Shown: positions 1 to 64,000 of the stretch, piece after piece
Layout of the letters: each line of letters opens with the position of its first letter
How positions within the stretch are numbered: the stretch's first letter is position 1
NCBI GenBank assembly: GCA_964525935.1
Contig: CAZGJZ010000007.1
Coordinates: 43,336-107,335 of the forward strand
Direction: 5' to 3'
Source: an uncultured Opitutaceae bacterium
GTDB taxonomy: Bacteria > Verrucomicrobiota > Verrucomicrobiia > Opitutales > Opitutaceae
DNA length: 64,000 nucleotides
Program-made: the position numbers and the translations under genes
Notes under the pieces: generated by a model
Database searches by the model: none
Told to the model about the DNA's origin: nothing
The model's input: the letters and a program-made list of their open reading frames with translations, nothing else

Positions 1-2541
1 GCCTGTGCTTAGGTTGAGCACGGCCAGCGCTTCCTGCCCGCCCGGGAGTCCGAGCAAGGGCGGCGAGCCATCCTGCTGCCCGATCCAGTTGATGTGCGCG
101 GTGACGTCATGCTCGCGCCGCTCCCAGGTGAAAGTCGCATTCGCCCGCCACGAAGCGAAGGCAAACGTGTTCACGCTCTCGGTTTCGTTGAAGCCGATGT
201 TGTTTCGCGCCGCCGAGAAAAGGCGCACCGCGGTGATCTCTGCAGTGAGCCGATCTTCGCCCAGCTTCGCCCGATAACGTAGTTCCAAGTCGACACCGTG
301 TGTCCGGTAGCGGTTGAAATTGCCGAACGTGTCGTTGATTGCGATGACCTCGCCCGCCACGCCGGAAGCCGGCGCCGGCCCGCGCTCGATCCGCCCGGCG
401 CTCAAACGGTCTTCATTGGCGAGGAGGAGATTCGCGCCCAGCGTGCCGATGAGATTCTTCTGCCGGTATTCCCAAAAATCCGCCGCCAGCTCAAAACCGG
501 GCAGAAACGATGGCTCATAGAGAAACCCGGCATACGTCACGGCCGTCTCCTCCGGCTGTAACGCCGGGTTGCCGCCATTGCGCAAGCGCATCGTGTAGAT
601 GCCGAGGTCCGGTCGCTTGGGGTCGATCGTCTGGGTGAACGTCTCCTGCACATCCGTGTAGGCCTGCAACAGCTCCGGGGTGCGAAAAGCCTGGCTGTGC
701 GTCGCGCGCAACGTGAAACCGGGCAGCGCCCGCCAGCGCAGGCCGAGCTTCGGCTTCACCGGATCCGCAAAATCCCGGTAATGCTCCCAGCGCACCGCCA
801 CCATGAACTCCGCCTGCCGCGTGAGCGGAATCGACGTCTCCAGATAGAGCGCCGTCAGCGTGCGTTGCAGATCGCGCGGCGGTCGCCGGGCCAGCGAGAC
901 CAGCCCGCCATTGGCCCGGAGCACATCTGGCTCGTGCACGAATCGGTCGGTGCGCCACTCGCCGCCGACCACCAGTTGCACCGGACCACCCCACCCTTCC
1001 ACGATCTCGCCGCGCGCGCGCAGGTCGCCCATGAGCAGTTCGGCATATTGCAAGTCGTCCTGCTTCGTGAGCATGCGTTCCACGACATCCGGATCGGAAG
1101 GACCAAACGGATTGAGCCAACCGCCGAGCCGGCCCGCGAGTCCGTCCTGCAACGCCTGATCGCTGAGAAACCGGCGCCAGCGCGAGTGCACTTGGTTGCG
1201 ATTGTAAGTCACCGCGCTTTCCCAGTCCCACGTCTCGGCCACCCTTCCGCGCAAGCCGGTGACGACCCGCGGCACCGTAACGGTCATCTCATTTTCCCGC
1301 GCACCCATTTCCGGCAGGTAAAAGGACATGTCGGTGATATCGACGCCGAATGGATTGTAGGGATTGGTCGCGGGAAAAGCGATGCGCCCGCCCGGCAGAT
1401 CGCCGAAGCCGGCCTCCCCCACAAGGCTGATCGTCGACGGCTCATATGTCGTGCCCATGATGCGGTGGCGATAGGAAGCATCGACAAAGGCATCCACTCG
1501 CGGCGTGAGCGCCTGCTCCGCATACAGCCACGCGCCCGTGTTGTGCAGCGAGGGGATCATCGTGCTGTAGGTCGCGCGATCGAGGCCGTTGCGCGTGTCG
1601 CCCATCGTGATCCCGCCGCTCGTGAACGGCGACGGCAGGACGACAAACCCCGCAACCGTCGGAGTAGCCGTGGCGCCCAGCGTCACCGTGCCATCGGCAT
1701 TTGCCCGGCCCGGCGCAATTAGCCGCCCGGTCAGGCCGGCTGGCACACCCGGGGCGCCCGCCGGCACGACCAGATGCGCGGGAAACGTATAGGGCGCGCG
1801 AAAATCAAATCCTCCCAGCGAGCGGAAATCCTCGCTGCGCGATATCTTCCGCGCGCCGTAGCGCACGGCGTTGTTGTCGTCGTGTTCCAACGCCAGCACC
1901 AACCGGCCGCCGCGTGTGCGCACTCCGTGGATCAATCGCACGTTCCAAAAATCACCGCCGCCCGCCTCCATCCACCGGTAACCGGACTGCACCTCGCTGC
2001 CGACGAAGTCGGTGCGCAGCTTGTAATTGATCACCCCCGCCACGGCATCGCTGCCATAAACCGCCGAGGCTCCATCCTTGGCGATCTCGATGCGCTCCAA
2101 CGCCGCCATCGGAATCGAGCCGACGTCGAAGCCCAGTTGCGCCGCCCCCGCCTGCCCAAACGGCGCGACCCGCCGCCCGTTTACCAAAATCAATCCACTC
2201 GCGTAGCCGAGTCCGCGATAACTCAACGAGGTGATGCCCGGCTGAAACGTGGTGGGAAAACTTGGGTCCTGCGCCGTGCCAGCCGCAAACGGCAACTGCC
2301 GGAGATAATCTTCCGGCCGCGCAAACCCGGCCCGCGCGATAGCGGGCACGTCGATCTTGAAAACCGGTGTCGGCCCCTCGCTCTCAGTGCGCTTGAGCCG
2401 CGAACCGGTGACTTCATAGGGTTCCAAGGAGACCGTTTCTTCCTCGCGCAGCCCTATCGTGGCCGCGCCAAGGGAGGTTTGCAAAAACACCATGCACACG
2501 AACGCGGCCGCGCAACGCCGCAAGGGTGGTAATAATAGCAT
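1..2541 (-). CDS. TonB-dependent outer-membrane receptor (3' end runs off the window)
   Basis: Own translation of the minus strand from ATG at 2541. It gives signal peptide MLLLPPLRRCAAAFVCMVFLQTSLGAAT, plug-domain motifs (EPYEVTGSRLKR, ALERIEIAKDGASAVYGSDAVAGVINY) and barrel motifs (SQAFRTPEL, YRTHGVDLELRY). The frame stays open to position 1, which is why it is missing from the ORF track. Confidence 0.85.
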   Translation of the reverse strand, partial: MLLLPPLRRCAAAFVCMVFLQTSLGAATIGLREEETVSLEPYEVTGSRLKRTESEGPTPVFKIDVPAIARAGFARPEDYLRQLPFAAGTAQDPSFPTTFQPGITSLSYRGLGYASGLILVNGRRVAPFGQAGAAQLGFDVGSIPMAALERIEIAKDGASAVYGSDAVAGVINYKLRTDFVGSEVQSGYRWMEAGGGDFWNVRLIHGVRTRGGRLVLALEHDDNNAVRYGARKISRSEDFRSLGGFDFRAPYTFPAHLVVPAGAPGVPAGLTGRLIAPGRANADGTVTLGATATPTVAGFVVLPSPFTSGGITMGDTRNGLDRATYSTMIPSLHNTGAWLYAEQALTPRVDAFVDASYRHRIMGTTYEPSTISLVGEAGFGDLPGGRIAFPATNPYNPFGVDITDMSFYLPEMGARENEMTVTVPRVVTGLRGRVAETWDWESAVTYNRNQVHSRWRRFLSDQALQDGLAGRLGGWLNPFGPSDPDVVERMLTKQDDLQYAELLMGDLRARGEIVEGWGGPVQLVVGGEWRTDRFVHEPDVLRANGGLVSLARRPPRDLQRTLTALYLETSIPLTRQAEFMVAVRWEHYRDFADPVKPKLGLRWRALPGFTLRATHSQAFRTPELLQAYTDVQETFTQTIDPKRPDLGIYTMRLRNGGNPALQPEETAVTYAGFLYEPSFLPGFELAADFWEYRQKNLIGTLGANLLLANEDRLSAGRIERGPAPASGVAGEVIAINDTFGNFNRYRTHGVDLELRYRAKLGEDRLTAEITAVRLFSAARNNIGFNETESVNTFAFASWRANATFTWERREHDVTAHINWIGQQDGSPPLLGLPGGQEALAVLNLSTG

Positions 2542-2672
2542 GAAGGCGATGGACTTTAATCAGCGTTAAGTGCGCCAAATCCATGCGCCAAGGTAATTTG
2601 TCTATCCCCCCTAGATGAAAATAAGGGAGCCATCCTGATGCGGCGCTCCGGTGCATCGACTAGAATCACGTG

Positions 2673-3509
2673 ATGCGCCCACAATTCACCCCTCGCCTCG
2701 CTTCCCTGTGCCTGCTCTTTGCGGGCTTGACCGCCACACCTCTCGCTCGTGCCGCTGAGCTTGCCCAAACCACCGTCGTTGAAGCGCTGCAACGCGGCCT
2801 GCTCAAGCGACTGCCCGCGCAATTCTCGCTGCAAAGCGCGAGCTTCACCGAGGTCTCCCGCATCGACCATTCGGTGACGATCAAGGGCGAGGCCGTCTTC
2901 GTCACGAACGAGGACACCTTCGTCGCCGTCCGTCGCCTTGGCCTCAAGCACCCGTCCGGCGAACTCAATGCCACGATCATCCGTCGCGTGCATGCTGCGG
3001 GCGCCACGTTCACCGCGCCTTTCGACGGTGTGGTCTCGCTGCTCAATCCCGCCCCGCAACTCACGCCCAAGCTGGACATCGCCACCCAAGGCCAACCACG
3101 CCCGGCCTTCAAAGCCACTGTCATCGAAGGCACCAAGACGCACCAACAACTCCTCGCGCTGGACCAAACCTTCGCTGCGACCGACGAGCGCTACCAGCGC
3201 GTGAAGGAAAAATGGAGCCGCTTGCAGGAGTTGGGGGAACTCCTCGCCAGCTACGATGCGTGGGCCGCAGTTCATCCGTCCAGCATGGAGGGTCGCGTTG
3301 TCAAGGCGCTCGACAGCAAGGAACTAGGGAAAGCCTACGACACGAAGGTCTATCGGGCCAAGAAACTCACGGATGGCCGCGCCAAGCATGCCGCCTTCGT
3401 GCAGCTGGTGAAACCTGCTTTCGCCCCCGAATACGCCCGCATCAAAGCCATCGCCGACCCACGCGAATCCGCCGCCAAAGCCTACGTGGAGTTCCTCGAA
3501 CAGCTCTAG
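2673..3509 (+). CDS. hypothetical secreted protein
   Basis: ORF-track 2670..3509 (GTG 2670, ATG 2673). Signal peptide MRPQFTPRLASLCLLFAGLTATPLARA. Composition is coding-like; no family recognised. Confidence 0.6.
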   Translation: MRPQFTPRLASLCLLFAGLTATPLARAAELAQTTVVEALQRGLLKRLPAQFSLQSASFTEVSRIDHSVTIKGEAVFVTNEDTFVAVRRLGLKHPSGELNATIIRRVHAAGATFTAPFDGVVSLLNPAPQLTPKLDIATQGQPRPAFKATVIEGTKTHQQLLALDQTFAATDERYQRVKEKWSRLQELGELLASYDAWAAVHPSSMEGRVVKALDSKELGKAYDTKVYRAKKLTDGRAKHAAFVQLVKPAFAPEYARIKAIADPRESAAKAYVEFLEQL

Positions 3510-3532
3510 CCCATCGCCCGCACCATTCGCCC

Positions 3533-6500
3533 ATGCGCATTTTTTTCGCCCTCCGGGCCTCATGCTTCCTGCTCGCCACCACCGCGATCGCCCAAGTCAC
3601 CCTTAGCCCCGTCAGCAAGCAAATCGGCGCTGGCGATATCGTCTATGAGATTTTACTCGAAAGCGACGTCGCCGCATGGACCGCCACCAGTAATGCAGCC
3701 TGGCTCAGCGTCAGTCCCGCCACGGGCAATGGCCGCACTGTGCTGACCGCGAAGGCGGCAAAGAATGCGACCGCGGCAGCTCGCACTGCAACCATCACCA
3801 TCGGGACAGCCGCTCACACCCTCATTCAGCAAGGCACTGCGGCCTCGGGCCACGACTTGCTCGTAGTTGGCGCCAACAGTTCCGGCCAACTCGGGACCTT
3901 GGGATATCCCTATGTGCGTCCAGACATCCCCGGCGGTGATACTGCCGCGATCGCCGCTGGCAGCAGTCACTCGCTCTTCCTCAAGACCGACGGCTCGCTC
4001 TGGATTACCGGTGCCACCCCCACTCAAATCGCCACGAATGTCGCTTCCATCGCGGCTGGCGGTAATCACTCCCTCTTCATCAAGACCGACGGCTCGCTTT
4101 GGGCCATGGGCAACAATTCCAACGGTCAACTCGGTGACGGCACCACCACCAACCGAGCCACTCCCGTGCAAATCGCCACGGATGTTGGTTTCGTCGCAGC
4201 CGGCTATTCCCATTCACTCTTCGTCAAGACCGACGGCTCGCTTTGGGCCATGGGCAATAATGTATCCGGTCGCTTGGGCGATGGCACCACGACCGGTCGC
4301 AGCACCCCCGTGCAAATCGCCACAGGCGTCACTTCAGCTGCAGGCGGCGGCGAGCACTCGTTATTCATCAAATCGGACGGTTCGCTCTGGGCCATGGGCT
4401 ATAACGCATTTGGCCAGCTGGGTGATGGCACCACCACCAGCCGTAACTCGCCCGTGCAAATCACCACGGGCGTTGTTTCCGTCACGGCCGGGGCCGCTCA
4501 TTCATCCTTCATCAAAACCGACGGCTCGCTTTGGGCCATGGGTTACAATTTATACGGCAGCCTGGGTGATGGCACCACCACGCGGCGCAATGCGCCCGTG
4601 CAAATCGCGGCAAACGTCGCCGCCGTTTCGGCAGGCTCCTACCACTCGCTGTTTATCAAGGCCGACGGTTCAGTCTGGGCTGCGGGCTATAATGCCGCCG
4701 GCCAATTGGGCGATGGCACCACCACGAATCGAGCCACCCCGGTGCAAGTCGCCACCGACGTCACTTCAGTCGCAACAGGCGATAACCACTCGCTCTTCGT
4801 CAAGACGGACGGCTCAACGCGGGCCATGGGCTCCTTTAATTCCGGCCAACTCGGCTACAGCATGCCCGCCCGGTCGAAGCCCACTCAAGTGATCACCGGC
4901 GTAACCGCGGTCGCTGCCGGAGCCACCCACTCCCTCTTCGTCAGGACCGACGGTGCCCTTTGGGCCATGGGTGCCAATGCTTACGGCCAATTGGGCTCGG
5001 GCACACTCTTCAATCGTTCTGCACCCGTGCCCATCGCCACGGATGTTGTCACGATTGCCGCAGGCATCTCCCATTCCCTGTTCATCAAGACCGATGGTTC
5101 GCTCTGGGCGATGGGCTTGAATTCCTCGGGGCAATTGGGTGACGGCACCACCACTAACCGCTTCACTCCCGTCCAGGTCGCCACAGGCGTCGTCGCCATC
5201 GCGGCAGGTCCCACGCATTCGCTGTTCATCAAGACCGACGGCACGCTCTGGGGCATGGGTTCCAATTCCTACGGATTATTGGGTGACGGCACCACCACGA
5301 GTCGCATCACCCCGATCCAGATCGCCACGGACGTGGTCTCGGCGAACGCCGGGCAAGGACACTCCCTCTTTATCAAATCCGACGGCTCACTTTGGGGCAT
5401 GGGGTTTAATAATGCAGGCCAACTAGGCACCAATTTAGTATCGCAAAGTTCGACCGCCCGCCTGATCGCGACCAACGTAGCGGCAGTATCTGGTGGCGGG
5501 TTGCAGACCCTTTTTGTCAAAAACGATCAAACGTTGTGGGCCACAGGTTGGAATCATGTGGGCCAACTTGGCGACGGAACCACCACGAGCCGCTATTCCC
5601 CCGTGCAGATTGCCACCGGTGTCGCTGCCGTCCACACGACTGGAAGCTGGTCCAACTTCGAAGGCGCAATCAATCTGGGGCATACCTTTTTTGTGAAAAC
5701 CGATGGCTCGCTGTGGAGCATGGGATTGAATACCTCGGGACAATTGGGTGACAGCTCGACGACCGACCGTCTCGCTCCCGTCCAAATCGCGTCCGGTTCG
5801 ACCAATGTCGCCGTTGGCGGCAGTCACACCCTCATCCTATTTGGTCCCGAAGGCGTGCTGACCCCGCCACCGTTAATTGTGCCCACTCTCACCTGGACCA
5901 CGCCGGCTGCCATCAGCTACGGCACTGCGCTTTCGCCGGCGCAACTGAACGCCACCACCAGCGTGTCGGGCACGCTCACCTACTCGCCCGCTGCCGGCAC
6001 ATTACTCGACGCTGGCACGCATACCCTTACGGCCTCGTTTGCGCCCACCGATACGGCGACTTATGCCACGGCGGCCATCACCCGCCAACTCGTCGTCACC
6101 CAAGCCACGCCGACCATCACTTGGTCAACACCGGGGGCCATCGTTTACGGCACTGCATTATCGGGCAACCAACTCAACGCGTCCGCCGATGTTCCCGGCT
6201 CGTTCGTTTACAGCCCAGCCGCGGGCACCGTGTTCAACGCCGGCAGCCTGGCACTCACCGCAACATTCACGCCGAGCGATAGCACCAATTACCAAAGCGC
6301 CTCCGCCACCCGATCCTTGGTCATCACGCCGGCTCCGGCCGAAATTACCTTTTCCAACCTCACCGCCACTTACACGGGCACCCCACACAGCGCCTCCGCC
6401 ACGACTTCGCCTGTCGGCTTGGGCTTAGCTTTCACCTATGATGGCGGCTCAAGCGCGCCCACCATTCCCGGCTCTTATGCGGTCGTCGCCACGATCAGCG

Positions 6501-8389
6501 ACTCCAACTATACTGGCACCGCCTCGGATATTTTCGTCATCAGCAAAGGACCGCAGTCCGTGGCGTTCCCTATCATCCCCACTCAAGTTTACGGCAGCGC
6601 CCCATTCGCCCTTGAGGCCACGGCCACCTCCGGCCTCCCCGTCAGCTTCCAGCTCATCTCCGGACCAGCCTCGCTCGATGGGTCAACACTCGCACTCAGC
6701 GGTGCAGGCACCGTCGTCGTCTCCGCCAGCCAGGCAGGCAATGCTTACTATCTGCCTGCTGCGGCGATAGAGCAAAGTATCACCGTGGCAAAAGCCGCAG
6801 CCTCCGTGACTCTTTCCAATCTTGTCCAAGCATACAACGGAGCGGCCAGAAATGTCAGTGTCACTACCGCGCCTTCGGGACTGTCCACGACGATTGTTTA
6901 TAACGGCACGGCCCAAGTGCCCTCAGCGGCTGGCTCGTATAACGTCACAGTGACAATCCTCGACGATAACTATGCGGGCAACGCCTACGGAGTTCTTGAA
7001 ATCGTTGGGCCGCCCTCGGTCACGACCGGCGACGTTTCCCAAGCCATCAACGAAGGTGGCAGTCTCGTGCTGACCGCGACACCTTCAGGGCTCCCACCAT
7101 TCAGCTATCAGTGGTTCAAGGACGGTGAACCCATCGACGGCGCCACCGGCAGCTCGCTCGAAATCTCCAACGTCAACGCCTCGACCACCGGCAGCTACAC
7201 CGTCCAGGTGTCCAACGCCGGCGGCACCGCCACCAGCCCGCCCACCACCGTCAACGTCACCCTCAAGCCCACCCTGCCGGGCGATTCCTCCACTGTGAAT
7301 GCGCCGCTCGGACAGGAACTCGTGCTGACGATGCCCGTCAACCAAGGCACTCCGCCATTCACCTACCAGTGGAAAAAGGACGGCGAGGACATCCCCGGAG
7401 CCAACTCGCCTACGTTGAGTCTCCCCAATCCCACCGAAGCCGATTCCGGTGATTACCAACTCTACGTCACCAACGCTGCCGGCGACGCCACCAGCGGCAT
7501 CATCAAAGTGATCTTGCGGGGTGCGCCCTTGGTTTATCCGTTCGCCAACCAAGTCGTCGCCCCGGGAGCGACCGCTGTGTTCACCACCACATTTGTCGCC
7601 GCGGTTTCAGCCGACCTGCAGTGGTTCTTCGATGACGCGCCCATCGCCGGCGCAATCGACGACGTGTTGACCATCGAAAACGTGCAACTGGCAAACCTCG
7701 GCCGCTACCACCTGCGGGTGCGCGACGCGTTCGGTGAAGCCACGCAGTCCGCCACCCTGAAATTCTCGCAGCAAATCACGTTCAATCCACTCCCCGATGT
7801 GCCTCAAGGACCGACCCCCATCACCCTCCGCGCGACGGCCACCTCCGGCCTGCCGGTGATTTTCCACGCCTACAACATCGCGCAGAGCGGCAATGTCATC
7901 ACTCCGCTCAGCAACTGGGGCGAAGTGCTCGTCGTGGCGGAGCAAGCGGGCAACGAACTTTATGCACCCGCCACACTCGTCGAACGCCGCTTCCTTGTCA
8001 TCTCACGCTATGAAACGTGGAACCAGGAACACTTCACCGAAGCCGAGTTGACGGACCCCACGATCAGCGGGCCAGCCGCCGACCCGGACGCCGACGGCTT
8101 GAATAACCTGCTCGAATACGCCTTCGGGTTCGATCCGCGACAAACGACCGCCTCCACCGAGCAGGAAGTCGCCATGATCGACGCTTTCTGGCACTTCACC
8201 TACAAACGACCGACCGACCGCCTCGATCTCACCTATCAAGTGGAAGCCTCCCGCGACCTAACCACTTGGGTCACGAGCGGTTTCGTCCCCGCCAAAATCG
8301 CCGACGATGGCACCTACGAAACCTGGCGGGCGCGCTATATCACCGAGGACGATCGGCCCGTATTTTTCCGCCTCAAGGTCACTCGCTAG
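3533..8389 (+). CDS. giant secreted multi-repeat protein (BACON-like N-terminus, ~13-14 RCC1 blades, MBG-like repeats, Ig I-set-like repeats)
   Basis: ORF-track 3212..8389. The first 107 codons are Arg-rich and overlap the upstream gene; ATG 3533 gives signal peptide MRIFFALRASCFLLATTAIAQ. Repeats seen: HSLFIKTDGSLWAMGxNxxGQLGDGTT (RCC1); YGTALSxxQLNA...TYSPAAGT (MBG-like); PPFxYQWxKDGE...GxYxxxVxNAAG (Ig-like). C-terminal motif DPDADGLNNLLEYAFGFDP. Confidence 0.85.
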   Translation: MRIFFALRASCFLLATTAIAQVTLSPVSKQIGAGDIVYEILLESDVAAWTATSNAAWLSVSPATGNGRTVLTAKAAKNATAAARTATITIGTAAHTLIQQGTAASGHDLLVVGANSSGQLGTLGYPYVRPDIPGGDTAAIAAGSSHSLFLKTDGSLWITGATPTQIATNVASIAAGGNHSLFIKTDGSLWAMGNNSNGQLGDGTTTNRATPVQIATDVGFVAAGYSHSLFVKTDGSLWAMGNNVSGRLGDGTTTGRSTPVQIATGVTSAAGGGEHSLFIKSDGSLWAMGYNAFGQLGDGTTTSRNSPVQITTGVVSVTAGAAHSSFIKTDGSLWAMGYNLYGSLGDGTTTRRNAPVQIAANVAAVSAGSYHSLFIKADGSVWAAGYNAAGQLGDGTTTNRATPVQVATDVTSVATGDNHSLFVKTDGSTRAMGSFNSGQLGYSMPARSKPTQVITGVTAVAAGATHSLFVRTDGALWAMGANAYGQLGSGTLFNRSAPVPIATDVVTIAAGISHSLFIKTDGSLWAMGLNSSGQLGDGTTTNRFTPVQVATGVVAIAAGPTHSLFIKTDGTLWGMGSNSYGLLGDGTTTSRITPIQIATDVVSANAGQGHSLFIKSDGSLWGMGFNNAGQLGTNLVSQSSTARLIATNVAAVSGGGLQTLFVKNDQTLWATGWNHVGQLGDGTTTSRYSPVQIATGVAAVHTTGSWSNFEGAINLGHTFFVKTDGSLWSMGLNTSGQLGDSSTTDRLAPVQIASGSTNVAVGGSHTLILFGPEGVLTPPPLIVPTLTWTTPAAISYGTALSPAQLNATTSVSGTLTYSPAAGTLLDAGTHTLTASFAPTDTATYATAAITRQLVVTQATPTITWSTPGAIVYGTALSGNQLNASADVPGSFVYSPAAGTVFNAGSLALTATFTPSDSTNYQSASATRSLVITPAPAEITFSNLTATYTGTPHSASATTSPVGLGLAFTYDGGSSAPTIPGSYAVVATISDSNYTGTASDIFVISKGPQSVAFPIIPTQVYGSAPFALEATATSGLPVSFQLISGPASLDGSTLALSGAGTVVVSASQAGNAYYLPAAAIEQSITVAKAAASVTLSNLVQAYNGAARNVSVTTAPSGLSTTIVYNGTAQVPSAAGSYNVTVTILDDNYAGNAYGVLEIVGPPSVTTGDVSQAINEGGSLVLTATPSGLPPFSYQWFKDGEPIDGATGSSLEISNVNASTTGSYTVQVSNAGGTATSPPTTVNVTLKPTLPGDSSTVNAPLGQELVLTMPVNQGTPPFTYQWKKDGEDIPGANSPTLSLPNPTEADSGDYQLYVTNAAGDATSGIIKVILRGAPLVYPFANQVVAPGATAVFTTTFVAAVSADLQWFFDDAPIAGAIDDVLTIENVQLANLGRYHLRVRDAFGEATQSATLKFSQQITFNPLPDVPQGPTPITLRATATSGLPVIFHAYNIAQSGNVITPLSNWGEVLVVAEQAGNELYAPATLVERRFLVISRYETWNQEHFTEAELTDPTISGPAADPDADGLNNLLEYAFGFDPRQTTASTEQEVAMIDAFWHFTYKRPTDRLDLTYQVEASRDLTTWVTSGFVPAKIADDGTYETWRARYITEDDRPVFFRLKVTR

Positions 8390-8406
8390 CCGGCAGCCAG
8401 CAAAAA

Positions 8407-8433
8407 GGGCGGTTTTCAGAGTGAAAACCGCCC
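8407..8433. terminator. GC-rich hairpin flanked by A/T runs; candidate bidirectional intrinsic terminator
   Basis: gggcggtttt / aaaaccgccc 10-bp stem with a short loop, preceded by aaaaa and followed by ttaaaaa. Lies between the giant CDS stop (8389) and the convergent tRNA. Confidence 0.6.
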
Positions 8434-8440
8434 TTAAAAA

Positions 8441-8516
8441 TGGAGCCGAGCATCGGATTTGAACCGACGACCCACGCTTTACGAAAGCGTTGCTCTACCA
8501 ACTGAGCTAGCTCGGC
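8441..8516 (-). tRNA. tRNA-Thr (anticodon CGU), CCA encoded
   Basis: Reverse complement folds as a cloverleaf. Acceptor GCCGAGC/GCTCGGC; D arm GCTC-AGTTGGTA-GAGC; anticodon stem ACGCT/AGCGT with loop TTCGTAA; T arm GTCGG-TTCAAAT-CCGAT; then T-CCA. Confidence 0.9.
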
Positions 8517-8637
8517 ACTGAGGGAATAGCGGAAGAAACCCGCCGCGATAGCAAGCGCAAGCCTTCATTTGGCGGCTGCGGGCCGGTCCGCCTGCACTTC
8601 GGAAAAGCGGGCCAGCCGCCCGCACTCCCGGCCGCAC

Positions 8638-9483
8638 TCAATTTGCCCCGATCGCCTGCACGATGGCGTTCACGTTCTCACCCGGCGGTCGCGTATTAAA
8701 CGTCCACTTGCCCACCGCCCGCTCCGCCGATCCGCGGCACAGCACGGCGCCATGGCCCCACTTCGGGTGCAAAACCTGCACCGTCGGCGGACAATAACGC
8801 ACGGTCAGGCCGCAACGCCGGCGGTCCGACCCATTCGGGTCCGAACCGTGCGCCAGCATGTCGGCATGCAGCGAAAACTGGCCCGCCTTCAGCACATCAT
8901 AAACCGGCTGGCCATACTGGCCGATGTTTTCGATCTCCTGGTTAAGCACGGCCGGGCCGGTGACTTCGCGCCACTTCAAGTGGCCCTTTGAATGCGTGCC
9001 GGGCAAAAACTTCATCGCCGCGTTTTCCACGTCGGCATCGTCAATCGCCAGCCACACCGTCACCGTCCGCGCCGGGGTCAGCGGCCAGTAGGAAGCATCC
9101 TGATGCCAGGCGACTTTCTTCGGGTCGTGCGGCTGCTTGCAGAAGAAATGGCTGCCCCAGCAAACGACGTCCGGACCAATCAGGTCCTGCACGTAGTCAA
9201 GGATGATCGGGTTCGTCACGATGTCGTAGAGCCCGGCGCAATGAACGTGAAAACCATTGATCGAATACGAATCGAGATCGCTCCGGGCTTTTTGCACCTT
9301 CGCGAGCAAATCGTCGAAGTAAACCCGGTTCTGCACGGCCTCCGCCGGCGTGTAGGCCGAGAGCGGCGCAATGTAGCCTTTTTCGTTATAAAACCGGATC
9401 TGTTCCGGCGTCAGTCGGCGCGGCGCAGCGGTCGCAACCGGTTGAAAGCTAAGATCGCGCTCTTCCTTGGCAGGGGTAGACAT
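8638..9483 (-). CDS. phytanoyl-CoA dioxygenase (PhyH) family Fe(II)/2-oxoglutarate oxygenase
   Basis: 281 aa. PhyH-like motifs WHQDASYWPL and distal His (LHADMLAHGS); typical length. Confidence 0.8.
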   Translation of the reverse strand: MSTPAKEERDLSFQPVATAAPRRLTPEQIRFYNEKGYIAPLSAYTPAEAVQNRVYFDDLLAKVQKARSDLDSYSINGFHVHCAGLYDIVTNPIILDYVQDLIGPDVVCWGSHFFCKQPHDPKKVAWHQDASYWPLTPARTVTVWLAIDDADVENAAMKFLPGTHSKGHLKWREVTGPAVLNQEIENIGQYGQPVYDVLKAGQFSLHADMLAHGSDPNGSDRRRCGLTVRYCPPTVQVLHPKWGHGAVLCRGSAERAVGKWTFNTRPPGENVNAIVQAIGAN

Positions 9484-9529
9484 GGCAAAAATCCGTAGAG
9501 CGCGGGCCGGCGTTTACCAAGAAAAATGA

Positions 9530-10654
9530 ATGGCGATTTGCCGCCCCGCCCGCCTCAGTCGTTTTTGTCCCATCACCGTGCCGCCGCTCGCCACCGATCT
9601 TTTCGACTACCACCTGCCGCCTCACCTCGTCGCCCAGACGCCGGCCGCGCGCCGGGACGCCTCGCGCCTGCTGGTCGTCGATCGCGCTACACGGAGCCTC
9701 GCGCACCACACCTTCGCCGACCTGCCGCAATTCCTTCGCGCCGGCGACACACTCTTCCGCAACAACGCCGCCGTCCTCCCCGCGCGCCTGCTCGCCCGCC
9801 GCCCCACCGGTGGCCAAGTCGAGTGCTTCCTCCTCCGGCCCGCCGATGGCGAACAGGTCTGGCGTTGCCTCATCAAGCCCGGGAAAAAACTCCCGGTCGG
9901 CGCGGTGTTTGCCCATGAGTCCGACGCGTTTTCCGGCGAAATCGTCGCCAAAGACCCCGACGGCTCCGCGCTCGTGCGCCTGCGCACCGCCAGCGGCGAG
10001 CCGATCACCGCCGTCGCCAACCGCCTCGGCGAAGTCCCGCTGCCGCCCTACATCACGCGCGACGACAGCACGCAACGCCACCGCGACCTCGAGCGCTACC
10101 AAACCGTTTATGCCGACCGCGCACGCCAAGTCGCCGTCGCCGCGCCCACTGCCGGGCTGCACTTCACGCCCGAGTTGCTCGCCGCGCTCACCGCGCAAGG
10201 TATAAAGGCCGCCGAAGTCACGCTGCACGTCGGGCTGGGCACTTTTAAACCCATCACTAGCGAAACGGTCGAGACGCACGACATCCATCGCGAGCTCTAC
10301 GAACTGCCCGTCGCCACGCAGCAGGCCTTGTTCAATACCAAGGGCCGCCGCATCGCCGTCGGCACCACCACCGTGCGCAGCGTCGAGGATTTTCTCGGCA
10401 CGCACTCCGCGCCACTCGCCCACCCACATCTCGCTGAGGCCGGCAGCTTCATTTATCCGCCGCGCCCGTTCCGCGGCGTGGATGCGTTGATCACCAATTT
10501 CCATCAACCTCGCTCGACGTTGCTCTGCCTCGTCAGCGCGTTTCTCACGCCTGGCTCGACCGACGGCATCGCGTGGCTGAAAGAAATCTACGCCGAGGCC
10601 ATCACCCGCGAATACCGCTTCTTCAGCTATGGCGACGCCATGTTGATTCTATGA
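9530..10654 (+). CDS. queA: S-adenosylmethionine:tRNA ribosyltransferase-isomerase
   Basis: TDLFDYHLPPHLVAQTPAARRDASRLLVV N-terminus, PLPPYI, TAGLHFT, VGTTTVRSVE and ITNFHQPRSTLL motifs. An in-frame GTG at 9578 is an alternative start. Confidence 0.9.
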   Translation: MAICRPARLSRFCPITVPPLATDLFDYHLPPHLVAQTPAARRDASRLLVVDRATRSLAHHTFADLPQFLRAGDTLFRNNAAVLPARLLARRPTGGQVECFLLRPADGEQVWRCLIKPGKKLPVGAVFAHESDAFSGEIVAKDPDGSALVRLRTASGEPITAVANRLGEVPLPPYITRDDSTQRHRDLERYQTVYADRARQVAVAAPTAGLHFTPELLAALTAQGIKAAEVTLHVGLGTFKPITSETVETHDIHRELYELPVATQQALFNTKGRRIAVGTTTVRSVEDFLGTHSAPLAHPHLAEAGSFIYPPRPFRGVDALITNFHQPRSTLLCLVSAFLTPGSTDGIAWLKEIYAEAITREYRFFSYGDAMLIL

Positions 10655-10701
10655 TTTGCAGAAATCATAAATCGCGACACACTGAGCGCCCTATCCCTAT
10701 T

Positions 10702-11289
10702 ATGCACAAAATTATCCGCCAGCTTGCCCTCTCTGCCCTCGTCCTTGGCCTGTTCGCCTCCGCGCGTGCCGCCACCGAGACCTATGTCATCGATAGCGTC
10801 CACTCGTCCGTCGGTTTCAGCATCCGCCACATGGTTTCCAAGGTGCCCGGCAGCTTCACCCAGTTCTCCGGCACCATCACCGTCGACCAGGACAACATGG
10901 AGCATAATTCCGTCGAAGCCGTCATCGATGTCGGCTCGATCAACACCGCGAACGAAAAACGCGACGGCCACCTCAAGACCCCCGACTTCTTCGATGCCGC
11001 CCAGTTCGCCACCATCACATTCAAGAGCAAGGCGTGGAAGAAGACCGGCGCCGACACCTACGATGTCACCGGCGACCTTACGATCAAGGACGTCACGAAG
11101 GAAGTCGTGCTCAACGTCACGGCACTCGGCTTTGGTCCCGGCATGAAACCCAACTCCAAGCTCTCCGGTTGGGAAGCCACCACGACCCTCAAGAAATCCG
11201 ACTTCAACCTCAGCGGCCCCGCCATGCTCGGCAAGGTCCTCGGTGACGAGGTCAAGGTGCACATCAACATCGAAGCCGGCCTCAAGTAA
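10702..11289 (+). CDS. YceI family periplasmic polyisoprenoid-binding protein
   Basis: ORF-track 10573..11289. ATG 10702 gives signal peptide MHKIIRQLALSALVLGLFASARA, then YVIDSVHSSVGFSIRHMVSKVPGSFTQFSG, typical of YceI. Confidence 0.85.
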   Translation: MHKIIRQLALSALVLGLFASARAATETYVIDSVHSSVGFSIRHMVSKVPGSFTQFSGTITVDQDNMEHNSVEAVIDVGSINTANEKRDGHLKTPDFFDAAQFATITFKSKAWKKTGADTYDVTGDLTIKDVTKEVVLNVTALGFGPGMKPNSKLSGWEATTTLKKSDFNLSGPAMLGKVLGDEVKVHINIEAGLK

Positions 11290-11311
11290 TCCGCCGCACT
11301 TCCCCGTTTGC

Positions 11312-11344
11312 AGGACGGCCCGCAAAGGCCGTCCTTTCTTTTTG
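11312..11344 (+). terminator. intrinsic terminator after the yceI-like gene
   Basis: aggacggcc-cgcaaa-ggccgtcct hairpin followed by ttctttttg. Confidence 0.75.
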
Positions 11345-11369
11345 TCCGCGCACCCCTAACCTCTCCGTT

Positions 11370-11732
11370 GTGACTCCTGAGGAAATCCAAACGCTCATCG
11401 ACGACGCCACCTTCGACTACTCGATGGGCGATACCGACGCCGCCATCGCCAAACTCCAGCGCGCCACCACCACGGCGCCGCAGTCCTTCGAGGCCTGGCA
11501 CGCGCTCGCCGAGGTCCATTTCAGCCTGCGCCGCCTCGACGAAGCCCTCCATGCCGCCGAGTCCGCGCATGCTCTCCGTCCCACCGATTTATTCATCAAC
11601 ACCACCCTCTCCCGCATCTGGATGGAGCGCGGCGACAAAGCCACGGCCGAAAAATACGGCGCGCAGGCCAAAATCCTCAGTTGGAAGGACCAGCTCCAAA
11701 ATCCCGGACAGCAAGCCGGTGGCATTAACTAA
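11370..11732 (+). CDS. small TPR-repeat protein
   Basis: 120 aa, GTG start. Helical TPR-like repeats (AIAKLQRATTTAPQSFEAWHALAEVHFSLRRLDEALHAAESA). Confidence 0.6.
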   Translation: MTPEEIQTLIDDATFDYSMGDTDAAIAKLQRATTTAPQSFEAWHALAEVHFSLRRLDEALHAAESAHALRPTDLFINTTLSRIWMERGDKATAEKYGAQAKILSWKDQLQNPGQQAGGIN

Positions 11733-11780
11733 ACTGTCCGCCCGTTGACAGGTTTCCTTCCGCTTCCCTAGCCTTCTGCC

Positions 11781-12752
11781 ATGGACAAGCCGACTTACGT
11801 GCTGGAATTCGAAAAACCTCTGCGCGAGCTCTCAAAACAGCTCGAAGCTCTCCAGCAGCAGTCTCTCGAAACCAGTGTCGATCTCTCCCGCGAGGCCTTT
11901 GCCATCGAGAAGAAGATCGAGGCCACCCAGCGCGAAATCTATTCCGGTCTCACCCCTTGGCAGCGCGTCCAGATCGCCCGCCACCCGAAGCGCCCCTACG
12001 CCCTCGATTACGTCGGCTTCCTTTGCGAAGGCTTTCAGGAATTGCACGGCGACCGCCAGTTCAACGACGACCGCGCCCTCATTGGCGGCACCGCCTTTTT
12101 CAACGGTGAAGCCGTCATGATCATCGCCCAGCAGAAGGGCCGCGACACCAAGGAAAAAATCGCCCGCAACTTCGGCATGCCCCAGCCCGAAGGTTATCGC
12201 AAAGCCCTGCGCCTGATGAAAATGGCCGAGAAATTCGGCCTGCCCGTCCTCAGCTTTATCGACACTCCTGGCGCTTATCCCGGCATCGGTTCCGAAGAAC
12301 GCCACGTCTCCGAAGCCATCGCCGTCAACCTGCGCGAAATGGCCATGCTCAAGACACCCTCCATCGCCGTCGTCGTTGGCGAAGGCGGCTCCGGCGGCGC
12401 GCTTGGCATCGGCGTCACCGACCGCGTGCTCATTTTCGAAAACAGCTACTACTCCGTCATCTCGCCCGAGGGCTGCGCCGCGATCCTCTGGAAAGACAGC
12501 GCCGCCGCCCCCAAGGCTGCCGAGGCACTCAAACTCAATGCCGCCACGCTCGAGAAACTCGGCGTCGTCGACGAAGTCATTCCCGAGCCCATGGGCGGCG
12601 CGCACTACGATCCCGCGCAAGCCGCCGCCGCGCTGAAGTATTCGCTGCAGAAACACCTCAACGACCTCCGCGGCCTCAAGATCGATCGCCTCCTCGACAC
12701 TCGCTACGAACGCTACCGCAAACTCGGCGTGTTCGAAGAAGTTGCCGTGTAG
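11781..12752 (+). CDS. accA: acetyl-CoA carboxylase carboxyltransferase subunit alpha
   Basis: 323 aa. LEFEKPLRELSKQLEAL, HPKRPY, FIDTPGAYPGIGSEERHVSEAIA and GEGGSGGALG motifs. Confidence 0.95.
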   Translation: MDKPTYVLEFEKPLRELSKQLEALQQQSLETSVDLSREAFAIEKKIEATQREIYSGLTPWQRVQIARHPKRPYALDYVGFLCEGFQELHGDRQFNDDRALIGGTAFFNGEAVMIIAQQKGRDTKEKIARNFGMPQPEGYRKALRLMKMAEKFGLPVLSFIDTPGAYPGIGSEERHVSEAIAVNLREMAMLKTPSIAVVVGEGGSGGALGIGVTDRVLIFENSYYSVISPEGCAAILWKDSAAAPKAAEALKLNAATLEKLGVVDEVIPEPMGGAHYDPAQAAAALKYSLQKHLNDLRGLKIDRLLDTRYERYRKLGVFEEVAV

Positions 12753-12795
12753 ACCCGCCCGGTGGGCGGGTTTCCCGGCCACCGGCCGGGCCTAC
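12749..12795. repeat. REP doublet (REPIN-like): two GTAG-headed GC hairpins in inverted orientation
   Basis: GTAG-acccgccc-ggt-gggcgggt, tt, cccggcc-acc-ggccggg-CCTAC. The first GTAG contains the accA TAG stop codon (12750-12752). Confidence 0.7.
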
Positions 12796-12805
12796 AAGCT
12801 TCTTC

Positions 12806-12828
12806 GGTGTATTCCGTGTGTTCCGTGG
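12806..12828. repeat. solo arm of TTCCGTG-word repeat
   Basis: ggtgtattccgtgtgttccgtgg. Same word type as 40670-40700 and related to the CACGRAG palindromes. Confidence 0.5.
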
Positions 12829-12834
12829 GCCAAC

Positions 12835-13617
12835 TTAAGCCCGCACCGTCAGCAGCTCGATCTTTTCCGCCCGCGCCATCGACGGGCTGATCTCAACCAC
12901 TGCGCCGGAAAGCCGCACGTCACCTGTCGCCACCTCGAAGCGCCGCGGCATCCCGTCCAGAAAACGGCTCACCACCGGCTCCACTTCGCGGCCGAGCACC
13001 GAGGCATACGGCCCCGTCATGCCCACGTCGCACATGAACGCCGTGCCCTTCGGCAGCACGCACGCATCAGCCGTCGGCACATGCGTGTGCGTGCCGAGCA
13101 CCGCGGTCACGCGTCCGTCGAGATGCCAGCCGAGCGCGATTTTCTCGGATGTCGCCTCGGCGTGGATTTCCACGACGATCGCGTCCGCCTGACCTTTCAG
13201 CTGCGCAATCATCCGGTCTGCGCACAAAAACGGACAGTCCGCCTTCATCCCCATAAACGTGCGGCCCAACACGGTGAAAACCGCCAGCCGAAAGCCGCGT
13301 TTCTCAATGATGAGGTGATCCCAACCCGGGTTCGACTTCGGCAAATTCGCCGGCCGGCACACGTGTTCGATCCCGGCGATCTCGTTTTCCCAGCCACGCT
13401 GGTCCCACACATGGTCGCCCAGCGTGATCGCATCGACGCCGCTGGAGAGGAGCGACTTTGCGATCAGTCCGGTGATCCCGGCGCCCGCCGCGGCGTTTTC
13501 CCCATTGGCGATCACGAAGTCCAGCTTGTGCTCCACGCGCAGGCGCGCCACCCGGTCCACGACGATCTCGCGCCCCGGCCGTCCCACGATGTCACCGATG
13601 AAAAGCAGCTTTAGCAT
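12835..13617 (-). CDS. YmdB-like metallophosphoesterase (TIGR00282 family)
   Basis: 260 aa. [31 protein letters not shown] and [10 protein letters not shown] motifs. Confidence 0.85.
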
Positions 13618-13750
13618 CGCGCGAACCTGCGAACGAAAACCCGGCTAGCCAACGGCAAAAGTTATGACAAAAACCCGCCCCAAAAAACCCATGCCGAGGC
13701 TTGCCCCTCAGGGAAGCACCCGCTTACCTCGAAACCCCTCTGTTAACACC

Positions 13751-15520
13751 ATGAAGACCAAGACCTCCCCCGCTACGTTTCCCAAGGCCGAGATCGGCCC
13801 CGAAATGAATGGTGCCGACGCCGTCGTCGCGAGCCTGATCCGGGAGAACGTCGACGTCATTTTCGCCTATCCCGGCGGCGCTTCCCAGGAGCTCCACCAG
13901 GCGCTCGCCCGCACGGAGAAGATCCGCGTCATCCTTCCCCGCCATGAGCAGGGCGGCTCCTTCGCCGCCGAAGGCTACGCCCGCGCCAGCGGCCGCGTCG
14001 GCGTCTGCATGGCCACCAGCGGCCCCGGCGCCACCAATCTCGTCAGCGCCATCGCGGATGCCTACATGGACTCCACGCCCATCGTGGCGATCACCGGCCA
14101 GGTTTTCCAAAAATACATCGGCAAGAGCGCGTTTCAGGAGACCGACTTCTACGGCATGACCCTGCCGATCGTGAAGCACTCCTACCTCATCACCAACGTC
14201 CACGACCTGCCGCGTATCTTCAAGGAAGCCTTCCACATCGCCCGCAGTGGCCGCCCCGGTCCCGTCGTCATCGACATCCCGAAGGACGTGCAGCAGGCCC
14301 GCTTCCAGCCCGTATTTCCCGCCACCGTCGAGTTCCGCAATCCCTACATCAGCCAGCAGCACCACGCCTCTGACGAAGAGCTGCAGCAAGTCCTCACGCT
14401 CATCGCCGGCGCGCAGAAGCCCGTGCTCTACGCGGGCGGCGGCATCATCTCCGCCGAGGCGCACAAGGAACTCACGGCGTTCGCGCAAAAAACCAACGTC
14501 CCTGTCGCCACCACGCTCATGGGCGTCGGCGCCTTCCCGGAGACGGACAAACTCTCCATGCAGTGGTTCGGCATGCACGGCAGCGCCTACGGCAACTGGG
14601 CCGTGGACCAAAGCGACCTGCTCCTCTGCTTCGGCGCGCGCTTCGACGACCGCATCACCGGCGAAGTCTCCAAGTTCGCCCCGCACGCGAAGATCGTCCA
14701 CATCGACATCGACGCCTCCGAGCACAACAAGAACAAGCGCGTCCAATACCCGATCTGCTCCGACATCAAGTATGCGCTCGGCCGGCTCAACGAGCTCGCG
14801 GCCAAGTTCACTCCGCCCGACAACGCCGCCTGGCACGCCCAGATCGCGCAGTGGAAAAAGGATCACCCCTTCCGCTACGACGAGAGCAAGCACATCCAGC
14901 CGCAGGAAGCCGTTGCCGCACTCTACGAACTCACCAAGGGCGACGCCATCATCGCCACCGGCGTCGGCCAGCACCAGATGTGGGCCGCGCAGTTCTACCG
15001 CTTCAACGAGCCCCGCCGCTACATCAGCTCCCTCGGCCTCGGCGCGATGGGCTACGGCTACCCTGCTGCCATGGGCGCCAAGGTCGCCTGCCCTGACAAA
15101 CAGGTCATCGATATCGATGGCGATGGCTCGTTCATGATGAACATCCAGGAGCTCGCCACCTGCCACATCGAGAAGATCGCCGCCAAGGCGATGATCCTGA
15201 ACAACCAGCACCTCGGCATGGTCGTGCAGTGGGAAGACCGTTTCTACAAGAGCGTCCGCGGCAACACCATCCTCGGCGACGAAAACAACATCGGCAGCCC
15301 CGACAATCCCTCCGGCCTCTATCCTGATTTCGTGAAAGTCGCCGCCGGTTTCGGCGTGAAGGGCCGCCGCGTCATCAAGAAGAGCGAGCTGAAGGAAGCC
15401 ATCCAGGAGATGCTCGATCACGATGGTCCTTACGTCCTCGACGTCGTCGTGCCCTACACCGAGCACGTGATGCCGATGATCCCCGCCGGCAAGACCGTGA
15501 AGGAAATGCTGCTGAAGTAA
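13751..15520 (+). CDS. ilvB: acetolactate synthase large (catalytic) subunit
   Basis: ORF-track 13664..15520. ATG 13751 (alternative ATG 13805) precedes [29 protein letters not shown] motif [16 protein letters not shown]...[10 protein letters not shown]. No ilvN follows. Confidence 0.9.
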
Positions 15521-15544
15521 GCGGCGTTCGCCCTTTTCACTCTC

Positions 15545-15574
15545 AAGCCCGCGCCCACCGCGCGGGCTTTTTTG
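15545..15574 (+). terminator. intrinsic terminator after ilvB
   Basis: aagcccgcgc-ccacc-gcgcgggctt, 10-bp stem running into tttttt. Confidence 0.8.
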
Positions 15575-15621
15575 TGTCTCGAATTCCAGCGGCCGAAACG
15601 GACGGCCGTATCATGCCCCTC

Positions 15622-15675
15622 GATTGTAGGCCCGGCCGTTGGCCGGGCACCCGACCAGCGGTCGGGTCTACAATC
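15622..15675. repeat. REP doublet (REPIN-like) closed by an outer GATTGTAG/CTACAATC stem
   Basis: gattGTAG-gcccggcc-gtt-ggccgggc-a-cccgacc-agc-ggtcggg-t-CTACaatc. Abuts the cyclase stop codon at 15676. Confidence 0.7.
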
Positions 15676-17931
15676 TCACTTCTCCTTCATCACATAAACC
15701 CCATCCCAGCCCTCTTCGGGTGGCTCGTGTTTGTAGTGCTCCGTAATCCCTAGATACACAATCGACGGATTGCTCACCACACCCGGCGTTACACCGGGAA
15801 TATTCGGTTCCAGCTCTCGGCTTTGCGTAAACAGCGCCAGCGCGCCGTCCCAGTCGCGGGCGTAATATTTCTCCAGCCCCTGCGCAAAGAGCGCAATGCA
15901 CTCACGTGTGCGCGGGGTGACATGCTCTTTTAATCCCACGATCTCGAAAATCGGCACCGCCGAGGAGCGGCCTTTCACCACAATCCGGCCGAGCGGACGA
16001 AACACCACGCGGTCGCCCCCATGCTGTTCGCAGGCCAGCTTCGTCGCCTCCGCGCACATCGTGTAGGCGCCCCAGCTCTTCGCCCCCGACTCCATGCGCG
16101 CCGCGAGGTTCACGTTGTCGCCCATCATCGTGTAATTGAAGCGCGTGCGACTGCCCATGTTGCCGATCATGCACATGCCGGTGTTGAGGCCGATGCGGGT
16201 CTGCATTTTCCAAACGATCTCCGGCCACTTCTTGCCCTCGCTTTCCCACTTCACGCGCAACTCGCCCAGTTTGTGGTGCACGCGCTGACTCGCCACGCAC
16301 GCGCGGTAGGCGTGGTCCGGCACCGGGATGGGGGCGCCAAACATCGCGACCACCGCGTCGCCGATGTATTTGTCGAGCGTGCCACCCTCCCCTTGCACGA
16401 TGTCGGTGCAGGCGGTGAGGTATTCGTTCATCAATTCGACGAGCGGACCGGAGCCTAGTTTTTCCGAAAAGGTGGAGAACGACTGGATGTCCGAAAAATA
16501 AGCCGTGATCTCGGCGTCGTGCCCGCCGAGCTGCGGGTCGTCGCCCGACTCGACCATGCGATCGACAAGCTGCGGCGAAACATAGGTGCCAAACATGCCT
16601 TTGATGCGTCCCTTCTGCCGCTCCTCGAGGACGAGCTGCCAACCAATGCCGATGAAGCTCGCCATCAATGTCGCGGCGAGCGGCGCCGTCATGGGCAACA
16701 CCAGTTGCTGGTGCTTGAACAGCCAGAACGCCGTTCCCACAAACCCGAGTAGGATCACGCCACCCAGCGCCTTGTAGCCCACGCCCTTCACTCCGCCGGC
16801 CACCGCGAGCTGCGCCACCACGAGCATCAGCCCGCAGGTCAGCACCACCAAGACCCACAGCGGCACATGGCGGATAAACAGACCGGAGCGGATGGTTTTG
16901 ATCAGGTTGCCGTGCAGCCCGACTTTCGGCACCGGCGAGGCATTGAACGGCGTGGGCGCCAGATCCTGCAACATCGGATCCACCGGCCCGATCAGCACGA
17001 TGGCACCGGCAAACCGCGCAAAAAACCGCTCCGCCGACTCGCGCACCTCCGGCTGCTCCGCCGCAAGGTCCTGCCGGTAAAGCAGCACATCCGCCAGGCT
17101 CACCCGCGGGTTGAGCCGTTCGTTTTCCCAACTCGAAAACCAGTTCACCTCCAAGAGCTGCTGTTCACGCAGCGGAATCGTAACGGCGGTGCCGCCGTCC
17201 GGGCGCACAATCGCCAGCGTGTCCGCCGACAGCCGCACCGCTGACTCGTCGAGTCCCAGATCGATCAGCGCCAGCTTGAGCGAAAGGTGGTAGAGCGTGG
17301 GGTTTGGCGTCTGCGCAAAAAGCGGCACCCAGCGCGGCACTTCGTCGCCGCCGTATTCGTAATCCACGTCGATCAAGCCCGCGGTGCCCCACGTGGGCCC
17401 GATGAGCGGATACTGCGGCAGTTCCGGCAGGTCGTTTTTCTGGCGGTCAGTGATACCCCGTCGCAGCAGCGGAAAATGCCGCTGGCCTTCCTGCAGGTAG
17501 GATTGGCCCCCGCTGTATTGTGCGCCCAGCACGATCTCGGGATGCCGGCGCACGACCCGCGCAAAATCGACGTTGCGTTTCTTCAGCTCGTCACGCGCGA
17601 CCATCTTCGAAGCCGCGTAATCGGAAAAAACAAAATCGAACCCCACCGCCTTGGCTTTGCCGGTCTCCAACACCACTTGCGCCGCCGCACCGAAATCACT
17701 GCGGTCCCACGGCCGCTCGCCCAGCGCCTGAACCGCCCGCGTGTCCACATCGACGTAGACGATTTTGACCGGGGCTTCGATCTCGCCGCGAAACAGATAA
17801 CGCAGCTTCAGCGTCTGGTTCTCGATCGTGTCCAGCCAGCCTTGGTGCGCAGCGACGCACCAAAACGCGGTGACCGTCAAGTAAAGCACCCAGCGCAAAT
17901 AAAACGGCAGCTTCGCTTTCGTTGGGAGCAT
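15676..17931 (-). CDS. CHASE2-sensor class III adenylate/guanylate cyclase
   Basis: 751 aa. N-terminal TM segment, long extracytoplasmic CHASE2-like region, TM cluster, then cyclase domain motifs (FSDIQSFSTFSE, KYIGDAVVAMFGAP, GLNTGMCMIGNMGS, YTMMGDNVNLAARME). Confidence 0.85.
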   Translation of the reverse strand: MLPTKAKLPFYLRWVLYLTVTAFWCVAAHQGWLDTIENQTLKLRYLFRGEIEAPVKIVYVDVDTRAVQALGERPWDRSDFGAAAQVVLETGKAKAVGFDFVFSDYAASKMVARDELKKRNVDFARVVRRHPEIVLGAQYSGGQSYLQEGQRHFPLLRRGITDRQKNDLPELPQYPLIGPTWGTAGLIDVDYEYGGDEVPRWVPLFAQTPNPTLYHLSLKLALIDLGLDESAVRLSADTLAIVRPDGGTAVTIPLREQQLLEVNWFSSWENERLNPRVSLADVLLYRQDLAAEQPEVRESAERFFARFAGAIVLIGPVDPMLQDLAPTPFNASPVPKVGLHGNLIKTIRSGLFIRHVPLWVLVVLTCGLMLVVAQLAVAGGVKGVGYKALGGVILLGFVGTAFWLFKHQQLVLPMTAPLAATLMASFIGIGWQLVLEERQKGRIKGMFGTYVSPQLVDRMVESGDDPQLGGHDAEITAYFSDIQSFSTFSEKLGSGPLVELMNEYLTACTDIVQGEGGTLDKYIGDAVVAMFGAPIPVPDHAYRACVASQRVHHKLGELRVKWESEGKKWPEIVWKMQTRIGLNTGMCMIGNMGSRTRFNYTMMGDNVNLAARMESGAKSWGAYTMCAEATKLACEQHGGDRVVFRPLGRIVVKGRSSAVPIFEIVGLKEHVTPRTRECIALFAQGLEKYYARDWDGALALFTQSRELEPNIPGVTPGVVSNPSIVYLGITEHYKHEPPEEGWDGVYVMKEK

Positions 17932-18001
17932 CGGTGGGGCGCCAAGTTACGCGGCGGTTTTCCGCAACGGAAGCAGATTCAGGCCGGTCGGGACTGGACA
18001 C

Positions 18002-18031
18002 AAAAAACCCGGGAGGCCTGCGCATCCCGGG
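18002..18031 (-). terminator. intrinsic terminator between the FecR-like gene and the cyclase gene
   Basis: On the minus strand: cccggga-tgcgcaggcc-tcccggg followed by ttttttg. Confidence 0.65.
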
Positions 18032-18055
18032 TGCTTGGGCGTTAAAGCGACGCGC

Positions 18056-18961
18056 TCAGCTGGACGTGCCGTCGCCGGGCGTGGTGCGCACCGGCTGCGA
18101 AGTCGGCGGCGGTGGCGGCGGTTCTTCCTTTTTCGGTTCTTCCTTCGGCGTGTCCGTGGTGGGCGGCGTGGTGCCACCGCTGGATGTCGACGCGGAAAAA
18201 GTGACGTTCGCCACCGCTTGGGCAACTTGCTGCACTGTCGCCATCACTTCGGCCATCGAGCCCGACGAAGCCGGGATCACGACCGGCGGCGCCGAGCCAA
18301 CCACCAAGGTCACCGCGCCGGTCGCCGGGTCCACCGTCACATCAATCTCCACGGCGATCTCCTGGTTGTCCGGCACCGAGGTGTCGGCGGGCAGGTTGAC
18401 CGAGCCGCTCGCGAGCACGACATTGCCTTCGACGGTCGTCAGGGAGAAGAACGCCTTGCCTGTGCCATCGGGACGGAAAACGATGCGGAAAGTCGTGCCA
18501 CGGATACCGGCGGCGCCGACCGGAGTCTGAATATTGAAGCTCGAGCCTTTGTCGTAGTTGAGCTTTTTAACATTACCGACGAGTTCGCCGCGGCTCAGGT
18601 TAAGTTTCGTCGTCGAGGTCGAGGGCTCAGCGGTCAGCTTGGAGACCGCGACTTCATCGGCGAATGGATCCTGCAGATACTCATCGATGGCGAGCGAGCT
18701 GTCCTGGGCGAGGTTGAGCGTCGCACCATTGGAAAACACCAGCACCACACTGGAGTCCTTCGCGGTGTTGATGACGTAACCCTGCGCCAGCTCGGAGCCG
18801 TTTTTCAGCGCGATTGTCGCGCCGTCCTTGGTCGCCGTCACCGTGCCGGTGACCTTCGCGGCCTTGATCTGGCCGGGGGCCGTCGCTTGGGCCCGGGCAT
18901 CCAGGCTAAGCATCGCGGCAAAGCCAAATAACCACAGCCACGTCAGGATTTTTTTATGCAT
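18056..18961 (-). CDS. FecR-domain-like secreted protein with Pro/Thr-rich tail
   Basis: 301 aa. Signal peptide MHKKILTWLWLFGFAAMLSLDARA; beta-rich core (VVLVFSNGATLNLAQDSSLAI ... TPVGAAGIRGTTF) resembles FecR/PF04773. C-terminal tail PKEEPKKEEPPPPPPT. Confidence 0.7.
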   Translation of the reverse strand: MHKKILTWLWLFGFAAMLSLDARAQATAPGQIKAAKVTGTVTATKDGATIALKNGSELAQGYVINTAKDSSVVLVFSNGATLNLAQDSSLAIDEYLQDPFADEVAVSKLTAEPSTSTTKLNLSRGELVGNVKKLNYDKGSSFNIQTPVGAAGIRGTTFRIVFRPDGTGKAFFSLTTVEGNVVLASGSVNLPADTSVPDNQEIAVEIDVTVDPATGAVTLVVGSAPPVVIPASSGSMAEVMATVQQVAQAVANVTFSASTSSGGTTPPTTDTPKEEPKKEEPPPPPPTSQPVRTTPGDGTSS

Positions 18962-18981
18962 AGGATGAGGCGTTTTCAGAG

Positions 18982-20925
18982 TTATTGCCCAGTTGCCAAT
19001 TGCTGGCGCAAAACCTGCGCCTGCCGGTTGGCAGGGTCAAGACGCAAGCAGATCGCCACGGCCGCCCGCGCCTGCAATCGTGTGACCGGATTCAGGCTGA
19101 GGTGATAGGCTTGGTAATACCACACGGTCGCTTGGGCTGGAGCGAGTTGCATCGCGTGCACGAGGTTGTCGCCCGCTTCCAGCCAGCGGCTTTGCATGTC
19201 CAGCGCCACGGTCCGGCGAAGCCAGAATTCCGCCACCGAGCCCGACAACGCCAGCGCCCGGTCCGCATAGGCTTCCGCCGCGCGGCCCCTGTCATTCGTG
19301 CGGCTGGGATCGACATGGGCCTCAAGCGCCGTGGCATACGCCAAGTCGGCCCAAGCCTGTGCGTTGCCCGGATCAATCGCCACGGCCTGTGCAAGTGCCG
19401 TCTTCGCAGGCGTGAGCACCGTTGGATAGGCGTCCGCCTCGAGGCGTTCAAGTCGGTCGAGTGACTGCCGCGCCGAGTAACGCAGTGCCTCTGCCCGGTA
19501 ATGCGGACCGACCGCAGCAAGCCACAGTGCGATCACTGCGAGCGCGACCAGTGCGCAGGCCAAGCGGACCGCGGGCAAAGTCCGCTTCTCTCCCGTGGAC
19601 GCTGCAAGCGGCCACGACCGCTGCACGAGCATGCCGGCGACTATCGCCAGCGCCATCGCCAGCGCCGGAATCTTGAAATGAAAATCAACGAATAGCTGCA
19701 GCCCAAACGCCAGCACGCCCAGCACCATCGCCCGTCGCAACCGCACGTCGTCGAGCCAGCCCGGCGGCGCGGCGGCATCTGCCACCCGGGCGCCGGCGGC
19801 TTCACGCGCGCGCCGCACGCTGACGCCGACCACCAGAGCACACGCACCGAAAAACAACCCGAACCCAACCGCCCCATAGTCGCTCAGCGTGTTCAGGTAG
19901 TCGTTGTGCGCCCATTGCGAATCGAGCTGGTAGTGCTCAGGCCGGTATTTTTCGAAGCTGACATTGTAGCTGCCCGCACCGCTGCCGGCGACCGGGCTCT
20001 CCAAAAACAACCGCCAAGCGCCGCGCCACATGATCGGCCGGGTTTTTTCGCCGGCATCCTGCACCAACGCATCGAATCGCGCCCGCATGTTCGGCAGCGT
20101 CAGATAAATCACCACGCCCACCGCCAGCGCCGTCAGCCCCACGAGCGCCGTTCGTCCCAGCCGCCGGCTCCAACTACGCCGCCCGGCCAGCAGCGGCCAC
20201 GCCACTGCTGCGAGCGCGAGCCCGATCCAGGCTCCCCGGCTCGCCGTAAAGATGAGCCCCGTCGCAAACACCATCGCGAGATAACCGGCCAGCACACGCT
20301 GCACCGCCGTCGCATTGCGGCTGAGTGTAAATGCCACCGTTGGCGGCAACAGCAGCAGCAATAGCGCAGCCAGGCTGTTGGGAATCCCAAACGGCCCGCT
20401 CGCCCGGCCAATGAACTGGTCTGCCTGCCTGCGCCCGAGCATCAGCCAATCGGGTCGCACAAAAAACTGATACGCCGCCAGCGCGACCGCGATAAACCCC
20501 GCCAACACCAGCGCACCCAACAAGAGCCGCCGCGCCGCCGCCGCGCGCACGCCATTGAGCACAACCCAAAAAACCGCCGTCATCTGCGCCCACCACAGCC
20601 AATCGTGCCAGCCGAGCCAGCGCACTGGCGTCACCCACACGACATTCGCCGCCGCGTAGACGAGGAACGGCAGAAAAATCCATCCTGCCGGATGCGCCCG
20701 CGACGTCCCGTCAGGAAAAATCGCCCGTGTCAGCAAATGCAGCGCGAGCACCGCCCCCGTGAGTGCGCTCGTGATCACCATCGTCTCCGGCCGGTAACCG
20801 CCCAGACATAGTGTGGTCCAGAACAGGTTCACTGCGAGCAGCCCCGCTTGGGCCATTTCCATGCGTGCAGGCCAGGGATTTAATGTGGGGCGCTCCGCCA
20901 TTGAGACTGCCAAGGCAAAGCGCAA
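18982..20925 (-). CDS. O-antigen ligase/polymerase-like (Wzy_C) polytopic membrane protein with C-terminal TPR repeats
   Basis: 647 aa. About 10-12 hydrophobic segments, then soluble TPR-like repeats (AQAWADLAYATALEAH..., EFWLRRTVALDMQSRWLEAGDNLVHAMQLAP). The true start may be an internal Met. Confidence 0.65.
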   Translation of the reverse strand: MRFALAVSMAERPTLNPWPARMEMAQAGLLAVNLFWTTLCLGGYRPETMVITSALTGAVLALHLLTRAIFPDGTSRAHPAGWIFLPFLVYAAANVVWVTPVRWLGWHDWLWWAQMTAVFWVVLNGVRAAAARRLLLGALVLAGFIAVALAAYQFFVRPDWLMLGRRQADQFIGRASGPFGIPNSLAALLLLLLPPTVAFTLSRNATAVQRVLAGYLAMVFATGLIFTASRGAWIGLALAAVAWPLLAGRRSWSRRLGRTALVGLTALAVGVVIYLTLPNMRARFDALVQDAGEKTRPIMWRGAWRLFLESPVAGSGAGSYNVSFEKYRPEHYQLDSQWAHNDYLNTLSDYGAVGFGLFFGACALVVGVSVRRAREAAGARVADAAAPPGWLDDVRLRRAMVLGVLAFGLQLFVDFHFKIPALAMALAIVAGMLVQRSWPLAASTGEKRTLPAVRLACALVALAVIALWLAAVGPHYRAEALRYSARQSLDRLERLEADAYPTVLTPAKTALAQAVAIDPGNAQAWADLAYATALEAHVDPSRTNDRGRAAEAYADRALALSGSVAEFWLRRTVALDMQSRWLEAGDNLVHAMQLAPAQATVWYYQAYHLSLNPVTRLQARAAVAICLRLDPANRQAQVLRQQLATGQ

Positions 20926-20984
20926 AGCCCTTCCCGCGCGACAACAAAGCCGTCGCGCCTGTAAGGCGGGACCCCGTCCTGCAA

Positions 20985-21022
20985 CAAAACAAAAAAGGCG
21001 CCATCCTTACGGACGGCGCCTT
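20985..21022 (-). terminator. intrinsic terminator after glnII
   Basis: Minus strand: aaggcgcc-gtccgtaaggat-ggcgcctt followed by ttttttgttttg. Confidence 0.75.
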
Positions 21023-21052
21023 GTCGCAAAACTGATAACCCAACGCAGCGGC

Positions 21053-22087
21053 TTACTTTTCGCTCACGGACTGGATCGTCTTGATGATCCGGCCGGCAAC
21101 CAGATACGGGTCGGCAGCGGAGTTCGGACGGCGATCCTCGAGGTAGCCCTTGTATTCGGCATTGATGAAGCTGTGCGGGACGCGGACCGACGCGCCACGA
21201 TCGGCGACGCCGTAGGTGAACTTGTCGATCGACTGCGTCTCGTGCAGGCCGGTGAGGCGGAGGTGGTTCTCGGGACCGTAAACGGCGATGTGCTCGTCGA
21301 GGTTCTTGGCGAAGGCCGCCATGAGTTTCTCGAAGTATTTCTTGCCGCCGGTCTCGCGCATGAACTTCGTCGAGAAGTTCGCGTGCATGCCGGAGCCGTT
21401 CCAATCGAGCGGCTGCTGGAAGGGAGCGAGGATGGGTTTGCAGCGCCACTCGATGTCGATCTCGTAGCTCTCGCACAGGCGGGTGAGGATATAGCGGGCG
21501 ACCCACATCTGGTCGGCGGCGCTCTTCGAACCCTTGCCGAAGATCTGGAACTCCCACTGGCCCTTGGCGACCTCGGCGTTGATACCCTCGAGGTTGATGC
21601 CGGCATCAAGACAGATATCGATGTGCTTCTCGACGATTTCGCGGGCCACCGAACCGACGTTCTTGTAGCCGACGCCCGTGTAATAAGGACCCTGCGGGGA
21701 CGGATAGCCGCCCTTCGGGAAGCCGAGGGGAGAGCCGTCCTTGAAGAAGAAATATTCCTGCTCAAAGCCGAACCAGGTGTCGGCATCGTCCGGGATCGTC
21801 GCGCGGGAGTTGGAGGGATGCGGCGTTTTTCCGTCCGGCATCATCACTTCGCACATGACCAGCACGCCGTTCTTGCGCGTGACATCCGGGTAAACGGCCA
21901 CCGGCTTCAACACGCAATCGGAGCTCTTGCCCTCGGCCTGCTGCGTCGAGCTGCCGTCAAAGCCCCAATTGGGCAGTTGGGCGAGCTTGGGAAAGCTGGC
22001 GAATTCCTTGATTTGCGTTTTGCTGCGCAAGCTGGCGACGGGCTGGTAGCCGTCGAGCCAGATGTATTCCAGTTTGTATTTGGCCAT
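21053..22087 (-). CDS. glnII: glutamine synthetase, type II (eukaryote-like)
   Basis: 344 aa. MAKYKLEYIWLDG start, WGFDGSSTQQAEG and NGSGMHANFS motifs. Length is typical of GSII rather than GSI. Confidence 0.9.
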   Translation of the reverse strand: MAKYKLEYIWLDGYQPVASLRSKTQIKEFASFPKLAQLPNWGFDGSSTQQAEGKSSDCVLKPVAVYPDVTRKNGVLVMCEVMMPDGKTPHPSNSRATIPDDADTWFGFEQEYFFFKDGSPLGFPKGGYPSPQGPYYTGVGYKNVGSVAREIVEKHIDICLDAGINLEGINAEVAKGQWEFQIFGKGSKSAADQMWVARYILTRLCESYEIDIEWRCKPILAPFQQPLDWNGSGMHANFSTKFMRETGGKKYFEKLMAAFAKNLDEHIAVYGPENHLRLTGLHETQSIDKFTYGVADRGASVRVPHSFINAEYKGYLEDRRPNSAADPYLVAGRIIKTIQSVSEK

Positions 22088-22305
22088 ATGCGATTAGGTT
22101 GATGGAGGGTTTTGCGGTAAGCGCACGGAGCGAATGCCCGGTGCTTCTTAATGCGCCCACAAAATAGCACCTTACATGCCAGCGAAAGCAGTAATTCCAT
22201 TCATGACAGTTTTTACGCGCATTAAATCGGAAACATTTGATTATGATGGATAAAGCCAGCCAAATTTCCGCGTAATCCACCCGTCGTCAGCCCGCCTTTC
22301 CACCC

Positions 22306-22716
22306 ATGCATGAAGTCAAAGACACCGCCCGCGCCCTTGTGCGCATCGGCTACGACGGCCGCGTGCACAAGACCTTCCGCGGCCACTTGGCCAGGGAACG
22401 CTTCGAAAACGAAATCCGCATCCTCCGTCACCTTGAGGCCAAGGGCTGTAATTTCGTGCCGCGCCTCGTGGAGTCCGACCCTGCGACGCTACAGATGGTC
22501 ACCACGAGCTGCGGTTCGCGCGTGGACCATCTCAACGAGGACAAGATGAAGGAGATCTTCGCCGAGCTCGAACAATACGGCGTGCGCCACGACGACCCCT
22601 TCATGCGCAATGTCACCTATCGTATCAGCGACGGCCGCTTTTGCGTGATCGATTTTGAGTTCGCCACCCTGCTCGGCGGCCCCACCCCGCCGAAGCCACC
22701 CGCCAATGGCCCCTGA
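22306..22716 (+). CDS. minimal protein-kinase-fold protein (136 aa)
   Basis: All core kinase elements are recognisable in 136 aa: beta3 Lys (RVHKTF), helix-C Glu (FENEIRILRHL), HxDxxxxN (RHDDPFMRN) and a DFG-like IDFE. The C-lobe helices are absent. Confidence 0.55.
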   Translation: MHEVKDTARALVRIGYDGRVHKTFRGHLARERFENEIRILRHLEAKGCNFVPRLVESDPATLQMVTTSCGSRVDHLNEDKMKEIFAELEQYGVRHDDPFMRNVTYRISDGRFCVIDFEFATLLGGPTPPKPPANGP

Positions 22717-23563
22717 AAATCCCCCGCCTCCACCCCCGCCGGTCAAGCTCCGCTGGTCGGGCATGACCCACGTCGGCAAAGTGCGCACCAACAACGAGGA
22801 CGCCTTCCTCGCCGTGGCCTACGATGGCCGCGACCTCCGTTTTCTCGGCAAGACGGGCGACGCCTCGCCGCAGAATACCGACTTTGTCTTCGCCGTGAGT
22901 GACGGCATGGGCGGCGCCAACTCCGGCGAATTCGCCAGCCGCATCGCCGTCGATCACATCACGAAGCTGATGCCGAAAATCTTCCGCCTCTCCGCGATGG
23001 GCCTCGCGAGTGGTTTCTCCGACGTGCTGCAGGAACTCTTCAGCGACATCCACCAAGTCATGCTCAGCCACGGCCGCAGTTACGAGGAGTGCGCCGGCAT
23101 GGGCGCCACGCTCAGCCTCTGCTGGTTCACGCCCGGCTGGATGTATTTCGGCCACCTCGGCGACAGCCGCATCTATTACCTGCCCAAGGACGGCGGCCTC
23201 ACGCAACTGACCCACGACCACTCGCACGTCGGCTGGCTCCGGCGCAAAGGCAAGATCAACGAACGCGAAGCCCGCGCCCATCCCAGTCGCAACGCCCTCA
23301 ACCAGGCGCTCGGCGCCGGCCACCAGTTCATCGACCCGCATATCGGCGCCGTCGGCTATCAACCCGGCGACCGTTTTCTCATTTGCTCCGACGGCCTCAT
23401 CGACGGTCTCTGGGACCGCGCCCTCAACGATCTCCTGCGCGAACCCGACGAAACCCTCGCGGCCAAAAATCCCGCGCAACGCCTCGTCGAAGCCGCGCTC
23501 GAAGCCTCCGGTCGTGACAACATCACCGCCATCGTGATCGAGACGGAGCCCGCCGTCGGCTGA
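22706..23563 (+). CDS. PP2C-family Ser/Thr protein phosphatase
   Basis: ORF-track 22655..23563. ATG 22706 overlaps the upstream stop by 11 nt. Motifs: HVGKVRTNNEDAF, FAVSDGMGG, GDSRIY, CSDGL, DNITAIV. Confidence 0.85.
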   Translation: MAPENPPPPPPPVKLRWSGMTHVGKVRTNNEDAFLAVAYDGRDLRFLGKTGDASPQNTDFVFAVSDGMGGANSGEFASRIAVDHITKLMPKIFRLSAMGLASGFSDVLQELFSDIHQVMLSHGRSYEECAGMGATLSLCWFTPGWMYFGHLGDSRIYYLPKDGGLTQLTHDHSHVGWLRRKGKINEREARAHPSRNALNQALGAGHQFIDPHIGAVGYQPGDRFLICSDGLIDGLWDRALNDLLREPDETLAAKNPAQRLVEAALEASGRDNITAIVIETEPAVG

Positions 23564-23598
23564 CCCGCTGGCACGCCGGCCGCACTTCGCCTGCCGTC

Positions 23599-23955
23599 AT
23601 GAAACTCTTTATCTACGGCACCTTGAAACGCGGCGGCAGCAACCACGCCTACCTCGCCGGCCAGAAATTCCTCGGCCCCGCCCGCACCGCGCCGGGCTAC
23701 ACGCTCTACTCGCTCGGCGATTACCCCGGCATGGTCGCACACGCCACCGACCGCGACGGCGTCCAAGGCGAAGTCTGGTCCGTCGATGCGCATTGCCTCG
23801 CCCAGCTCGATGAACTCGAGGGTCTCGTCGAAGGCCTCTACCGCCGCGAACCCGTCCCGCTTCAGCCGCCCTTCGCCCAAGCAGAAGCGCAAACCTACCT
23901 CTACGCCCGCAGTCTCACCGGCCAAACTCGCCTCGGCACAAACTGGCCGGTGTAG
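23599..23955 (+). CDS. gamma-glutamylcyclotransferase (AIG2/GGCT-like) family protein
   Basis: 118 aa. MKLFIYGTLKRGGSNH start and a GDYPGMV motif. Confidence 0.75.
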   Translation: MKLFIYGTLKRGGSNHAYLAGQKFLGPARTAPGYTLYSLGDYPGMVAHATDRDGVQGEVWSVDAHCLAQLDELEGLVEGLYRREPVPLQPPFAQAEAQTYLYARSLTGQTRLGTNWPV

Positions 23956-23959
23956 GAGT

Positions 23960-24412
23960 TCACCCGCGCGCCTTCAGTGCTTTCTTCGGCACGCGTTGCA
24001 CTTTCACAAATTTTGCGCGGAAGAGATCATCCAGCGTCTCGCGCACGCCGGGCGTGAGGCGTTTCACGAGCTCATCTAGCGACGGCAACGGAGCGCTGGC
24101 GTCGGGCGTTTCCTCCGTGGCCGTGGCTTCAGCAGCGGCCGGCGCCGGCACTTCGCCACGTGCCTTCGCCTCGCTCAGAAACGCCGTCTCCGCCGCCTCG
24201 TCCGGCCACAGGGGCGGCATATCGTCCTGCAATGGCACCGCATCTGACGCAGCGGCCATCTCATCGGCGCCGGTTTCGGCGTCCGCAGCATTGCTTTTGG
24301 CATTTCCGCCCGCGGCAGCTGGCGCTCTGGCGGCCTGCGCCCGAGGCTCCACACTGATCTGCGGCAGCGCGACCTGTAGCCGCGCTTCCAACCGGTCAAT
24401 CAGGCCTTTTTT
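23960..24412 (-). CDS. dnaX: -1 frame C-terminal extension of DnaX (putative tau-specific region, 148 aa after the shift)
   Basis: The -1 frame is open from the slippery heptamer (..[15 protein letters not shown]..) to the stop at 23960. It has no ATG or recognisable RBS of its own; the ORF-track M at 24391 is a TTG. An Ala/Pro/Glu-rich linker is followed by a conserved-looking tail, [27 protein letters not shown]. Confidence 0.6.
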
Positions 24413-25551
24413 TTTTCGCTGTCGCCGCCGGCGGGGGCTTCGTCAGCGAGCGCGGTCAGTTCGCGGATGAGGCTGTCGATCGCGCGGGCGCGGCTGGCTT
24501 CGACGGCCTTGAGCAGCGTCACTTCAAAATTGATCTTCTCGGAAAGACCGAGCTTCACGCTGCCTTCGCCTTCGCGCAGGCCGTCGAGCAAGCGCGTGAG
24601 TTGCTCCGTCGTCAGCGCCACGCCGCCGAGCGTGTCGCTGCGGCCGCCCTTGGCGATGGCATCGAGCAACGCGAGGCGGACGAGTGCCTGCAAATCCGAT
24701 AGCAGGCGCACGAGGTCGCGGCCGTTGGCATCGCACTCATCGACAATGGCGACGATCTTTTGGTGATCGCCCGTGCCAAGCGCGGCACCGAGCGCGGCGA
24801 TTTTCTCCTCCGACACAAGACCGTAGACGTCGAGCACGTCAGGCTCGGCGATGTCGGTGCCGCAGAAGGAAATCATCTGATCGAGGATCGACTGCGCATC
24901 ACGCATGCCGCCGTCGGCCATGCGCGCGATGCACGCGAGCGCGGCGTCGGAAATTTTGACCTTCTCGGCCTTGGCGATCTTGCCGAGGTGCGCAGCGATG
25001 AGTGTCGGGGAAATCGGCTTGAGGTCGAAGCGCTGGCAGCGCGATACGATCGTCGGCAGCACTTTCTGCGGATCGGTGGTCGCAAAGACGAACTTCACGT
25101 GCGCCGGCGGCTCCTCGAGCGTCTTGAGCAGCGCGTTGAACGCCGCGGGCGAAAGCATGTGCACTTCGTCGATGATGTAGACCTTGTATTGGCCCTGTGC
25201 CGGCGCGTATTGCACGGTGTCACGCAGGTCGCGCACCTGGTCCACGCCGTTGTTCGAGGCACCGTCGATCTCGATCACGTCGAGGTGCGAGCCCTCCGCA
25301 ATGGAAACGCACGCCGGATCCTTCACGTCGAAATCGGCCTTGGGCCCGCCGGTGCAGTTCAGCGCCTTGGCGAAGAGGCGGGCGAGCGAGGTTTTACCCG
25401 TGCCGCGCGGTCCGACGAAAAGATAGGCGTGTGCGATGCGGCCGCGGGTGATCGCGTTTTTCAGGGTGCGCACCACGTGATCCTGCCCTACGACATCATC
25501 GAAGGTCTGCGAACGCCACTTGCGGGCGATGACTTGGTAGGTGGAGGACAA
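24400..25551 (-). CDS. dnaX: DNA polymerase III subunit gamma/tau, zero-frame product (383 aa, gamma-like)
   Basis: ORF-track 24400..25800. A TTG at 25551 gives [26 protein letters not shown], which aligns with canonical DnaX N-termini. Walker [10 protein letters not shown]; Zn module CTGG...C; DEVHML; SRC motif (IVSRCQRF). The frame ends ..SEKKKA-stop right after the A10 run. Confidence 0.9.
24406..24416 (-). promoter_or_regulatory. A10 run containing the A-AAA-AAG slippery heptamer (candidate -1 ribosomal frameshift / transcriptional slippage site)
   Basis: Minus strand reads agc gaa aaa aaa aag gcc tga. Heptamer A AAA AAG = 24412..24406. A GC hairpin agcgcg-N9-cgcgct lies about 17 nt downstream. 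Confidence 0.6.
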
Positions 25552-25559
25552 GGGTGAAC

Positions 25560-25632
25560 GTTGAAAGGTGAAAGTTGAAAGACAGCCAGCGCGAAGTTTC
25601 GATCTTTCAACTTTCAACCACCGGCTTTCAAC
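25560..25632. repeat. word-built palindromic element (GTTGAAAG words) in the dnaX 5' leader
   Basis: Left arm gttgaaaggtgaaagttgaaaga; right arm tctttcaactttcaaccaccggctttcaac. Ends 9 nt from the dnaX TTG. Confidence 0.65.
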
Positions 25633-25634
25633 CG

Positions 25635-25675
25635 CCACTTTGTTTTGCCGCGCGGTGCGCGGCAAAACAAAGTGG
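25635..25675. other. perfect 19-bp hairpin between SRP RNA and dnaX
   Basis: ccactttgttttgccgcgc-ggt-gcgcggcaaaacaaagtgg. No U-tract follows on either strand. Confidence 0.7.
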
Positions 25676-25769
25676 CCAGGCACTCCACGGCACTGGGAGA
25701 ACGTCGTTGCCGTTGCTACCTTCCGGTCCTGGCGGAGTTCACGCGCCTGCCCATGCATGGCACCTGGCC
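25674..25769 (-). ncRNA. ffs: signal recognition particle RNA (small/4.5S type); ends approximate
   Basis: Minus strand contains GUGAACUCCGCCAGGACCGGAAGGUAGCAACGGCAACGACG. This matches the conserved helix-8 core (CAGGxCC-GGAA-GGxAGCA) with compensatory changes relative to E. coli 4.5S. Closing helix GGCCAGG/CCUGGCC. The ffs-dnaX gene order is conserved in many bacteria. Confidence 0.7.
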
Positions 25770-25836
25770 GAGGCGAACGGTAGGTCGCCCGGCACCGCAT
25801 TCAACTGCAAAGTGCGAATTTATCCGCGATACCGGC

Positions 25837-26301
25837 TCAAGGCCGCTCCGGCGGTGCCGGCGACTGATCCTCGCGCGACGGCCCGGGCGGACGATCGCCC
25901 ATGCGGCGCTGACGATCCTTGGTCCAACGTTCGCGCATCTCGCGCTTCATCGATTCAAGTTTGGCTTTTTGCTCCGGCGTGAGCAGCGCGGATACTTCGT
26001 CATGCATGCGGTCGGCCACGGCCATGGACTCGCGCATGCCACTCTGCCGCAGGCGGCGCATCTCCTCTTCGGTCTGCTTGAGGATCGGACGGATTTTTTC
26101 CTTCTGCTCGGGCGTCAGCTCAAGTTTTTCAGCCAGCCGCTTGAACATCTGCGGCGAAAATTGCTCCAGCGGCACCGGTCCGCGCGGCTTGGCGCTCTCA
26201 AAAAAATGCCGGGCCACCCGCAGCGAGAGAAATCCGCCGAACACCGCGCCCGCCAGAAACACGCCGAGGAAGGCGAGAATGACTTTCCAAGGTTTGTTCA
26301 T
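25837..26301 (-). CDS. periplasmic LTXXQ-motif (Spy/CpxP-like) protein
   Basis: ORF-track 25837..26337. ATG 26301 gives MNKPWKVILAFLGVFLAGAVFG (TM/signal). Two LTPEQK motifs. Confidence 0.6.
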   Translation of the reverse strand: MNKPWKVILAFLGVFLAGAVFGGFLSLRVARHFFESAKPRGPVPLEQFSPQMFKRLAEKLELTPEQKEKIRPILKQTEEEMRRLRQSGMRESMAVADRMHDEVSALLTPEQKAKLESMKREMRERWTKDRQRRMGDRPPGPSREDQSPAPPERP

Positions 26302-26302
26302 G

Positions 26303-26611
26303 TTAGGAAACGTCGAGCAGGACCGACGCCGGGTCATCCGTCATGAAAAAGCCGTCTTCCGACGGCGCCGTGAGATCGGCGATGCGGGAGTAATTGGCGG
26401 CGACCCCGACCATCGCGAGGAGACAGGCAACGCCGAGGGCACGGAGCGAGAAGCGTTCCAGCAGTGAGGCCACCATCGGACGCTGCGCCGCGAAGGCTTG
26501 CGCGGCCACCCGCGTCGCGAAGCCATAGGGCGCCGCTGCGTCGCGCTCATCGACCGGGCGCCGGGCTGCGGCGGCGAGGCGCCGCCATTGTTTGTCAGAG
26601 GGGTTGGTCAT
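26303..26611 (-). CDS. putative anti-sigma factor (single-pass membrane protein)
   Basis: 102 aa, one TM segment (ALGVACLLAMVGVAA). ATGA overlap with the sigma gene; sits 1 nt upstream of the LTXXQ gene. Confidence 0.5.
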   Translation of the reverse strand: MTNPSDKQWRRLAAAARRPVDERDAAAPYGFATRVAAQAFAAQRPMVASLLERFSLRALGVACLLAMVGVAANYSRIADLTAPSEDGFFMTDDPASVLLDVS

Positions 26612-27201
26612 GTTGAGCGTTCCTTTCGTTGTAACTCGGCAAATAGTTTCTGCAACTTCCGTCGCGCGCGGAAGGCGCGCACCTTCACCAGCGATTGGTT
26701 CCAGCCGGTCAGCGCACTGATCTCGATGATGGTCTTCTGCTCCAGATCGAGCAGGCGGATCACCAGCTGGTCCTCGGGTTTGAGCTGGCCGAGGAGCTTG
26801 TTGACGAGCTCGCGCGCCTCGAGGGCGTCATCCGGAGCCACGTCACCATCGTTTGTGAGCACGTTGTCCAACACGTCGGCTTCCTTTTCGGAGAGATCCG
26901 CCCAGCGGAATTCCGGCCGGCGTTTCTGCGCCCGCAGTTGGTCGATGCAGGTGGTCACGGCGATGCGCGACACCCAATGGGTGAACGGCACGGCGCCCTG
27001 AAACTGGTCGATGCGGGTGAACATTTTCAGAAAAATATCCTGCGCCAGGTCCTCTTCCGCCACGCGCCGCGGCAGATGCGATCGCACAATGCGAATAACC
27101 AGCGGATAAAGATGGTCCACGAGCTCACGCGCCGCCGCCTGATCGCGCTGGCGAACCCGCGCAAGGCAGCCGGGCAGATCGAACGACTCGTCGTCAGGCA
27201 T
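26608..27201 (-). CDS. ECF-type RNA polymerase sigma factor
   Basis: 197 aa. Region 2 (EDLAQDIFLKMFTRIDQF, FTHWVSRIAVTTCIDQLR) and region 4 (LLDLEQKTIIEISALTGWNQSLVKVRAFRARRKL). Confidence 0.85.
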   Translation of the reverse strand: MPDDESFDLPGCLARVRQRDQAAARELVDHLYPLVIRIVRSHLPRRVAEEDLAQDIFLKMFTRIDQFQGAVPFTHWVSRIAVTTCIDQLRAQKRRPEFRWADLSEKEADVLDNVLTNDGDVAPDDALEARELVNKLLGQLKPEDQLVIRLLDLEQKTIIEISALTGWNQSLVKVRAFRARRKLQKLFAELQRKERST

Positions 27202-27495
27202 GAGGAGATGGAGACAAGGACATACACGGCATGCAAGACGCCCGCAGTTGCCAGCGGTTACAGCGGAAAGCTATGACGAATCGCCGGCTTGACGGAGCCG
27301 GCCGCCCCTGCCTGTCTCCCACCTCAAGTTAATGCGAAACACGCTGCAGGCCCTTCGACTTACCACCACGCACGGTCTCTAAAAGCCGTTACGGCTGATC
27401 GTGCGTCCCCGCCTGCCTGCCAAGTCCGCCGCGTAAAGCGTGCGTTTCTCCGTCTGCTTCCCTACGTTTTTCAACCAGTCCGAGTCTGTTTCGCC

Positions 27496-29163
27496 ATGCA
27501 ACCTGCTCCCGTTACGAAATACCGTCCTTTCCCGCCTGTCGCGCTGCCCAACCGCCAGTGGCCCAATCGCGTGCTCAACCGCGCCCCCATGTGGTGCAGC
27601 GTCGATCTCCGCGACGGCAATCAGGCCCTCGCCCAGCCGATGAACATCGCCGAGAAACTCGAGTATTTCGAACTGCTCGTGAAGATCGGCTTCAAGGAAA
27701 TCGAGGTCGGTTTCCCCAGCGCCTCACAGATCGAGTTCGATTTCATCCGCCGCCTCATCGAGGAAAAACGCATCCCCGACGATGTCGCCATCCAGATCCT
27801 CTGCCAGTGTCGCGAGGAGCTCATCACGCGCTCCTGCGAGTCGCTGCGCGGCGCCAAGAACGTTATCTTCCATCTCTACAACTCGACGTCGCCTGCCCAG
27901 CGCCAGCATGTCTTCAATGCCACGCGCGCCGACATCGTCGCCATCGCGACGCGCGGCACCGCCTGGGTGAAGCAACACACCGCCGCGCTCAGCGCCGCAG
28001 GCACGCACGTGCGCTTCGAGTATTCGCCGGAGAGTTTCACGAGCACCGAGCTCGATTTCGCGCTGGAGATTTGCGAAGCCGTGACCGACGTCTGGCAGCC
28101 GACCGTTGCGAACAAAATCATTCTCAACCTCCCCGCCACCGTCGAATACACCACGCCCAACGTCCACGCCGACCAGATTGAGTGGATGTCCACGCACCTC
28201 ACGCGCCGCGACCGCACGCTCATCTCGCTGCACACACACAACGACCGCGGCACCGGCATCGCCGCCACCGAACTGGCGTTGCTCGCTGGCGCCGACCGCG
28301 TCGAGGGCACGCTCTTCGGTAATGGTGAACGCACTGGCAATCTCGACCTCGTTACCGTCGCGCTGAATCTCTACACGCAGGGCGTTCACCCGCAACTGGA
28401 CTTCAGCGACATCAACGGCATTCGCGAAGTTTACGAGCGTTGCACCAAGCTCGAGGTGCCCGCCCGCGCGCCCTACGCTGGCGAACTCACCTTCACCGCC
28501 TTCAGCGGCTCGCATCAGGACGCCATCAAAAAATCCTGGGCCGTCCAAAAACCCGACGCACCGTGGGATGTGCTCTACATCCCCATCGATCCTGCCGACA
28601 TCGGTCGCAGCTACAAGGCCATCATCCGCATCAACTCACAGTCGGGCAAAGGCGGCGTCGCCTACATCCTCGAAAACGAGTTCGGCTATACCTTGCCCAA
28701 GCTCATGCACAAGGAGATCGGCAAAGTCGTCAACGACCTCGCCGACCGCACCGGCCGCGAGCTCACCGCCGCCGAAATCCATGCCGCGTTTGAGACCGAA
28801 TACCTCGCGCGCACGGCGCCCATTGCGCTGGAGCATTTCAAGACCACCGAGCGCGACAGCGCCGTGCAATGCGAGGCCCGCATCACCCTCGACGGCACCG
28901 CGCACCAACTCGCCGCCGACGGCAACGGTCCGATCGACGCCTTCGTGCGCGCCCTCGGCACCACGCCCCTGCCCCGCTTCACCGTGCTCAGCTACGCGGA
29001 GCATTCCCTCGGTCAGGGCGCCGAAGCCCGCGCGGTCAGCTACATTCAAATCAAGACCGACCGGGGCCTCACGCTCTTCGGCGCCGGCATCGACACCAAC
29101 ATCGAGCTCGCCTCCATCAAGGCCATCGTCAGCGCCCTCAACCGCGCGCTCGCGAAAACCTGA
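27496..29163 (+). CDS. leuA: 2-isopropylmalate synthase (long, LeuA type 2)
   Basis: ORF-track 27289..29163. ATG 27496 gives MQPAPVTKYRPFPPVALPNRQWPNRVLNRAPMWCSVDLRDGNQAL. HTHNDRGTG motif. Confidence 0.9.
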   Translation: MQPAPVTKYRPFPPVALPNRQWPNRVLNRAPMWCSVDLRDGNQALAQPMNIAEKLEYFELLVKIGFKEIEVGFPSASQIEFDFIRRLIEEKRIPDDVAIQILCQCREELITRSCESLRGAKNVIFHLYNSTSPAQRQHVFNATRADIVAIATRGTAWVKQHTAALSAAGTHVRFEYSPESFTSTELDFALEICEAVTDVWQPTVANKIILNLPATVEYTTPNVHADQIEWMSTHLTRRDRTLISLHTHNDRGTGIAATELALLAGADRVEGTLFGNGERTGNLDLVTVALNLYTQGVHPQLDFSDINGIREVYERCTKLEVPARAPYAGELTFTAFSGSHQDAIKKSWAVQKPDAPWDVLYIPIDPADIGRSYKAIIRINSQSGKGGVAYILENEFGYTLPKLMHKEIGKVVNDLADRTGRELTAAEIHAAFETEYLARTAPIALEHFKTTERDSAVQCEARITLDGTAHQLAADGNGPIDAFVRALGTTPLPRFTVLSYAEHSLGQGAEARAVSYIQIKTDRGLTLFGAGIDTNIELASIKAIVSALNRALAKT

Positions 29164-29186
29164 TTCCTGCGCCAGCCTGCTGCCGG

Positions 29187-30302
29187 ATGAAATACGTTCC
29201 CGCGAAACCGCCGCTCACCGGCGAGACTCTCGACACCCTCACCGCGCGCCTCAAGGAGCGCGGTGAGCCGGGCTTTCGCGCGAAGCAGATCCTCGAGTGG
29301 GTTTACAAAAAGCGTGCCCGCAGCTGGGACGAGATGACCAATCTTTCCAAGCCGCTCCGCACGTGGCTCGACGAGACCTTCGAGCTCATGCCCGTCTCCC
29401 TCGTGCTCAACAAGCAGTCCGAGGACGTCACGGACAAACTCCTCCTTGGCCTCGGCGATCGCTCGCTCATCGAGACCGTCATCATCCGCGTGCCGCAGGA
29501 AGGCGTCGGCCTCGACGAGTCGCGCAAGACCATCTGCATCTCCACGCAGGTCGGCTGCGCCATGGGCTGCGTGTTCTGCGCCTCCGGCCTCGCCGGCCTC
29601 AAGCGCGACCTCAACGCCGGCGAGATCGTCGCCCAGCTCTTGCAGGTTTGCTACCGCGAGGACGCCCGCACGCCACGCGCGCGCATGGAACTCGTCTCCT
29701 TCGACAACATCGTGGTCATGGGCATGGGCGAGCCGCTCGCCAACTACGACGCCATCATCCGCGCCCTCACCATCGTCAACGCCGAGTGGGGCCTCGGCTT
29801 CGGCGCCCGCCGCATCACGCTCTCGACCAGCGGTCTCGTCCCGAAAATCCTCAAGCTCGCCGACGAACCGCTCGGCATCCGCCTCGCCATCTCGTTGCAC
29901 GGCGCCACCGACGAGGTCCGCGAGAAAATCATGCCCGTCAACAAGGCCTACCCGCTGGAGAAACTCCTCCCCGCGATCAAAGCCTTCAACGAAAAGCACG
30001 GTCGCATGGTCACGCTCGAGTTTATCCTCATCGAAGAGATCAACGATTCGCTCGATCAGGCCGAAAAGCTTCGCGACATCGCCCTCGACCTTCACGCCCA
30101 CGTGAACCTCATCCCTTACAACACCGTGGATGGCCTCCCTTGGAAGCGCCCCAGCGTCACCCGCCAGGAACGCTTTGCCGACATCCTCCGGGATGCCCGT
30201 GTCTCGGTGACCCTTCGCCGCGAAAAAGGCCACGACATCGACGCCGCCTGCGGCCAGCTCCGCCTCAAGACCGAGCAGGACCGCAACCTGGCCACGGCCT
30301 GA
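29187..30302 (+). CDS. rlmN: 23S rRNA/tRNA (adenine-C2)-methyltransferase, radical SAM
   Basis: ORF-track 28869..30302; ATG 29187. FRAKQILEWVY, CISTQVGCAMGCVFCASG, and GHDIDAACGQL at the C-terminus. Confidence 0.9.
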   Translation: MKYVPAKPPLTGETLDTLTARLKERGEPGFRAKQILEWVYKKRARSWDEMTNLSKPLRTWLDETFELMPVSLVLNKQSEDVTDKLLLGLGDRSLIETVIIRVPQEGVGLDESRKTICISTQVGCAMGCVFCASGLAGLKRDLNAGEIVAQLLQVCYREDARTPRARMELVSFDNIVVMGMGEPLANYDAIIRALTIVNAEWGLGFGARRITLSTSGLVPKILKLADEPLGIRLAISLHGATDEVREKIMPVNKAYPLEKLLPAIKAFNEKHGRMVTLEFILIEEINDSLDQAEKLRDIALDLHAHVNLIPYNTVDGLPWKRPSVTRQERFADILRDARVSVTLRREKGHDIDAACGQLRLKTEQDRNLATA

Positions 30303-30379
30303 GGTGATCAGCCTCAACATGACGCGACTGCGTATTCTTGCTTTACACATATCAACAAAACTGTATATGTTGATTCGTA

Positions 30380-31258
30380 ATGAAAACCGACCAGCCGATC
30401 TCGGAACTCTTCGCGCAAAACCGCCCGCTGCGTTCGCTGGAATTTTTTCCCCCCAAGGATGATGCCGGTGTCGAAAGCCTCCGCGCCACCGCGACCGCAC
30501 TCCGCCAGATCCAGCCCGATTTCGTCTCCGTCACCTACGGCGCTGGCGGCACCACCCGCGACCGCACGGCTCAGGTCAGCGCGCTCCTGAAATCCGACTT
30601 CGGCTTCACCGTCATGCCGCACCTCACCTGCGTCGGCCATTCGCGCGCCGAGTTGACCGAGGTCGCCGATCGCATTCACGCCAGCGGATTCCGCAACATC
30701 ATGACGCTCCGCGGCGACCCGCCAAAGGGCGAGACGACCTTCACGCCGTCGCCCGACGGCCTGCGCTACGCCAGCGATCTCGTCGCGCTGCTCAAGGCAC
30801 GCCATCCCGATTTCTGTCTTGGCGTCGGCGGCTACCCGGACAAACACCCCGAAGCTCCTTCTCCCGAAGCCGACCTCATCAACCTCAAGCGCAAAGTCGA
30901 CGCCGGTGCCGCCTTCGTCACGACCCAGCTCTTCTTCGACAACGCCACCTACTACCGCTTCGTGGAAAAATGCCGCGCCGCCGGCATCACCGTGCCGATC
31001 GTGCCCGGCATCATGCCCGTGCTTTCGTTGAAGCAAATCCAGCGCTTCACCGCGCTATGCGGCACGACTCTCCCCGCTCCGCTGCTACGTCGCCTGGAAG
31101 CCGCGGCCGAAAATCCCGAGATCGTCGAAATCGTCGGCGTCGACTGGGCGCTCGCCCAAATCCGCGACCTCCTCGCCCACGGCGCCCCCGGTTACCACCT
31201 CTACATCATGAACCGCGCCAAGAGCGCATTGGCCTTGGCCGCCGGTCTGACCGCGTAA
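30380..31258 (+). CDS. metF: methylenetetrahydrofolate reductase
   Basis: 292 aa. SLEFFPPK, VSVTYGAGG, HLTC, LRGDPP and TQLFFD motifs. Confidence 0.9.
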   Translation: MKTDQPISELFAQNRPLRSLEFFPPKDDAGVESLRATATALRQIQPDFVSVTYGAGGTTRDRTAQVSALLKSDFGFTVMPHLTCVGHSRAELTEVADRIHASGFRNIMTLRGDPPKGETTFTPSPDGLRYASDLVALLKARHPDFCLGVGGYPDKHPEAPSPEADLINLKRKVDAGAAFVTTQLFFDNATYYRFVEKCRAAGITVPIVPGIMPVLSLKQIQRFTALCGTTLPAPLLRRLEAAAENPEIVEIVGVDWALAQIRDLLAHGAPGYHLYIMNRAKSALALAAGLTA

Positions 31259-31261
31259 CGT

Positions 31262-31657
31262 TTATCCGCCCGCCAGCACCGGCTTGAAGCCCGCTTCGCT
31301 CAAGATCTGCGCGATCTTCTCGCGCTGGTCGCCCTGAATCTCGATTACGCCGTCCTTCACGGTCCCGCCACAGCCGCACGCGCCGCGCATTTTTTTGCAC
31401 AGCGACTCCTTTTCCGGGAGCCCGATGCCGATAAAGCCACTGACGGTCGTCACCGTTTTGCCGCCGCGCCCGCCCGTCTCGCGTCGGATTTCCACCCGCC
31501 CGCGGTTTTTCTCCTCCTTTTTTGGCGGCAGCGCCTTTCCGGTTTCTGGTTTCCTCAATCCGGTATCCTGCGGCAGCCCCGCCGCGCTCAGCGCCCCAAA
31601 CGGGTTTTGCCCCAGTCCACTGCCGCCATCCGTTGAAATTTTCCCATTCGTGTTCAT
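31262..31657 (-). CDS. yciH: SUI1/YciH family translation initiation factor
   Basis: 131 aa. C-terminal SUI1 domain (VEIRRETGGRGGKTVTTVSGF ... CGCGGTVKDGVIEIQGDQREKIAQIL). Confidence 0.8.
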   Translation of the reverse strand: MNTNGKISTDGGSGLGQNPFGALSAAGLPQDTGLRKPETGKALPPKKEEKNRGRVEIRRETGGRGGKTVTTVSGFIGIGLPEKESLCKKMRGACGCGGTVKDGVIEIQGDQREKIAQILSEAGFKPVLAGG

Positions 31658-31734
31658 TCGATAATTCAGCGTTTCCGTTCTTCAGCGCTTTCGTGATTCA
31701 GTCTTTTCGTCAGCCTTATTCGCCCCAGCGGCCA

Positions 31735-31974
31735 TCACTTCGCGGCGCGTCCGCCGCACGATCCCACCGGGATATCGCTCTCCCCACCGAGAAACAGCAG
31801 GGCCTTCGCATAGCTCCTACGTTCCATGAAATGAACAAGTTGCGGATGCATCTCCGCCCGTCCTTGCACCAGAAAATCATCCAGCTTCTCCATCTGTGCA
31901 GCGATCACCACTCCATCAGCGCGCTTGATGCCGTCGAGCAGCAGAATAAGGGATGCTTTAATTTGGGTCTCCAT
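31735..31974 (-). CDS. small hypothetical protein
   Basis: 79 aa ORF, non-overlapping, with reasonable composition. No family recognised with confidence. Confidence 0.4.
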   Translation of the reverse strand: METQIKASLILLLDGIKRADGVVIAAQMEKLDDFLVQGRAEMHPQLVHFMERRSYAKALLFLGGESDIPVGSCGGRAAK

Positions 31975-32165
31975 GGCGTGGTGATGAAGAAACTAATCCC
32001 TCTGCTACTGCCCTTAAGCGCGTTTGCAATCTCCTATCCATCGCCGCGCCGACCTTGTGTCTCCCTCCACCCCGTGATGCATTGATAATTCACAACTTCG
32101 CGGCACACTGGCGAGCACGCTCCCTAACGTGTTTTGTCCGTGTGCCTTCCTTATTCCATTCCTTC

Positions 32166-34970
<2,805 letters not shown>

Positions 34971-35007
34971 TATTCCCAGACCCCAAACCCTATATCCTAT
35001 TTTTCAC

Positions 35008-36237
35008 ATGCCACTCGAAGTCAAAATCCCGCCGATGGGCGAATCGATCAACTCCGGCGTCCTCGCCAAATGGCACGTCAAGGACGGCGACACCGTCAAG
35101 AAGGACCAACCCTTGTTCGAACTCGAAACCGACAAGATCACCTCCGAGGGCACCGCCGAAGCCGCCGGCAAGATCACCCTCAAAGTCGCCGCCGGCACCG
35201 AGGTGAAAATCGGTGAAGTCGTCGCCAGCATCGACTCCGCCGCCGCCGGCGCGACGGCCTCGGCACCAGCCACCGCAGCCTCCGCTCCGGCAGTCGAAAA
35301 TCCCAAATCGAAAATCGAAAATTCCGCGACGCAGTCGCCCGCCGTCCGCCGCCTCGCCGCCGAAACCGGCATCGATCCCGCCAGCGTCGCCGGCACCGGC
35401 AAAGCCGGCCGCGTCACCAAGGGCGACATGCTCGCCGCGACCGAAGCCAAGCCCGCTGCAGCTCTCGCGCCCATGGCGCCGAGCCCTGCGCCCATCGAAA
35501 ACCCTAAATCGAAAATCGAAAATTCCTCGTCCGTCTCCGCCAAACAGACGCGCAAAAAGCTCTCACCCCTCCGCAAGCGCATCGCCGAGCGTCTCGTGCA
35601 GGCGCAGCACGAAGCCGCCATGCTCACCACGTTCAACGAGGTCGACATGTCCGCCGTCATGGAGCTGCGCAAAAAATACCAGGACGACTTCGTGAAGAAG
35701 CACGGCATCAAGCTCGGCTTCATGTCCTTCTTCACCAAGGCCGTCGTGCAGGCCCTCAAGGACGTCCCCGCCATCAACGCCCAGTTTGCCGGCGACGAAG
35801 TCATCCAGAATAATTACTACGACGTCGGCGTCGCCGTCTCCACCGAGAAGGGCCTCATGGTCCCCGTCATCCGCAACTGCGACACGCTCAGCATGGCCGG
35901 CATCGAGCAGGCCATCGGCGACGTCGCCAAGCGCGCGCGCGACGGCAAGATCACGCTCGCCGACCTCGAAGGCGGCGTTTTCACGATCACCAACGGCGGC
36001 ATCTTCGGCTCGATGCTCTCGACGCCGATTCTCAATGCCCCGCAAAGCGCCATCCTCGGCCTCCACGCGATCAACGACCGACCCATGGCCGTCAACGGCC
36101 AGGTCGTCATCCGTCCGATGATGTATCTCGCGCTGAGCTACGATCACCGCCTCGTCGACGGCAAGGAAGCCGTCACCTTCCTCGTCAAAGTAAAGCAAGC
36201 CATCGAGGATCCCGCCCGCCTGCTCATCGGAGCCTGA
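35008..36237 (+). CDS. sucB: dihydrolipoyllysine-residue succinyltransferase (E2 of the 2-oxoglutarate dehydrogenase complex)
   Basis: 409 aa. Lipoyl domain (ELETDKIT), PSBD ([32 protein letters not shown]), catalytic DHRLVDG. Confidence 0.95.
35294..35325 (+). repeat. AT-rich TCGAAAA-word module, in-frame copy 1 inside sucB
   Basis: tcgaaaatcccaaatcgaaaatcgaaaattcc encodes (V)[10 protein letters not shown] in the linker before the PSBD. Confidence 0.8.
35495..35526 (+). repeat. AT-rich TCGAAAA-word module, in-frame copy 2 inside sucB
   Basis: tcgaaaaccctaaatcgaaaatcgaaaattcc (30/32 identical to copy 1, 201 nt downstream) encodes (I)[10 protein letters not shown] in the linker after the PSBD. 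Confidence 0.8.
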
Positions 36238-36258
36238 TGCGCCGGAGTTGAGCGCCAT

Positions 36259-36316
36259 GAGTTGAGGGTTGAGAGACCGATCAACTTTTCCGCTCCCAAC
36301 TCTCAACCCTCAACTC
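36259..36316. repeat. word-built palindromic element (GTTGAGRG words) filling the sucB-lpd spacer
   Basis: Perfect 17-bp inverted repeat gagttgagggttgagag / ctctcaaccctcaactc with a 24-nt loop. Additional word copies flank it. Confidence 0.75.
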
Positions 36317-36332
36317 TCAGCTTTCAACTCTC

Positions 36333-37706
36333 ATGGATTCCTACGACCTCATCGTCATCGGCGCCGGCCCTGGTGGCTACGTGTGCGCCTTCCGCGCCGC
36401 GCAGCTCGGCCTCAAGGTCGCCCTCATCGACAAGCGCGCCACCCTCGGCGGCACCTGCCTCAATGTCGGCTGCATTCCCAGCAAGGCGCTTCTCGCCTCC
36501 TCCGAGCACTTCGTCTTCACCCAAAAGCATGCCGCCGAACACGGCATCAAAACCGGCGAGGTCACCATCGACATCGCCGCCATGCTCAAGAAGAAGGATG
36601 GCATCGTCGCCAAGATGACCGGCGGTATCTCCCTCCTCGCCAAGGCCCGCAAGATCACCGTCCTCACCGGCGCCGCCAAATTCGTCTCCGCCAACACCGT
36701 AGCCGTCGGCGACCAGCAACTCACCGCGAAGAACATCGTCATCGCCACCGGCTCCGCACCGGTCGAGCTGCCGTTCATGAAATTTGACGGCGAGACGGTC
36801 ATCTCGTCCGACCACGCCATCGCACTGACTTCCGTCCCGAAGAAACTCGTGGTCGTCGGCGGTGGCGCCATCGGCCTCGAACTCGGCTCCGTCTGGTCGC
36901 GCCTCGGCGCCGATGTCACCATCGTTGAATTTCTCCCGAAAATCGCCGCCGCCAACGACGACGATGTCGTTCGCAACTACACCCGCCTGCTCCAGAAACA
37001 GGGTCTCAAGATCGAGTGCGGCGCCAAGGTCACCGGCTTCGCCAAGGGCGTCCTCACCGCCGAGCGCGACGGCAAGGTCCTCGAATTTCCCGCCGACAAA
37101 GTCCTCGTCGCCGTCGGCCGCCGGCCCTACGCCGACAACCTCAATCTCGCCGCCGCCGGGGTCGAACTCACCGACAAAAAGCGCATCAAGGTCGACGCCC
37201 ACCTCAAGACCACCGCCGCCGGCGTGTGGGCCATTGGTGATGTGATCGACGGTCCGATGCTCGCCCACAAAGCCGAGGAAGACGGCATCGCCGTCGCCGA
37301 GTGGATCGCCGGCAAGCACGGCCACGTAAACTGGGATCTCATGCCCGCCATCATTTACACCGAGCCGGAGGTCGCCTCCGTCGGTCTCGGCGAAGATGCC
37401 GCCAAGGCCAAGGGCCTCGCGATCAATGTCGGCAAATTCAACTTCGCCGCCAACGCCCGCGCGCTCGCCAACGACGGCGGCGACGGCTTCGTGAAGATCA
37501 TCGCCGACGCCAAGACCGACAGGATTCTCGGCGCTCAGATCCTCGGCAAGAACGCCGGTGAACTCATCAGCGAGATCGTGACGCACATGGAATACGGCGG
37601 CAGCGCCGAGGACCTCGCCCGCACGATCCACGCCCACCCGACGATGAGCGAAGCCGTCAAGGAAGCCGGCCTCGCCGTCAGCAAGCGCGCGATCCACGCC
37701 TTGTAA
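36333..37706 (+). CDS. lpdA: dihydrolipoyl dehydrogenase (E3)
   Basis: 457 aa. GAGPGGY, redox-active GGTCLNVGCIPSK, HAHPT near the C-terminus. Confidence 0.95.
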   Translation: MDSYDLIVIGAGPGGYVCAFRAAQLGLKVALIDKRATLGGTCLNVGCIPSKALLASSEHFVFTQKHAAEHGIKTGEVTIDIAAMLKKKDGIVAKMTGGISLLAKARKITVLTGAAKFVSANTVAVGDQQLTAKNIVIATGSAPVELPFMKFDGETVISSDHAIALTSVPKKLVVVGGGAIGLELGSVWSRLGADVTIVEFLPKIAAANDDDVVRNYTRLLQKQGLKIECGAKVTGFAKGVLTAERDGKVLEFPADKVLVAVGRRPYADNLNLAAAGVELTDKKRIKVDAHLKTTAAGVWAIGDVIDGPMLAHKAEEDGIAVAEWIAGKHGHVNWDLMPAIIYTEPEVASVGLGEDAAKAKGLAINVGKFNFAANARALANDGGDGFVKIIADAKTDRILGAQILGKNAGELISEIVTHMEYGGSAEDLARTIHAHPTMSEAVKEAGLAVSKRAIHAL

Positions 37707-37857
37707 GCCGGCTTGACTGTCCCTGCGCGCACCTCACCGTTCACGCCCATGTCCATTTCCGTCGTCCTTCGTAAACTCGCTGCCTGGCGCGCCGTCGTGT
37801 GCCTGCGCGGATTTGCGTGCTGATGCGGAATTGACCAACCAACCGCCTCCTCCTCGC

Positions 37858-37889
37858 AACCGCGCCCTATCCGGCGCGGTTTTTTATTT
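37858..37889 (+). terminator. intrinsic terminator ~150 nt after the lpd stop
   Basis: aaccgcgcc-ctatcc-ggcgcggtt followed by ttttatttg. Confidence 0.8.
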
Positions 37890-37916
37890 GCCCCGCCGGT
37901 GCGGCCCTCCCGCCCA

Positions 37917-38798
37917 ATGAAGCATCCGTCCACCTCATCCCGCCACACGCGCAGCATCCTGTTGATGCTGCTCTCCGCCGTCTTCTTCACGGCCAACGCG
38001 CTCATCATCCGCGCGCTCGGCACCGTGCAGGCCGTCGATGTGTGGCTGCTGGCCTGCGTGCGTTTCATCGTGGGCCTCGGTCTCATCATGGCCGTCTTCC
38101 GCGTCGGTCCCGAATCGTTTCAACCCGGCAACCTGTTCCGCCACCGCCGTCTGATCGCGCGCGGAATCGCGGGCAGTCTCGGTGTCTACGGTTACTACCT
38201 CACCGTCGTGCATCTCGGTGCCGGACGCGCCACGTTCATCAACAACACCTACGTCGTCCTCGGCGCCATCCTCGCCGTCCTCATGCTCGGCGAACGCTTC
38301 CGGCCCATTCTCGGCATCGGCGCGCTCATGGCCCTGGCCGGCCTTGCACTCATCACCAACGTCATCACCACCGGTGCCCAGGTAAACGTCTACGACCTCG
38401 TCGCCATCGCCGCGGCCTTCGTCTCCGCCTACATCGTCGTCACGATCCGCCAGCTCCACGCCGAGGGCGAACACACCTCGACGATCTTCGCCGCCCAATG
38501 CGTCTACGGCCTGCTGCTCTGCATCGTTCCCGCTGTCGTTACGTGGGCGCCACATCCCCCGCTCGCATGGGGCCTGATGTTCGTGGGCGCCATCTGCGCC
38601 AGCAGTGGGCAAATCCTGATGACCCGCGCTTTCCGCGACCTGCCCGTCGGCGAAGGTTCACTCCTCCAAATGCTCGTGCCGCTCGGCATCGCCGTCGGCG
38701 GCGCAGTATTTTTCGCCGAGCGCTTTTCACCCGCCGAACTCATCGGCGCCACGCTCATCCTCATCGGCACCGCTCTTCCAGCTGTTCGTAAAGCGTAG
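37917..38798 (+). CDS. EamA/DMT-family transporter
   Basis: ORF-track 37899..38798 (GTG); ATG at 37917. Ten hydrophobic segments forming two EamA-like halves. Confidence 0.8.
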   Translation: MKHPSTSSRHTRSILLMLLSAVFFTANALIIRALGTVQAVDVWLLACVRFIVGLGLIMAVFRVGPESFQPGNLFRHRRLIARGIAGSLGVYGYYLTVVHLGAGRATFINNTYVVLGAILAVLMLGERFRPILGIGALMALAGLALITNVITTGAQVNVYDLVAIAAAFVSAYIVVTIRQLHAEGEHTSTIFAAQCVYGLLLCIVPAVVTWAPHPPLAWGLMFVGAICASSGQILMTRAFRDLPVGEGSLLQMLVPLGIAVGGAVFFAERFSPAELIGATLILIGTALPAVRKA

Positions 38799-38818
38799 GG
38801 GCGCACCCGGTGCGCCCC
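38795..38818. repeat. single GTAG-headed REP hairpin
   Basis: GTAG-gggcgca-cccgg-tgcgcccc. The GTAG contains the TAG stop (38796-38798) of the transporter gene. Confidence 0.6.
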
Positions 38819-38826
38819 GCACGACT

Positions 38827-39660
38827 TCACTTTGCCGCGGGATACGCCGCCTTGGCCGCCTTCTGGCGTTCCTTCCACGGATAACTGCGCGGCGTGGCCA
38901 GTGGCCTTTCGTAGGCCGAAGCCATCGCGATGTAGGCGCGGCGAAAATCGTCAGAATTATTCGGCGGCGTGTAGTGCAGCGTGCGGCCGTGGTGAAATGT
39001 GGCGCCGCCTGTGGGCAGTTCACAGGCCACCGCCGAACTGAAATCAAACGCGCCGGGCTCAACCTCGAGGCCGGGCGTCAGCGGGTTGTCGCCAATCGGG
39101 CGATGCGGAACGATCTCCAGCTTATGGGACTTGGGCACGAAGTGCATGCACCCGTTCACTTTCGTCGCCGGTTGCAGCGGAATCCACACGCTGAGGCTCG
39201 AATATTCCTTCGCCGGATCCCAATACGCCTCGTCCTGGTGCCACGGCGTCGCCGCCTGGTTGTGCGGCGGCTTGTTGATCGCGTGGTCGCCCACCATCTT
39301 CGTCGTCTCGCCGTGCAGCTGTTTCATCATCGCCTTCAGGTTGGCGACCATCTGCGTCTGCAGCAGCTCGGGCGCATACTTCGCCGGATTCAGGATCTGC
39401 GGAATGGAAATCTTCTTTCCGGCCTCCCGCGCGCCCGTCAGATCGTAAAGGTCACCGTCGGCCCGCTGGCTGTCTTCATTGAACAGCCGGTCGTAGATCG
39501 CCTTCACCGTCGCGACCTCGCCTTCCGGCATGATCGAATCGATCGAGAGATAGCCGTGCTCGCGATAAAACGCGATCTGCTCGGCCGTGAGCAGCTTCGT
39601 AGGCGCCAGCGTGGCGGGCGCACCATAGTTCGGAGGGGGCAGGGCCGTGTCAGGTTTCAT
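38827..39660 (-). CDS. phytanoyl-CoA dioxygenase (PhyH) family oxygenase, second copy
   Basis: ORF-track 38827..39792. ATG 39660 gives MKPDTALPPPNYGAP...LTAEQIAFYREHGYL. WHQDEAYW motif. Confidence 0.8.
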   Translation of the reverse strand: MKPDTALPPPNYGAPATLAPTKLLTAEQIAFYREHGYLSIDSIMPEGEVATVKAIYDRLFNEDSQRADGDLYDLTGAREAGKKISIPQILNPAKYAPELLQTQMVANLKAMMKQLHGETTKMVGDHAINKPPHNQAATPWHQDEAYWDPAKEYSSLSVWIPLQPATKVNGCMHFVPKSHKLEIVPHRPIGDNPLTPGLEVEPGAFDFSSAVACELPTGGATFHHGRTLHYTPPNNSDDFRRAYIAMASAYERPLATPRSYPWKERQKAAKAAYPAAK

Positions 39661-39703
39661 CGCTCGACACTTTACCGGATTCGGCAAAACGTGGCGTCCG
39701 ACA

Positions 39704-40606
39704 ATGTCGCCCAGCACAAAATCGAACACCCGGCCCCGTTTCCCCAGCGCCCGTGCCACCGGCCGTGTGGATCTTTTTCCCGCCGACATCAACCTGCCCG
39801 GCGTCCTCGAGATCGGCAGTTATCACCATCGCGCCGCCCACCGCGAACTCCGCGGCGTCGCTCACGCCGGCTGTTTCGGCATCTGCTACCTCTCCCGCGG
39901 CGTCCAGACCTACCGCATCGACGATGTCCCCTACCACCTGCAGGGCGGCGACCAGCTCGTCACCCTGCCCGGCGAATGCCTCGACACGGCCGAAGCGCCT
40001 GAGGAAAAGTCCCGCCTGCATTGGATTCTCCTGCGCATGCAGCCGCTCGACGCCCCCTTGCTCTTTCTCGAAACCCCGGCCGCCGTCGCCCTGCGTGAGG
40101 CGCTGCTCACGCTGCCGCAGCCGCATTTCCCTGCCCCGCGTGAAGCCAACGAACTGACCAGTGCAATTTTGAACACCTTCGCCCGCCCGCCCCGCGTCCT
40201 GGTCGATCGACTCGCCGCCGCCAGTCTCGTCTTGCGCTACATATTCGCCACCTTGCGAGCCAGCCGCGAAGGCACCGTCACCGGCATTTCACCCCGCATC
40301 CAGCGCAGCCTCGACTATATCACCACCCACGCCGCCGAGCCGCTCTATGTGCCGGAACTCGCCGCGCAGATCGGACTCTCCGAATCGCGCTTCAAGGTCC
40401 GCTTCCGCCGTGAAGTCGGCGTGCCGCCCGGCGAATTCATTTTGCGCATCAAAATCGAGTCCGCCTGCGCCCGGCTGCGTCGGCCCGGCGCAACGGTGAC
40501 CGCGGTCGCCCACGAACTGGGGTTTTCCAGCTCGCAGTATTTCGCCACCGCGTTCCGGCGTTTCACCCGCCTCACCCCAAGCGCTTATCAGGCCGCAAAG
40601 AGTTGA
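39704..40606 (+). CDS. AraC-family transcriptional regulator (divergent from the PhyH gene)
   Basis: ORF-track 39647..40606; ATG at 39704. C-terminal AraC HTH (VPELAAQIGLSESRFKVRFRREVGVPPGEF ... VAHELGFSSSQYFATAFRRFTRLTPSAY). Confidence 0.8.
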   Translation: MSPSTKSNTRPRFPSARATGRVDLFPADINLPGVLEIGSYHHRAAHRELRGVAHAGCFGICYLSRGVQTYRIDDVPYHLQGGDQLVTLPGECLDTAEAPEEKSRLHWILLRMQPLDAPLLFLETPAAVALREALLTLPQPHFPAPREANELTSAILNTFARPPRVLVDRLAAASLVLRYIFATLRASREGTVTGISPRIQRSLDYITTHAAEPLYVPELAAQIGLSESRFKVRFRREVGVPPGEFILRIKIESACARLRRPGATVTAVAHELGFSSSQYFATAFRRFTRLTPSAYQAAKS

Positions 40607-40615
40607 ACCAAGCAT

Positions 40616-40739
40616 GAACACGAATTCACACAAATGAATCCATGTGCCTAACCCCAGCGTCATCTGTTCGATCTATCCGTGTATTCCGTGCTATCCGTGG
40701 TTAGGAATTTCATTCGTGTGAATTCGTGTCCATTCGTGG
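40616..40739. repeat. word-built palindromic element (CACGAAT / ATCCGTG words)
   Basis: Left arm gaacacgaattcacacaaatgaatcc pairs with right arm ggaatttcattcgtgtgaattcgtgtcc. Inner cctaacc/ggttagg pairing. Internal words ccgtgtattccgtgctatccgtgg. Confidence 0.7.
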
Positions 40740-40752
40740 TTACTAAATCCCC

Positions 40753-41448
40753 ATGTCAAAAACTCCAATCCTTCTGCTCTGGGACATCGACGGCACCATC
40801 ATCGTTTCGCACGGCGCGGGCGTCCGCGCCATGGAACGCGCCGTCACGAAACGCTTCGGCGTGACGTGCGACCTGGGCGCCATCGATTGGGCCGGCCGCA
40901 CCGACAGCTGGATCACCGGCGAAGTCCTCCGCCACGTCCGCCTGCCCGACACTCCGGAAAACTCCCGGGCTTACCTGGACACCTATCTCGAACTCCTGCC
41001 CGGTGAACTGCGCAACGGTCCGCAAGGCCAGGTGCTCCCCGGCGTCACGGCGCTGCTCGAAAACGTCCACGGCCGCCGCGACATCGTGCAAGGCCTCCTC
41101 ACCGGCAATCTCCAACGCGGCGCCGAACTCAAACTCACCCACTACGGCGTCTGGCATTATTTCACGTTCGGCGCTTTCGCCGACGACAGCCCGCGTCGCA
41201 ACGATCTCGGTCCGCACGCCTTGCGCCGCGCCCAGAGCAAACACGGGGTCGCGTTCACGCCCGCCCGCACATGGATCATCGGCGACACGCCCCACGATAT
41301 TGAATGCGGCAAAGTCATCGGCGCCCAAACCATCGGCGTGGCCACCGGCAAATTTAGCGCCGCCGAGCTCGCCGCGCACCACCCCACTGCGCTTTTCGAA
41401 AACCTCAGCGACACCGCCGCATTCTTGCGCACGGTAGGCGCCGCGTAA
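40753..41448 (+). CDS. HAD-superfamily hydrolase (phosphoglycolate phosphatase-like)
   Basis: 231 aa. LLWDIDGTII (DxDGT) and IGDTPHDIECG motifs. Confidence 0.75.
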   Translation: MSKTPILLLWDIDGTIIVSHGAGVRAMERAVTKRFGVTCDLGAIDWAGRTDSWITGEVLRHVRLPDTPENSRAYLDTYLELLPGELRNGPQGQVLPGVTALLENVHGRRDIVQGLLTGNLQRGAELKLTHYGVWHYFTFGAFADDSPRRNDLGPHALRRAQSKHGVAFTPARTWIIGDTPHDIECGKVIGAQTIGVATGKFSAAELAAHHPTALFENLSDTAAFLRTVGAA

Positions 41449-41472
41449 TCAAGGCCGAGACCGGCCCGGGGC

Positions 41473-41895
41473 TTACTTCGACCGCGCCTCGACCGAAGTC
41501 ACGGCGCCGTTTTCGAAGATCACGCGCACGCGTTCGTCGTCGGCGCCATAGTTCGCCGTATTGACGCCGACGCCGGCACCGTAAGCGCTGGAGCCACCGT
41601 AGGAGCCCATGCCCAAGCCCAGCGAGAAGCCACCCTTTTTGCCAATGTAGGCCCACACCTCAGCGGTGCCACGTGCCGTCGTGCGCGTGTATTTGCGATC
41701 TGCCTCGCCCATGGCGACCAGCACTTGCGCGGTGGTGAAGCCCACGTCGATCTTTCCGGCGCGGATCTTTTGCTGCACGTCAGCCGGCCAGCTGTTGAAT
41801 TCCGACTGACTTTTGCTGATGCGGGAATCGAGGGAATTGCAGCCGGCGAGCAAGCCGAGCAGGAGCGCCGCGAGGATGACGAAAGGAGTTTTCAT
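41473..41895 (-). CDS. small lipoprotein (SmpA/OmlA-like, Gly-rich middle)
   Basis: ORF-track 41473..41922. ATG 41895 gives MKTPFVILAALLLGLLAGC (lipobox LAGC). Confidence 0.6.
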   Translation of the reverse strand: MKTPFVILAALLLGLLAGCNSLDSRISKSQSEFNSWPADVQQKIRAGKIDVGFTTAQVLVAMGEADRKYTRTTARGTAEVWAYIGKKGGFSLGLGMGSYGGSSAYGAGVGVNTANYGADDERVRVIFENGAVTSVEARSK

Positions 41896-41971
41896 GGTGG
41901 GGATTTTGTTTGCTGGGAGCAATCTGAGTGGGACTCAATGACAGCGCAATCCACCAAGGGTTCACTGCCAC

Positions 41972-42415
41972 ATGAAAACCTTCACCATCGCCATCGGTTC
42001 CGACCACGCCGGCTTTACCTATAAGGAAGCCATCAAGGCCATGCTCTTGGCCGAGGGCCACACCGTCCGCGACTTCGGCACGCACTCGACCGAGCGCTGC
42101 GATTACCCTGATTTTTGCTTTCCCGTCGCCCGCGCTGTCGCGGCCGGCGAAGTCGAGCGCGGCATCGTGCTCGGCGGTTCCGGCAATGGCGAGGCCATGG
42201 CCGCCAACCGCGTCAAGGGCGTGCGCTGCGGTGTGTGTTGGAGCGAACAGGTTGCCATCTGGAACCGCGCGCACAACGACGCCAACTGCCTCTCGCTCGG
42301 CGAACGCACCATCACGCAGGAAGAAGCCTTCAAGATCGTGCGCATCTGGCTCGCCACCGAGTTCGAAGGCGACCGCCACATCCCGCGCATCCGCAAGCTT
42401 GACAGCATGGCGTGA
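41972..42415 (+). CDS. rpiB: ribose-5-phosphate isomerase B
   Basis: 147 aa. IAIGSDHAGF and GIVLGGSGNGEAMAANR motifs. Confidence 0.9.
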   Translation: MKTFTIAIGSDHAGFTYKEAIKAMLLAEGHTVRDFGTHSTERCDYPDFCFPVARAVAAGEVERGIVLGGSGNGEAMAANRVKGVRCGVCWSEQVAIWNRAHNDANCLSLGERTITQEEAFKIVRIWLATEFEGDRHIPRIRKLDSMA

Positions 42416-42537
42416 GTTGGGAGCGCGGGCGGCCCGCCCCCCTCGCTCGGTCATTATTTGCCTTCCGGGAAAATCACCGGGGAGCCTTGATTTCACTTGG
42501 TGGTGAACCGTAACCCACTGCAACCCCACCCCTAGCC

Positions 42538-42978
42538 ATGACCTTTCGTGAAATGACTCCTGCCGATTTGCCGGACTCCTTTCTTATCCGGACTGCCGCC
42601 AAGGAAAATCCCTTCCCCATGGAATCTTTGATTGCCATCGGCATCACCGTGGAGTCGGTCACGCAATTACTCGCCACCACTCATCGCGGCTGGGTCTGCG
42701 AGATCTCCGGCCGTGTTGTCGGGTTTGCGATAGGTGACCGCAGCAGTGGCGAAGTTTGGGTGATTGCGGTGCGGCAAGAACACGAGGGCAAAGGCATCGG
42801 CCGGCGCTTGATGCTGCTCACGCAGGAGTGGCTGTGGAGCGAAGGGTCAACCAAGCTTTGGCTCGTCACCGGTGTCGCGCCCAGCCGGGCTTTTCACCTG
42901 TATTCCAAGTTGGGCTGGCAAGACTGCGGCCCCGTCGACGATGGCGTTAATCGCCGGATGGAACTCACCCGTCCCTAA
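42538..42978 (+). CDS. GNAT-family N-acetyltransferase
   Basis: 146 aa. VIAVRQEHEGKGIGRRLM (Q/RxxGxG/A acetyl-CoA loop). Confidence 0.75.
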   Translation: MTFREMTPADLPDSFLIRTAAKENPFPMESLIAIGITVESVTQLLATTHRGWVCEISGRVVGFAIGDRSSGEVWVIAVRQEHEGKGIGRRLMLLTQEWLWSEGSTKLWLVTGVAPSRAFHLYSKLGWQDCGPVDDGVNRRMELTRP

Positions 42979-43092
42979 CTCGGGCCGATCAAACCGTATC
43001 GCACTGCGACCTCGCTGCCCCTGCGCTTTCGCCCGAACACCCCGGCCGATAATCAAGCCAGCCACAAATCGTTAGAATCAAATGACCAAGCC

Positions 43093-43121
43093 AAGTTTGT
43101 AACCTAATAGGTTACAAACTT
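43093..43121. promoter_or_regulatory. 29-bp perfect palindrome upstream of marR (candidate MarR operator)
   Basis: aagtttgtaacc-taata-ggttacaaactt. A TTGACA hexamer lies about 45 nt downstream. Confidence 0.55.
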
Positions 43122-43204
43122 GTCCACTCGTATGGTTTCTTGTGTCTGATCTTGGTAAAAATAGTTTGACATCAAACCAATCATCATTTTGATCTCAAAA
43201 CGTA

Positions 43205-43714
43205 ATGGGAACACACTACCAAGGCACCACCGCTGAAGTCGCCGCCCTCAACGCCTATATCAAACTGATGCGGGCGTCCGAGTCCGTGACAGCGCGTTCC
43301 CATGCCATCCTGCCCAAGGGCATCACACTCTCGCAGTTCGGCGTCCTCGAAGCCCTCTTGCACCGCGGCCCACTTTGCCAGGGCGAACTCGCCGGCAAGC
43401 TCCTCCGCAGCGGCGGCAACGTCACCCTCATTGTCGACAACCTCGAAAAGGCCGGCCACGTCGTCCGCGAGCGTAATCCCGACGATCGCCGCTTCATCAC
43501 CGTCTCACTCACGCCCTCGGGCCGCACGTTCATCGAGGAACTTTTTCCGAAGGTCGCCGCCAGCATCACCCGCGAATTCTCCGCCCTCACCACCGCCGAG
43601 CAATTCACACTCGGATGGCTCTGCCGCAAACTCGGCGCGGCGAGCGCTTCGCCAGCCGCAACGTCCCAGGAAGATGAACCCAACGTCTCCTCTTCATCCT
43701 CCTCCGTTTCCTAA
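43205..43714 (+). CDS. MarR-family transcriptional regulator
   Basis: 169 aa. Winged-helix core (ITLSQFGVLEALLHRGPLCQGELAGKLLRSGGNVTLIVDNLEKAGHVVRERNPDDRR). Confidence 0.85.
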   Translation: MGTHYQGTTAEVAALNAYIKLMRASESVTARSHAILPKGITLSQFGVLEALLHRGPLCQGELAGKLLRSGGNVTLIVDNLEKAGHVVRERNPDDRRFITVSLTPSGRTFIEELFPKVAASITREFSALTTAEQFTLGWLCRKLGAASASPAATSQEDEPNVSSSSSSVS

Positions 43715-43793
43715 CCGAGCAGCCTTTATTTTCCACCAATACTTCAAGTTCAAATTATCATCCGCCACTCCTCCCAACTCCCACTTTCACATC

Positions 43794-44237
43794 ATGAAAA
43801 ACCAAATCGCCAAGGTCCTCTCCACTAACAGCGCCAACTGGTCCCCAGTTGCGCTCCGCCTCGTGCTCGGCATCACCATGACCGCCCACGGCGCCCAGAA
43901 ACTCTTCGGCTGGTTCGGCGGCTACGGCCTCGAAGGCACCGCCGGTTTCTTCGCCAGCCAACTCCACCTCACGCCCGGTCTCTTTTGGGCCACGCTCGCC
44001 GGCAGCGGTGAATTCTTTGGTGGCCTGCTGCTGATCCTGGGCCTCGCCACGCGCCTCGCCGCGGCCAACACCGCCATCGTCATGCTCGTCGCGATCACCA
44101 CTGTGCACTCCGGCGGCTTCTTCGCGCCGAATGGCATGGAGTTCCCGCTGAGCCTGCTCGCGATGTCCATCGCACTCATCATCTCCGGCGGCGGCGCCCT
44201 CTCCGCCGACACCCGCCTCGCCCGCACCACCACTTAA
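43794..44237 (+). CDS. DoxX-family membrane protein
   Basis: ORF-track 43302..44237; ATG at 43794. LRLVLGITMTAHGAQKLFGWFGGYGL is typical of DoxX; four TM segments. Confidence 0.8.
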   Translation: MKNQIAKVLSTNSANWSPVALRLVLGITMTAHGAQKLFGWFGGYGLEGTAGFFASQLHLTPGLFWATLAGSGEFFGGLLLILGLATRLAAANTAIVMLVAITTVHSGGFFAPNGMEFPLSLLAMSIALIISGGGALSADTRLARTTT

Positions 44238-44247
44238 CCCAATCACT

Positions 44248-44270
44248 TTTGTAGTTTAATAGACTACAAA
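44248..44270. promoter_or_regulatory. second related palindrome upstream of the dioxygenase gene (candidate MarR operator)
   Basis: tttgtagt-ttaatag-actacaaa. Shares the TTTGTAnn-N7-nnTACAAA architecture with 43093..43121. Confidence 0.5.
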
Positions 44271-44287
44271 CTCCCGCACTCACTCCC

Positions 44288-45217
44288 ATGAATCTCCTCG
44301 GCCTCCATCACATCACCGCCATGGCCTCCGACGCGCGCGCCAATGTCGATTTCTACACCCGCGTGCTTGGCCTGCGCTTCGTCAAAAAGTCCGTCAATCA
44401 GGACGATCCCGGCACTTACCACCTCTACTACGGTGACTACGCCGGCTCGCCCGGCACGATCCTTACGTTCTTCCCATGGGCGGGATTGCGCCGCGGCCGG
44501 CCCGGCACCGGCCAAGCTTACGCGACCGCCTATTCCATCGCGACCGACGCCCTGCCCTACTGGCAGGAACGCCTCACCCGCCTCGGTGTGAAGACCGAGC
44601 CCGTCACTACGCGTTTCGCCGACAAGGTGCTCACGCTCTTCGATCCCGATGGCCTTCGCATCGAACTCGTCGCCACCGCCGAAGTCGATCAACGCGCCCC
44701 CGCACCGTCCAACGACGTGCCCGCCGCGCACGCCATCCGCGGTTTTCACAGCAGCACGCTCGGACTCGTTGACGCCAAGCCTACCGCCACCGTCCTCACG
44801 CAAACGATGGGCTACCGCGAAGTCGCACAGGAAACCCACCGCACGCGTTACACCGTGGCCGGCGGCGGGCCCGGCACCTATGTGGACCTGCTCACCGATC
44901 CCGCCCTGCCCCGCGGTCTCAACGGCGCCGGCACGATCCATCACGTCGCATTCCGCACCGCCGACGACGCCGGCCACGTGCAGGCGCACACCGAGGTAAC
45001 CCGCAGCGGACTGCACATCAGCCCGGTCATCGACCGCGCCTACTTCAAGTCCATCTACTACCGCGAACCCGCCGGCGTGCTCTTCGAAATCGCCACCGAC
45101 CAACCCGGTTTCGCCATCGACGAACCCGTGGAAACGCTCGGCACCAAGCTCGGCCTGCCCCCGCACCTCGAGCCGCACCGCGCCGAAATCGAAGCCGCGC
45201 TGCCCAAGCTGAACTAA
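44288..45217 (+). CDS. two-domain VOC/glyoxalase-fold ring-cleaving dioxygenase (MhqO/MhqA-like)
   Basis: 309 aa. LHHITAMASDARANVDFYTRVLGLRFVKKSVNQDDPGTYHLYYGD, and a second-module HHVAFR motif. Confidence 0.8.
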   Translation: MNLLGLHHITAMASDARANVDFYTRVLGLRFVKKSVNQDDPGTYHLYYGDYAGSPGTILTFFPWAGLRRGRPGTGQAYATAYSIATDALPYWQERLTRLGVKTEPVTTRFADKVLTLFDPDGLRIELVATAEVDQRAPAPSNDVPAAHAIRGFHSSTLGLVDAKPTATVLTQTMGYREVAQETHRTRYTVAGGGPGTYVDLLTDPALPRGLNGAGTIHHVAFRTADDAGHVQAHTEVTRSGLHISPVIDRAYFKSIYYREPAGVLFEIATDQPGFAIDEPVETLGTKLGLPPHLEPHRAEIEAALPKLN

Positions 45218-45221
45218 GTCA

Positions 45222-45310
45222 GCCACGGAGGCACGGAGACGCGGAGCCAACCACAAACCAAAGGCGACGAACCTCGTCTTTCTTTCTCCGTGCCTCCGCG
45301 TCTCCGTGGC
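45222..45310. repeat. word-built palindromic element (CACGGAG words)
   Basis: Left arm gccacggaggcacggagacgcggag; right arm ctccgtgcctccgcgtctccgtggc. The words are complementary but two are swapped in order. The loop contains a small hairpin. Confidence 0.7.
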
Positions 45311-45337
45311 CAACCCATTAACATCACCGCCACCGCC

Positions 45338-45955
45338 ATGAACCTCTCCTACCATCACCTCTTCGAACCAGGCACCAACCCCTCGGCACCGCCGCTGCTT
45401 CTCCTCCACGGCACCGGTGGCAACGAGCACGATCTCGTGCCGCTCGCCCGGCAACTCTCACCCGGTTCCGCCCTGCTGAGTCCGCGCGGCGACGTCAGCG
45501 AACACGGCGCACGCCGCTTCTTCGCCCGCCTCGCCGAGGGCGTGTTCGATCCAGCCGAGGTCACGCGCCGCACGCACGCGTTGGCGGACTTCATCACCGC
45601 CGTGACCGCGCACCATGGCCTCGACGCCACCCGCCTCGTCGCCGTCGGCTTTTCCAACGGCGCCAACATCGCCGCCACGTTGTTGCAGCTCCGGCCCGAG
45701 ACCCTCGCCGGCGCCGTCCTCCTTCGCCCGATGGTCGTCCTCGATCAACCGGCGACCGCTCATTCGCTCACCGGCAAACGCGTCCTGCTCGCCAACGGCA
45801 CCCAGGATCCGATCGTGCCCAACGATCACCCGCCACGCCTCGCCGCTCTCCTCCGCGCCGGCGGCGCCGATGTGACCTTGCACACCGCGCCAGCCGGCCA
45901 CGGACTCACGGCAGGGGATATCGCCGCGGCGGCTAAATTTCTAACCGCACGCTGA
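45338..45955 (+). CDS. alpha/beta-hydrolase, phospholipase/carboxylesterase family (MhqD-like)
   Basis: ORF-track 45290..45955; ATG at 45338. LLLLHGTGGNEHDL, and the nucleophile elbow GFSNGA. Confidence 0.8.
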   Translation: MNLSYHHLFEPGTNPSAPPLLLLHGTGGNEHDLVPLARQLSPGSALLSPRGDVSEHGARRFFARLAEGVFDPAEVTRRTHALADFITAVTAHHGLDATRLVAVGFSNGANIAATLLQLRPETLAGAVLLRPMVVLDQPATAHSLTGKRVLLANGTQDPIVPNDHPPRLAALLRAGGADVTLHTAPAGHGLTAGDIAAAAKFLTAR

Positions 45956-46026
45956 CAAAGCGGCGCCCGTGAAAGCTCGGCGGCATTGCCCCTTGCCGCC
46001 CCCGTGGGCGCGCTTACTTTCGTCGC

Positions 46027-46374
46027 ATGGACGAAACTGACCCGCCGCCGCGCAAGTTCGCGCTCAAGGCCAAGTCTTTCGAGGTCGCCAACTCTCGCGA
46101 CACGCCCGCCGCGCCGTCTGTCCACGAAATCCTGGGCCAAAACCTTGCGGTCCAGAAAGCCATCGAGCCTGAAGTGCTCCCCGACCTCGTCGACCACCGC
46201 AACAATCGCCGGCGCGACTACTGGGTGCTCATGATCGGCGGCAATGTGCTCGGCTTGCTCGCATGGACTCTCCTGCACGCCAATCCCGCTTTTCTCGTTT
46301 TCCTGCTCTCCTTCGGCGTGGTCTTCAATATCGCCCTGCTCTGGATCATGTATGCCGTGATGAGCAAATACTGA
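46027..46374 (+). CDS. hypothetical small membrane protein
   Basis: 115 aa. Soluble N-terminal half followed by two hydrophobic segments. Confidence 0.45.
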   Translation: MDETDPPPRKFALKAKSFEVANSRDTPAAPSVHEILGQNLAVQKAIEPEVLPDLVDHRNNRRRDYWVLMIGGNVLGLLAWTLLHANPAFLVFLLSFGVVFNIALLWIMYAVMSKY

Positions 46375-46386
46375 ACCGCCCCTCCC

Positions 46387-47082
46387 ATGCGCCTCACCTC
46401 TTTCGGTCATTCCTGTTTCCTCGTCGAAGTCGCGTCAGCGCGGAAAGGCGTCCGCCTCGTCCTTGATCCTTATCTCAGCGAAAACCCGCACGGCGCCGTC
46501 GATCCCGCCACCGTGCCCTGCGACTACGTGCTCTGCACGCACGCGCACGACGACCACATTCTCAACGCCCTCGATCTCGCCCGCCTGCACGGCGCCACCA
46601 TCGTCGCGCCCTACGAACTCGCCGAGCACTTCGCCGCACAGGGCGCCGCCACCATCGACCTCATGCCCGGCGGCGGCATCGATTTTCCGTGGGGCCGCAT
46701 TCAGATGACGCCCGCGGTGCACAGCTCCGCCCTCGAACTGCCTCACGGCGAAAACCGCGCCATGGGCGTCGCGAGCGGTTTCCTTATCCAGGCCGGCGGC
46801 CGCACGCTCTATCACGCGGGTGACACCGCGCTTTTCGGTGACATGGCGCTCATCGGCCGCGGCGGACTCGACCTCGCGCTCATCCCGATCGGCGACCGCT
46901 ACACCATGGGACCCGCCGACGCGCTTGAGGCGCTCAACCTCCTCCGCCCGCGTCTCGCCGTGCCGATGCACTACAACACAACCAAGAAAATCCTCACCGA
47001 TCCGCAGGTCTTCGCCGCCCGCGCCGCCGCGGCCGGCCATACCGTTCGCGTGCTCGCCGCCCGCGAGTCACTCACCCTCTGA
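46387..47082 (+). CDS. UPF0173-type metallo-beta-lactamase-fold hydrolase
   Basis: 231 aa. MRLTSFGHSCFLVE and the CTHAHDDH motif. Confidence 0.8.
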   Translation: MRLTSFGHSCFLVEVASARKGVRLVLDPYLSENPHGAVDPATVPCDYVLCTHAHDDHILNALDLARLHGATIVAPYELAEHFAAQGAATIDLMPGGGIDFPWGRIQMTPAVHSSALELPHGENRAMGVASGFLIQAGGRTLYHAGDTALFGDMALIGRGGLDLALIPIGDRYTMGPADALEALNLLRPRLAVPMHYNTTKKILTDPQVFAARAAAAGHTVRVLAARESLTL

Positions 47083-47177
47083 GTGGTTGCAAGATTTTGG
47101 CGCAAAAATCGCCCGATGCGCCGCTTGTGCGCAGGCTTGCCCGCCGCGATTTGCCCGCCCAACGTCAGGGCTTGGAC

Positions 47178-49232
47178 ATGGCATTCCCGAACCCTCCCGC
47201 CTGCCTCAGCTCGCGCAACCTGCGCGCCGCTGAGCTGGAAACCACCTCCGCCGATACTCTCCTGCGTATCTACGCGTGGATGCATCTCGCCCGCACGGCC
47301 GATAATCGCATCCTCGACCTCTTCCGCCAGGGCCTGATCAAAGGCACCGTCACCGGCGGCCAGGGCAACGAAGGCCTCATCATTCCGCTCGCGCTCCTCG
47401 CCGACAAAACCACCGACGTCACTTCGTTTTCGCATCGCGACCTCGGCGGCCACCTCATCTGGAGCGGCCACCTCGTCGAGCACCTCAACCAGTATTTCGC
47501 CAACGCCCACAGCCCCACCAAGGCCCGCGAAGGCAACATCCATCACGGCGACCCGGCCAACCATTCGCTGCCGATGATCAGCCACCTCGGCGCGATGATC
47601 TCGACCGTCATCGGCGCCACCGATTCGCAGCGCCGCCAGGGCCGCGCCGCCGTGGGCTTCACCTTCTTCGGCGACGGCGGTTCCAGCACCGGCGACATCC
47701 ACGAGTCGATGAACCTCGCCTCGCTGCTCTCGCTGCCCGTCATCTTCGTCATCGAGAACAACCACTACGCCTACTCGACGCCGATGAGCGAACAGTTCAC
47801 CGAGGGCACCGAGCTCTGGCGCCGCGCCGCCGGTTACGGCATGGAAGGCTTTGCCTTTGACGCCACCGATGTCGTGGCCAGCGCCCGCACCCTCGCCGCG
47901 GTGATCGAAAAAGTCCGCACCACCTCGCGCCCCGTCCTCGTCGAAGCCCGCACACTCCGCCTCCGCGGCCACGCCGCCTACGACACCTGCGACTACATGA
48001 AGCCCGGCGAGACCGAATCATATTTCGCCCGCGACCCGCTGCCCCGCTACCGCACCCAACTCGCCGCCGCCGGCCACACCGCCCGCCTCGACGCCATCGA
48101 CGCCGAGCTCAACGCCTTCGTCGAAGCCTGCATCAAGATCGCAATGAGCGTCCCCCGGCCCACTCCCGGAAATATGGCCGATGAAGTCTTCGCTCCCGCC
48201 ACGCCGTCCCTCCCGTGGATTCCCGCGGTCCATTCAATCGAAAATCGAGATTCGAAAACCGAAAACCTGAATCTCGCCCAAGCCATCAACACCGCGCTCC
48301 GCAAAATCCTCACCGAGCGCGGCGAATCCATCGTGCTCGGTCAGGACATCGGCACCTACGGCGGCGCCTTCAAGGTCACCGACGGCCTCCTCAAGCAGTT
48401 CGGCCGCGCCCGCGTCTTCAACACCCCGCTCGCTGAAAGCGCCTGCACCGGCTACGCCATCGGCATGGCCATCAACGGCCATCGTCCCATCGAGGAATTC
48501 CAGTTCGCCGATTTCGCTACCGAGGCTGTGACCCAGATCACGCTCAACGCCGGCACAATGCACTTCCGCTCCGGCGCCGCCTGCCCGCTCGTGTTGCGCT
48601 TCCCCTGCGGCGGCGGCCTCACCTTCGGGTCATTCCACTCGCAGGAGCTCGAGTCGTTCTTCCTCTCGATGCCCGGCCTCAAGGCCCTCTACCCGAGCAC
48701 ACCGCAGGACGCGTTCGACGCCGTGCTCGCCGCCTACGAGGACAACAATCCCGTCATCCTCTTTGAACACAAGGGCCTCTACCGCCGCGGCAAACAACCC
48801 GTCGCGTGGAACCCCAACTTCCGCCAAGTCTGGCAGCCGAAAAAACTCCGCGAAGGCAGCTTCGCCACCTTCGTCACCTATGGCGAAATGGTCCACCTCG
48901 CCGAGGAAGCCTGCGACTACCTCGCCGGCGAATACGAGACCACCTTCGATCTCTTCGACCTTCGCGGCCTCGCGCCGCTGCAACTCGAGACCATCAAGGC
49001 CTCCCTCGCACGCACGGGCCGGCTCGTGGTGCTGCACGAAGGCCGCCGCACCCACGGCTTCGGCGCCGAACTCGTCGCCCGCCTCACCGAAGAGCATTTC
49101 GCGTCGCTCAAAGCCGCCCCGCTTCGCATCGGCTCCATGGACATCCCCGTCCCCTTCGCTCCCGAGCTCGAACACGTCTACCGCCCCACCCGCGACGCCG
49201 TGATCGAAAAACTCGTCTCCTGGCTCGGCTGA
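47178..49232 (+). CDS. fused alpha+beta E1 component of a TPP-dependent 2-oxoacid dehydrogenase
   Basis: ORF-track 47097..49232 (TTG); ATG at 47178. Alpha part: FFGDGGSSTGDIHESMNLASLLSLPVIFVIENNHYA. Beta part starts near LNLAQAINTALRKIL and includes FNTPLAESACTGYAIGMA. No E2 gene is adjacent. Confidence 0.85.
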   Translation: MAFPNPPACLSSRNLRAAELETTSADTLLRIYAWMHLARTADNRILDLFRQGLIKGTVTGGQGNEGLIIPLALLADKTTDVTSFSHRDLGGHLIWSGHLVEHLNQYFANAHSPTKAREGNIHHGDPANHSLPMISHLGAMISTVIGATDSQRRQGRAAVGFTFFGDGGSSTGDIHESMNLASLLSLPVIFVIENNHYAYSTPMSEQFTEGTELWRRAAGYGMEGFAFDATDVVASARTLAAVIEKVRTTSRPVLVEARTLRLRGHAAYDTCDYMKPGETESYFARDPLPRYRTQLAAAGHTARLDAIDAELNAFVEACIKIAMSVPRPTPGNMADEVFAPATPSLPWIPAVHSIENRDSKTENLNLAQAINTALRKILTERGESIVLGQDIGTYGGAFKVTDGLLKQFGRARVFNTPLAESACTGYAIGMAINGHRPIEEFQFADFATEAVTQITLNAGTMHFRSGAACPLVLRFPCGGGLTFGSFHSQELESFFLSMPGLKALYPSTPQDAFDAVLAAYEDNNPVILFEHKGLYRRGKQPVAWNPNFRQVWQPKKLREGSFATFVTYGEMVHLAEEACDYLAGEYETTFDLFDLRGLAPLQLETIKASLARTGRLVVLHEGRRTHGFGAELVARLTEEHFASLKAAPLRIGSMDIPVPFAPELEHVYRPTRDAVIEKLVSWLG
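48234..48274 (+). repeat. TCGAAAA-word module in frame at the E1 alpha/beta junction
   Basis: tcaatcgaaaatcgagattcgaaaaccgaaaacctgaatc encodes SIENRDSKTENLN immediately before the beta-subunit-like N-terminus. Confidence 0.7.
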
Positions 49233-49275
49233 TAAATTTTCGCATTTCTATTCCCGATTTTCGATCCCTCGACCA
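49233..49275. repeat. TCGAAAA-word module (opposite orientation) just after the E1 stop
   Basis: Reverse complement reads ggtcgagggatcgaaaatcgggaatagaaatgcgaaaattta. Confidence 0.55.
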
Positions 49276-49324
49276 AGGCATAAGTCCCATCCGTCCTATC
49301 CGTCGCATTTTACCCGCCCTCGCC

Positions 49325-49852
49325 GTGCCCAAAGCCCCTTCCAAAAAGAAAATCTCCCGCCGCGCCTGGGCCTCGATCAAGCTCCTCGCCCTCGACGTCG
49401 ACGGCATCCTGACCGACGGCACGGTCCGCATTCACTCCGACGGCACCGAGAGCAAGAACTTCTCCATCCTCGACGGCATGGGCCTCGTCCGACTCCACCG
49501 CCACGACGTCGCCGTCGCCTGGATCAGTGGCCGCGCTTCGGGTTCCACCACCCACCGCGCCACGGAACTGAAGATCCCGCACCTCATCCAAGGCCGCACC
49601 GACAAGATCACCGCGCTTCAGGAACTCGCCGCCCAGCTGAAGCTCAAGCCCGCCCAGTGCATTTACATGGGCGATGATGACTTCGACGCTCCCGCCATCC
49701 GCTGGGCCGGCATCGGTGTCAGCGTCCCCGACGCCATGCCCGCCGCCTTGAAGGCCGCCCGCTACGTCACCCGCCGGCGCGCCGGTTTCGGTGCCGTGCG
49801 CGAAATCTGCGAACATCTCCTCTCCTCCCGCGGTCTGGTGTTCACCAAGTGA
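49325..49852 (+). CDS. kdsC: 3-deoxy-D-manno-octulosonate 8-phosphate phosphatase
   Basis: ORF-track 48806..49852. The upstream part is Arg/Pro-rich and overlaps the E1 gene. In-frame GTG 49325 gives ~175 aa with LLALDVDGILTDG and GDDDFDAP motifs. Confidence 0.8.
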   Translation: MPKAPSKKKISRRAWASIKLLALDVDGILTDGTVRIHSDGTESKNFSILDGMGLVRLHRHDVAVAWISGRASGSTTHRATELKIPHLIQGRTDKITALQELAAQLKLKPAQCIYMGDDDFDAPAIRWAGIGVSVPDAMPAALKAARYVTRRRAGFGAVREICEHLLSSRGLVFTK

Positions 49853-50346
49853 AACCCGCGTTCCCCCTCTTCCTCCTCGCCTCGCGCCCCGCGCGGGGAC
49901 GAGCCCTGCGTAGCTTTAGCGTAGCAGGGTCCCTCGCCGTCCTCTTCCTCGTCTCGGCCGCCATCGGCTTCAGCCAGCCCGTCACCGCCACAACGCCGGT
50001 GCAGAACTTCAAGCTCCCCACCTTCACCCCCGAAGGCTACCGCTCCATGCTTCTGCTGGGCTCTTCCGCCACCGTGGCTCCGGGGGTGATCAACCTCACC
50101 GAGATGAACCTGACGCTGTTTTCCGGCGACGCCGCCAGCAAGGTCGAGACCGTCATCCTCAGTCCCGTCGCCGCCGTTTCGCCCGATAGCGGACAGGTCA
50201 GCGGCGACAGCACAGTGCGCATGATCCGCGACGACATCGAGATCACCGGCACCGGCTGGACCTACGATCACCGCCAGAAAAAAGTTTCAATCACCCGCAA
50301 CGCGCGGATAGTTTACCGCGCCCAGATGCCCGACCTTCTCAAATGA
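49849..50346 (+). CDS. lptC: LptC-like LPS export component
   Basis: 165 aa, GTGA overlap with kdsC. N-terminal TM anchor and a beta-rich body. Sits in the canonical kdsC-lptC-lptA-lptB position. Confidence 0.55.
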   Translation: MKPAFPLFLLASRPARGRALRSFSVAGSLAVLFLVSAAIGFSQPVTATTPVQNFKLPTFTPEGYRSMLLLGSSATVAPGVINLTEMNLTLFSGDAASKVETVILSPVAAVSPDSGQVSGDSTVRMIRDDIEITGTGWTYDHRQKKVSITRNARIVYRAQMPDLLK

Positions 50347-50912
50347 GCCGCCTTCTTTCCCTTCTCCTGATTCTTGGCCTCGCCGCGGCTCCCGCCCTGC
50401 GCGCCGCCGACGCCGCACCTCTCACCATCATCGACTGCGCCGGCCTTCTCGAGACCGTCAGCACTGACACCGAGACCATCACCACCCTGCGCGACAAGGT
50501 CGTCGTCTCCGGCAACAACCTGAAACTCTACTGCGATTTCCTGAAAGTCGTCGTCATCAACAAGGGCGATCCCACCGTGCGCGTCGGCGACTACGGCAAT
50601 TTCAAGTCCCTTGTCGCCACCGGCCACGTGCGCATTGTGCAGGACGACCGCGAAGCCACCTGCGGCCGCGCCGAGGTTTTCCCGGGCGAAGATCGCATCG
50701 TGCTCAGCGAAGAACCCGTCGTCCGCAGCACCGACGACCAATACATCGCCACCGGCCCGCGCCTCGTGCTCTACCGCGGTGAACGCCGCGCCGTCATTGA
50801 GGGCCAGCCCGAGGAACGCGCCCGCATCACCCTTCCGGCCATGAAAAACCTCGGCTTCGACGAAAAGAAAAACGCCCCGGCTCCTGCGCCCGCCGCCGAA
50901 CCCGCGAAATAA
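50343..50912 (+). CDS. lptA: LptA/OstA-like periplasmic LPS transport protein
   Basis: 189 aa. Signal peptide MSRLLSLLLILGLAAAPALRA; OstA-like beta-jellyroll repeats (GHVRIVQDDREATCGRAEVF). Confidence 0.7.
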   Translation: MSRLLSLLLILGLAAAPALRAADAAPLTIIDCAGLLETVSTDTETITTLRDKVVVSGNNLKLYCDFLKVVVINKGDPTVRVGDYGNFKSLVATGHVRIVQDDREATCGRAEVFPGEDRIVLSEEPVVRSTDDQYIATGPRLVLYRGERRAVIEGQPEERARITLPAMKNLGFDEKKNAPAPAPAAEPAK

Positions 50913-50919
50913 TCTCCCG

Positions 50920-51660
50920 ATGCCTGCCGCCGTCGCCCAGTCCGAAATCCGCACCGAGGGCCTCATCAAGACCTTCGGCACGCGCACCGTCGTCAACGGC
51001 GTGAGTGTCAATTTCGCGGCCGGCGAAGTCGTCGGTCTCCTCGGCCCCAACGGTGCCGGCAAGACCACCACGTTCTACATGATCGTCGGCTTGGTGCCCG
51101 CCACGAAGGGCGCCGTCATGCTCGACGGCCGCGACGTCACCCGCCTCCGCATGCACGAGCGTGCCCGCCACGGCATCGGCTACCTCCCGCAGGAGGCCTC
51201 CGTTTTCCGCAAGCTTACCGTCGAGGAAAACATCCTCGCCATCGCCGAGGCCACCCACGTCCCGCGCGCCGAACGCGCCGCGCTGGTCGCCCATCACCTC
51301 GCCGAGCTCAATCTCGGCCACGTCGCGAAGCAAAAAGCCTACACTCTCTCCGGCGGCGAACGCCGTCGCCTGGAAATCGCCCGCGCCCTCGTCACCAAGC
51401 CGAAGTTTCTCCTGATGGATGAGCCCTTCGCCGCCATCGATCCCATCTCGGTCGCCGAAGTGCAGAAGATCATCCTGCAGCTGAAAAAGCGCGGCATCGG
51501 CGTCGTCGTTTCCGACCACAACGTCCGCGAAACCCTGCGCATCGTCGACCGCGCCTACCTCATCCATAAGGGGCAGGTCCTCACCGAGGGCACCGGCGAT
51601 TTTCTCATCAACGATTCCCAGGCCCGCGAATTCTACCTCGGCGAGAACTTCAATCTCTGA
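50920..51660 (+). CDS. lptB: LPS export ABC transporter ATP-binding protein
   Basis: 246 aa. GPNGAGKTT, LSGGERRRLEIARAL, LLMDEPFAAIDP, and a C-terminal REFYLGENF. Confidence 0.9.
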   Translation: MPAAVAQSEIRTEGLIKTFGTRTVVNGVSVNFAAGEVVGLLGPNGAGKTTTFYMIVGLVPATKGAVMLDGRDVTRLRMHERARHGIGYLPQEASVFRKLTVEENILAIAEATHVPRAERAALVAHHLAELNLGHVAKQKAYTLSGGERRRLEIARALVTKPKFLLMDEPFAAIDPISVAEVQKIILQLKKRGIGVVVSDHNVRETLRIVDRAYLIHKGQVLTEGTGDFLINDSQAREFYLGENFNL

Positions 51661-51667
51661 AGAAATA

Positions 51668-51767
51668 GTTGAGAGCTGAGGGTTGAGAGTTGAGAGCCGA
51701 TCGCTTTAAAGTAACTCCATCGCCCTTTCGCCTCCGGTCTCTCAACCCTCAGCTCTCCACTCTCAAC
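51668..51767. repeat. word-built palindromic element (GTTGAGAG words) filling the lptB-hprK spacer
   Basis: Left arm gttgagagctgagggttgagagttgagag; right arm ctctcaaccctcagctctccactctcaac (19-nt perfect core); ~42-nt loop. Confidence 0.75.
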
Positions 51768-51778
51768 TTCGCCGCCCC

Positions 51779-52783
51779 ATGCAAAAAGCCATCCACGGGA
51801 TCACGGTCTCCCATTTCTTCGAGACCTACCGCGACAAGCTGAAGCTCGAGCTGCTCACCGGCGAGAACGGCCTGCACCGCCTCATCAAGGAGGGCTCCAT
51901 CAACCGTCCCGCGCTCGCGCTCACCGGCTTCTTCAAATATTTTGCCAACAAGCGCGTCCAGGTCCTCGGCGCCGCCGAGATGACCTACCTCAAGACGCTC
52001 ACGCCCACGACCCAGGCCGAGATTTTCCGCGGCATGGTCCAGCGCCAGATCCCCTGTCTCGTCCTCACGCGCAACTACCATCCCACCGATGCGATGTTCC
52101 AGGTCGCGCGCGACATGCGGCTCCCGCTCTTCCGCACGCCGATGATCACGATGAATTTCGTGAACCTCGCCACGCTCTGCATCGACAACGAATTCGCCCC
52201 CTCTACCACCGAGCACGCCACCACGCTCGACATCAAGGGCGTCGGCGTCCTCCTCCGCGGCTCCAGCGGCGTCGGCAAGAGCGAGTGCGCCCTCGCCCTC
52301 ATTGAGCGCGGCCACTCCCTCGTCTCCGACGATCTCACCGTCATCAAGCTCCTCGACGAACGCGAACTCATGGCCACCAGCCGCCCGCTCAACCGCGGTT
52401 GGATGGAGTGCCGCGGCATCGGCATCATCAACGTCGCCGAGATGTTCGGCGTTAAATCCATCCGCCTCGAAAAACGGATCGACCTCGTGATCTCGCTCCA
52501 GGAGTGGACCCCCGAGGTCGTCGAGGAACGCACCGGCCTCGAGGAGAATTTCTACAATATTCTCGGTCAGAAGGTGCCGCATATCGAACTCTACGTGCGC
52601 CCCGGTCGCGACATGGCCCGCCTCGTCGAGGTCGGCGCCCTCACCCAGGCCCTCAAAAAGATCGGTCACGATCCGGCCAAGGATTTCAACGAGCGGCTCA
52701 TCGCCCACATGAGCAAACAGGCCGAGCAGGCCAGCCGCACGATCAAGCCGTTCGATCCCGAGGCCCGCAGCGCCGAGCGCTGA
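51779..52783 (+). CDS. hprK: HPr kinase/phosphorylase
   Basis: 334 aa. GVGVLLRGSSGVGKSECAL (P-loop) and LVSDD motifs. Confidence 0.9.
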   Translation: MQKAIHGITVSHFFETYRDKLKLELLTGENGLHRLIKEGSINRPALALTGFFKYFANKRVQVLGAAEMTYLKTLTPTTQAEIFRGMVQRQIPCLVLTRNYHPTDAMFQVARDMRLPLFRTPMITMNFVNLATLCIDNEFAPSTTEHATTLDIKGVGVLLRGSSGVGKSECALALIERGHSLVSDDLTVIKLLDERELMATSRPLNRGWMECRGIGIINVAEMFGVKSIRLEKRIDLVISLQEWTPEVVEERTGLEENFYNILGQKVPHIELYVRPGRDMARLVEVGALTQALKKIGHDPAKDFNERLIAHMSKQAEQASRTIKPFDPEARSAER

Positions 52784-52854
52784 TCCGGCCTTCGCTTCCG
52801 TCCTTGGCGTAGCCTCCGTTCGCCCTGTCCCGCACCTCAGCGCCTGCTGACGCC

Positions 52855-52888
52855 CTCAACTCTCATCCCTCAACTCTCAACTTTCCGC
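52855..52888. repeat. solo arm of GTTGAGAG-word element upstream of rph
   Basis: ctcaactctcatccctcaactctcaactttcc. No complementary arm lies nearby. Confidence 0.5.
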
Positions 52889-52893
52889 CTTCC

Positions 52894-53646
52894 ATGTCCG
52901 ATTCCACCACCCGCGTTGACGGCCGCCGCGCCGCTCAACTCCGACCCATCACTTTCGAGGCCAACATCGCTCCGCACGCCACCGGTTCCGTGCTCGTCGC
53001 TTTTGGTGCCACCCGCGTCATCTGCGCCGCCACCATCGAGCCGAACGTCCCCACGTGGATGAAGCAGCAAAAAGTCCCCGGCGGCTGGCTCACCGCGGAA
53101 TACTCGATGCTCCCTTACTCGACCCTCGACCGTAAGCCGCGCGATATTTCGAAGGGCAAGATCGACGGCCGCACCGTCGAGATCCAGCGCCTCATCGGCC
53201 GCTCGCTTCGCGCCGTGCTCGATCTCCAGAAACTCGGTCAGAACACGCTCTGGATCGACTGCGACGTGCTCCAAGCCGACGGCGGCACGCGCACGGCCTC
53301 GATCACCGGCGCCTACCTCGCCGCCCGCCTCGCCGTCCAAAAACTCCTCGACGCCAAGAAGCTCGCCGAGAATCCGCTCACTGATTCCGTCGCCGCCGTC
53401 AGCGTCGGCATTTTCAAGGGCCAGGAGCTGCTCGACCTGAACTACATCGAGGACAAGGACGCCGAGGTCGACGCCAACATTGTCATGACCGGCCAAGGCC
53501 GCTTCGTGGAGGTCCAAGGCTCCGGCGAGGAAGCCACCTTCAGCCAGGAGCAACTCACCGGCCTCCTCGCGCTCTCCCAAAAAGGCCTCAAGGACCTCGC
53601 CGCCCTGCAGACTGCGTTTCTGACCAAGCAATTCTTCGCCAAATAG
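52894..53646 (+). CDS. rph: ribonuclease PH
   Basis: 250 aa. [24 protein letters not shown] and [19 protein letters not shown] motifs. Confidence 0.95.
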
Positions 53647-53694
53647 CCGCCGGACTGGCCCGCAGCCTGCTTTATTTGGGGTCCCGCTACCGCC

Positions 53695-54285
53695 ATGAAA
53701 TCCTTTCTTCGTTCCACCGTCGCCCTCGCCGCCCTTCTTTTGCCCGTGCTCGCCCAGGCGCACCCCGGCCATGACGACGGGCATGAGCTGACGTGGGATT
53801 TCACCGGCGGCGCCCTGCATCCGCTTTCCGGTCTCGACCATCTGCTCGCCATGATCGCCGTCGGCCTCTGGGCCGCTCAGCTCGGCGGACGCGCCCGCTG
53901 GCTCGTGCCCGCGGCGTTTGTCACTGTCATGGCCCTCGGCGCTGCGTTGGCGCAGTCCGGCGTGCAACTTTCCGGGATCGAGCAAGCCATCGCCGCATCC
54001 GTCCTGATTCTGGGCATCTTGATCGCCACCTCGGCCAAACTTCCGACGGCGGCCAGCATGGCCTTGGTTGGCATCTTCGCCGCCTTTCACGGTTTCGCCC
54101 ACGGCGCCGAGATACCTGCCACGTCGCAAGCGTTGAGCTACGGCCTCGGCTTTATCCTCGCGACCGCCTTGCTCCACGCCGCTGGCGTTGACCTCGGCAC
54201 CTTGGCCGCGCAGCGCTCAGGCAGGATCACGCAAGCCGCCGGCTGGGCGATTGCCGCCAGCGGTGTCGTGCTGTTCGCTCTCTAA
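53695..54285 (+). CDS. hupE: HupE/UreJ-family nickel transporter
   Basis: 196 aa. Signal peptide followed by HPGH; GLDHLLAMIAVGLWA and FHGFAHGAE motifs. Confidence 0.85.
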   Translation: MKSFLRSTVALAALLLPVLAQAHPGHDDGHELTWDFTGGALHPLSGLDHLLAMIAVGLWAAQLGGRARWLVPAAFVTVMALGAALAQSGVQLSGIEQAIAASVLILGILIATSAKLPTAASMALVGIFAAFHGFAHGAEIPATSQALSYGLGFILATALLHAAGVDLGTLAAQRSGRITQAAGWAIAASGVVLFAL

Positions 54286-54288
54286 GCG

Positions 54289-55110
54289 TCACAGCTTGCG
54301 CAAATCCGCTCCGAGCCGCGGATAAGCGGCCGACAAAACCCGGCGCACGTCGCGCAGCCCCTGTCGCAGTTTCACGCTGTCCGGCGCTATTAGGCGCAGG
54401 CTCCAGCCGCCCCGGCGCAATGCACTCACGCCGACCCAAAGGCCGTCGCGATGCAGTGCCTTCAATTCCTCGCGCCAGTTGCCGCCGGCGTCGTCGGCGA
54501 TGAGAACCGCATTGGCAAAGCACGCCGCCGGCCCGGAACCCGCGAGCATCGCCAGCGCCTTCAGTTCTGCACCGGTCTGGTCGAGCCGTTCGCGCAGGAT
54601 CAGTTCGCCGCAAAGCCGCACCGTGAGTTCCAGTGCGAGCCGATCCCACAGCCAGGCTTCGTCATTGTGAGCCACTCGGCCGGGCTGCAGTTGGTCGACA
54701 AAAAACAACGCGCCGCCCGCCGCGACTTCGACCGTGGTCACCTGACGAAAACGCGAACCGCGATGCGGCACCAACGGCTCCGGCGCTACTTCCAGCCAGC
54801 CATCCCGGGCCACGCTGAAATGCTGCCGGCTCTCGGCCGAGCCCCCTTCCATCTGAAAAATCCGACTCGCACTGGGTGTCGTCACCAACAGCGCCGCGCC
54901 GGCATCCACCGCAATGGTCGACTCCAATTTATCGCCCGCTAGGATGCCTGCCGTCGGATTGACCACCTGCACGATGAGCACGCCGGCGTCACTGTCCCAG
55001 TATGGCTTGCTCAAGTGAAACGGCGCGCGAAACGACTGCGCCGCCAGCACCGTGCGGCCCCCGGCCTGCGGAGCTGCGCGGAGCGCGAGATGTCCCGAAA
55101 ACTCCGCCAT
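54289..55110 (-). CDS. ureD: urease accessory protein UreD
   Basis: ORF-track 54289..55158. ATG 55110 overlaps the ureG stop (TGATG). Last position in the ureEFGD order. Confidence 0.8.
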   Translation of the reverse strand: MAEFSGHLALRAAPQAGGRTVLAAQSFRAPFHLSKPYWDSDAGVLIVQVVNPTAGILAGDKLESTIAVDAGAALLVTTPSASRIFQMEGGSAESRQHFSVARDGWLEVAPEPLVPHRGSRFRQVTTVEVAAGGALFFVDQLQPGRVAHNDEAWLWDRLALELTVRLCGELILRERLDQTGAELKALAMLAGSGPAACFANAVLIADDAGGNWREELKALHRDGLWVGVSALRRGGWSLRLIAPDSVKLRQGLRDVRRVLSAAYPRLGADLRKL

Positions 55111-55733
55111 CACGAGCCCTTTGCCTTCTGGCCGAATAGCACCTCGCGCTCCACCCATGCGACCACCTGGTCGAGGTTGTGCTCGCGCTTGAGATCACAA
55201 AACAGAAACGGCCGCGCACCGCGCTGCACCTTCGCGTCGCGATCCATCACGCCGAGATCGGCGCCGACCAGCGGCGCGAGGTCGATTTTGTTGATGATAA
55301 GCAGATCGCTGAACCGGATCGCCGGCCCGCCTTTGCGCGGAATCTTGTCCCCTTCCGCCACGTCGATGACGTAGATGAACGCATCCACGAGCTCCGGCGA
55401 AAAGGTCGCGGTCAGGTTGTCGCCGCCGCTCTCGACCAGCAGCACCTGCAAGTCGGGAAATTTCGCTTCAAGCGCGCGGCAGGCCTGCTCGTTCATCGTC
55501 GTGTCATCGCGGATCGCCGTGTGCGGACAGCCACCGGTCTCGACACCCGCGATGCGCTCCGGCGGAAGCGCACTGTGCTTGATGAGGAACTGCGCGTCCT
55601 CGGAGCAGTAAATGTCGTTGGTGACGACCGCCATCGAGTAGCGCGTGCGCAACTGCTGGCAGAGCTTGAGGCAAAGCATCGTCTTGCCGGAACCGACAGG
55701 ACCGCCAATGCCGATACGAGGAGGACGTTTCAT
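55110..55733 (-). CDS. ureG: urease accessory GTPase UreG
   Basis: 207 aa. [22 protein letters not shown] and ESGGDNL motifs. Confidence 0.95.
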
Positions 55734-55747
55734 AAAGGTTTTGATTT

Positions 55748-55824
55748 ACCACGAAGGGCACGAAGAACACGAAGTTGAAGGCAATAAAGGGTCCGGGCTT
55801 GGTGCTCTTCGTGTCCTTCGTGGT
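55748..55824. repeat. word-built palindromic element (CACGAAG words) between ureF and ureG
   Basis: Left arm accacgaagggcacgaagaacacgaag; right arm ctcttcgtgtccttcgtggt. Confidence 0.7.
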
Positions 55825-55833
55825 TGAAATGCC

Positions 55834-56547
55834 TCATGAGATGAACAGCCGACTATCCGCGGTCTCATGCCGCGCCGCCGCGATATCCAGCCACGGGTTA
55901 AACCAGCCGATCTCCTCGAATGGCACCTGCTCTGCCGCCGCAATAATACCGGGCGCAGACGCCAGTGCCTCCGTAAGCAAAGTCTGTGAAGCGTTCTGTC
56001 CGAGGCGCAGCACTTTCATCGCCGCGGAAACCAGCGAGGCCGTGCTGGCATAATAAACTCCCGCAAGCACTGCCGCCTGCGGCGCACCCAACACGCGGCC
56101 TTCGAGCGCGGCCGAGACCGCCGCCGAAAACGGCCAAACCTCAGACGCTGCGCGTTGCAGATACTCCTGCGCCAACGGATGCACATGCAAAAGCGCGGTG
56201 AGTTCGGCGCGCTGGCGGCCGATATTATCCGCCGCCGTCCGCAGCTCGCGAGGCGCCTTGAGCGCCGCCGAAAGCCAGCACAGCTCCGCGAGACGCGACC
56301 AATCCTGTGTTCCCAACGCTTGCCAGGCATGCGCCGCCAGCGGCAGTTCCGCCTGACGCAAGGACGGCAGCACGGAAAACAGGAGAAATTCCCGCAGCGT
56401 CGCCCGGTCGCGAATCACGCCTTCCTGCACCAATCCCTCCAAGCCGAAGGAATGCGCGTAGCTGCCCGTCGGATAAAACGAGTCTCCCGCCTGCAACAGG
56501 CCCACGAGCCAGGCCGTGTCAGTGCTGGTGGCTGGGGCCGAGTTCAT
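55834..56547 (-). CDS. ureF: urease accessory protein UreF
   Basis: ORF-track 55834..56706. ATG 56547 gives MNSAPATSTDTAWLVGLLQAGDSFYPTGSYAHSFGLE. Overlaps the ureE 3' end by 29 nt. Confidence 0.8.
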   Translation of the reverse strand: MNSAPATSTDTAWLVGLLQAGDSFYPTGSYAHSFGLEGLVQEGVIRDRATLREFLLFSVLPSLRQAELPLAAHAWQALGTQDWSRLAELCWLSAALKAPRELRTAADNIGRQRAELTALLHVHPLAQEYLQRAASEVWPFSAAVSAALEGRVLGAPQAAVLAGVYYASTASLVSAAMKVLRLGQNASQTLLTEALASAPGIIAAAEQVPFEEIGWFNPWLDIAAARHETADSRLFIS

Positions 56548-56983
56548 GCGTGGGAAGATTTCCGCGGGCAAAACGTCCCGGACGGAAAATAGCCGTCGTC
56601 TGCCTGAACGGCACCTTGAGCCGCTCGAGAAGTTGACGCACCGCTGGCTCATCGGGCGCGAGCAAACGCGTCGGCTCGGCGGAAAGCTCGAGGTGCAGAT
56701 TGCCAATCGCCCAGCCGATGCCGGCCGCGGCTGAAGGTGCCACGTCGAGCGAAACTTCGATCACGGGTTCGGGTTGTTGTTCGATGACATAGCGCGCGCT
56801 CGCGGTCTGCCAGAAGGTGTCGCCGTGCTTGAGCGGTGCTACCAATTCAAAGCCAAATTCCATGCCGTCCTCAGCTGTGGAGCGCCAAAGACGCTTTACC
56901 ACAGTTATCCGGTCAACTCGGAGCAATACCTCCCGCAACGCTAAATCGGGCTGGGTGACGGCAGTGTGAATAAGCGTGAACAC
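56519..56983 (-). CDS. ureE: urease accessory protein UreE
   Basis: 154 aa, GTG start. GNLHLEL motif and a short His-containing tail, GPSHQH. Confidence 0.8.
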   Translation of the reverse strand: MFTLIHTAVTQPDLALREVLLRVDRITVVKRLWRSTAEDGMEFGFELVAPLKHGDTFWQTASARYVIEQQPEPVIEVSLDVAPSAAAGIGWAIGNLHLELSAEPTRLLAPDEPAVRQLLERLKVPFRQTTAIFRPGRFARGNLPTHELGPSHQH

Positions 56984-57050
56984 AGATTGACACAGCTATT
57001 AGCAAGGATCGGACCAGTCCAGCGCGGCCTTAACCTAAGAATGCACGATG

Positions 57051-57830
57051 CTAAATTCGCTTACCTAATAGAACATGGTATGGCGTCGCACCAAATCGCG
57101 AAAATAACTGAACGCAGCCAACAAGATATGTATGCCCATCCATCGATCCCTCTCGGATGGCTATAGCATGCATCCCTTTGGTTACGCGTTGTGGTTCTTC
57201 ATATGCAGATGAGACAAATCGCCAAGCCTGCTCTGGTTGTTCGCAAATAATTTTAGGTGCAAACAACTCATACTTTGAAAAATCCGTCTCACAATATGCC
57301 GCGTATGCGTATGCAATTTTCACTAGAACTGCGCAGAATGAAAAAGGGTCGATATCACAAATCAGCGACCCACTAGTCGCATTGTGCTTTTGGATCAATT
57401 TGACGAATGCTGGACTGTCTGGCGGTAGTGAATTATGTCCTGAAATCTTCATTTGAGCTACCTCGGGGGAGGTCAGAATTGCTGGGCCATCAATGAGTGG
57501 AAGAACCAGAAAAGCGATAGCCTCATCGCTTGGCACGTCAGTGGTCCATTCTCGTTGGCCATCCCCAAATCTCATTTTGAGTGTAACAGGACGGTTCTTT
57601 TTCCTGCGCGTGGGCGACTGGTTCACAGTTCTCCAATCTAACATAAAACCGCGCAGCACTTGCAGTTCCTGCTTGCTGGTCTGTGCTGCGCAGACCGCGC
57701 AGCTTGCCTTCTTTAACGTCAAGTCGCCCCATAGGGCAAAAGGCACTATGTGTTCTTCAGAAAGGGCTTCGCATGCACCGCAATAAATGCAGTGCCCAAC
57801 AATCTTATTTGGAAGTCGGCCATCATCCAT
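57051..57830 (-). CDS. HNH/zinc-finger nuclease-like protein (HNH_5-like N-terminus, unknown C-terminal domain) in a low-GC insert
   Basis: 259 aa. CIYCGACEALSEEHIVPFALWG plus a second CxxC (CAVCAAQ) fits a Cys4 beta-beta-alpha-metal finger. GC is roughly 45-48% against ~65% in the flanks. The ATG lies 5 nt after the ureC stop. Confidence 0.6.
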   Translation of the reverse strand: MDDGRLPNKIVGHCIYCGACEALSEEHIVPFALWGDLTLKKASCAVCAAQTSKQELQVLRGFMLDWRTVNQSPTRRKKNRPVTLKMRFGDGQREWTTDVPSDEAIAFLVLPLIDGPAILTSPEVAQMKISGHNSLPPDSPAFVKLIQKHNATSGSLICDIDPFSFCAVLVKIAYAYAAYCETDFSKYELFAPKIICEQPEQAWRFVSSAYEEPQRVTKGMHAIAIREGSMDGHTYLVGCVQLFSRFGATPYHVLLGKRI

Positions 57831-57835
57831 ACGAA

Positions 57836-59605
57836 TCAGAACAGAAAATACCGCTGCGCCATCGGCAGCACCTTCGCCGGCTCGCAGGTCAGGTGCACGC
57901 CATCGGCGGTGACTTTATAAGTCTCGGGATCGACTTGGATCCGGGGCATAGCGTCGTTGAGCACCATGTCGGCCTTACCGATCTTACGACAGGACTTCAC
58001 CGGCTCGAGCCGGCGCGCGAGGCCGAGTTGCTTCGGGCCGTTTTTGCTGCGGAGCGAAGCGGCGCTGACAAAGGTAATGCTGGTCGACGTGAGCGCCTTG
58101 CCGGCGGCGCCAAACTGCGGACGGTAAAAGGTCGGCTGCGGTGTGGGGATCGAGGCGTTCGGATCACCCATGTTGGCCCACGCAATGAAGCCGCCTTTCA
58201 AAACGGTCTCTGGTTTTACGCCGAAGAGCGCAGGCTTGAAAATGACGAGGTCGGCGAGCTTGCCGACTTCGATTGAGCCCACGATGTGCGAGATGCCATG
58301 CGCGATGGCGGGGTTGATCGTGTATTTGGCGAGATAGCGCAGGCAACGAAAGTTGTCGGCGGCGGGATGCGACTGGTGCGTCATCGCTCCGATCTGGAGC
58401 TTCATTTTGTGAGCTGTCTGCCACGTGCGGATGATGACTTCGCCGATGCGGCCCATGGCCTGTGAGTCAGACGACATCATCGAGATGGCGCCGAGATCAT
58501 GGAGCCGATCCTCGGCCGCGATGGTCTCGGGGCGGATGCGGGACTCCGCGAAGGCTACATCCTCGGGAATCTTCGAATCGAGATGGTGGCAGACCATGAG
58601 CATGTCGAGATGCTCGTCGATGGTGTTAACCGTAAAGGGACGCGTCGGATTGGTGGACGACGGCAGGACATTGGCTTCGCCGCAAACGCGGATGATGTCG
58701 GGCGCATGCCCGCCACCGGCGCCCTCGGAGTGAAAAGTGTGAATCGTGCGACCTTTGAAGGCGCGGATCGTGTCGTCCACATAGCCGGACTCATTGAGCG
58801 TGTCGGTGTGGATCGCCACCTGCACGTCGAGCTCATCGGCCACGCCGAGACAGGTGTCGATCGCGGCGGGGGTTGTGCCCCAGTCCTCGTGCAGTTTGAG
58901 GCCGATGGCCCCGGCGAGGATTTGTTCGCGCAGCGGCGCTGCGGTGCCGCAGTTGCCCTTCCCGAGGAAGCCGAGGTTCATCGGATAGGCCTCCGCCGCT
59001 TCGAGCATGCGATGCAGGTTCCAGGCGCCGGGCGTGCACGTCGTGGCAAACGTGCCGTGCGCCGGCCCGGTGCCGCCGCCGAGCATCGTGGTAATGCCGG
59101 CGCTGATCGCCTCGTCGATCTGCTGCGGACAGATGAAATGGATATGGGTGTCGATGCCGCCGGCGGTGATGATGTTGCCCTCGCCCGCGATCACCTCCGT
59201 GGCGGCGCCCACGATCATCGGGTTTTTCTTCTTCGTGCGCGGATCCACGAAGATCGAGCCGATGCCTGATTGGATGCCGGGATTACCCGCGTGGCCGATG
59301 CCGACAATCAGCCCGTGCTTGATGCCGATGTCGGCCTTGATGACGCCAAGGATGGGATCGAGGATGAGCGCGTTGGTGATGACGAGATCGAGGGCATCCT
59401 TGTCGAGCGCGGTCGGCGACTGGCCCATGCCGTCGCGGATGACCTTGCCGCCACCGAACTTGATCTCATTGCCGTAACCGCCGCCCTCGGCGATGAGGTC
59501 GCGCTCGACCTGCACGAAAAGCTCGGTGTCAGCGAGCCGCACGCGGTCGCCCACAGTGGGCCCGAACATCTCGGCGTATTGGCGGCGGGAAAGCTTCAGC
59601 GGCAT
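57836..59605 (-). CDS. ureC: urease subunit alpha
   Basis: 589 aa. [46 protein letters not shown] and similar motifs. Confidence 0.95.
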
Positions 59606-59648
59606 AGGTCAGAAGTTGAATGAGGAACTCAGGGAATCAGGAAGGAAG

Positions 59649-60014
59649 TCAGCGCTTTTTTCCGGCCTTCCTGGTTGCCGCATTTTTCTTCGGGGCTTTC
59701 TGATCGAGTCGGCCTTCGACCTTGGCGTTCAGGCCATAGACCTCGCGCAGACCGGCGAGCGCGACGAGTTCGACGCGCTTGGTGTCGCCAGCCTCGAAGC
59801 GGACGGCCGTGCCAGCGGGGATATTGAGCCGGAAGCCGCGCGCGGCAGCACGATCGAAGCGCAATGCCTCGTTGGTCTCGAAGAAATGATAATGCGAACC
59901 CACTTGGATCGGGCGGTCGCCGGTGTTGGCAATGTCGAGCGTGACCGTTTTCAGGCCAAGGTTTGCATCGAGGGCGACCGCATCGGCCGCAGGAATGATT
60001 TCACCGGGAATCAT
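59649..60014 (-). CDS. ureB: urease subunit beta (with an 18-aa Lys-rich C-terminal tail)
   Basis: 121 aa. [23 protein letters not shown]. Tail is [18 protein letters not shown]. Confidence 0.9.
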
Positions 60015-60017
60015 GGC

Positions 60018-60320
60018 TCAGCGGATGGGATGGTGAACCGTGACCAATTTGGTGCCGTCGGGGAACGTCGCCTCGACCTGCACGTCGTGGATCATGGCAT
60101 CCACGCCCTCCATCACGTCGGCGACTTTGAGGATCGTCGTGCCGTAGCTCATGAGTTCGGCGACCGATTTGCCGTCGCGCGCGCCCTCAATGATCTCGTA
60201 AGTGATGATGGCGATCGCCTCAGGGTAGTTGAGTTTCAACCCGCGGGCCTGGCGGCGCCGGGCGAGATCGGCGGCGGTGACAATGAGGAGCTTTTCGCGT
60301 TCGCGCGGGGTAAGGTGCAT
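60018..60320 (-). CDS. ureA: urease subunit gamma
   Basis: 100 aa. [35 protein letters not shown]. Confidence 0.95.
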
Positions 60321-60333
60321 GGCAGGACGGAAC

Positions 60334-61131
60334 TCAGACTTGCAGGTGCTCCTTCACCACCTCGTCGGTCAGGCTGGCGATAGGGCCCGAGATCGTGACG
60401 GCGCCGCGATCCATGGCGTAGAAACGGTCGGCGACTTCGCGGCAGAAATCAACGTATTGCTCGACCAGCAGGATCGCGAGGGCCGCCTCTTTCCGCAGTT
60501 GTTTAACGGCGCCCTTGATTTGCTCCGCGTCGCTGCGCGACTGCGCGAGGGCTTCCGCCTCGGAAATATTGCTCAGCCTGAGCTTCTTCAGCGTATCGCC
60601 GATCTGATCGATGATCGACGGCTGGATACCCTCGGTTGGCTCGTCGAGGATGAGGAGCTTCGGCTTGGTGAGCAAAGCGCGACCGATGGCGAGCTGTTGC
60701 TGCTGGCCGCCCGAAAGCACGCCGCCCTTGCGGGAGAGCATCTCCTTTAACACGGGAAACAGCGCGTAAACCCGGTCGAGCATCTCGCGCGCCTCGGCAC
60801 CCTTGCGACCGTGGACGACGAGGCCGACGTGTAGATTTTCCTCTATGGTCAGATGCGGAAAGATATCACGGCCTTGCGGCACGTAACCGATGCCGGCGCG
60901 AGCGCGGGCGTCCATGGACATTTTTCCGAGTGGCTGGCCATCGAAGGTGATCGTGCCGGAGCGCACCGGCAGGACGCCGGTTATGGACTTGAGCGTGGTG
61001 GTCTTGCCCACGCCGTTGCGACCCATGAGCGCGACGATTTCACCGGCGTGCACCTCAAGCGAAACGCCGCGGAGAATGCGGGAGCCACCGATGTCGGTCT
61101 CGACCGAGGAAAGCTGTAACAAAGCACTCAT
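60334..61131 (-). CDS. urtE: urea ABC transporter ATP-binding protein UrtE
   Basis: ORF-track 60334..61173; ATG at 61131. [24 protein letters not shown] and [10 protein letters not shown] motifs. Contains a ~30-aa insertion before ILLVEQ. Confidence 0.85.
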
Positions 61132-61144
61132 GTTTGAAACGTCT

Positions 61145-61921
61145 TCATCTGGTTCCGTGCTTCCCGCGGCCAAGATAAACCTCGCGGACCTTCTGGTTTG
61201 ACTGCACCTCGTCGAATTTCCCTTCGCACAACACCGTGCCCTGGTGGAGCACAGTCACGTTGCCGTCGCGGGCGATCTGTTTGACGAAGGCCATGTCGTG
61301 CTCGACCACGACGATGCTGTGCTTGCCGGAGAGGCTGATGAGCAGTTCGCCCGTGCGGTGCGTTTCCTCGTCGGTCATGCCGGCGGCGGGTTCATCAACT
61401 AGGAGCACTTGGGGCTGTTGCGCGAGGAGCATGCCGATCTCGAGCCACTGTTTCTCTCCGTGGGCGAGCAGACCGGCCTTCCAGTCGCGTTTGGCGTCGA
61501 GGCGGATGAGCTTGAGCAATTCGTCGAGGCGGTCGCGCTCGGTCGACCCGAGCCGTTTGAAGATCGAGGCGAATACGCCACGCGGTCCTTTGAGCGAGAG
61601 CACCAGATTGTCCCACACGGTATGCTGGGTGTAGACGCTCGGGGTCTGAAATTTTCGGCTGATGCCGAGGCGGTTGATTTCGTATTCCTTCAACCGCGTG
61701 AGGTCGTGATGCGTGAGCGGATCAGTGCCGAACTCAATCTTGCCCTTGTCGGGCTGGGCGCGACCGGTGATGAGGTCGAAGAAGGTGGATTTACCCGCAC
61801 CGTTGGGACCGATAACCACGCGCAGCTCGCCTTCCATCAGGTAGAAGTTGAGGTTCGAGATGGCTTTGAAGCCATCGTAAGTCTTGGAGACATCCTCCAC
61901 GGTGAGCAGGGCGCGCGGCAT
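61145..61921 (-). CDS. urtD: urea ABC transporter ATP-binding protein UrtD
   Basis: ORF-track 61145..61981; ATG 61921 lies directly after the urtC stop. GPNGAGKST, LAHGEKQWLEIGMLL and LLVDEPAAGM motifs. Confidence 0.9.
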   Translation of the reverse strand: MPRALLTVEDVSKTYDGFKAISNLNFYLMEGELRVVIGPNGAGKSTFFDLITGRAQPDKGKIEFGTDPLTHHDLTRLKEYEINRLGISRKFQTPSVYTQHTVWDNLVLSLKGPRGVFASIFKRLGSTERDRLDELLKLIRLDAKRDWKAGLLAHGEKQWLEIGMLLAQQPQVLLVDEPAAGMTDEETHRTGELLISLSGKHSIVVVEHDMAFVKQIARDGNVTVLHQGTVLCEGKFDEVQSNQKVREVYLGRGKHGTR

Positions 61922-61923
61922 GG

Positions 61924-63051
61924 TCAGGGTTTGGCTACCGGGGCCGGTGCCGCGATGGCCGCTGGACGGAAATTCTTCCAAGCCGCGGCAAGGCGTGCAG
62001 GCAAACTCACGAGGCCGCCGGGGAGGAAGAGCACGACGATGATAAACAGGCCGCCGAGGATCAGCAGCCAGTAATCGGGGAATTCCTTGGTCGCCCAGCT
62101 CTTGAGGACGTTGATGGCAATCGCACCGACGATCGGGCCAACCAGCGTGCCGCGACCACCCACGGCGACCCAGACAACGGCTTCGAGCGACTTTTCGGGC
62201 GTCATCACGCTCGGGTTGATGCCGCCGACCTGCGGCACGTAGAGCGCACCGCCCACGCTGGCGATCGCGGCACTGAGCACGAAGATGAAGAGCTTGAAAT
62301 GCGCCGAGGCGTAGCCGCTGAAGAGCACTCGGTTCTCACCGTCGCGGATCGCGCGTTGCACGAGGCCGAACTTGGTTTGGCTCAACGCGCGACAGCCGAG
62401 ATAAACGAAGAGCAGCGTCACGGCCGTCGCAATGTAGAGATTGCGCAGGGTCGCAGCGTCACGGAGATCGGCCCCGAGGATGAGTTTGAAATCGGTGAAG
62501 CCGTTGTTTCCGCCCATCAGCAGATTGTTGCGAAAGAACAACAGCGCCGCGCCATAAGTGAGCGCCTGCGTGAGGATCGAAAAATACACGCCCTTGATGC
62601 GTGAGCGGAAGGCGAGGAAACCAAAGACCAGCGCGAGCAGTCCCGGCACGACCACGACCATGATGGCGGAAAAACTGAATGAGTAGAACGGTTTCCAGAA
62701 AGCCGGCAGGTAGGTGTGACCAAGGAACACCATGAAGTCGGGCAGCAGATTGGGATTCTTCCCGGCCTGCGCATAGACGCCCTGTTCCCCGATCATGAGC
62801 ATCAGGTGCATGCCGAGCATGTAGCCGCCGAGCGCGAAGAAGAGCGATTGGCCGAGACTGAGCAGACCCGTGTAGCCCCAGAGCAGGTCCACCGAAATCG
62901 CGAGCAACGCGAAGCAAAGGTATTTGCCCCACAGGTTGATCGTGAAGTTGCTGACGAGCCCCTGCGCGTTCAGCAGCGGAAAGACAACGATCAGAAACAG
63001 CGCGATAACCGCGACGGCGATGAACTCATAACGACGGGTGGAGGCAGTCAT
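61924..63051 (-). CDS. urtC: urea ABC transporter permease UrtC
   Basis: 375 aa polytopic branched-chain-type permease. Sits between urtB and urtD. Confidence 0.85.
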
Positions 63052-63055
63052 CGGA

Positions 63056-64000
63056 TCAGTCGTCGAGGCTGCGGCTGCGGGTTACAAACAGGCCGGCCGG
63101 GCGCCATTGCAGGAAAAGGATGATGGCCAGTAGCACGATGATCTTGCCGAGCACGGGATTCAGCAGGATCTGCTGCAGCGACTGGTCGGTGAGGCCGATG
63201 CCGAAGGCGCTGATCACCGTGCCGGGCAGATTGCCCACGCCACCGACCACAACGGTCATGAAGCAATCGACAATGTAGCTCTGGCCCAGCGACGGCCCGA
63301 CGTTGCCAATCTGGCTGAGGAAGGCACCGGCGAGCCCGGCCAATCCGCTGCCCAGGCCGAAGGTGAGCATGTTCACGCGCTGGGTCCGCACGCCCATGCA
63401 GGAAGCCATGCCGCGGTTTTGCATCACCGCGCGGATGAGCAGGCCGAGGGAGGTGCGCGTGAGCACGAGCCAGACGCCGAGCACGATCATCAGCGCAAAA
63501 CCGATCACGAACACGCGGTTCCAGCCGAAGATGATATCGTTTATCGTCCAGTTGCCGCTCAAGTAGACCGGACTGGAAACCTGCACGTTGTTCGAGCCGA
63601 ACATGAGCTTGAACACCTGCTGCAGGACGACGGAAACGCCCCAGGTCGCGAGCAGACTCTCAAGCGGCCGGCGGTAAAGAAACTGGATGATGCCGCGCTC
63701 CAGCGCGATGCCGACGAGCGCGGCCATGACAAAGCTGAGCGGAATCGCCGCGATGAAATACAGCTGATAAGCCCAGCCACCGAGATTCAGCCCCGGGATG
63801 CCCAGGCTCAGGCCAAAGAAAGGGATGACAATACCGGTCCCAAAAATATTTTGCACCAGATAGGTCGTGTAGGCCCCGACCGCGATCATCTCGCCATGCG
63901 CCATGTTGATGACGCCCATCAAGCCGAAGGTGATCGCCAGTCCCAACGCCAGCACGAGCAGGATGCTCCCGAGGCTCAGACCGCGGAAAAGCGTGCCGAC
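63056..64000 (-). CDS. urtB: urea ABC transporter permease UrtB (5' end outside the window)
   Basis: The ORF-track start at 63955 is a GTG. The frame remains open to 64000 (..[37 protein letters not shown]). Confidence 0.85.

Follow-up and report, generated by a model that had tools for sequence, protein, structure and literature searches.

A conserved A10 run separates the gamma-like and tau-like reading frames of dnaX in Opitutaceae

The dnaX gene of this uncultured Opitutaceae bacterium is divided over two reading frames that meet at a run of ten A's. In our reading, to which we assign a probability of roughly 0.6, it is a two-ORF gene whose tau product would be made only through a -1 move at the run, mainly by transcriptional slippage and perhaps with ribosomal shifting in addition. 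Standard decoding would stop one codon past the A10 and yield a 41 kDa gamma-like subunit, and a 56 kDa tau-like protein would appear only when the reading frame moves -1 at the run. RNA polymerase is proposed to stutter on the T10 template and so to produce a mixed population of dnaX mRNAs. Transcripts with one extra A (and also those changed by -2 or +4) would carry the downstream tail in frame, and transcripts with 10, 9 or 12 A's would run into an immediate stop at the TGA codons of the other two frames. A ribosomal -1 shift on the embedded A_AAA_AAG may also contribute. This mechanism and its efficiency are inferred.

Layout of the dnaX locus

All features described here lie on the minus strand of the window, by which we mean the whole stretch of 64,000 nt that was analysed. 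The zero-frame ORF (24400..25551) runs from a TTG start (25549-25551) to a TGA (24400-24402) and encodes 383 aa (41.0 kDa). Its product matches Pfam DNA_pol3_delta2 (7.6e-45), DNAX_ATPase_lid and DNA_pol3_gamma3, scores 449.9 bits against NCBIfam NF004046 (cut-off 400) and 415.6 bits against TIGR02397 (cut-off 250), and is modelled by AF2 with a pLDDT of ~90 across residues 20-370, all of which identifies it as a predicted gamma-like clamp-loader subunit made up of domains I-III. Directly upstream of dnaX lies ffs, the gene for the small SRP RNA (25671..25769; Rfam RF00169, 64.3 bits against a gathering score of 40), and the ffs-dnaX synteny is conserved.

Read directly, the junction is ...GGC GAC AGC GAA AAA AAA AAG GCC TGA. 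The A10 run, the proposed site of slippage or shifting, occupies 24407..24416 and overlaps the heptamer A_AAA_AAG (24406..24412), which is in zero-frame phase and identical to the slippery sequence of E. coli dnaX. The zero-frame TGA (24400..24402) follows one codon past the heptamer and sits inside the tau-frame codons CTG-ATT (Leu-Ile), and a second TGA (24396..24398), which closes the +1 frame, arises from the rare Ile codon ATT followed by GA. From G24406 the -1 frame is open for 148 codons to a stop at 23960-23962; this tail (23960..24406) is the putative tau-specific C-terminal extension, and the conceptual fusion of the zero frame and the tail is 530 aa long (56.3 kDa). On the main points an earlier note on this DNA had read the locus correctly: the junction sequence with its A10 and A_AAA_AAG site, the zero-frame stop one codon past the run giving 383 aa, and the -1 frame open for 148 codons down to 23960 are as it described them. 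The A10 is the sole homopolymer of at least 8 bases in the window, which is 63% GC and in which an A10 is expected by chance 0.04 times. Neither an internal promoter nor an internal terminator was found on the minus strand near the junction.

Conservation of the split and of the tail

Comparison with relatives indicates that the frame split is a real and conserved property of dnaX and not an assembly error. The ending KKK-X-stop occurs in 112 of the 120 closest protein clusters. Among 67 distinct junction sequences, drawn from metagenome loci and three species genomes, 66 have A10 or A9, then G, then one codon (two codons in 2 of the 66) and then TGA, so that the zero-frame stop lies one codon past AAG in 64 of the 66 related junctions and two codons past it in the other 2. 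The run is A10 in 58 of the 67 junctions, A9 in 8 and A11 in 1, and none is shorter. It is directly followed by G in 67/67, while the residue encoded there in the tau frame varies between G, D and A, and the heptamer is in phase in all 66 junctions of the split type. A10 is also present in the 7.18 Mb chromosome of Horticoccus and in an independent reassembly of the same, as well as in a contig of 8.86 Mb and a scaffold of 1.86 Mb, and one protein cluster was read on 22 contigs. The earlier note had proposed aligning related dnaX loci to see whether the run, the split frames and a downstream hairpin are shared; the run and the split frames proved to be conserved, and the hairpin, discussed below, did not.

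The tail appears from its pattern of variation to be translated in the -1 frame, as a fusion, which bears out the suggestion that this frame encodes a tau-like C-terminus. With tblastn, conserved tails were found in 80 metagenome loci at 37-69% identity. Entropy by codon position in the -1 frame is 0.64 / 0.48 / 1.29, and there are 24320 synonymous and 23006 nonsynonymous differences, compared with a ratio of ~1:10 in the other two frames; variation dominated by third positions, with synonymous changes about as frequent as nonsynonymous ones, is thus confined to the -1 frame. The tail holds three conserved blocks. Peptide conservation begins at the first codon past the run, with GLIDRLE, and the first block (24377..24406), ten residues that start exactly at the junction, contains the invariant residues L6, E7, R9 and L10. 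The C-terminal block (23984..24088) includes LDDLFRAKF (24008-24034), and L125, D127, L128, F129, R130, A131 and F133 are invariant within it. In relatives with a contiguous gene, the same tail is joined to domains I-III.

Tau links the polymerase cores with the clamp loader, and its domains IV and V bind DnaB and Pol III alpha. Homology of the tail to these domains was considered and rejected: neither the tail nor its profile has a Pfam, NCBIfam or PDB match or detectable similarity to tau domains IV/V. In a comparison with the extreme C-termini of single-ORF DnaX proteins, hhalign of the tail against those of Verrucomicrobia gave a weak alignment of 18 columns at 13% probability. An HMM search matched the tail to one relative from the same order, L004, with E = 0.011 in a set of 14 sequences. 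The AF2 model of the fusion, built from an alignment with the conceptual fusion as its first row, places helices at 378-395, 452-464 and 492-511, with linkers between them at pLDDT ~30. Helix 378-395 spans the junction, and the C-terminal block is resolved into helices 492-497 and 501-511 at pLDDT 76-80. The tail is thus modelled as a flexible linker with a conserved helical C-terminus, covalently joined to domains I-III. The tau-like protein presumably tethers the polymerase core, and the tail may be what binds polymerase or helicase.

Three explanations would do away with recoding. The tail could be a separate protein, made either by independent initiation or by reinitiation after termination at the C-UGA overlap, with CUG, AUU or a nearby UUG as its start. 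The geometry of CUGA is that of an AUGA stop-start overlap, a TTG lies five codons past the junction in the window (24389-24391), and gene callers do annotate an orphan ORF at the tail. The earlier note had held that the -1 frame has no ATG or ribosome-binding site of its own; this TTG qualifies that claim, but it lacks a Shine-Dalgarno sequence and is not conserved. Across the loci the tail has no conserved start codon of its own: 26 of the 66 contain no ATG, GTG or TTG within the first 40 tail codons and the positions vary in the rest. This, together with peptide conservation from the very first codon, counts against independent translation of 23960..24391, which the note had named as a reading that would overturn its own. 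A separate tail would also leave the invariant run of at least 9 A's unexplained, would be at odds with the fused tail of same-order relatives, and could not, when detached, do the tethering job of tau, and we regard it as very unlikely. Even less probable is a homopolymer error in sequencing or assembly, with a true genome of A11 (or A8) and a single dnaX ORF. Homopolymers are prone to sequencing error, and dnaX is contiguous in four protein clusters (P0001, P0002, P0004 and P0067, which share an 11-residue reading) and, with A11, at loci L165 and L105. However, the contiguous cases are singletons, each on a single contig, and the split state recurs across independent projects and technologies, chromosome-scale assemblies included. 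Both stops, the in-frame TGA and the one derived from ATT, are conserved, as is the spacing of exactly one codon, and because a conserved double TGA with fixed spacing would be useless in an uninterrupted ORF, this conservation counts against an error. The least probable of the three is that the run is phase-variable at the DNA level, or that dnaX is decaying, in which case A10 would represent an 'off' or degenerate form of the gene, with tau either supplied by A11 subpopulations or dispensable. Rare A11 assemblies are known and homopolymers do mutate through replication slippage, but A10 is the overwhelming consensus family-wide, the -1 tail is under purifying selection, and there is no full-length dnaX paralogue among the close homologues. 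An 'off' majority state is, moreover, implausible, as without tau the polymerase is not coupled to the clamp loader.

Transcriptional slippage and ribosomal shifting at the run

The codons around the run show selection on a run of at least 9 A's and on the double stop. GAA extends the run in 58/58 A10 junctions, against a background of 26%, and the AAA codon within the run is used in 66/66, against 25.5%, although the loci are phylogenetically related and binomial p-values computed from such counts overstate their independence. In the A9 clade the run is extended by a TCA or TTA codon instead, and across the junctions the three or four A's past the heptamer are invariant. At the position of the +1 stop, 43 of 55 Ile codons are ATT, compared with 11.9% in the same genes, and a +1-frame stop falls within 6 codons of the run in 57/66 loci, by way of the rare ATT or of CTT-GA.

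Transcriptional slippage is favoured because the run-extending codons are invariant, the +1 frame is closed, relatives keep the run where tau is in the zero frame, and neither a hairpin nor a Shine-Dalgarno-like stimulator is conserved. In bacteria, slippage is efficient on runs of 9 A's or T's, and Thermus dnaX relies on it (PMC5009743, PMC1088944). The earlier note had treated a ribosomal -1 shift and slippage by one added A as equally workable; we retain both, but no longer as equals, as the evidence leans to transcriptional slippage. A long run of AAA codons could also aid ribosomal slipping, so conservation of run length is not exclusive to the transcriptional model.

Programmed -1 ribosomal frameshifting as the main route, in which the mRNA would uniformly carry A10 and some ribosomes would slip back by one base on the two Lys codons and continue into the tail, is in our judgement unlikely but deserves to be taken seriously. 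Ribosomes could contribute, and could even account for most of the product, because the heptamer is in phase in every one of the 66 split junctions, the G is invariant in 67 across three different tau-frame amino acids, and the bare heptamer shifts at ~14-16% without stimulators in E. coli systems (10.1101/2025.10.02.679949). Atkins et al. 2016 also place reversed dnaX genes under ribosomal frameshifting, with a candidate in Chlorobium phaeobacteroides that has 7 A's (PMC5009743). Against this route stand the three or four invariant A's beyond the heptamer, the closure of the +1 frame through a rare codon, of which pure -1 shifting has no need, and the relatives that retain A10 followed by C. 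The stimulators expected of a frameshift cassette are also not conserved at the loci compared. No stem-loop is conserved at 5-9 nt: RNAalifold returned no consensus structure downstream in four alignment slices, and hairpins at a spacing of 5-11 nt occur in 67% of loci and in 56% of controls. The frequency of GGAG/GAGG cores is 30% at the loci and 19% in control windows, their position is not conserved, and a Shine-Dalgarno-like upstream stimulator was accordingly dropped as a candidate. The Rfam DnaX family (RF00382) is unmatched even at E up to 10. Finally, AAG is the preferred Lys codon (74.5%), which hints at a tRNA-Lys(CUU) that would lower the shiftiness of the heptamer. The sole tRNA gene in the window is a tRNA-Thr(CGU).

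Two RNA hairpins flank the run in the window. The downstream GC hairpin (24366..24386; 9 bp, loop of 3, -13.4 kcal/mol) is real, as the earlier note had it, although it starts 19 nt past the heptamer, not ~17, and is not conserved. It was rejected as a frameshift stimulator, being too distant and lacking both a consensus fold and enrichment at the spacing of known frameshift signals, and it is probably incidental. The upstream hairpin, CGCUG...CAGCG (24417..24448; -14.5 kcal/mol), directly abuts the run. Stems of at least -10 kcal/mol strength that end within 2 nt of the run are present in 58% of loci, compared with 36% of control positions, and their shapes differ; the upstream hairpin is a weak candidate for a stimulator of slippage in the nascent RNA. 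To our knowledge, the only demonstrated case of slippage stimulated by a hairpin is a heteropolymeric motif of an IS element.

Relatives at the level of the order, Opitutales, extend the comparison. L167 has an A9-G run at the same gamma/tau boundary, L166 and L004 have an A10-C run there, and in all three the zero frame encodes tau; the two non-tau frames of L167 and L166 close within 0-6 codons, as in Thermus. A tentative and, as we see it, somewhat improbable extension of the slippage reading is that across Opitutales the A9-A10 run was kept while single-base changes flipped the tau frame between 0 and -1. Slippage would have to be so efficient that tau, an essential replisome subunit, could come from either frame. 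The tau of Opitutaceae would then be wholly dependent on RNA polymerase infidelity, possibly assisted by the upstream nascent-RNA hairpin.

Known dnaX genes and the annotation of tau

The dnaX of Opitutaceae is a further member of a two-ORF type first described in 2013, when Antonov et al. (NAR 41:6514; PMC3711429) reported genes with recoding for tau and, for those with A10, proposed transcriptional realignment. A10 was found in nine of their genes, and Coraliomargarita akajimensis, of the same order as Opitutaceae, is among these A10 examples (PMC3711429). That type is recognised by an ORF1 that ends in a run of 7-10 A's and, immediately past the run, a zero-frame stop, and the locus here has both. 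The likeness goes further: ORF1 carries domains I-III, its terminal poly-A run leads into a G and then, one or two codons on, a stop, the -1 frame encodes a tau C-terminus that is conserved in relatives, and RefSeq leaves the genes unannotated. Opitutaceae are, however, absent from the species of their Figure S3. The earlier note had called the logic of this gene inverted, with recoding required for the long form. The comparison supports this, but the layout is not new, having been described in PMC3711429 and reviewed by Atkins et al. 2016 (PMC5009743). Beyond these two papers, our literature search for experimental follow-up of reversed dnaX genes or for a report specific to Opitutaceae returned nothing. 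What the sequences compared here add is the occurrence of the trait across >100 protein clusters of Opitutaceae, the signature of a double stop and a rare codon, and the presence of both orientations in one order.

The E. coli dnaX cassette has a Shine-Dalgarno-like stimulator ~10 nt upstream and a stem-loop ~6 nt downstream of its slippery site. The Opitutaceae gene shares with this cassette (RF00382) an in-phase A_AAA_AAG, a frame that ends one codon past the site and a gamma/tau pair. It differs in that the outcome is reversed, there is no conserved upstream Shine-Dalgarno-like element or stem-loop 6 nt downstream, and there is no Rfam match. Closer in its signals is dnaX of Thermus thermophilus (Larsen et al. 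2000), for which, by the account in PMC1088944 and PMC5009743, a homopolymeric A-run, then G and a nearby TGA mark the gamma/tau boundary, with stops near the run in both non-tau frames. Two products are made there from one gene through heterogeneous mRNA, as we propose for Opitutaceae. In that account the Thermus run is A9, the zero frame encodes tau and slippage yields gamma, whereas in Opitutaceae the zero frame encodes gamma and one added A would yield tau. The reliance of the long product on slippage is also seen in mxiE of Shigella flexneri, where, by the account in PMC1088944, overlapping ORFs are fused by one non-templated nucleotide at a homopolymer. The two genes are otherwise unrelated, mxiE encoding a transcription activator and virulence regulator and dnaX being an essential replication gene.

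RefSeq gives only a 384-aa product for these genes, for example WP_414662047.1, and in gene calls the tail surfaces as a hypothetical orphan ORF whose start is arbitrary. Because annotation keeps the short product and orphans the tail, tau looks absent from Opitutaceae genomes, although this whole family seems to depend on a programmed 'error' to make it. Across the order, genes with tau in the -1 frame (A10-G) and genes with tau in the zero frame (A9-G or A10-C) form a natural series in which slippage efficiency could be related to the gamma:tau ratio and the transcriptional and ribosomal shares could be told apart. The site is also one that homopolymer-polishing tools may 'correct'.

A dnaX gene divided at an A10 run

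On the minus strand, the zero frame of dnaX runs from TTG at 25549-25551 to TGA at 24400-24402 and encodes a gamma-like product of 383 aa (41.0 kDa), which carries clamp-loader domains I-III by Pfam and exceeds the cut-offs of both NCBIfam NF004046 and TIGR02397. The ORF ends ...GGC GAC AGC GAA AAA AAA AAG GCC TGA, with one codon separating an A10 run (24407-24416) from the stop and, within the run, an in-phase A_AAA_AAG heptamer (24406-24412). The -1 frame is open for 148 codons from G24406 to a stop at 23960-23962, and a conceptual fusion of the two parts has 530 aa and 56.3 kDa. At a GC content of 63%, this is the only homopolymer of at least 8 bases in the window, where 0.04 A10 runs would be expected by chance. 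The split at the slippery run, the ATPase-domain product and the 148 further codons, all described in an earlier note, are thus confirmed, and the junctions of relatives agree.

Used as a query against NCBI, ENA, JGI and Logan, the conceptual fusion yielded 120 protein clusters of 69-92% identity, 112 of which end in KKK-X-stop. The only contiguous clusters are P0001, P0002, P0004 and P0067 (partial); each is a singleton from one contig and has the sequence to be expected from an A11 call. A10 also occupies this position in the genomes of three Opitutaceae species, and the tail peptide alone, used as query, retrieved 80 metagenome loci; together with the window these yield 67 distinct junction sequences (58 with A10, eight with A9, one with A11). 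The zero-frame stop lies one codon past AAG in 64 of the 66 split-type junctions and two codons past in the other two. The 7.18 Mb Horticoccus chromosome has A10, as does a second, independent assembly of that chromosome from Logan; so do a 1.86 Mb scaffold and an 8.86 Mb contig (~90x coverage, to judge by its record name). The P0013 cluster was read on 22 contigs. All checked chromosome, contig and scaffold loci share the window's gene order: an ECF sigma factor, two small ORFs, ffs, dnaX and tail, then GGACT and PP2C on the opposite strand. The A-run and split frames are therefore conserved in the alignment the earlier note had called for (66/67 junctions), and the single uninterrupted ORF that it held would betray a homopolymer error is not the rule in relatives. 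The 112 clusters, the split-type junctions and the chromosome-scale A10 calls make assembly error a very improbable cause of the split.

In two metagenome contigs dnaX is uninterrupted, with A11. The one at L165:2651-2661 is a simple addition of one A, since the CTGA context is kept; at L105:2328-2338 the junction is altered (KKKDRMGALE, no CTGA) and may be a true zero-frame tau variant instead of an error. Clusters P0086, P0111, P0008 and P0038 finish with EKKRTD or EKKMD, or else continue into the +1 frame (P0038, 417 aa), which suggests base substitutions within the run or run-length variants in some assemblies.

Coding signal and identity of the tail

The coding signal of the tail was assessed on a conserved 34-codon block in 65 distinct DNAs. 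Entropy at codon positions 1, 2 and 3 of the -1 frame is 0.64, 0.48 and 1.29, and synonymous to nonsynonymous codon differences are 24320:23006 in this frame versus 4515:42255 and 3096:42963 in the two others, a pattern that marks the -1 frame as the translated one, with the tail made as an extension of the N-terminal part of DnaX. No conserved start codon was found among 66 loci, 26 of which lack ATG, GTG or TTG in tail codons 1-40 while the others have them at varying positions, and a minus-strand scan detected no promoter- or terminator-like site at the junction. This speaks against independent translation of the tail, the other refuting case of the earlier note; its statement that the -1 frame has no ATG or obvious RBS of its own needs a small correction, as this frame does have a TTG five codons in. 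Independent translation, assembly error and phase variation are together very improbable, and some form of recoding is very probably required for tau.

Tails span 102-160 aa and consist of three conserved blocks, one of them WPDE..E.AFLSEA..RGE, joined by linkers of variable length and sequence; the first block begins at the first codon past the run. AF2 modelling of the fusion (mean pLDDT 76) predicts domains I-III with confidence and makes each of the three blocks helical (residues 378-395, 452-464 and 492-511), the linkers between them being disordered. Because the tail has no match in Pfam, NCBIfam or PDB and only weakly resembles the canonical C-terminal motif of single-ORF DnaX proteins (hhalign, 13%), the name tau rests on position, fusion in relatives and architecture, not on domain homology; in these respects the tau-like C-terminus proposed earlier is upheld. 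In several loci (L092, L104, L108, L113 and L114) the linker is made of short tandem DNA repeats, e.g. ggtaaagcggaaagcggagagcggaga, caaatcccaaacgccagaacccaaacgcca and ggccagaggtcagaggccagaggcca, and may grow by repeat expansion.

Transcriptional slippage and ribosomal frameshifting

Transcriptional slippage and a ribosomal -1 shift would yield an identical fusion protein, and we favour slippage as the main route to tau (probability about 0.6) from the following signatures. GAA precedes the Lys codons in 58/58 loci (background 26%), AAA serves as the first of these Lys codons in 66/66 (background 25.5%), and the A9 clade has TCA or TTA in the preceding position, TCA being a rare choice for Ser (5% of its codons). 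Selection thus reaches beyond the 7-nt heptamer and maintains at least 9 A's, which favours slippage. So does the simultaneous closure of both non-tau frames: in the junction pattern G NN CTG ATT GA, the zero-frame TGA is accompanied by a second TGA in the +1 frame, made through the rare Ile codon ATT in 43/55 loci (background 11.9%), and a +1-frame stop lies within 6 codons in 57/66. This second stop would be needed by a population of mRNAs with 9, 10, 11 or 12 A's and is superfluous for a pure -1 ribosomal shift. A ribosomal -1 shift, which may contribute but is less likely as the main route, draws support from the heptamer being in phase in every split-type junction, from a G past the run that is invariant though the tau-frame residue there takes three forms, and from the bare heptamer, which shifts at ~14-16% when placed in E. 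coli systems (10.1101/2025.10.02.679949); ribosomal slipping might likewise be helped by a long AAA run.

Slippage is further favoured by retention of the run elsewhere in Opitutales whichever frame holds tau. In L167 (2.29 Mb contig; A9-G at 1729-1737) tau is in the zero frame and the other frames stop 0 and 1 codons off, as in the Thermus layout; L166 (1730-1739) and L004 (4124-4133), both A10-C, also have zero-frame tau. In these three Thermus-type loci the run sits at the domain III/linker boundary and at least one other frame is shut within 0-3 codons. In Coraliomargarita sinensis (L168) the junction is A10-G CCC TAG and tau lies in the -1 frame, so both orientations coexist within the order, and 22 of 34 contiguous Opitutales proteins have KKK or KKN at the gamma/tau boundary.

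The absence of E. coli-type stimulators also favours slippage. These were rejected: RNAalifold gave no consensus downstream structure across loci, hairpins at 5-11 nt spacing are present in 67% of loci and 56% of controls, SD-like cores in 30% and 19%, and Rfam RF00382 has no match. The downstream GC hairpin described earlier exists in the window (minus strand, 24366-24386; 9 bp, -13.4 kcal/mol), starting 19 nt and not ~17 nt past the heptamer, and its relevance finds no support in a shared structure; with this exception the earlier interpretation is supported. An upstream hairpin (minus strand, 24417-24448; -14.5 kcal/mol) ends at the base before the A-run, reminiscent of the hairpin-stimulated slippage known in a Roseiflexus IS element (PMC5009743). 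As enrichment of hairpins abutting the run is modest (58% of loci vs 36% of controls) and stem shapes differ, a role as slippage aid would be a lead only.

Precedents, annotation and neighbouring features

The reversed dnaX layout, a sound reading in the earlier note, has been in print since 2013. Antonov et al. described 17 genes in 12 genera that consist of two adjacent ORFs, offset by -1 in the DNA itself; nine have A10, among them those of Coraliomargarita akajimensis (Opitutales), of several Chlorobi and of several Bacteroidetes. On aligning these sites to the A9 site of Thermus, the authors put forward transcriptional realignment as the mechanism (PMC3711429); Atkins et al. restated the class in 2016 (PMC5009743). 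The window dnaX is therefore a further case of a published kind, for which our literature search turned up neither an experimental test nor a report specific to Opitutaceae. Added here are family-wide documentation of the split, the signatures of run-extending codons and double stop, the co-occurrence of both orientations in one order and the negative result on E. coli-type stimulators, of value for annotation correction and as a natural experimental series. The programmed shift is unannotated in Opitutaceae: the RefSeq entry covers a 384-aa product only (WP_414662047.1), and gene callers turn the tau tail into an orphan ORF of 112-133 aa whose starts are arbitrary and which Pfam does not match (L161:3182-3583, L163:3227-3589, L164:3173-3562).

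Directly upstream of dnaX lies ffs, the SRP RNA gene (25671-25769), whose 3' end is overlapped by a perfect 20-bp inverted repeat with a 3-nt loop (25634-25676; GCCACTTTGTTTTGCCGCGC / GCGCGGCAAAACAAAGTGGC) that may serve ffs as a hairpin for processing or termination. The dnaX leader (25552-25633) is an array of GTTGAAAG / CTTTCAAC units forming a long imperfect hairpin that reaches the start codon; array and ffs hairpin fold together at -64.5 kcal/mol. A similar array occurs in Horticoccus (L161), and other relatives have different short tandem repeats there (GATTTTCG-like). The sole tRNA gene in the window is tRNA-Thr(CGU) (minus strand, 8441-8516). Rfam 5_ureB_sRNA (RF02514) matches strongly at 59110-59441 on the plus strand (95.9 bits, gathering score 40); because in Helicobacter the model overlaps coding sequence of ureB (urease), the match probably marks a urease gene, not an sRNA.

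Follow-up and report, generated by a model that had tools for sequence, protein, structure and literature searches.

The window analysed here, a 64-kb stretch of DNA from an Opitutaceae genome, carries a urease operon in which an additional open reading frame, designated orfX, lies between ureC and ureE. According to the list of open reading frames, ureC is located upstream of orfX and ureE downstream, and all three genes are on the minus strand (Table 1). A prior sequence-only reading of this DNA had placed a 259-aa ORF at this position with its ATG 5 nt past the ureC stop codon, and the coordinates bear this out. The full-length 154-aa form of UreE is kept in relatives, and the protein is 72% identical over residues 1-155 to UreE from two of them (loci L011 and L012). 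An assembly chimera as the source of the insert was ruled out since both orfX junctions are 100% identical to the window in the Logan assemblies of two separate runs (SRR8931241 and SRR8931242). The same orfX protein is also predicted in independent assemblies.

Table 1. Coordinates of orfX, its protein modules and its flanking features in the window
Feature	Position	Strand	Basis
ureC (urease alpha), upstream flank, host-like composition	57836..59605	-	PF00449
5-nt spacer TTCGT, ureC stop to orfX ATG	57831..57835	-	sequence
Inserted segment, 852 bp, filling the ureC-ureE spacer	56984..57835	-	empty-site alignment and GC minimum
orfX, 259-aa HNH_5-like ORF with uncharacterised C-terminal domain	57051..57830 (stop codon included)	-	ORF list
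N-terminal Cys4-zinc beta-beta-alpha (HNH_5-like) module, residues 12-59	57654..57797	-	Pfam, AF2 model, 4H9D mapping
C-terminal alpha/beta domain, residues 60-259	57054..57653	-	model, conservation
67-nt spacer, orfX stop to ureE GTG	56984..57050	-	sequence, terminator scan, DNA fold, Rfam
ureE, downstream flank	56519..56983	-	PF05194, E = 3.9e-12

The base composition of orfX (47.6% GC, GC3 0.44) differs markedly from that of the window as a whole (62.9% GC) and of the neighbouring genes (GC3 0.66-0.89, n=13), and no other 780-bp window in the 64 kb has a lower GC content (mean of such windows 0.629, sd 0.029; z = -5.4 for orfX). GC in 200-bp windows is 0.42-0.53 across 57000-57900 and 0.60-0.69 on either side, which confirms the low-GC segment that had been described by eye, as well as the dip anticipated for a windowed profile of 56500-58500. 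The segment had also been described as fading around 57000-57050. Host-like GC3 is kept in both flanks, however (0.74-0.80 in the final 900 nt of ureC, 0.63-0.70 over the whole of ureE), so the low-GC tract is limited to the insert and its edges are sharp. Leakage of low GC into ureC or ureE, a possible hint of import with flanking homology, was not seen.

Comparison with related urease operons indicates how the junction came to be occupied. In the closest relative (L011, whose UreC is 91% identical) the site is empty and 24 bp separate ureC from ureE; when the window is aligned with this empty site, homology is lost exactly at the ureC stop and regained at the ureE start. None of 80 other ureC loci, five Opitutaceae-level relatives included, has an orfX homologue beside ureC, let alone an orthologue with host-like GC at the junction, and no urease genes were found around 92 loci that encode homologues. 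The comparison shows that orfX entered the short spacer that separates ureC from ureE in this Opitutaceae genome, and it supports horizontal acquisition of the gene. Other relatives have different material at the same place. In L012 (Opitutaceae OZ245769) the junction holds a ParE toxin gene (PF05016, 8e-17) together with a small upstream ORF, a pair whose GC is only ~4 points below its flanks; in L013 it holds a 3.1-kb racemase/HAD/YchJ block; and in L016 the ureEFGD block is inverted directly after ureC. As judged from these loci, the Opitutaceae ureC-ureE junction repeatedly carries varying cargo or rearrangement. A literature search for papers on genes inserted in ure operons returned nothing relevant.

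The N-terminal module of the orfX protein contains the motif CIYCG...EH...CAVCA, in which the key residues are C14/C17/C44/C47, E26-H27, A48, T51 and E55. The sole Pfam match of the protein is to HNH_5 (PF14279) over residues 14-50, with 18.3 bits and E = 0.0022 against a gathering score of 27.5. Of the 89 family members in the alignment, 86 are matched by the same model with E values of 0.01 or less, the lowest being 3.2e-11. An AF2 model of the full protein (pLDDT 89, pTM 0.88) has strands at residues 24-27 and 38-43 and a helix at residues 45-59, with H27 closing strand 1 in a beta-beta-alpha topology. The Cys4 HNH_5-like finger proposed in the sequence-only reading is upheld by this topology and by the HNH_5 matches, weak as the one in orfX is. 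Searches of PADLOC (v2), NCBIfam and PHROGs with the orfX protein gave either nothing or HNH-level noise. An NCBIfam lead to HlpB, a 100-aa stand-alone HNH-like protein, was set aside as kinship at the domain level only. Neither the protein nor profiles of 15 and of 89 sequences had more than weak sequence matches in the PDB, namely to 4H9D and to the HNH core of IscB/Cas9-like proteins.

Residue frequencies were taken from the 89-sequence alignment. H27, which occupies the position of the catalytic His, is found in every one of the 89 sequences, and the preceding residue, E26, at the position of the first metal ligand (D53 of Gmet_0936, D148 of Hpy99I), is likewise invariant. The Cys4 zinc site is equally well kept, with C14, C17 and C44 invariant and C47 present in 86 of the 89 sequences and replaced by His in the other three. 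Ten residues are invariant across the family (C14, Y16, C17, E26, H27, G35, C44, T51, E55 and K171), and orfX has all of them. What is missing is the helix Asn/His metal ligand after the last Cys, represented in the reference structures by N77 in Gmet_0936 and by N165 in Hpy99I (PMC3765158). Ala occupies position 48 in orfX, as it does in 60 of the 89 members, and only 5 have Asn there. The replacement of Asn by Ala after the second CxxC had thus been read correctly, though it is a conserved trait of the family rather than local degeneration. Catalysis by orfX is not assured given the Ala at this position. T51 and E55, which lie on the same helix, may replace the Asn/His ligand, and the conservation of E26-H27, T51 and E55 is the pattern expected for a working, non-canonical site.

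The C-terminal domain, some 200 aa that the sequence-only reading could not recognise, has no Pfam, NCBIfam, PHROG or PADLOC domain match and no relative in the PDB or BFVD. Its conserved residues include R60, R67, R75, K171-I172, H221 and L242-F243. Foldseek returned nothing under E = 0.1 with the full orfX model against the PDB and BFVD or with a model of the C-terminal domain alone (pLDDT 85) against the PDB, where the best fold match of the domain had E = 0.11 and a TM score of 0.15-0.27. A modified-base sensor of known type (SRA, EVE/PUA, winged helix or SBD) was found in it neither by Pfam nor by PDB fold. Of the HMM and structure searches that had been suggested for the protein, those with Pfam thus yielded the HNH_5 match, while those with PADLOC and with the C-terminal fold yielded none.

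Related loci were searched for with a 15-sequence family alignment as the query. The family is a bacterial one with proteins of about 260 aa. It counts 5,293 representatives when the threshold is E < 1e-3 and 2,010 when it is E < 1e-30, and the best-scoring 150 of the matches are mostly full length, about 255-300 aa. In public sources, members are named no more specifically than 'hypothetical protein' or 'HNH endonuclease'. The family as a whole is covered by no Pfam, PADLOC or NCBIfam model, and a literature search for a named single-gene HNH defence system with the architecture of orfX gave nothing relevant. Values of dN/dS are 0.18-0.35 with comparisons of orfX to its nearest relatives, for which dS is saturated, left out; the family is under purifying selection. 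Clustering of 329 neighbour ORFs from 92 loci gave no conserved operon partner, the largest cluster being present at 6 of the 92, and no recurrent small (antitoxin-sized) neighbour was found across these loci. The neighbours include N6 methyltransferases, Fic/SoFic, GajA/GajB (Gabija), MADS and PDC candidates, as well as an AbiEii-like ATPase, KAP NTPase, EcoRV, PDDEXK, resolvases and integrases, and restriction, toxin-antitoxin and IS genes are also located beside family members. A few members are located after an N6 methyltransferase. Judged by these neighbourhoods, members of the family reside mostly in variable regions, often near defence or mobile-element genes, and the association with defence is a qualitative one of guilt by association rather than a background-corrected enrichment. 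A tblastn search against 50,697 phage genomes gave no match, IMG/VR held only 3 family matches, and four plasmid matches by tblastn are annotated 'HNH endonuclease'.

Low GC is common in the family: at 26 of 45 family loci the GC of the gene falls short of that of its flanks by more than 3 points. One subfamily is located directly behind mutS with a GC 10-18 points under that of its neighbour. The mutS-linked copies diverge about in step with MutS, and hence have been inherited vertically rather than by repeated homing; such descent is as compatible with a housekeeping-adjacent role as with defence. Since an AT content above that of the host is usual in the family, and since the mutS-linked copies have long remained low in GC under vertical descent, the low GC of orfX alone cannot date its insertion. 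The claim of a recent horizontal insertion made in the sequence-only reading therefore stands for the horizontal part, given the empty site and the 80 ureC loci, and 'recent' is not readable from GC.

Several other accounts of orfX can be weighed against this evidence. That orfX is an ancestral urease-linked accessory gene lost by most relatives would agree with its co-oriented and tightly packed position within the operon and with an intact ORF having every family-invariant residue, but the absence of a homologue from all 80 ureC loci (again including the five Opitutaceae-level relatives), homologues elsewhere that are never urease-linked and the foreign GC3 (0.44 against 0.66-0.89) effectively refute it, and its probability appears negligible. 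Nearly as improbable is that orfX arrived as the passenger of a mobile element, either as an integron cassette at a secondary site or as an IS/MITE remnant. PF14279 proteins have been reported among the abundant functions of integron cassettes (PMC7370490), and such a cassette would resemble orfX in being one ORF that lacks a promoter and ends in a short 3' tail. Against this, the 3' end of orfX (67-86 nt) lacks an attC-like hairpin, folding on both strands at -3 to -5.8 kcal/mol, which is weaker than shuffled sequences (z = +1.2 to +1.5 for the DNA fold of the 67-nt tail), and no structured RNA or Rfam element matches the 3' spacer. Terminal inverted or direct repeats and target-site duplications at the insert amount to chance-level 9-18-nt repeats. 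The genes of the region, where the neighbours are urease genes, include no integrase, transposase or partner ATPase, so the sequence-only reading was right to report no integrase, flanking repeats or PtuA-like partner. The passenger account is largely refuted by these searches.

It has also been proposed, in the sequence-only reading among others of its options, that orfX is a homing-type nuclease. A free-standing homing endonuclease would cut the empty ureC/ureE junction and be copied in by recombinational repair, as are the intron-less mob/seg genes of T4-like phages. A precise, co-oriented insertion between two conserved genes with no integrase, transposase or terminal repeat is consistent with this, as are the empty allele in L011, the HNH fold of the protein and the location of another subfamily directly behind mutS. 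The closest homologues of orfX (57-66% identity), however, are in unrelated contexts, one of them a defence island and one a pseudogene, and no second occupied ureC/ureE site was found among the 80 loci. The differing cargo at the junction in sister genomes points to a permissive site rather than a nuclease-specific target, phage genomes and IMG/VR are nearly devoid of the family, and the mutS-linked copies track the divergence of MutS. Homing is disfavoured on these grounds and would be decidedly unlikely, although less so than the passenger account. Somewhat better placed, if still improbable, is that orfX is a non-catalytic or co-opted HNH-like protein, either a zinc-finger nucleic-acid binder or a growth-arresting toxin or addiction factor, which persists because this junction is tolerant of small selfish genes, of which the ParE pair of L012 is an example. 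The family-wide replacement of the Asn/His metal ligand by Ala is what a non-catalytic protein could be expected to have, and precedents exist in HlpB of B. subtilis, which binds DNA with undetectable cleavage, and in Gmet_0936, whose nicking activity is only weak (PMC3765158). The complete conservation of E26-H27 (metal ligand and general base), T51 and E55 argues against loss of catalysis, and a toxin or addiction factor is disfavoured by the lack of a conserved antitoxin-sized partner ORF beside family members and by spacers of 5 nt and 67 nt that are too short to encode an antitoxin.

The explanation that is favoured by a modest margin over its being wrong is that orfX is a horizontally acquired, stand-alone defence-type (or selfish) nuclease gene that is read through from the urease operon. 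Among the options of the sequence-only reading, a one-gene defence module riding on operon transcription is the best fit, and it fits through context only. No promoter-like site was found upstream of orfX, where the 5-nt spacer is too short for a promoter of its own, and a terminator scan found no terminator between orfX and ureE. Transcription of orfX would accordingly occur by read-through from the urease/urea-transporter operon, and translation possibly by re-initiation 5 nt past the ureC stop. The protein would then act as a single-gene defence-type (or selfish) nuclease unconnected to urease chemistry, in which the C-terminal domain might supply recognition of a target or trigger, such as foreign or modified DNA, much as in type IV restriction, and the HNH head might cut or nick nucleic acid using E26-H27 with T51 and E55 instead of the Asn/His ligand. 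A broader and more doubtful proposal is that the whole family is a widespread single-gene immune (or selfish) nuclease whose sensor fold is new and whose HNH site is non-canonical (Ala, with T51/E55 substituting), and that its members live not only in defence islands but also directly after strongly expressed housekeeping genes, such as ureC in this genome and mutS in a different clade, where they borrow the transcription of those genes and are long kept; this is possible, though we would not expect it to hold in full.

For urease biology the consequences are small, as the operon has acquired a passenger with possibly some polarity on ureEFGD. The family level is more useful, as it joins an HNH_5 head to a fold with no solved relative in thousands of diverged representatives of which no member is characterised. 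Should the family prove to consist of one-gene defence nucleases, the known repertoire would gain a new sensor domain and an unusual variant of the His-Me active site. The location of orfX in a housekeeping operon is of a kind overlooked by island-based defence discovery, which is reported to miss such locations (DefensePredictor; PMC13092281). The 3' junction of ureC in the Opitutaceae also illustrates, on a small scale, how a permissive site in an operon gathers selfish cargo.

Among known proteins, orfX shares with HNH_5 (PF14279) and the His-Me finger superfamily the zinc-ribbon beta-beta-alpha core CxxC...(D/E)H...CxxC, but it scores below the cut-off of the model, has Ala rather than Asn/His after the last Cys and possesses an extra 200-aa C-terminal domain outside any model. 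In the His-Me classification of Jablonska et al. (2017), which includes Group 1, PF14279 defines an uncharacterised, bacteria-only 'Group 8', on which the text does not comment (PMC5714182). The stand-alone Cys4-zinc HNH protein Gmet_0936 of Geobacter metallireducens (PDB 4H9D; PMC3765158) aligns over residues 36-78 with residues 14-51 of orfX in a weak match (E = 0.16), its zinc ligands C38/C41/C73/C76 corresponding to C14/C17/C44/C47 and its D53-H54 to E26-H27. Neither protein has an adjacent methyltransferase. Gmet_0936 differs in being 104 aa long with no added domain and in having N77 where orfX has A48.

Type IV restriction enzymes (McrA, ScoMcrA and TagI) resemble orfX in joining an HNH and a second domain in one polypeptide, in needing no cognate methyltransferase and in residing in defence islands. 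The HNH of these enzymes is usually C-terminal, and their sensors are of known fold (SRA, EVE/PUA, winged helix or SBD). That of orfX, in contrast, is N-terminal, and its other domain matches no solved structure; the resemblance serves as a working analogy rather than as membership. Winged helix-HNH fusions likewise act as modification-dependent restriction enzymes (PMC11037411). Septu PtuB and the HNH effectors of other multi-gene systems share an HNH-type module in defence islands, whereas orfX is a solitary gene with ureC and ureE as its neighbours, has no PtuA-like ATPase, matches no PADLOC model and belongs to a family with no conserved partner. The HNH homing endonucleases of T4-like phages (mobA-E; Group 1, PMC5714182) are also lone HNH genes that lie tightly between conserved genes and have neither a recombinase nor repeats, but the orfX family is nearly absent from phage genomes, its contexts are varied and the ureC/ureE position does not recur. 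The ParE pair of L012, though an unrelated two-gene module much closer to its flanks in GC, is like orfX a small selfish-type module in the same orientation at the identical operon junction.

The ORF list and the sequence bear out the sequence-only reading of a 259-aa ORF (orfX) between ureC and ureE whose ATG lies 5 nt past the ureC stop: the order is ureC TGA, five bases (TTCGT) and the orfX ATG, and 67 bases separate the orfX TAG from the ureE GTG. The low-GC island of roughly 45-48% described there was also recovered, with GC of 0.42-0.53 at 57000-57900 versus 0.60-0.69 on both flanks (200-bp windows) and 47.6% for orfX, the minimum of the 64 kb (z = -5.4 among all 780-bp windows; mean 0.629, sd 0.029). 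GC3 is 0.44 in orfX and 0.66-0.89 in 13 other genes of the window. The dip was placed correctly at orfX but does not fade on one side as had been described; the tract is sharp-edged, since the final 900 nt of ureC and the entire ureE retain host-like GC3. Two sequencing runs, each assembled in Logan, show 100% identity to the window across both junctions, and the insertion is therefore not a chimeric assembly. Only one other segment of the window drops under 0.55 GC at the 780-bp scale; it overlaps a 146-aa ORF that, from its sequence, may encode a GNAT-type acetyltransferase.

Coordinates of orfX, its flanks and related loci (L-numbers denote loci in other genomes or contigs; all other positions are in the window)
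Feature	Position	Strand	Remarks
orfX	57051..57830	minus	ORF list
ureC	57836..59605		orfX flank, ORF list
ureE	56519..56983		orfX flank, ORF list
Longest ureF ORF	55834-56706		TTG start, 290 aa
Terminator-like hairpin and T-run	57852-57870	minus	within last codons of ureC
Second low-GC segment	42450-43050
146-aa ORF	42538-42978	plus	putative GNAT-type
ParE pair	L012:7817-8304	same orientation as operon	Opitutaceae MAG OZ245769; 67-aa ORF overlaps 99-aa ParE
L013 block	L013:7768-10868		3.1 kb: Asp/Glu racemase, HAD hydrolase, YchJ/SEC-C protein; host-like GC
L016 rearrangement	L016:7756-10365		ureEFGD block inverted directly after ureC; ureD converges on ureC
mutS-linked copies	L117:7980-8756; L143:7980-8762; L173:1400-2185; L136:530-1312	same strand as mutS	metagenome contigs
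Relative with in-frame TAG	L177:595-1371		Logan SRR22387807
Tight upstream layout of closest orfX relative	L176:1-80		GCA_030841345.1 contig

There is neither promoter space upstream of orfX nor a terminator downstream. The hairpin at the end of ureC is probably a coding by-product and not a real terminator, because the encoded peptide is conserved in all relatives. Start-codon annotation of the urease operon needs care: taken at its longest, the ureF ORF would share 188 nt with ureE, Logan has a shorter UreF (237 aa), and its UreE is called at 114 aa where relatives support a 154-aa form with a GTG start at 56983.

Relatives were gathered with a UreC query, one genome per species being scanned (top matches 84-91% identical), which puts the window among the Opitutaceae (Verrucomicrobiota), and 80 ureC loci were compared. 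The closest relative, L011 (UreC 91%), has an empty site in which ureE begins 24 bp past ureC, and the gap is 9-112 bp in more distant Verrucomicrobiota. In a three-way alignment homology ends exactly at the ureC stop and resumes at the ureE start, and none of the 80 loci encodes an orfX homologue, as expected of the proposed insertion. Other relatives carry different arrangements at this point: a ParE toxin (PF05016, E = 8e-17) in L012 (UreC 90%) with a 67-aa ORF that has no Pfam match and is presumably the antitoxin, a 3.1-kb block in L013 (UreC 88%) and an inversion in L016 (UreC 84%). The ureC 3' junction is therefore permissive and recurrently rearranged in the clade. It looks like a recurrent breakpoint among Opitutaceae-level relatives, and orfX is one among several alternative occupants.

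The sequence-only reading had seen no integrase and no flanking repeats, and a repeat search likewise gave only chance-level direct or inverted matches of 9-18 nt around orfX with no target-site duplication, while the ORF list holds no recombinase in the region. The 67-nt tail lacks an attC-like hairpin, being less stably folded than shuffled sequence on either strand, and no Rfam element matched at the insert. Entry by illegitimate recombination or by flanking-homology import from a relative is possible. Of the proposed recent horizontal insertion, the gain holds, since relatives have the site empty and composition is not its sole support; 'recent' does not, as low GC is partly a property of the HNH family to which orfX belongs. 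The gain is not datable from composition, for mutS-linked members are also AT-rich despite long retention.

The sole Pfam match of orfX is HNH_5 at residues 14-50, which falls below threshold (E = 0.0022, 18.3 bits versus a cut-off of 27.5); PADLOC returned nothing for the protein, and NCBIfam and PHROGs only noise. For the suggested HNH_5-like finger, sub-threshold in orfX itself, 86 of 89 aligned diverse family members match HNH_5 (best E 3e-11) with no other domain match among them. AlphaFold modelled orfX with high confidence (pLDDT 89, pTM 0.88), placing a predicted strand at 24-27 ending in H27, a second at 38-43 and a helix at 45-59, so that the modelled N-terminus shows beta-beta-alpha-metal topology. 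Residues 14-51 align to Gmet_0936 (4H9D), a solved Cys4-zinc HNH protein with zinc ligands C38/C41/C73/C76, D53-H54 as first metal ligand and general base, and N77 as helix metal ligand (PMC3765158). The zinc set is the same (C14/C17/C44/C47), and E26-H27 takes the place of D53-H54. Directly after the last Cys, however, orfX has A48 in place of N77, as had been read by eye. Ala 48 is shared by 60 of 89 members (Asn in only 5), which makes it a conserved trait of the family instead of local decay. T51 and E55, in the same helix, are 100% conserved, which suggests an active site that may be re-wired instead of dead. Invariant positions are C14, Y16, C17, E26, H27, G35, C44, T51, E55 and K171; C47, R60, R67, R75, P81, I172, G207, H221, L242 and F243 are nearly so.

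Residues 60-259 form an alpha/beta domain that was unfamiliar to the sequence-only reading and found no relative here: the best E was only 0.1-0.3 when Foldseek compared the full model with PDB and BFVD, and 0.11 (TM 0.15-0.27) for the domain modelled by itself (pLDDT 85), and profile searches of PDB sequences matched the HNH core only.

Only 16 relatives came from a word-indexed search. Searching 1.84 billion cluster representatives exhaustively with a profile brought in 5,293 at E < 1e-3 (2,010 at E < 1e-30), so the family is large; among the best 150, lengths are mostly full, about 255-300 aa. Public names are 'hypothetical protein' or 'HNH endonuclease' only. dN/dS is 0.18-0.35 in every pair with unsaturated dS. 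Copies do decay, because a 65%-identical relative (L177) has an in-frame stop inside its first zinc motif, CIYCG (CI*CG), and the database protein there, P0003, begins at an internal Met. Among the 45 loci whose flanks were long enough, the gene falls short of its surroundings by over 3 GC points in 26 and is higher in only 3. The nearest relatives (57-66% identity), at least some from Opitutaceae, lack urease linkage, and one sits between a Fic gene and an Mrr/HsdM/HsdR-N cluster. The closest (66%) begins 10 nt past the stop of a same-strand ORF, a tight and apparently promoter-less layout resembling that of orfX. Plasmid homologues are surrounded by integrases, IS5, DUF262, a PDDEXK nuclease and HipA. 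Clustering 329 neighbour ORFs of 92 loci gave no general partner gene. Surveying 150 neighbours with Pfam and PADLOC, qualitatively and without background correction, gave a heterogeneous set (N6 methyltransferases, Fic/SoFic, GajA/GajB, MADS, PDC candidates, AbiEii-like ATPase, KAP NTPase, EcoRV, resolvases, integrases). The family gene shares the orientation of its upstream neighbour in 57 of 76 cases and lies no more than 100 nt from it in 26; such neighbours are nothing unusual in bacteria.

Members of one subfamily follow a canonical mutS (MutS_I-V) at a distance of a few to about 40 nt and on its strand, an arrangement present in at least four lineages. MutS is 78-88% identical across these lineages and the linked proteins, all intact, 67-83%, with dN/dS about 0.23-0.35 and GC of 0.41-0.44 versus 0.53-0.59 for mutS (10-18 points lower). 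The family can therefore persist vertically behind a housekeeping gene long-term while staying AT-rich. This subfamily could be a long-term hitch-hiker or be functionally tied to mismatch repair.

orfX, a solo gene of HNH_5 type, is foreign and under selection, and the operon junction that it occupies is variable. It would be transcribed jointly with urtABCDE-ureABC...EFGD and may work by itself as a nuclease, of a defence type or selfish, whose novel C-terminal domain recognises a target or trigger, a reading that we favour by a modest degree. A non-cleaving, co-opted HNH or addiction factor, for which the missing helix Asn/His and the precedents of HlpB and Gmet_0936 speak, is rather unlikely. 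A homing endonuclease would suit the precise intergenic insertion, but the ureC-ureE site shows no recurrence, family contexts are varied and phages lack the family (0 matches in 50,697 genomes; only 3 in IMG/VR), which makes it improbable. Carriage by an integron or IS is very improbable given that attC and terminal repeats are absent, and an ancestral urease-linked gene is refuted, with next to no chance left, by the lack of a homologue at all 80 ureC loci.

The locus records an ordinary event, in which an operon received a small accessory gene. Of greater interest is the family, which is large and conserved but has no name, and which combines an atypical His-Me active site with a C-terminal domain without known fold; its sites inside the ure operon and behind mutS are overlooked by island-based defence searches. 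A doubtful though tenable extension is that the family represents a novel immune nuclease encoded by one gene, which would have a new sensor fold and parasitise housekeeping transcription. Stand-alone HNH-domain accessory nucleases are already known, and the orfX family is a variant thereof; the nearest working analogy, with no claim of class membership, is to type IV restriction enzymes of the 'sensor domain plus HNH' kind.
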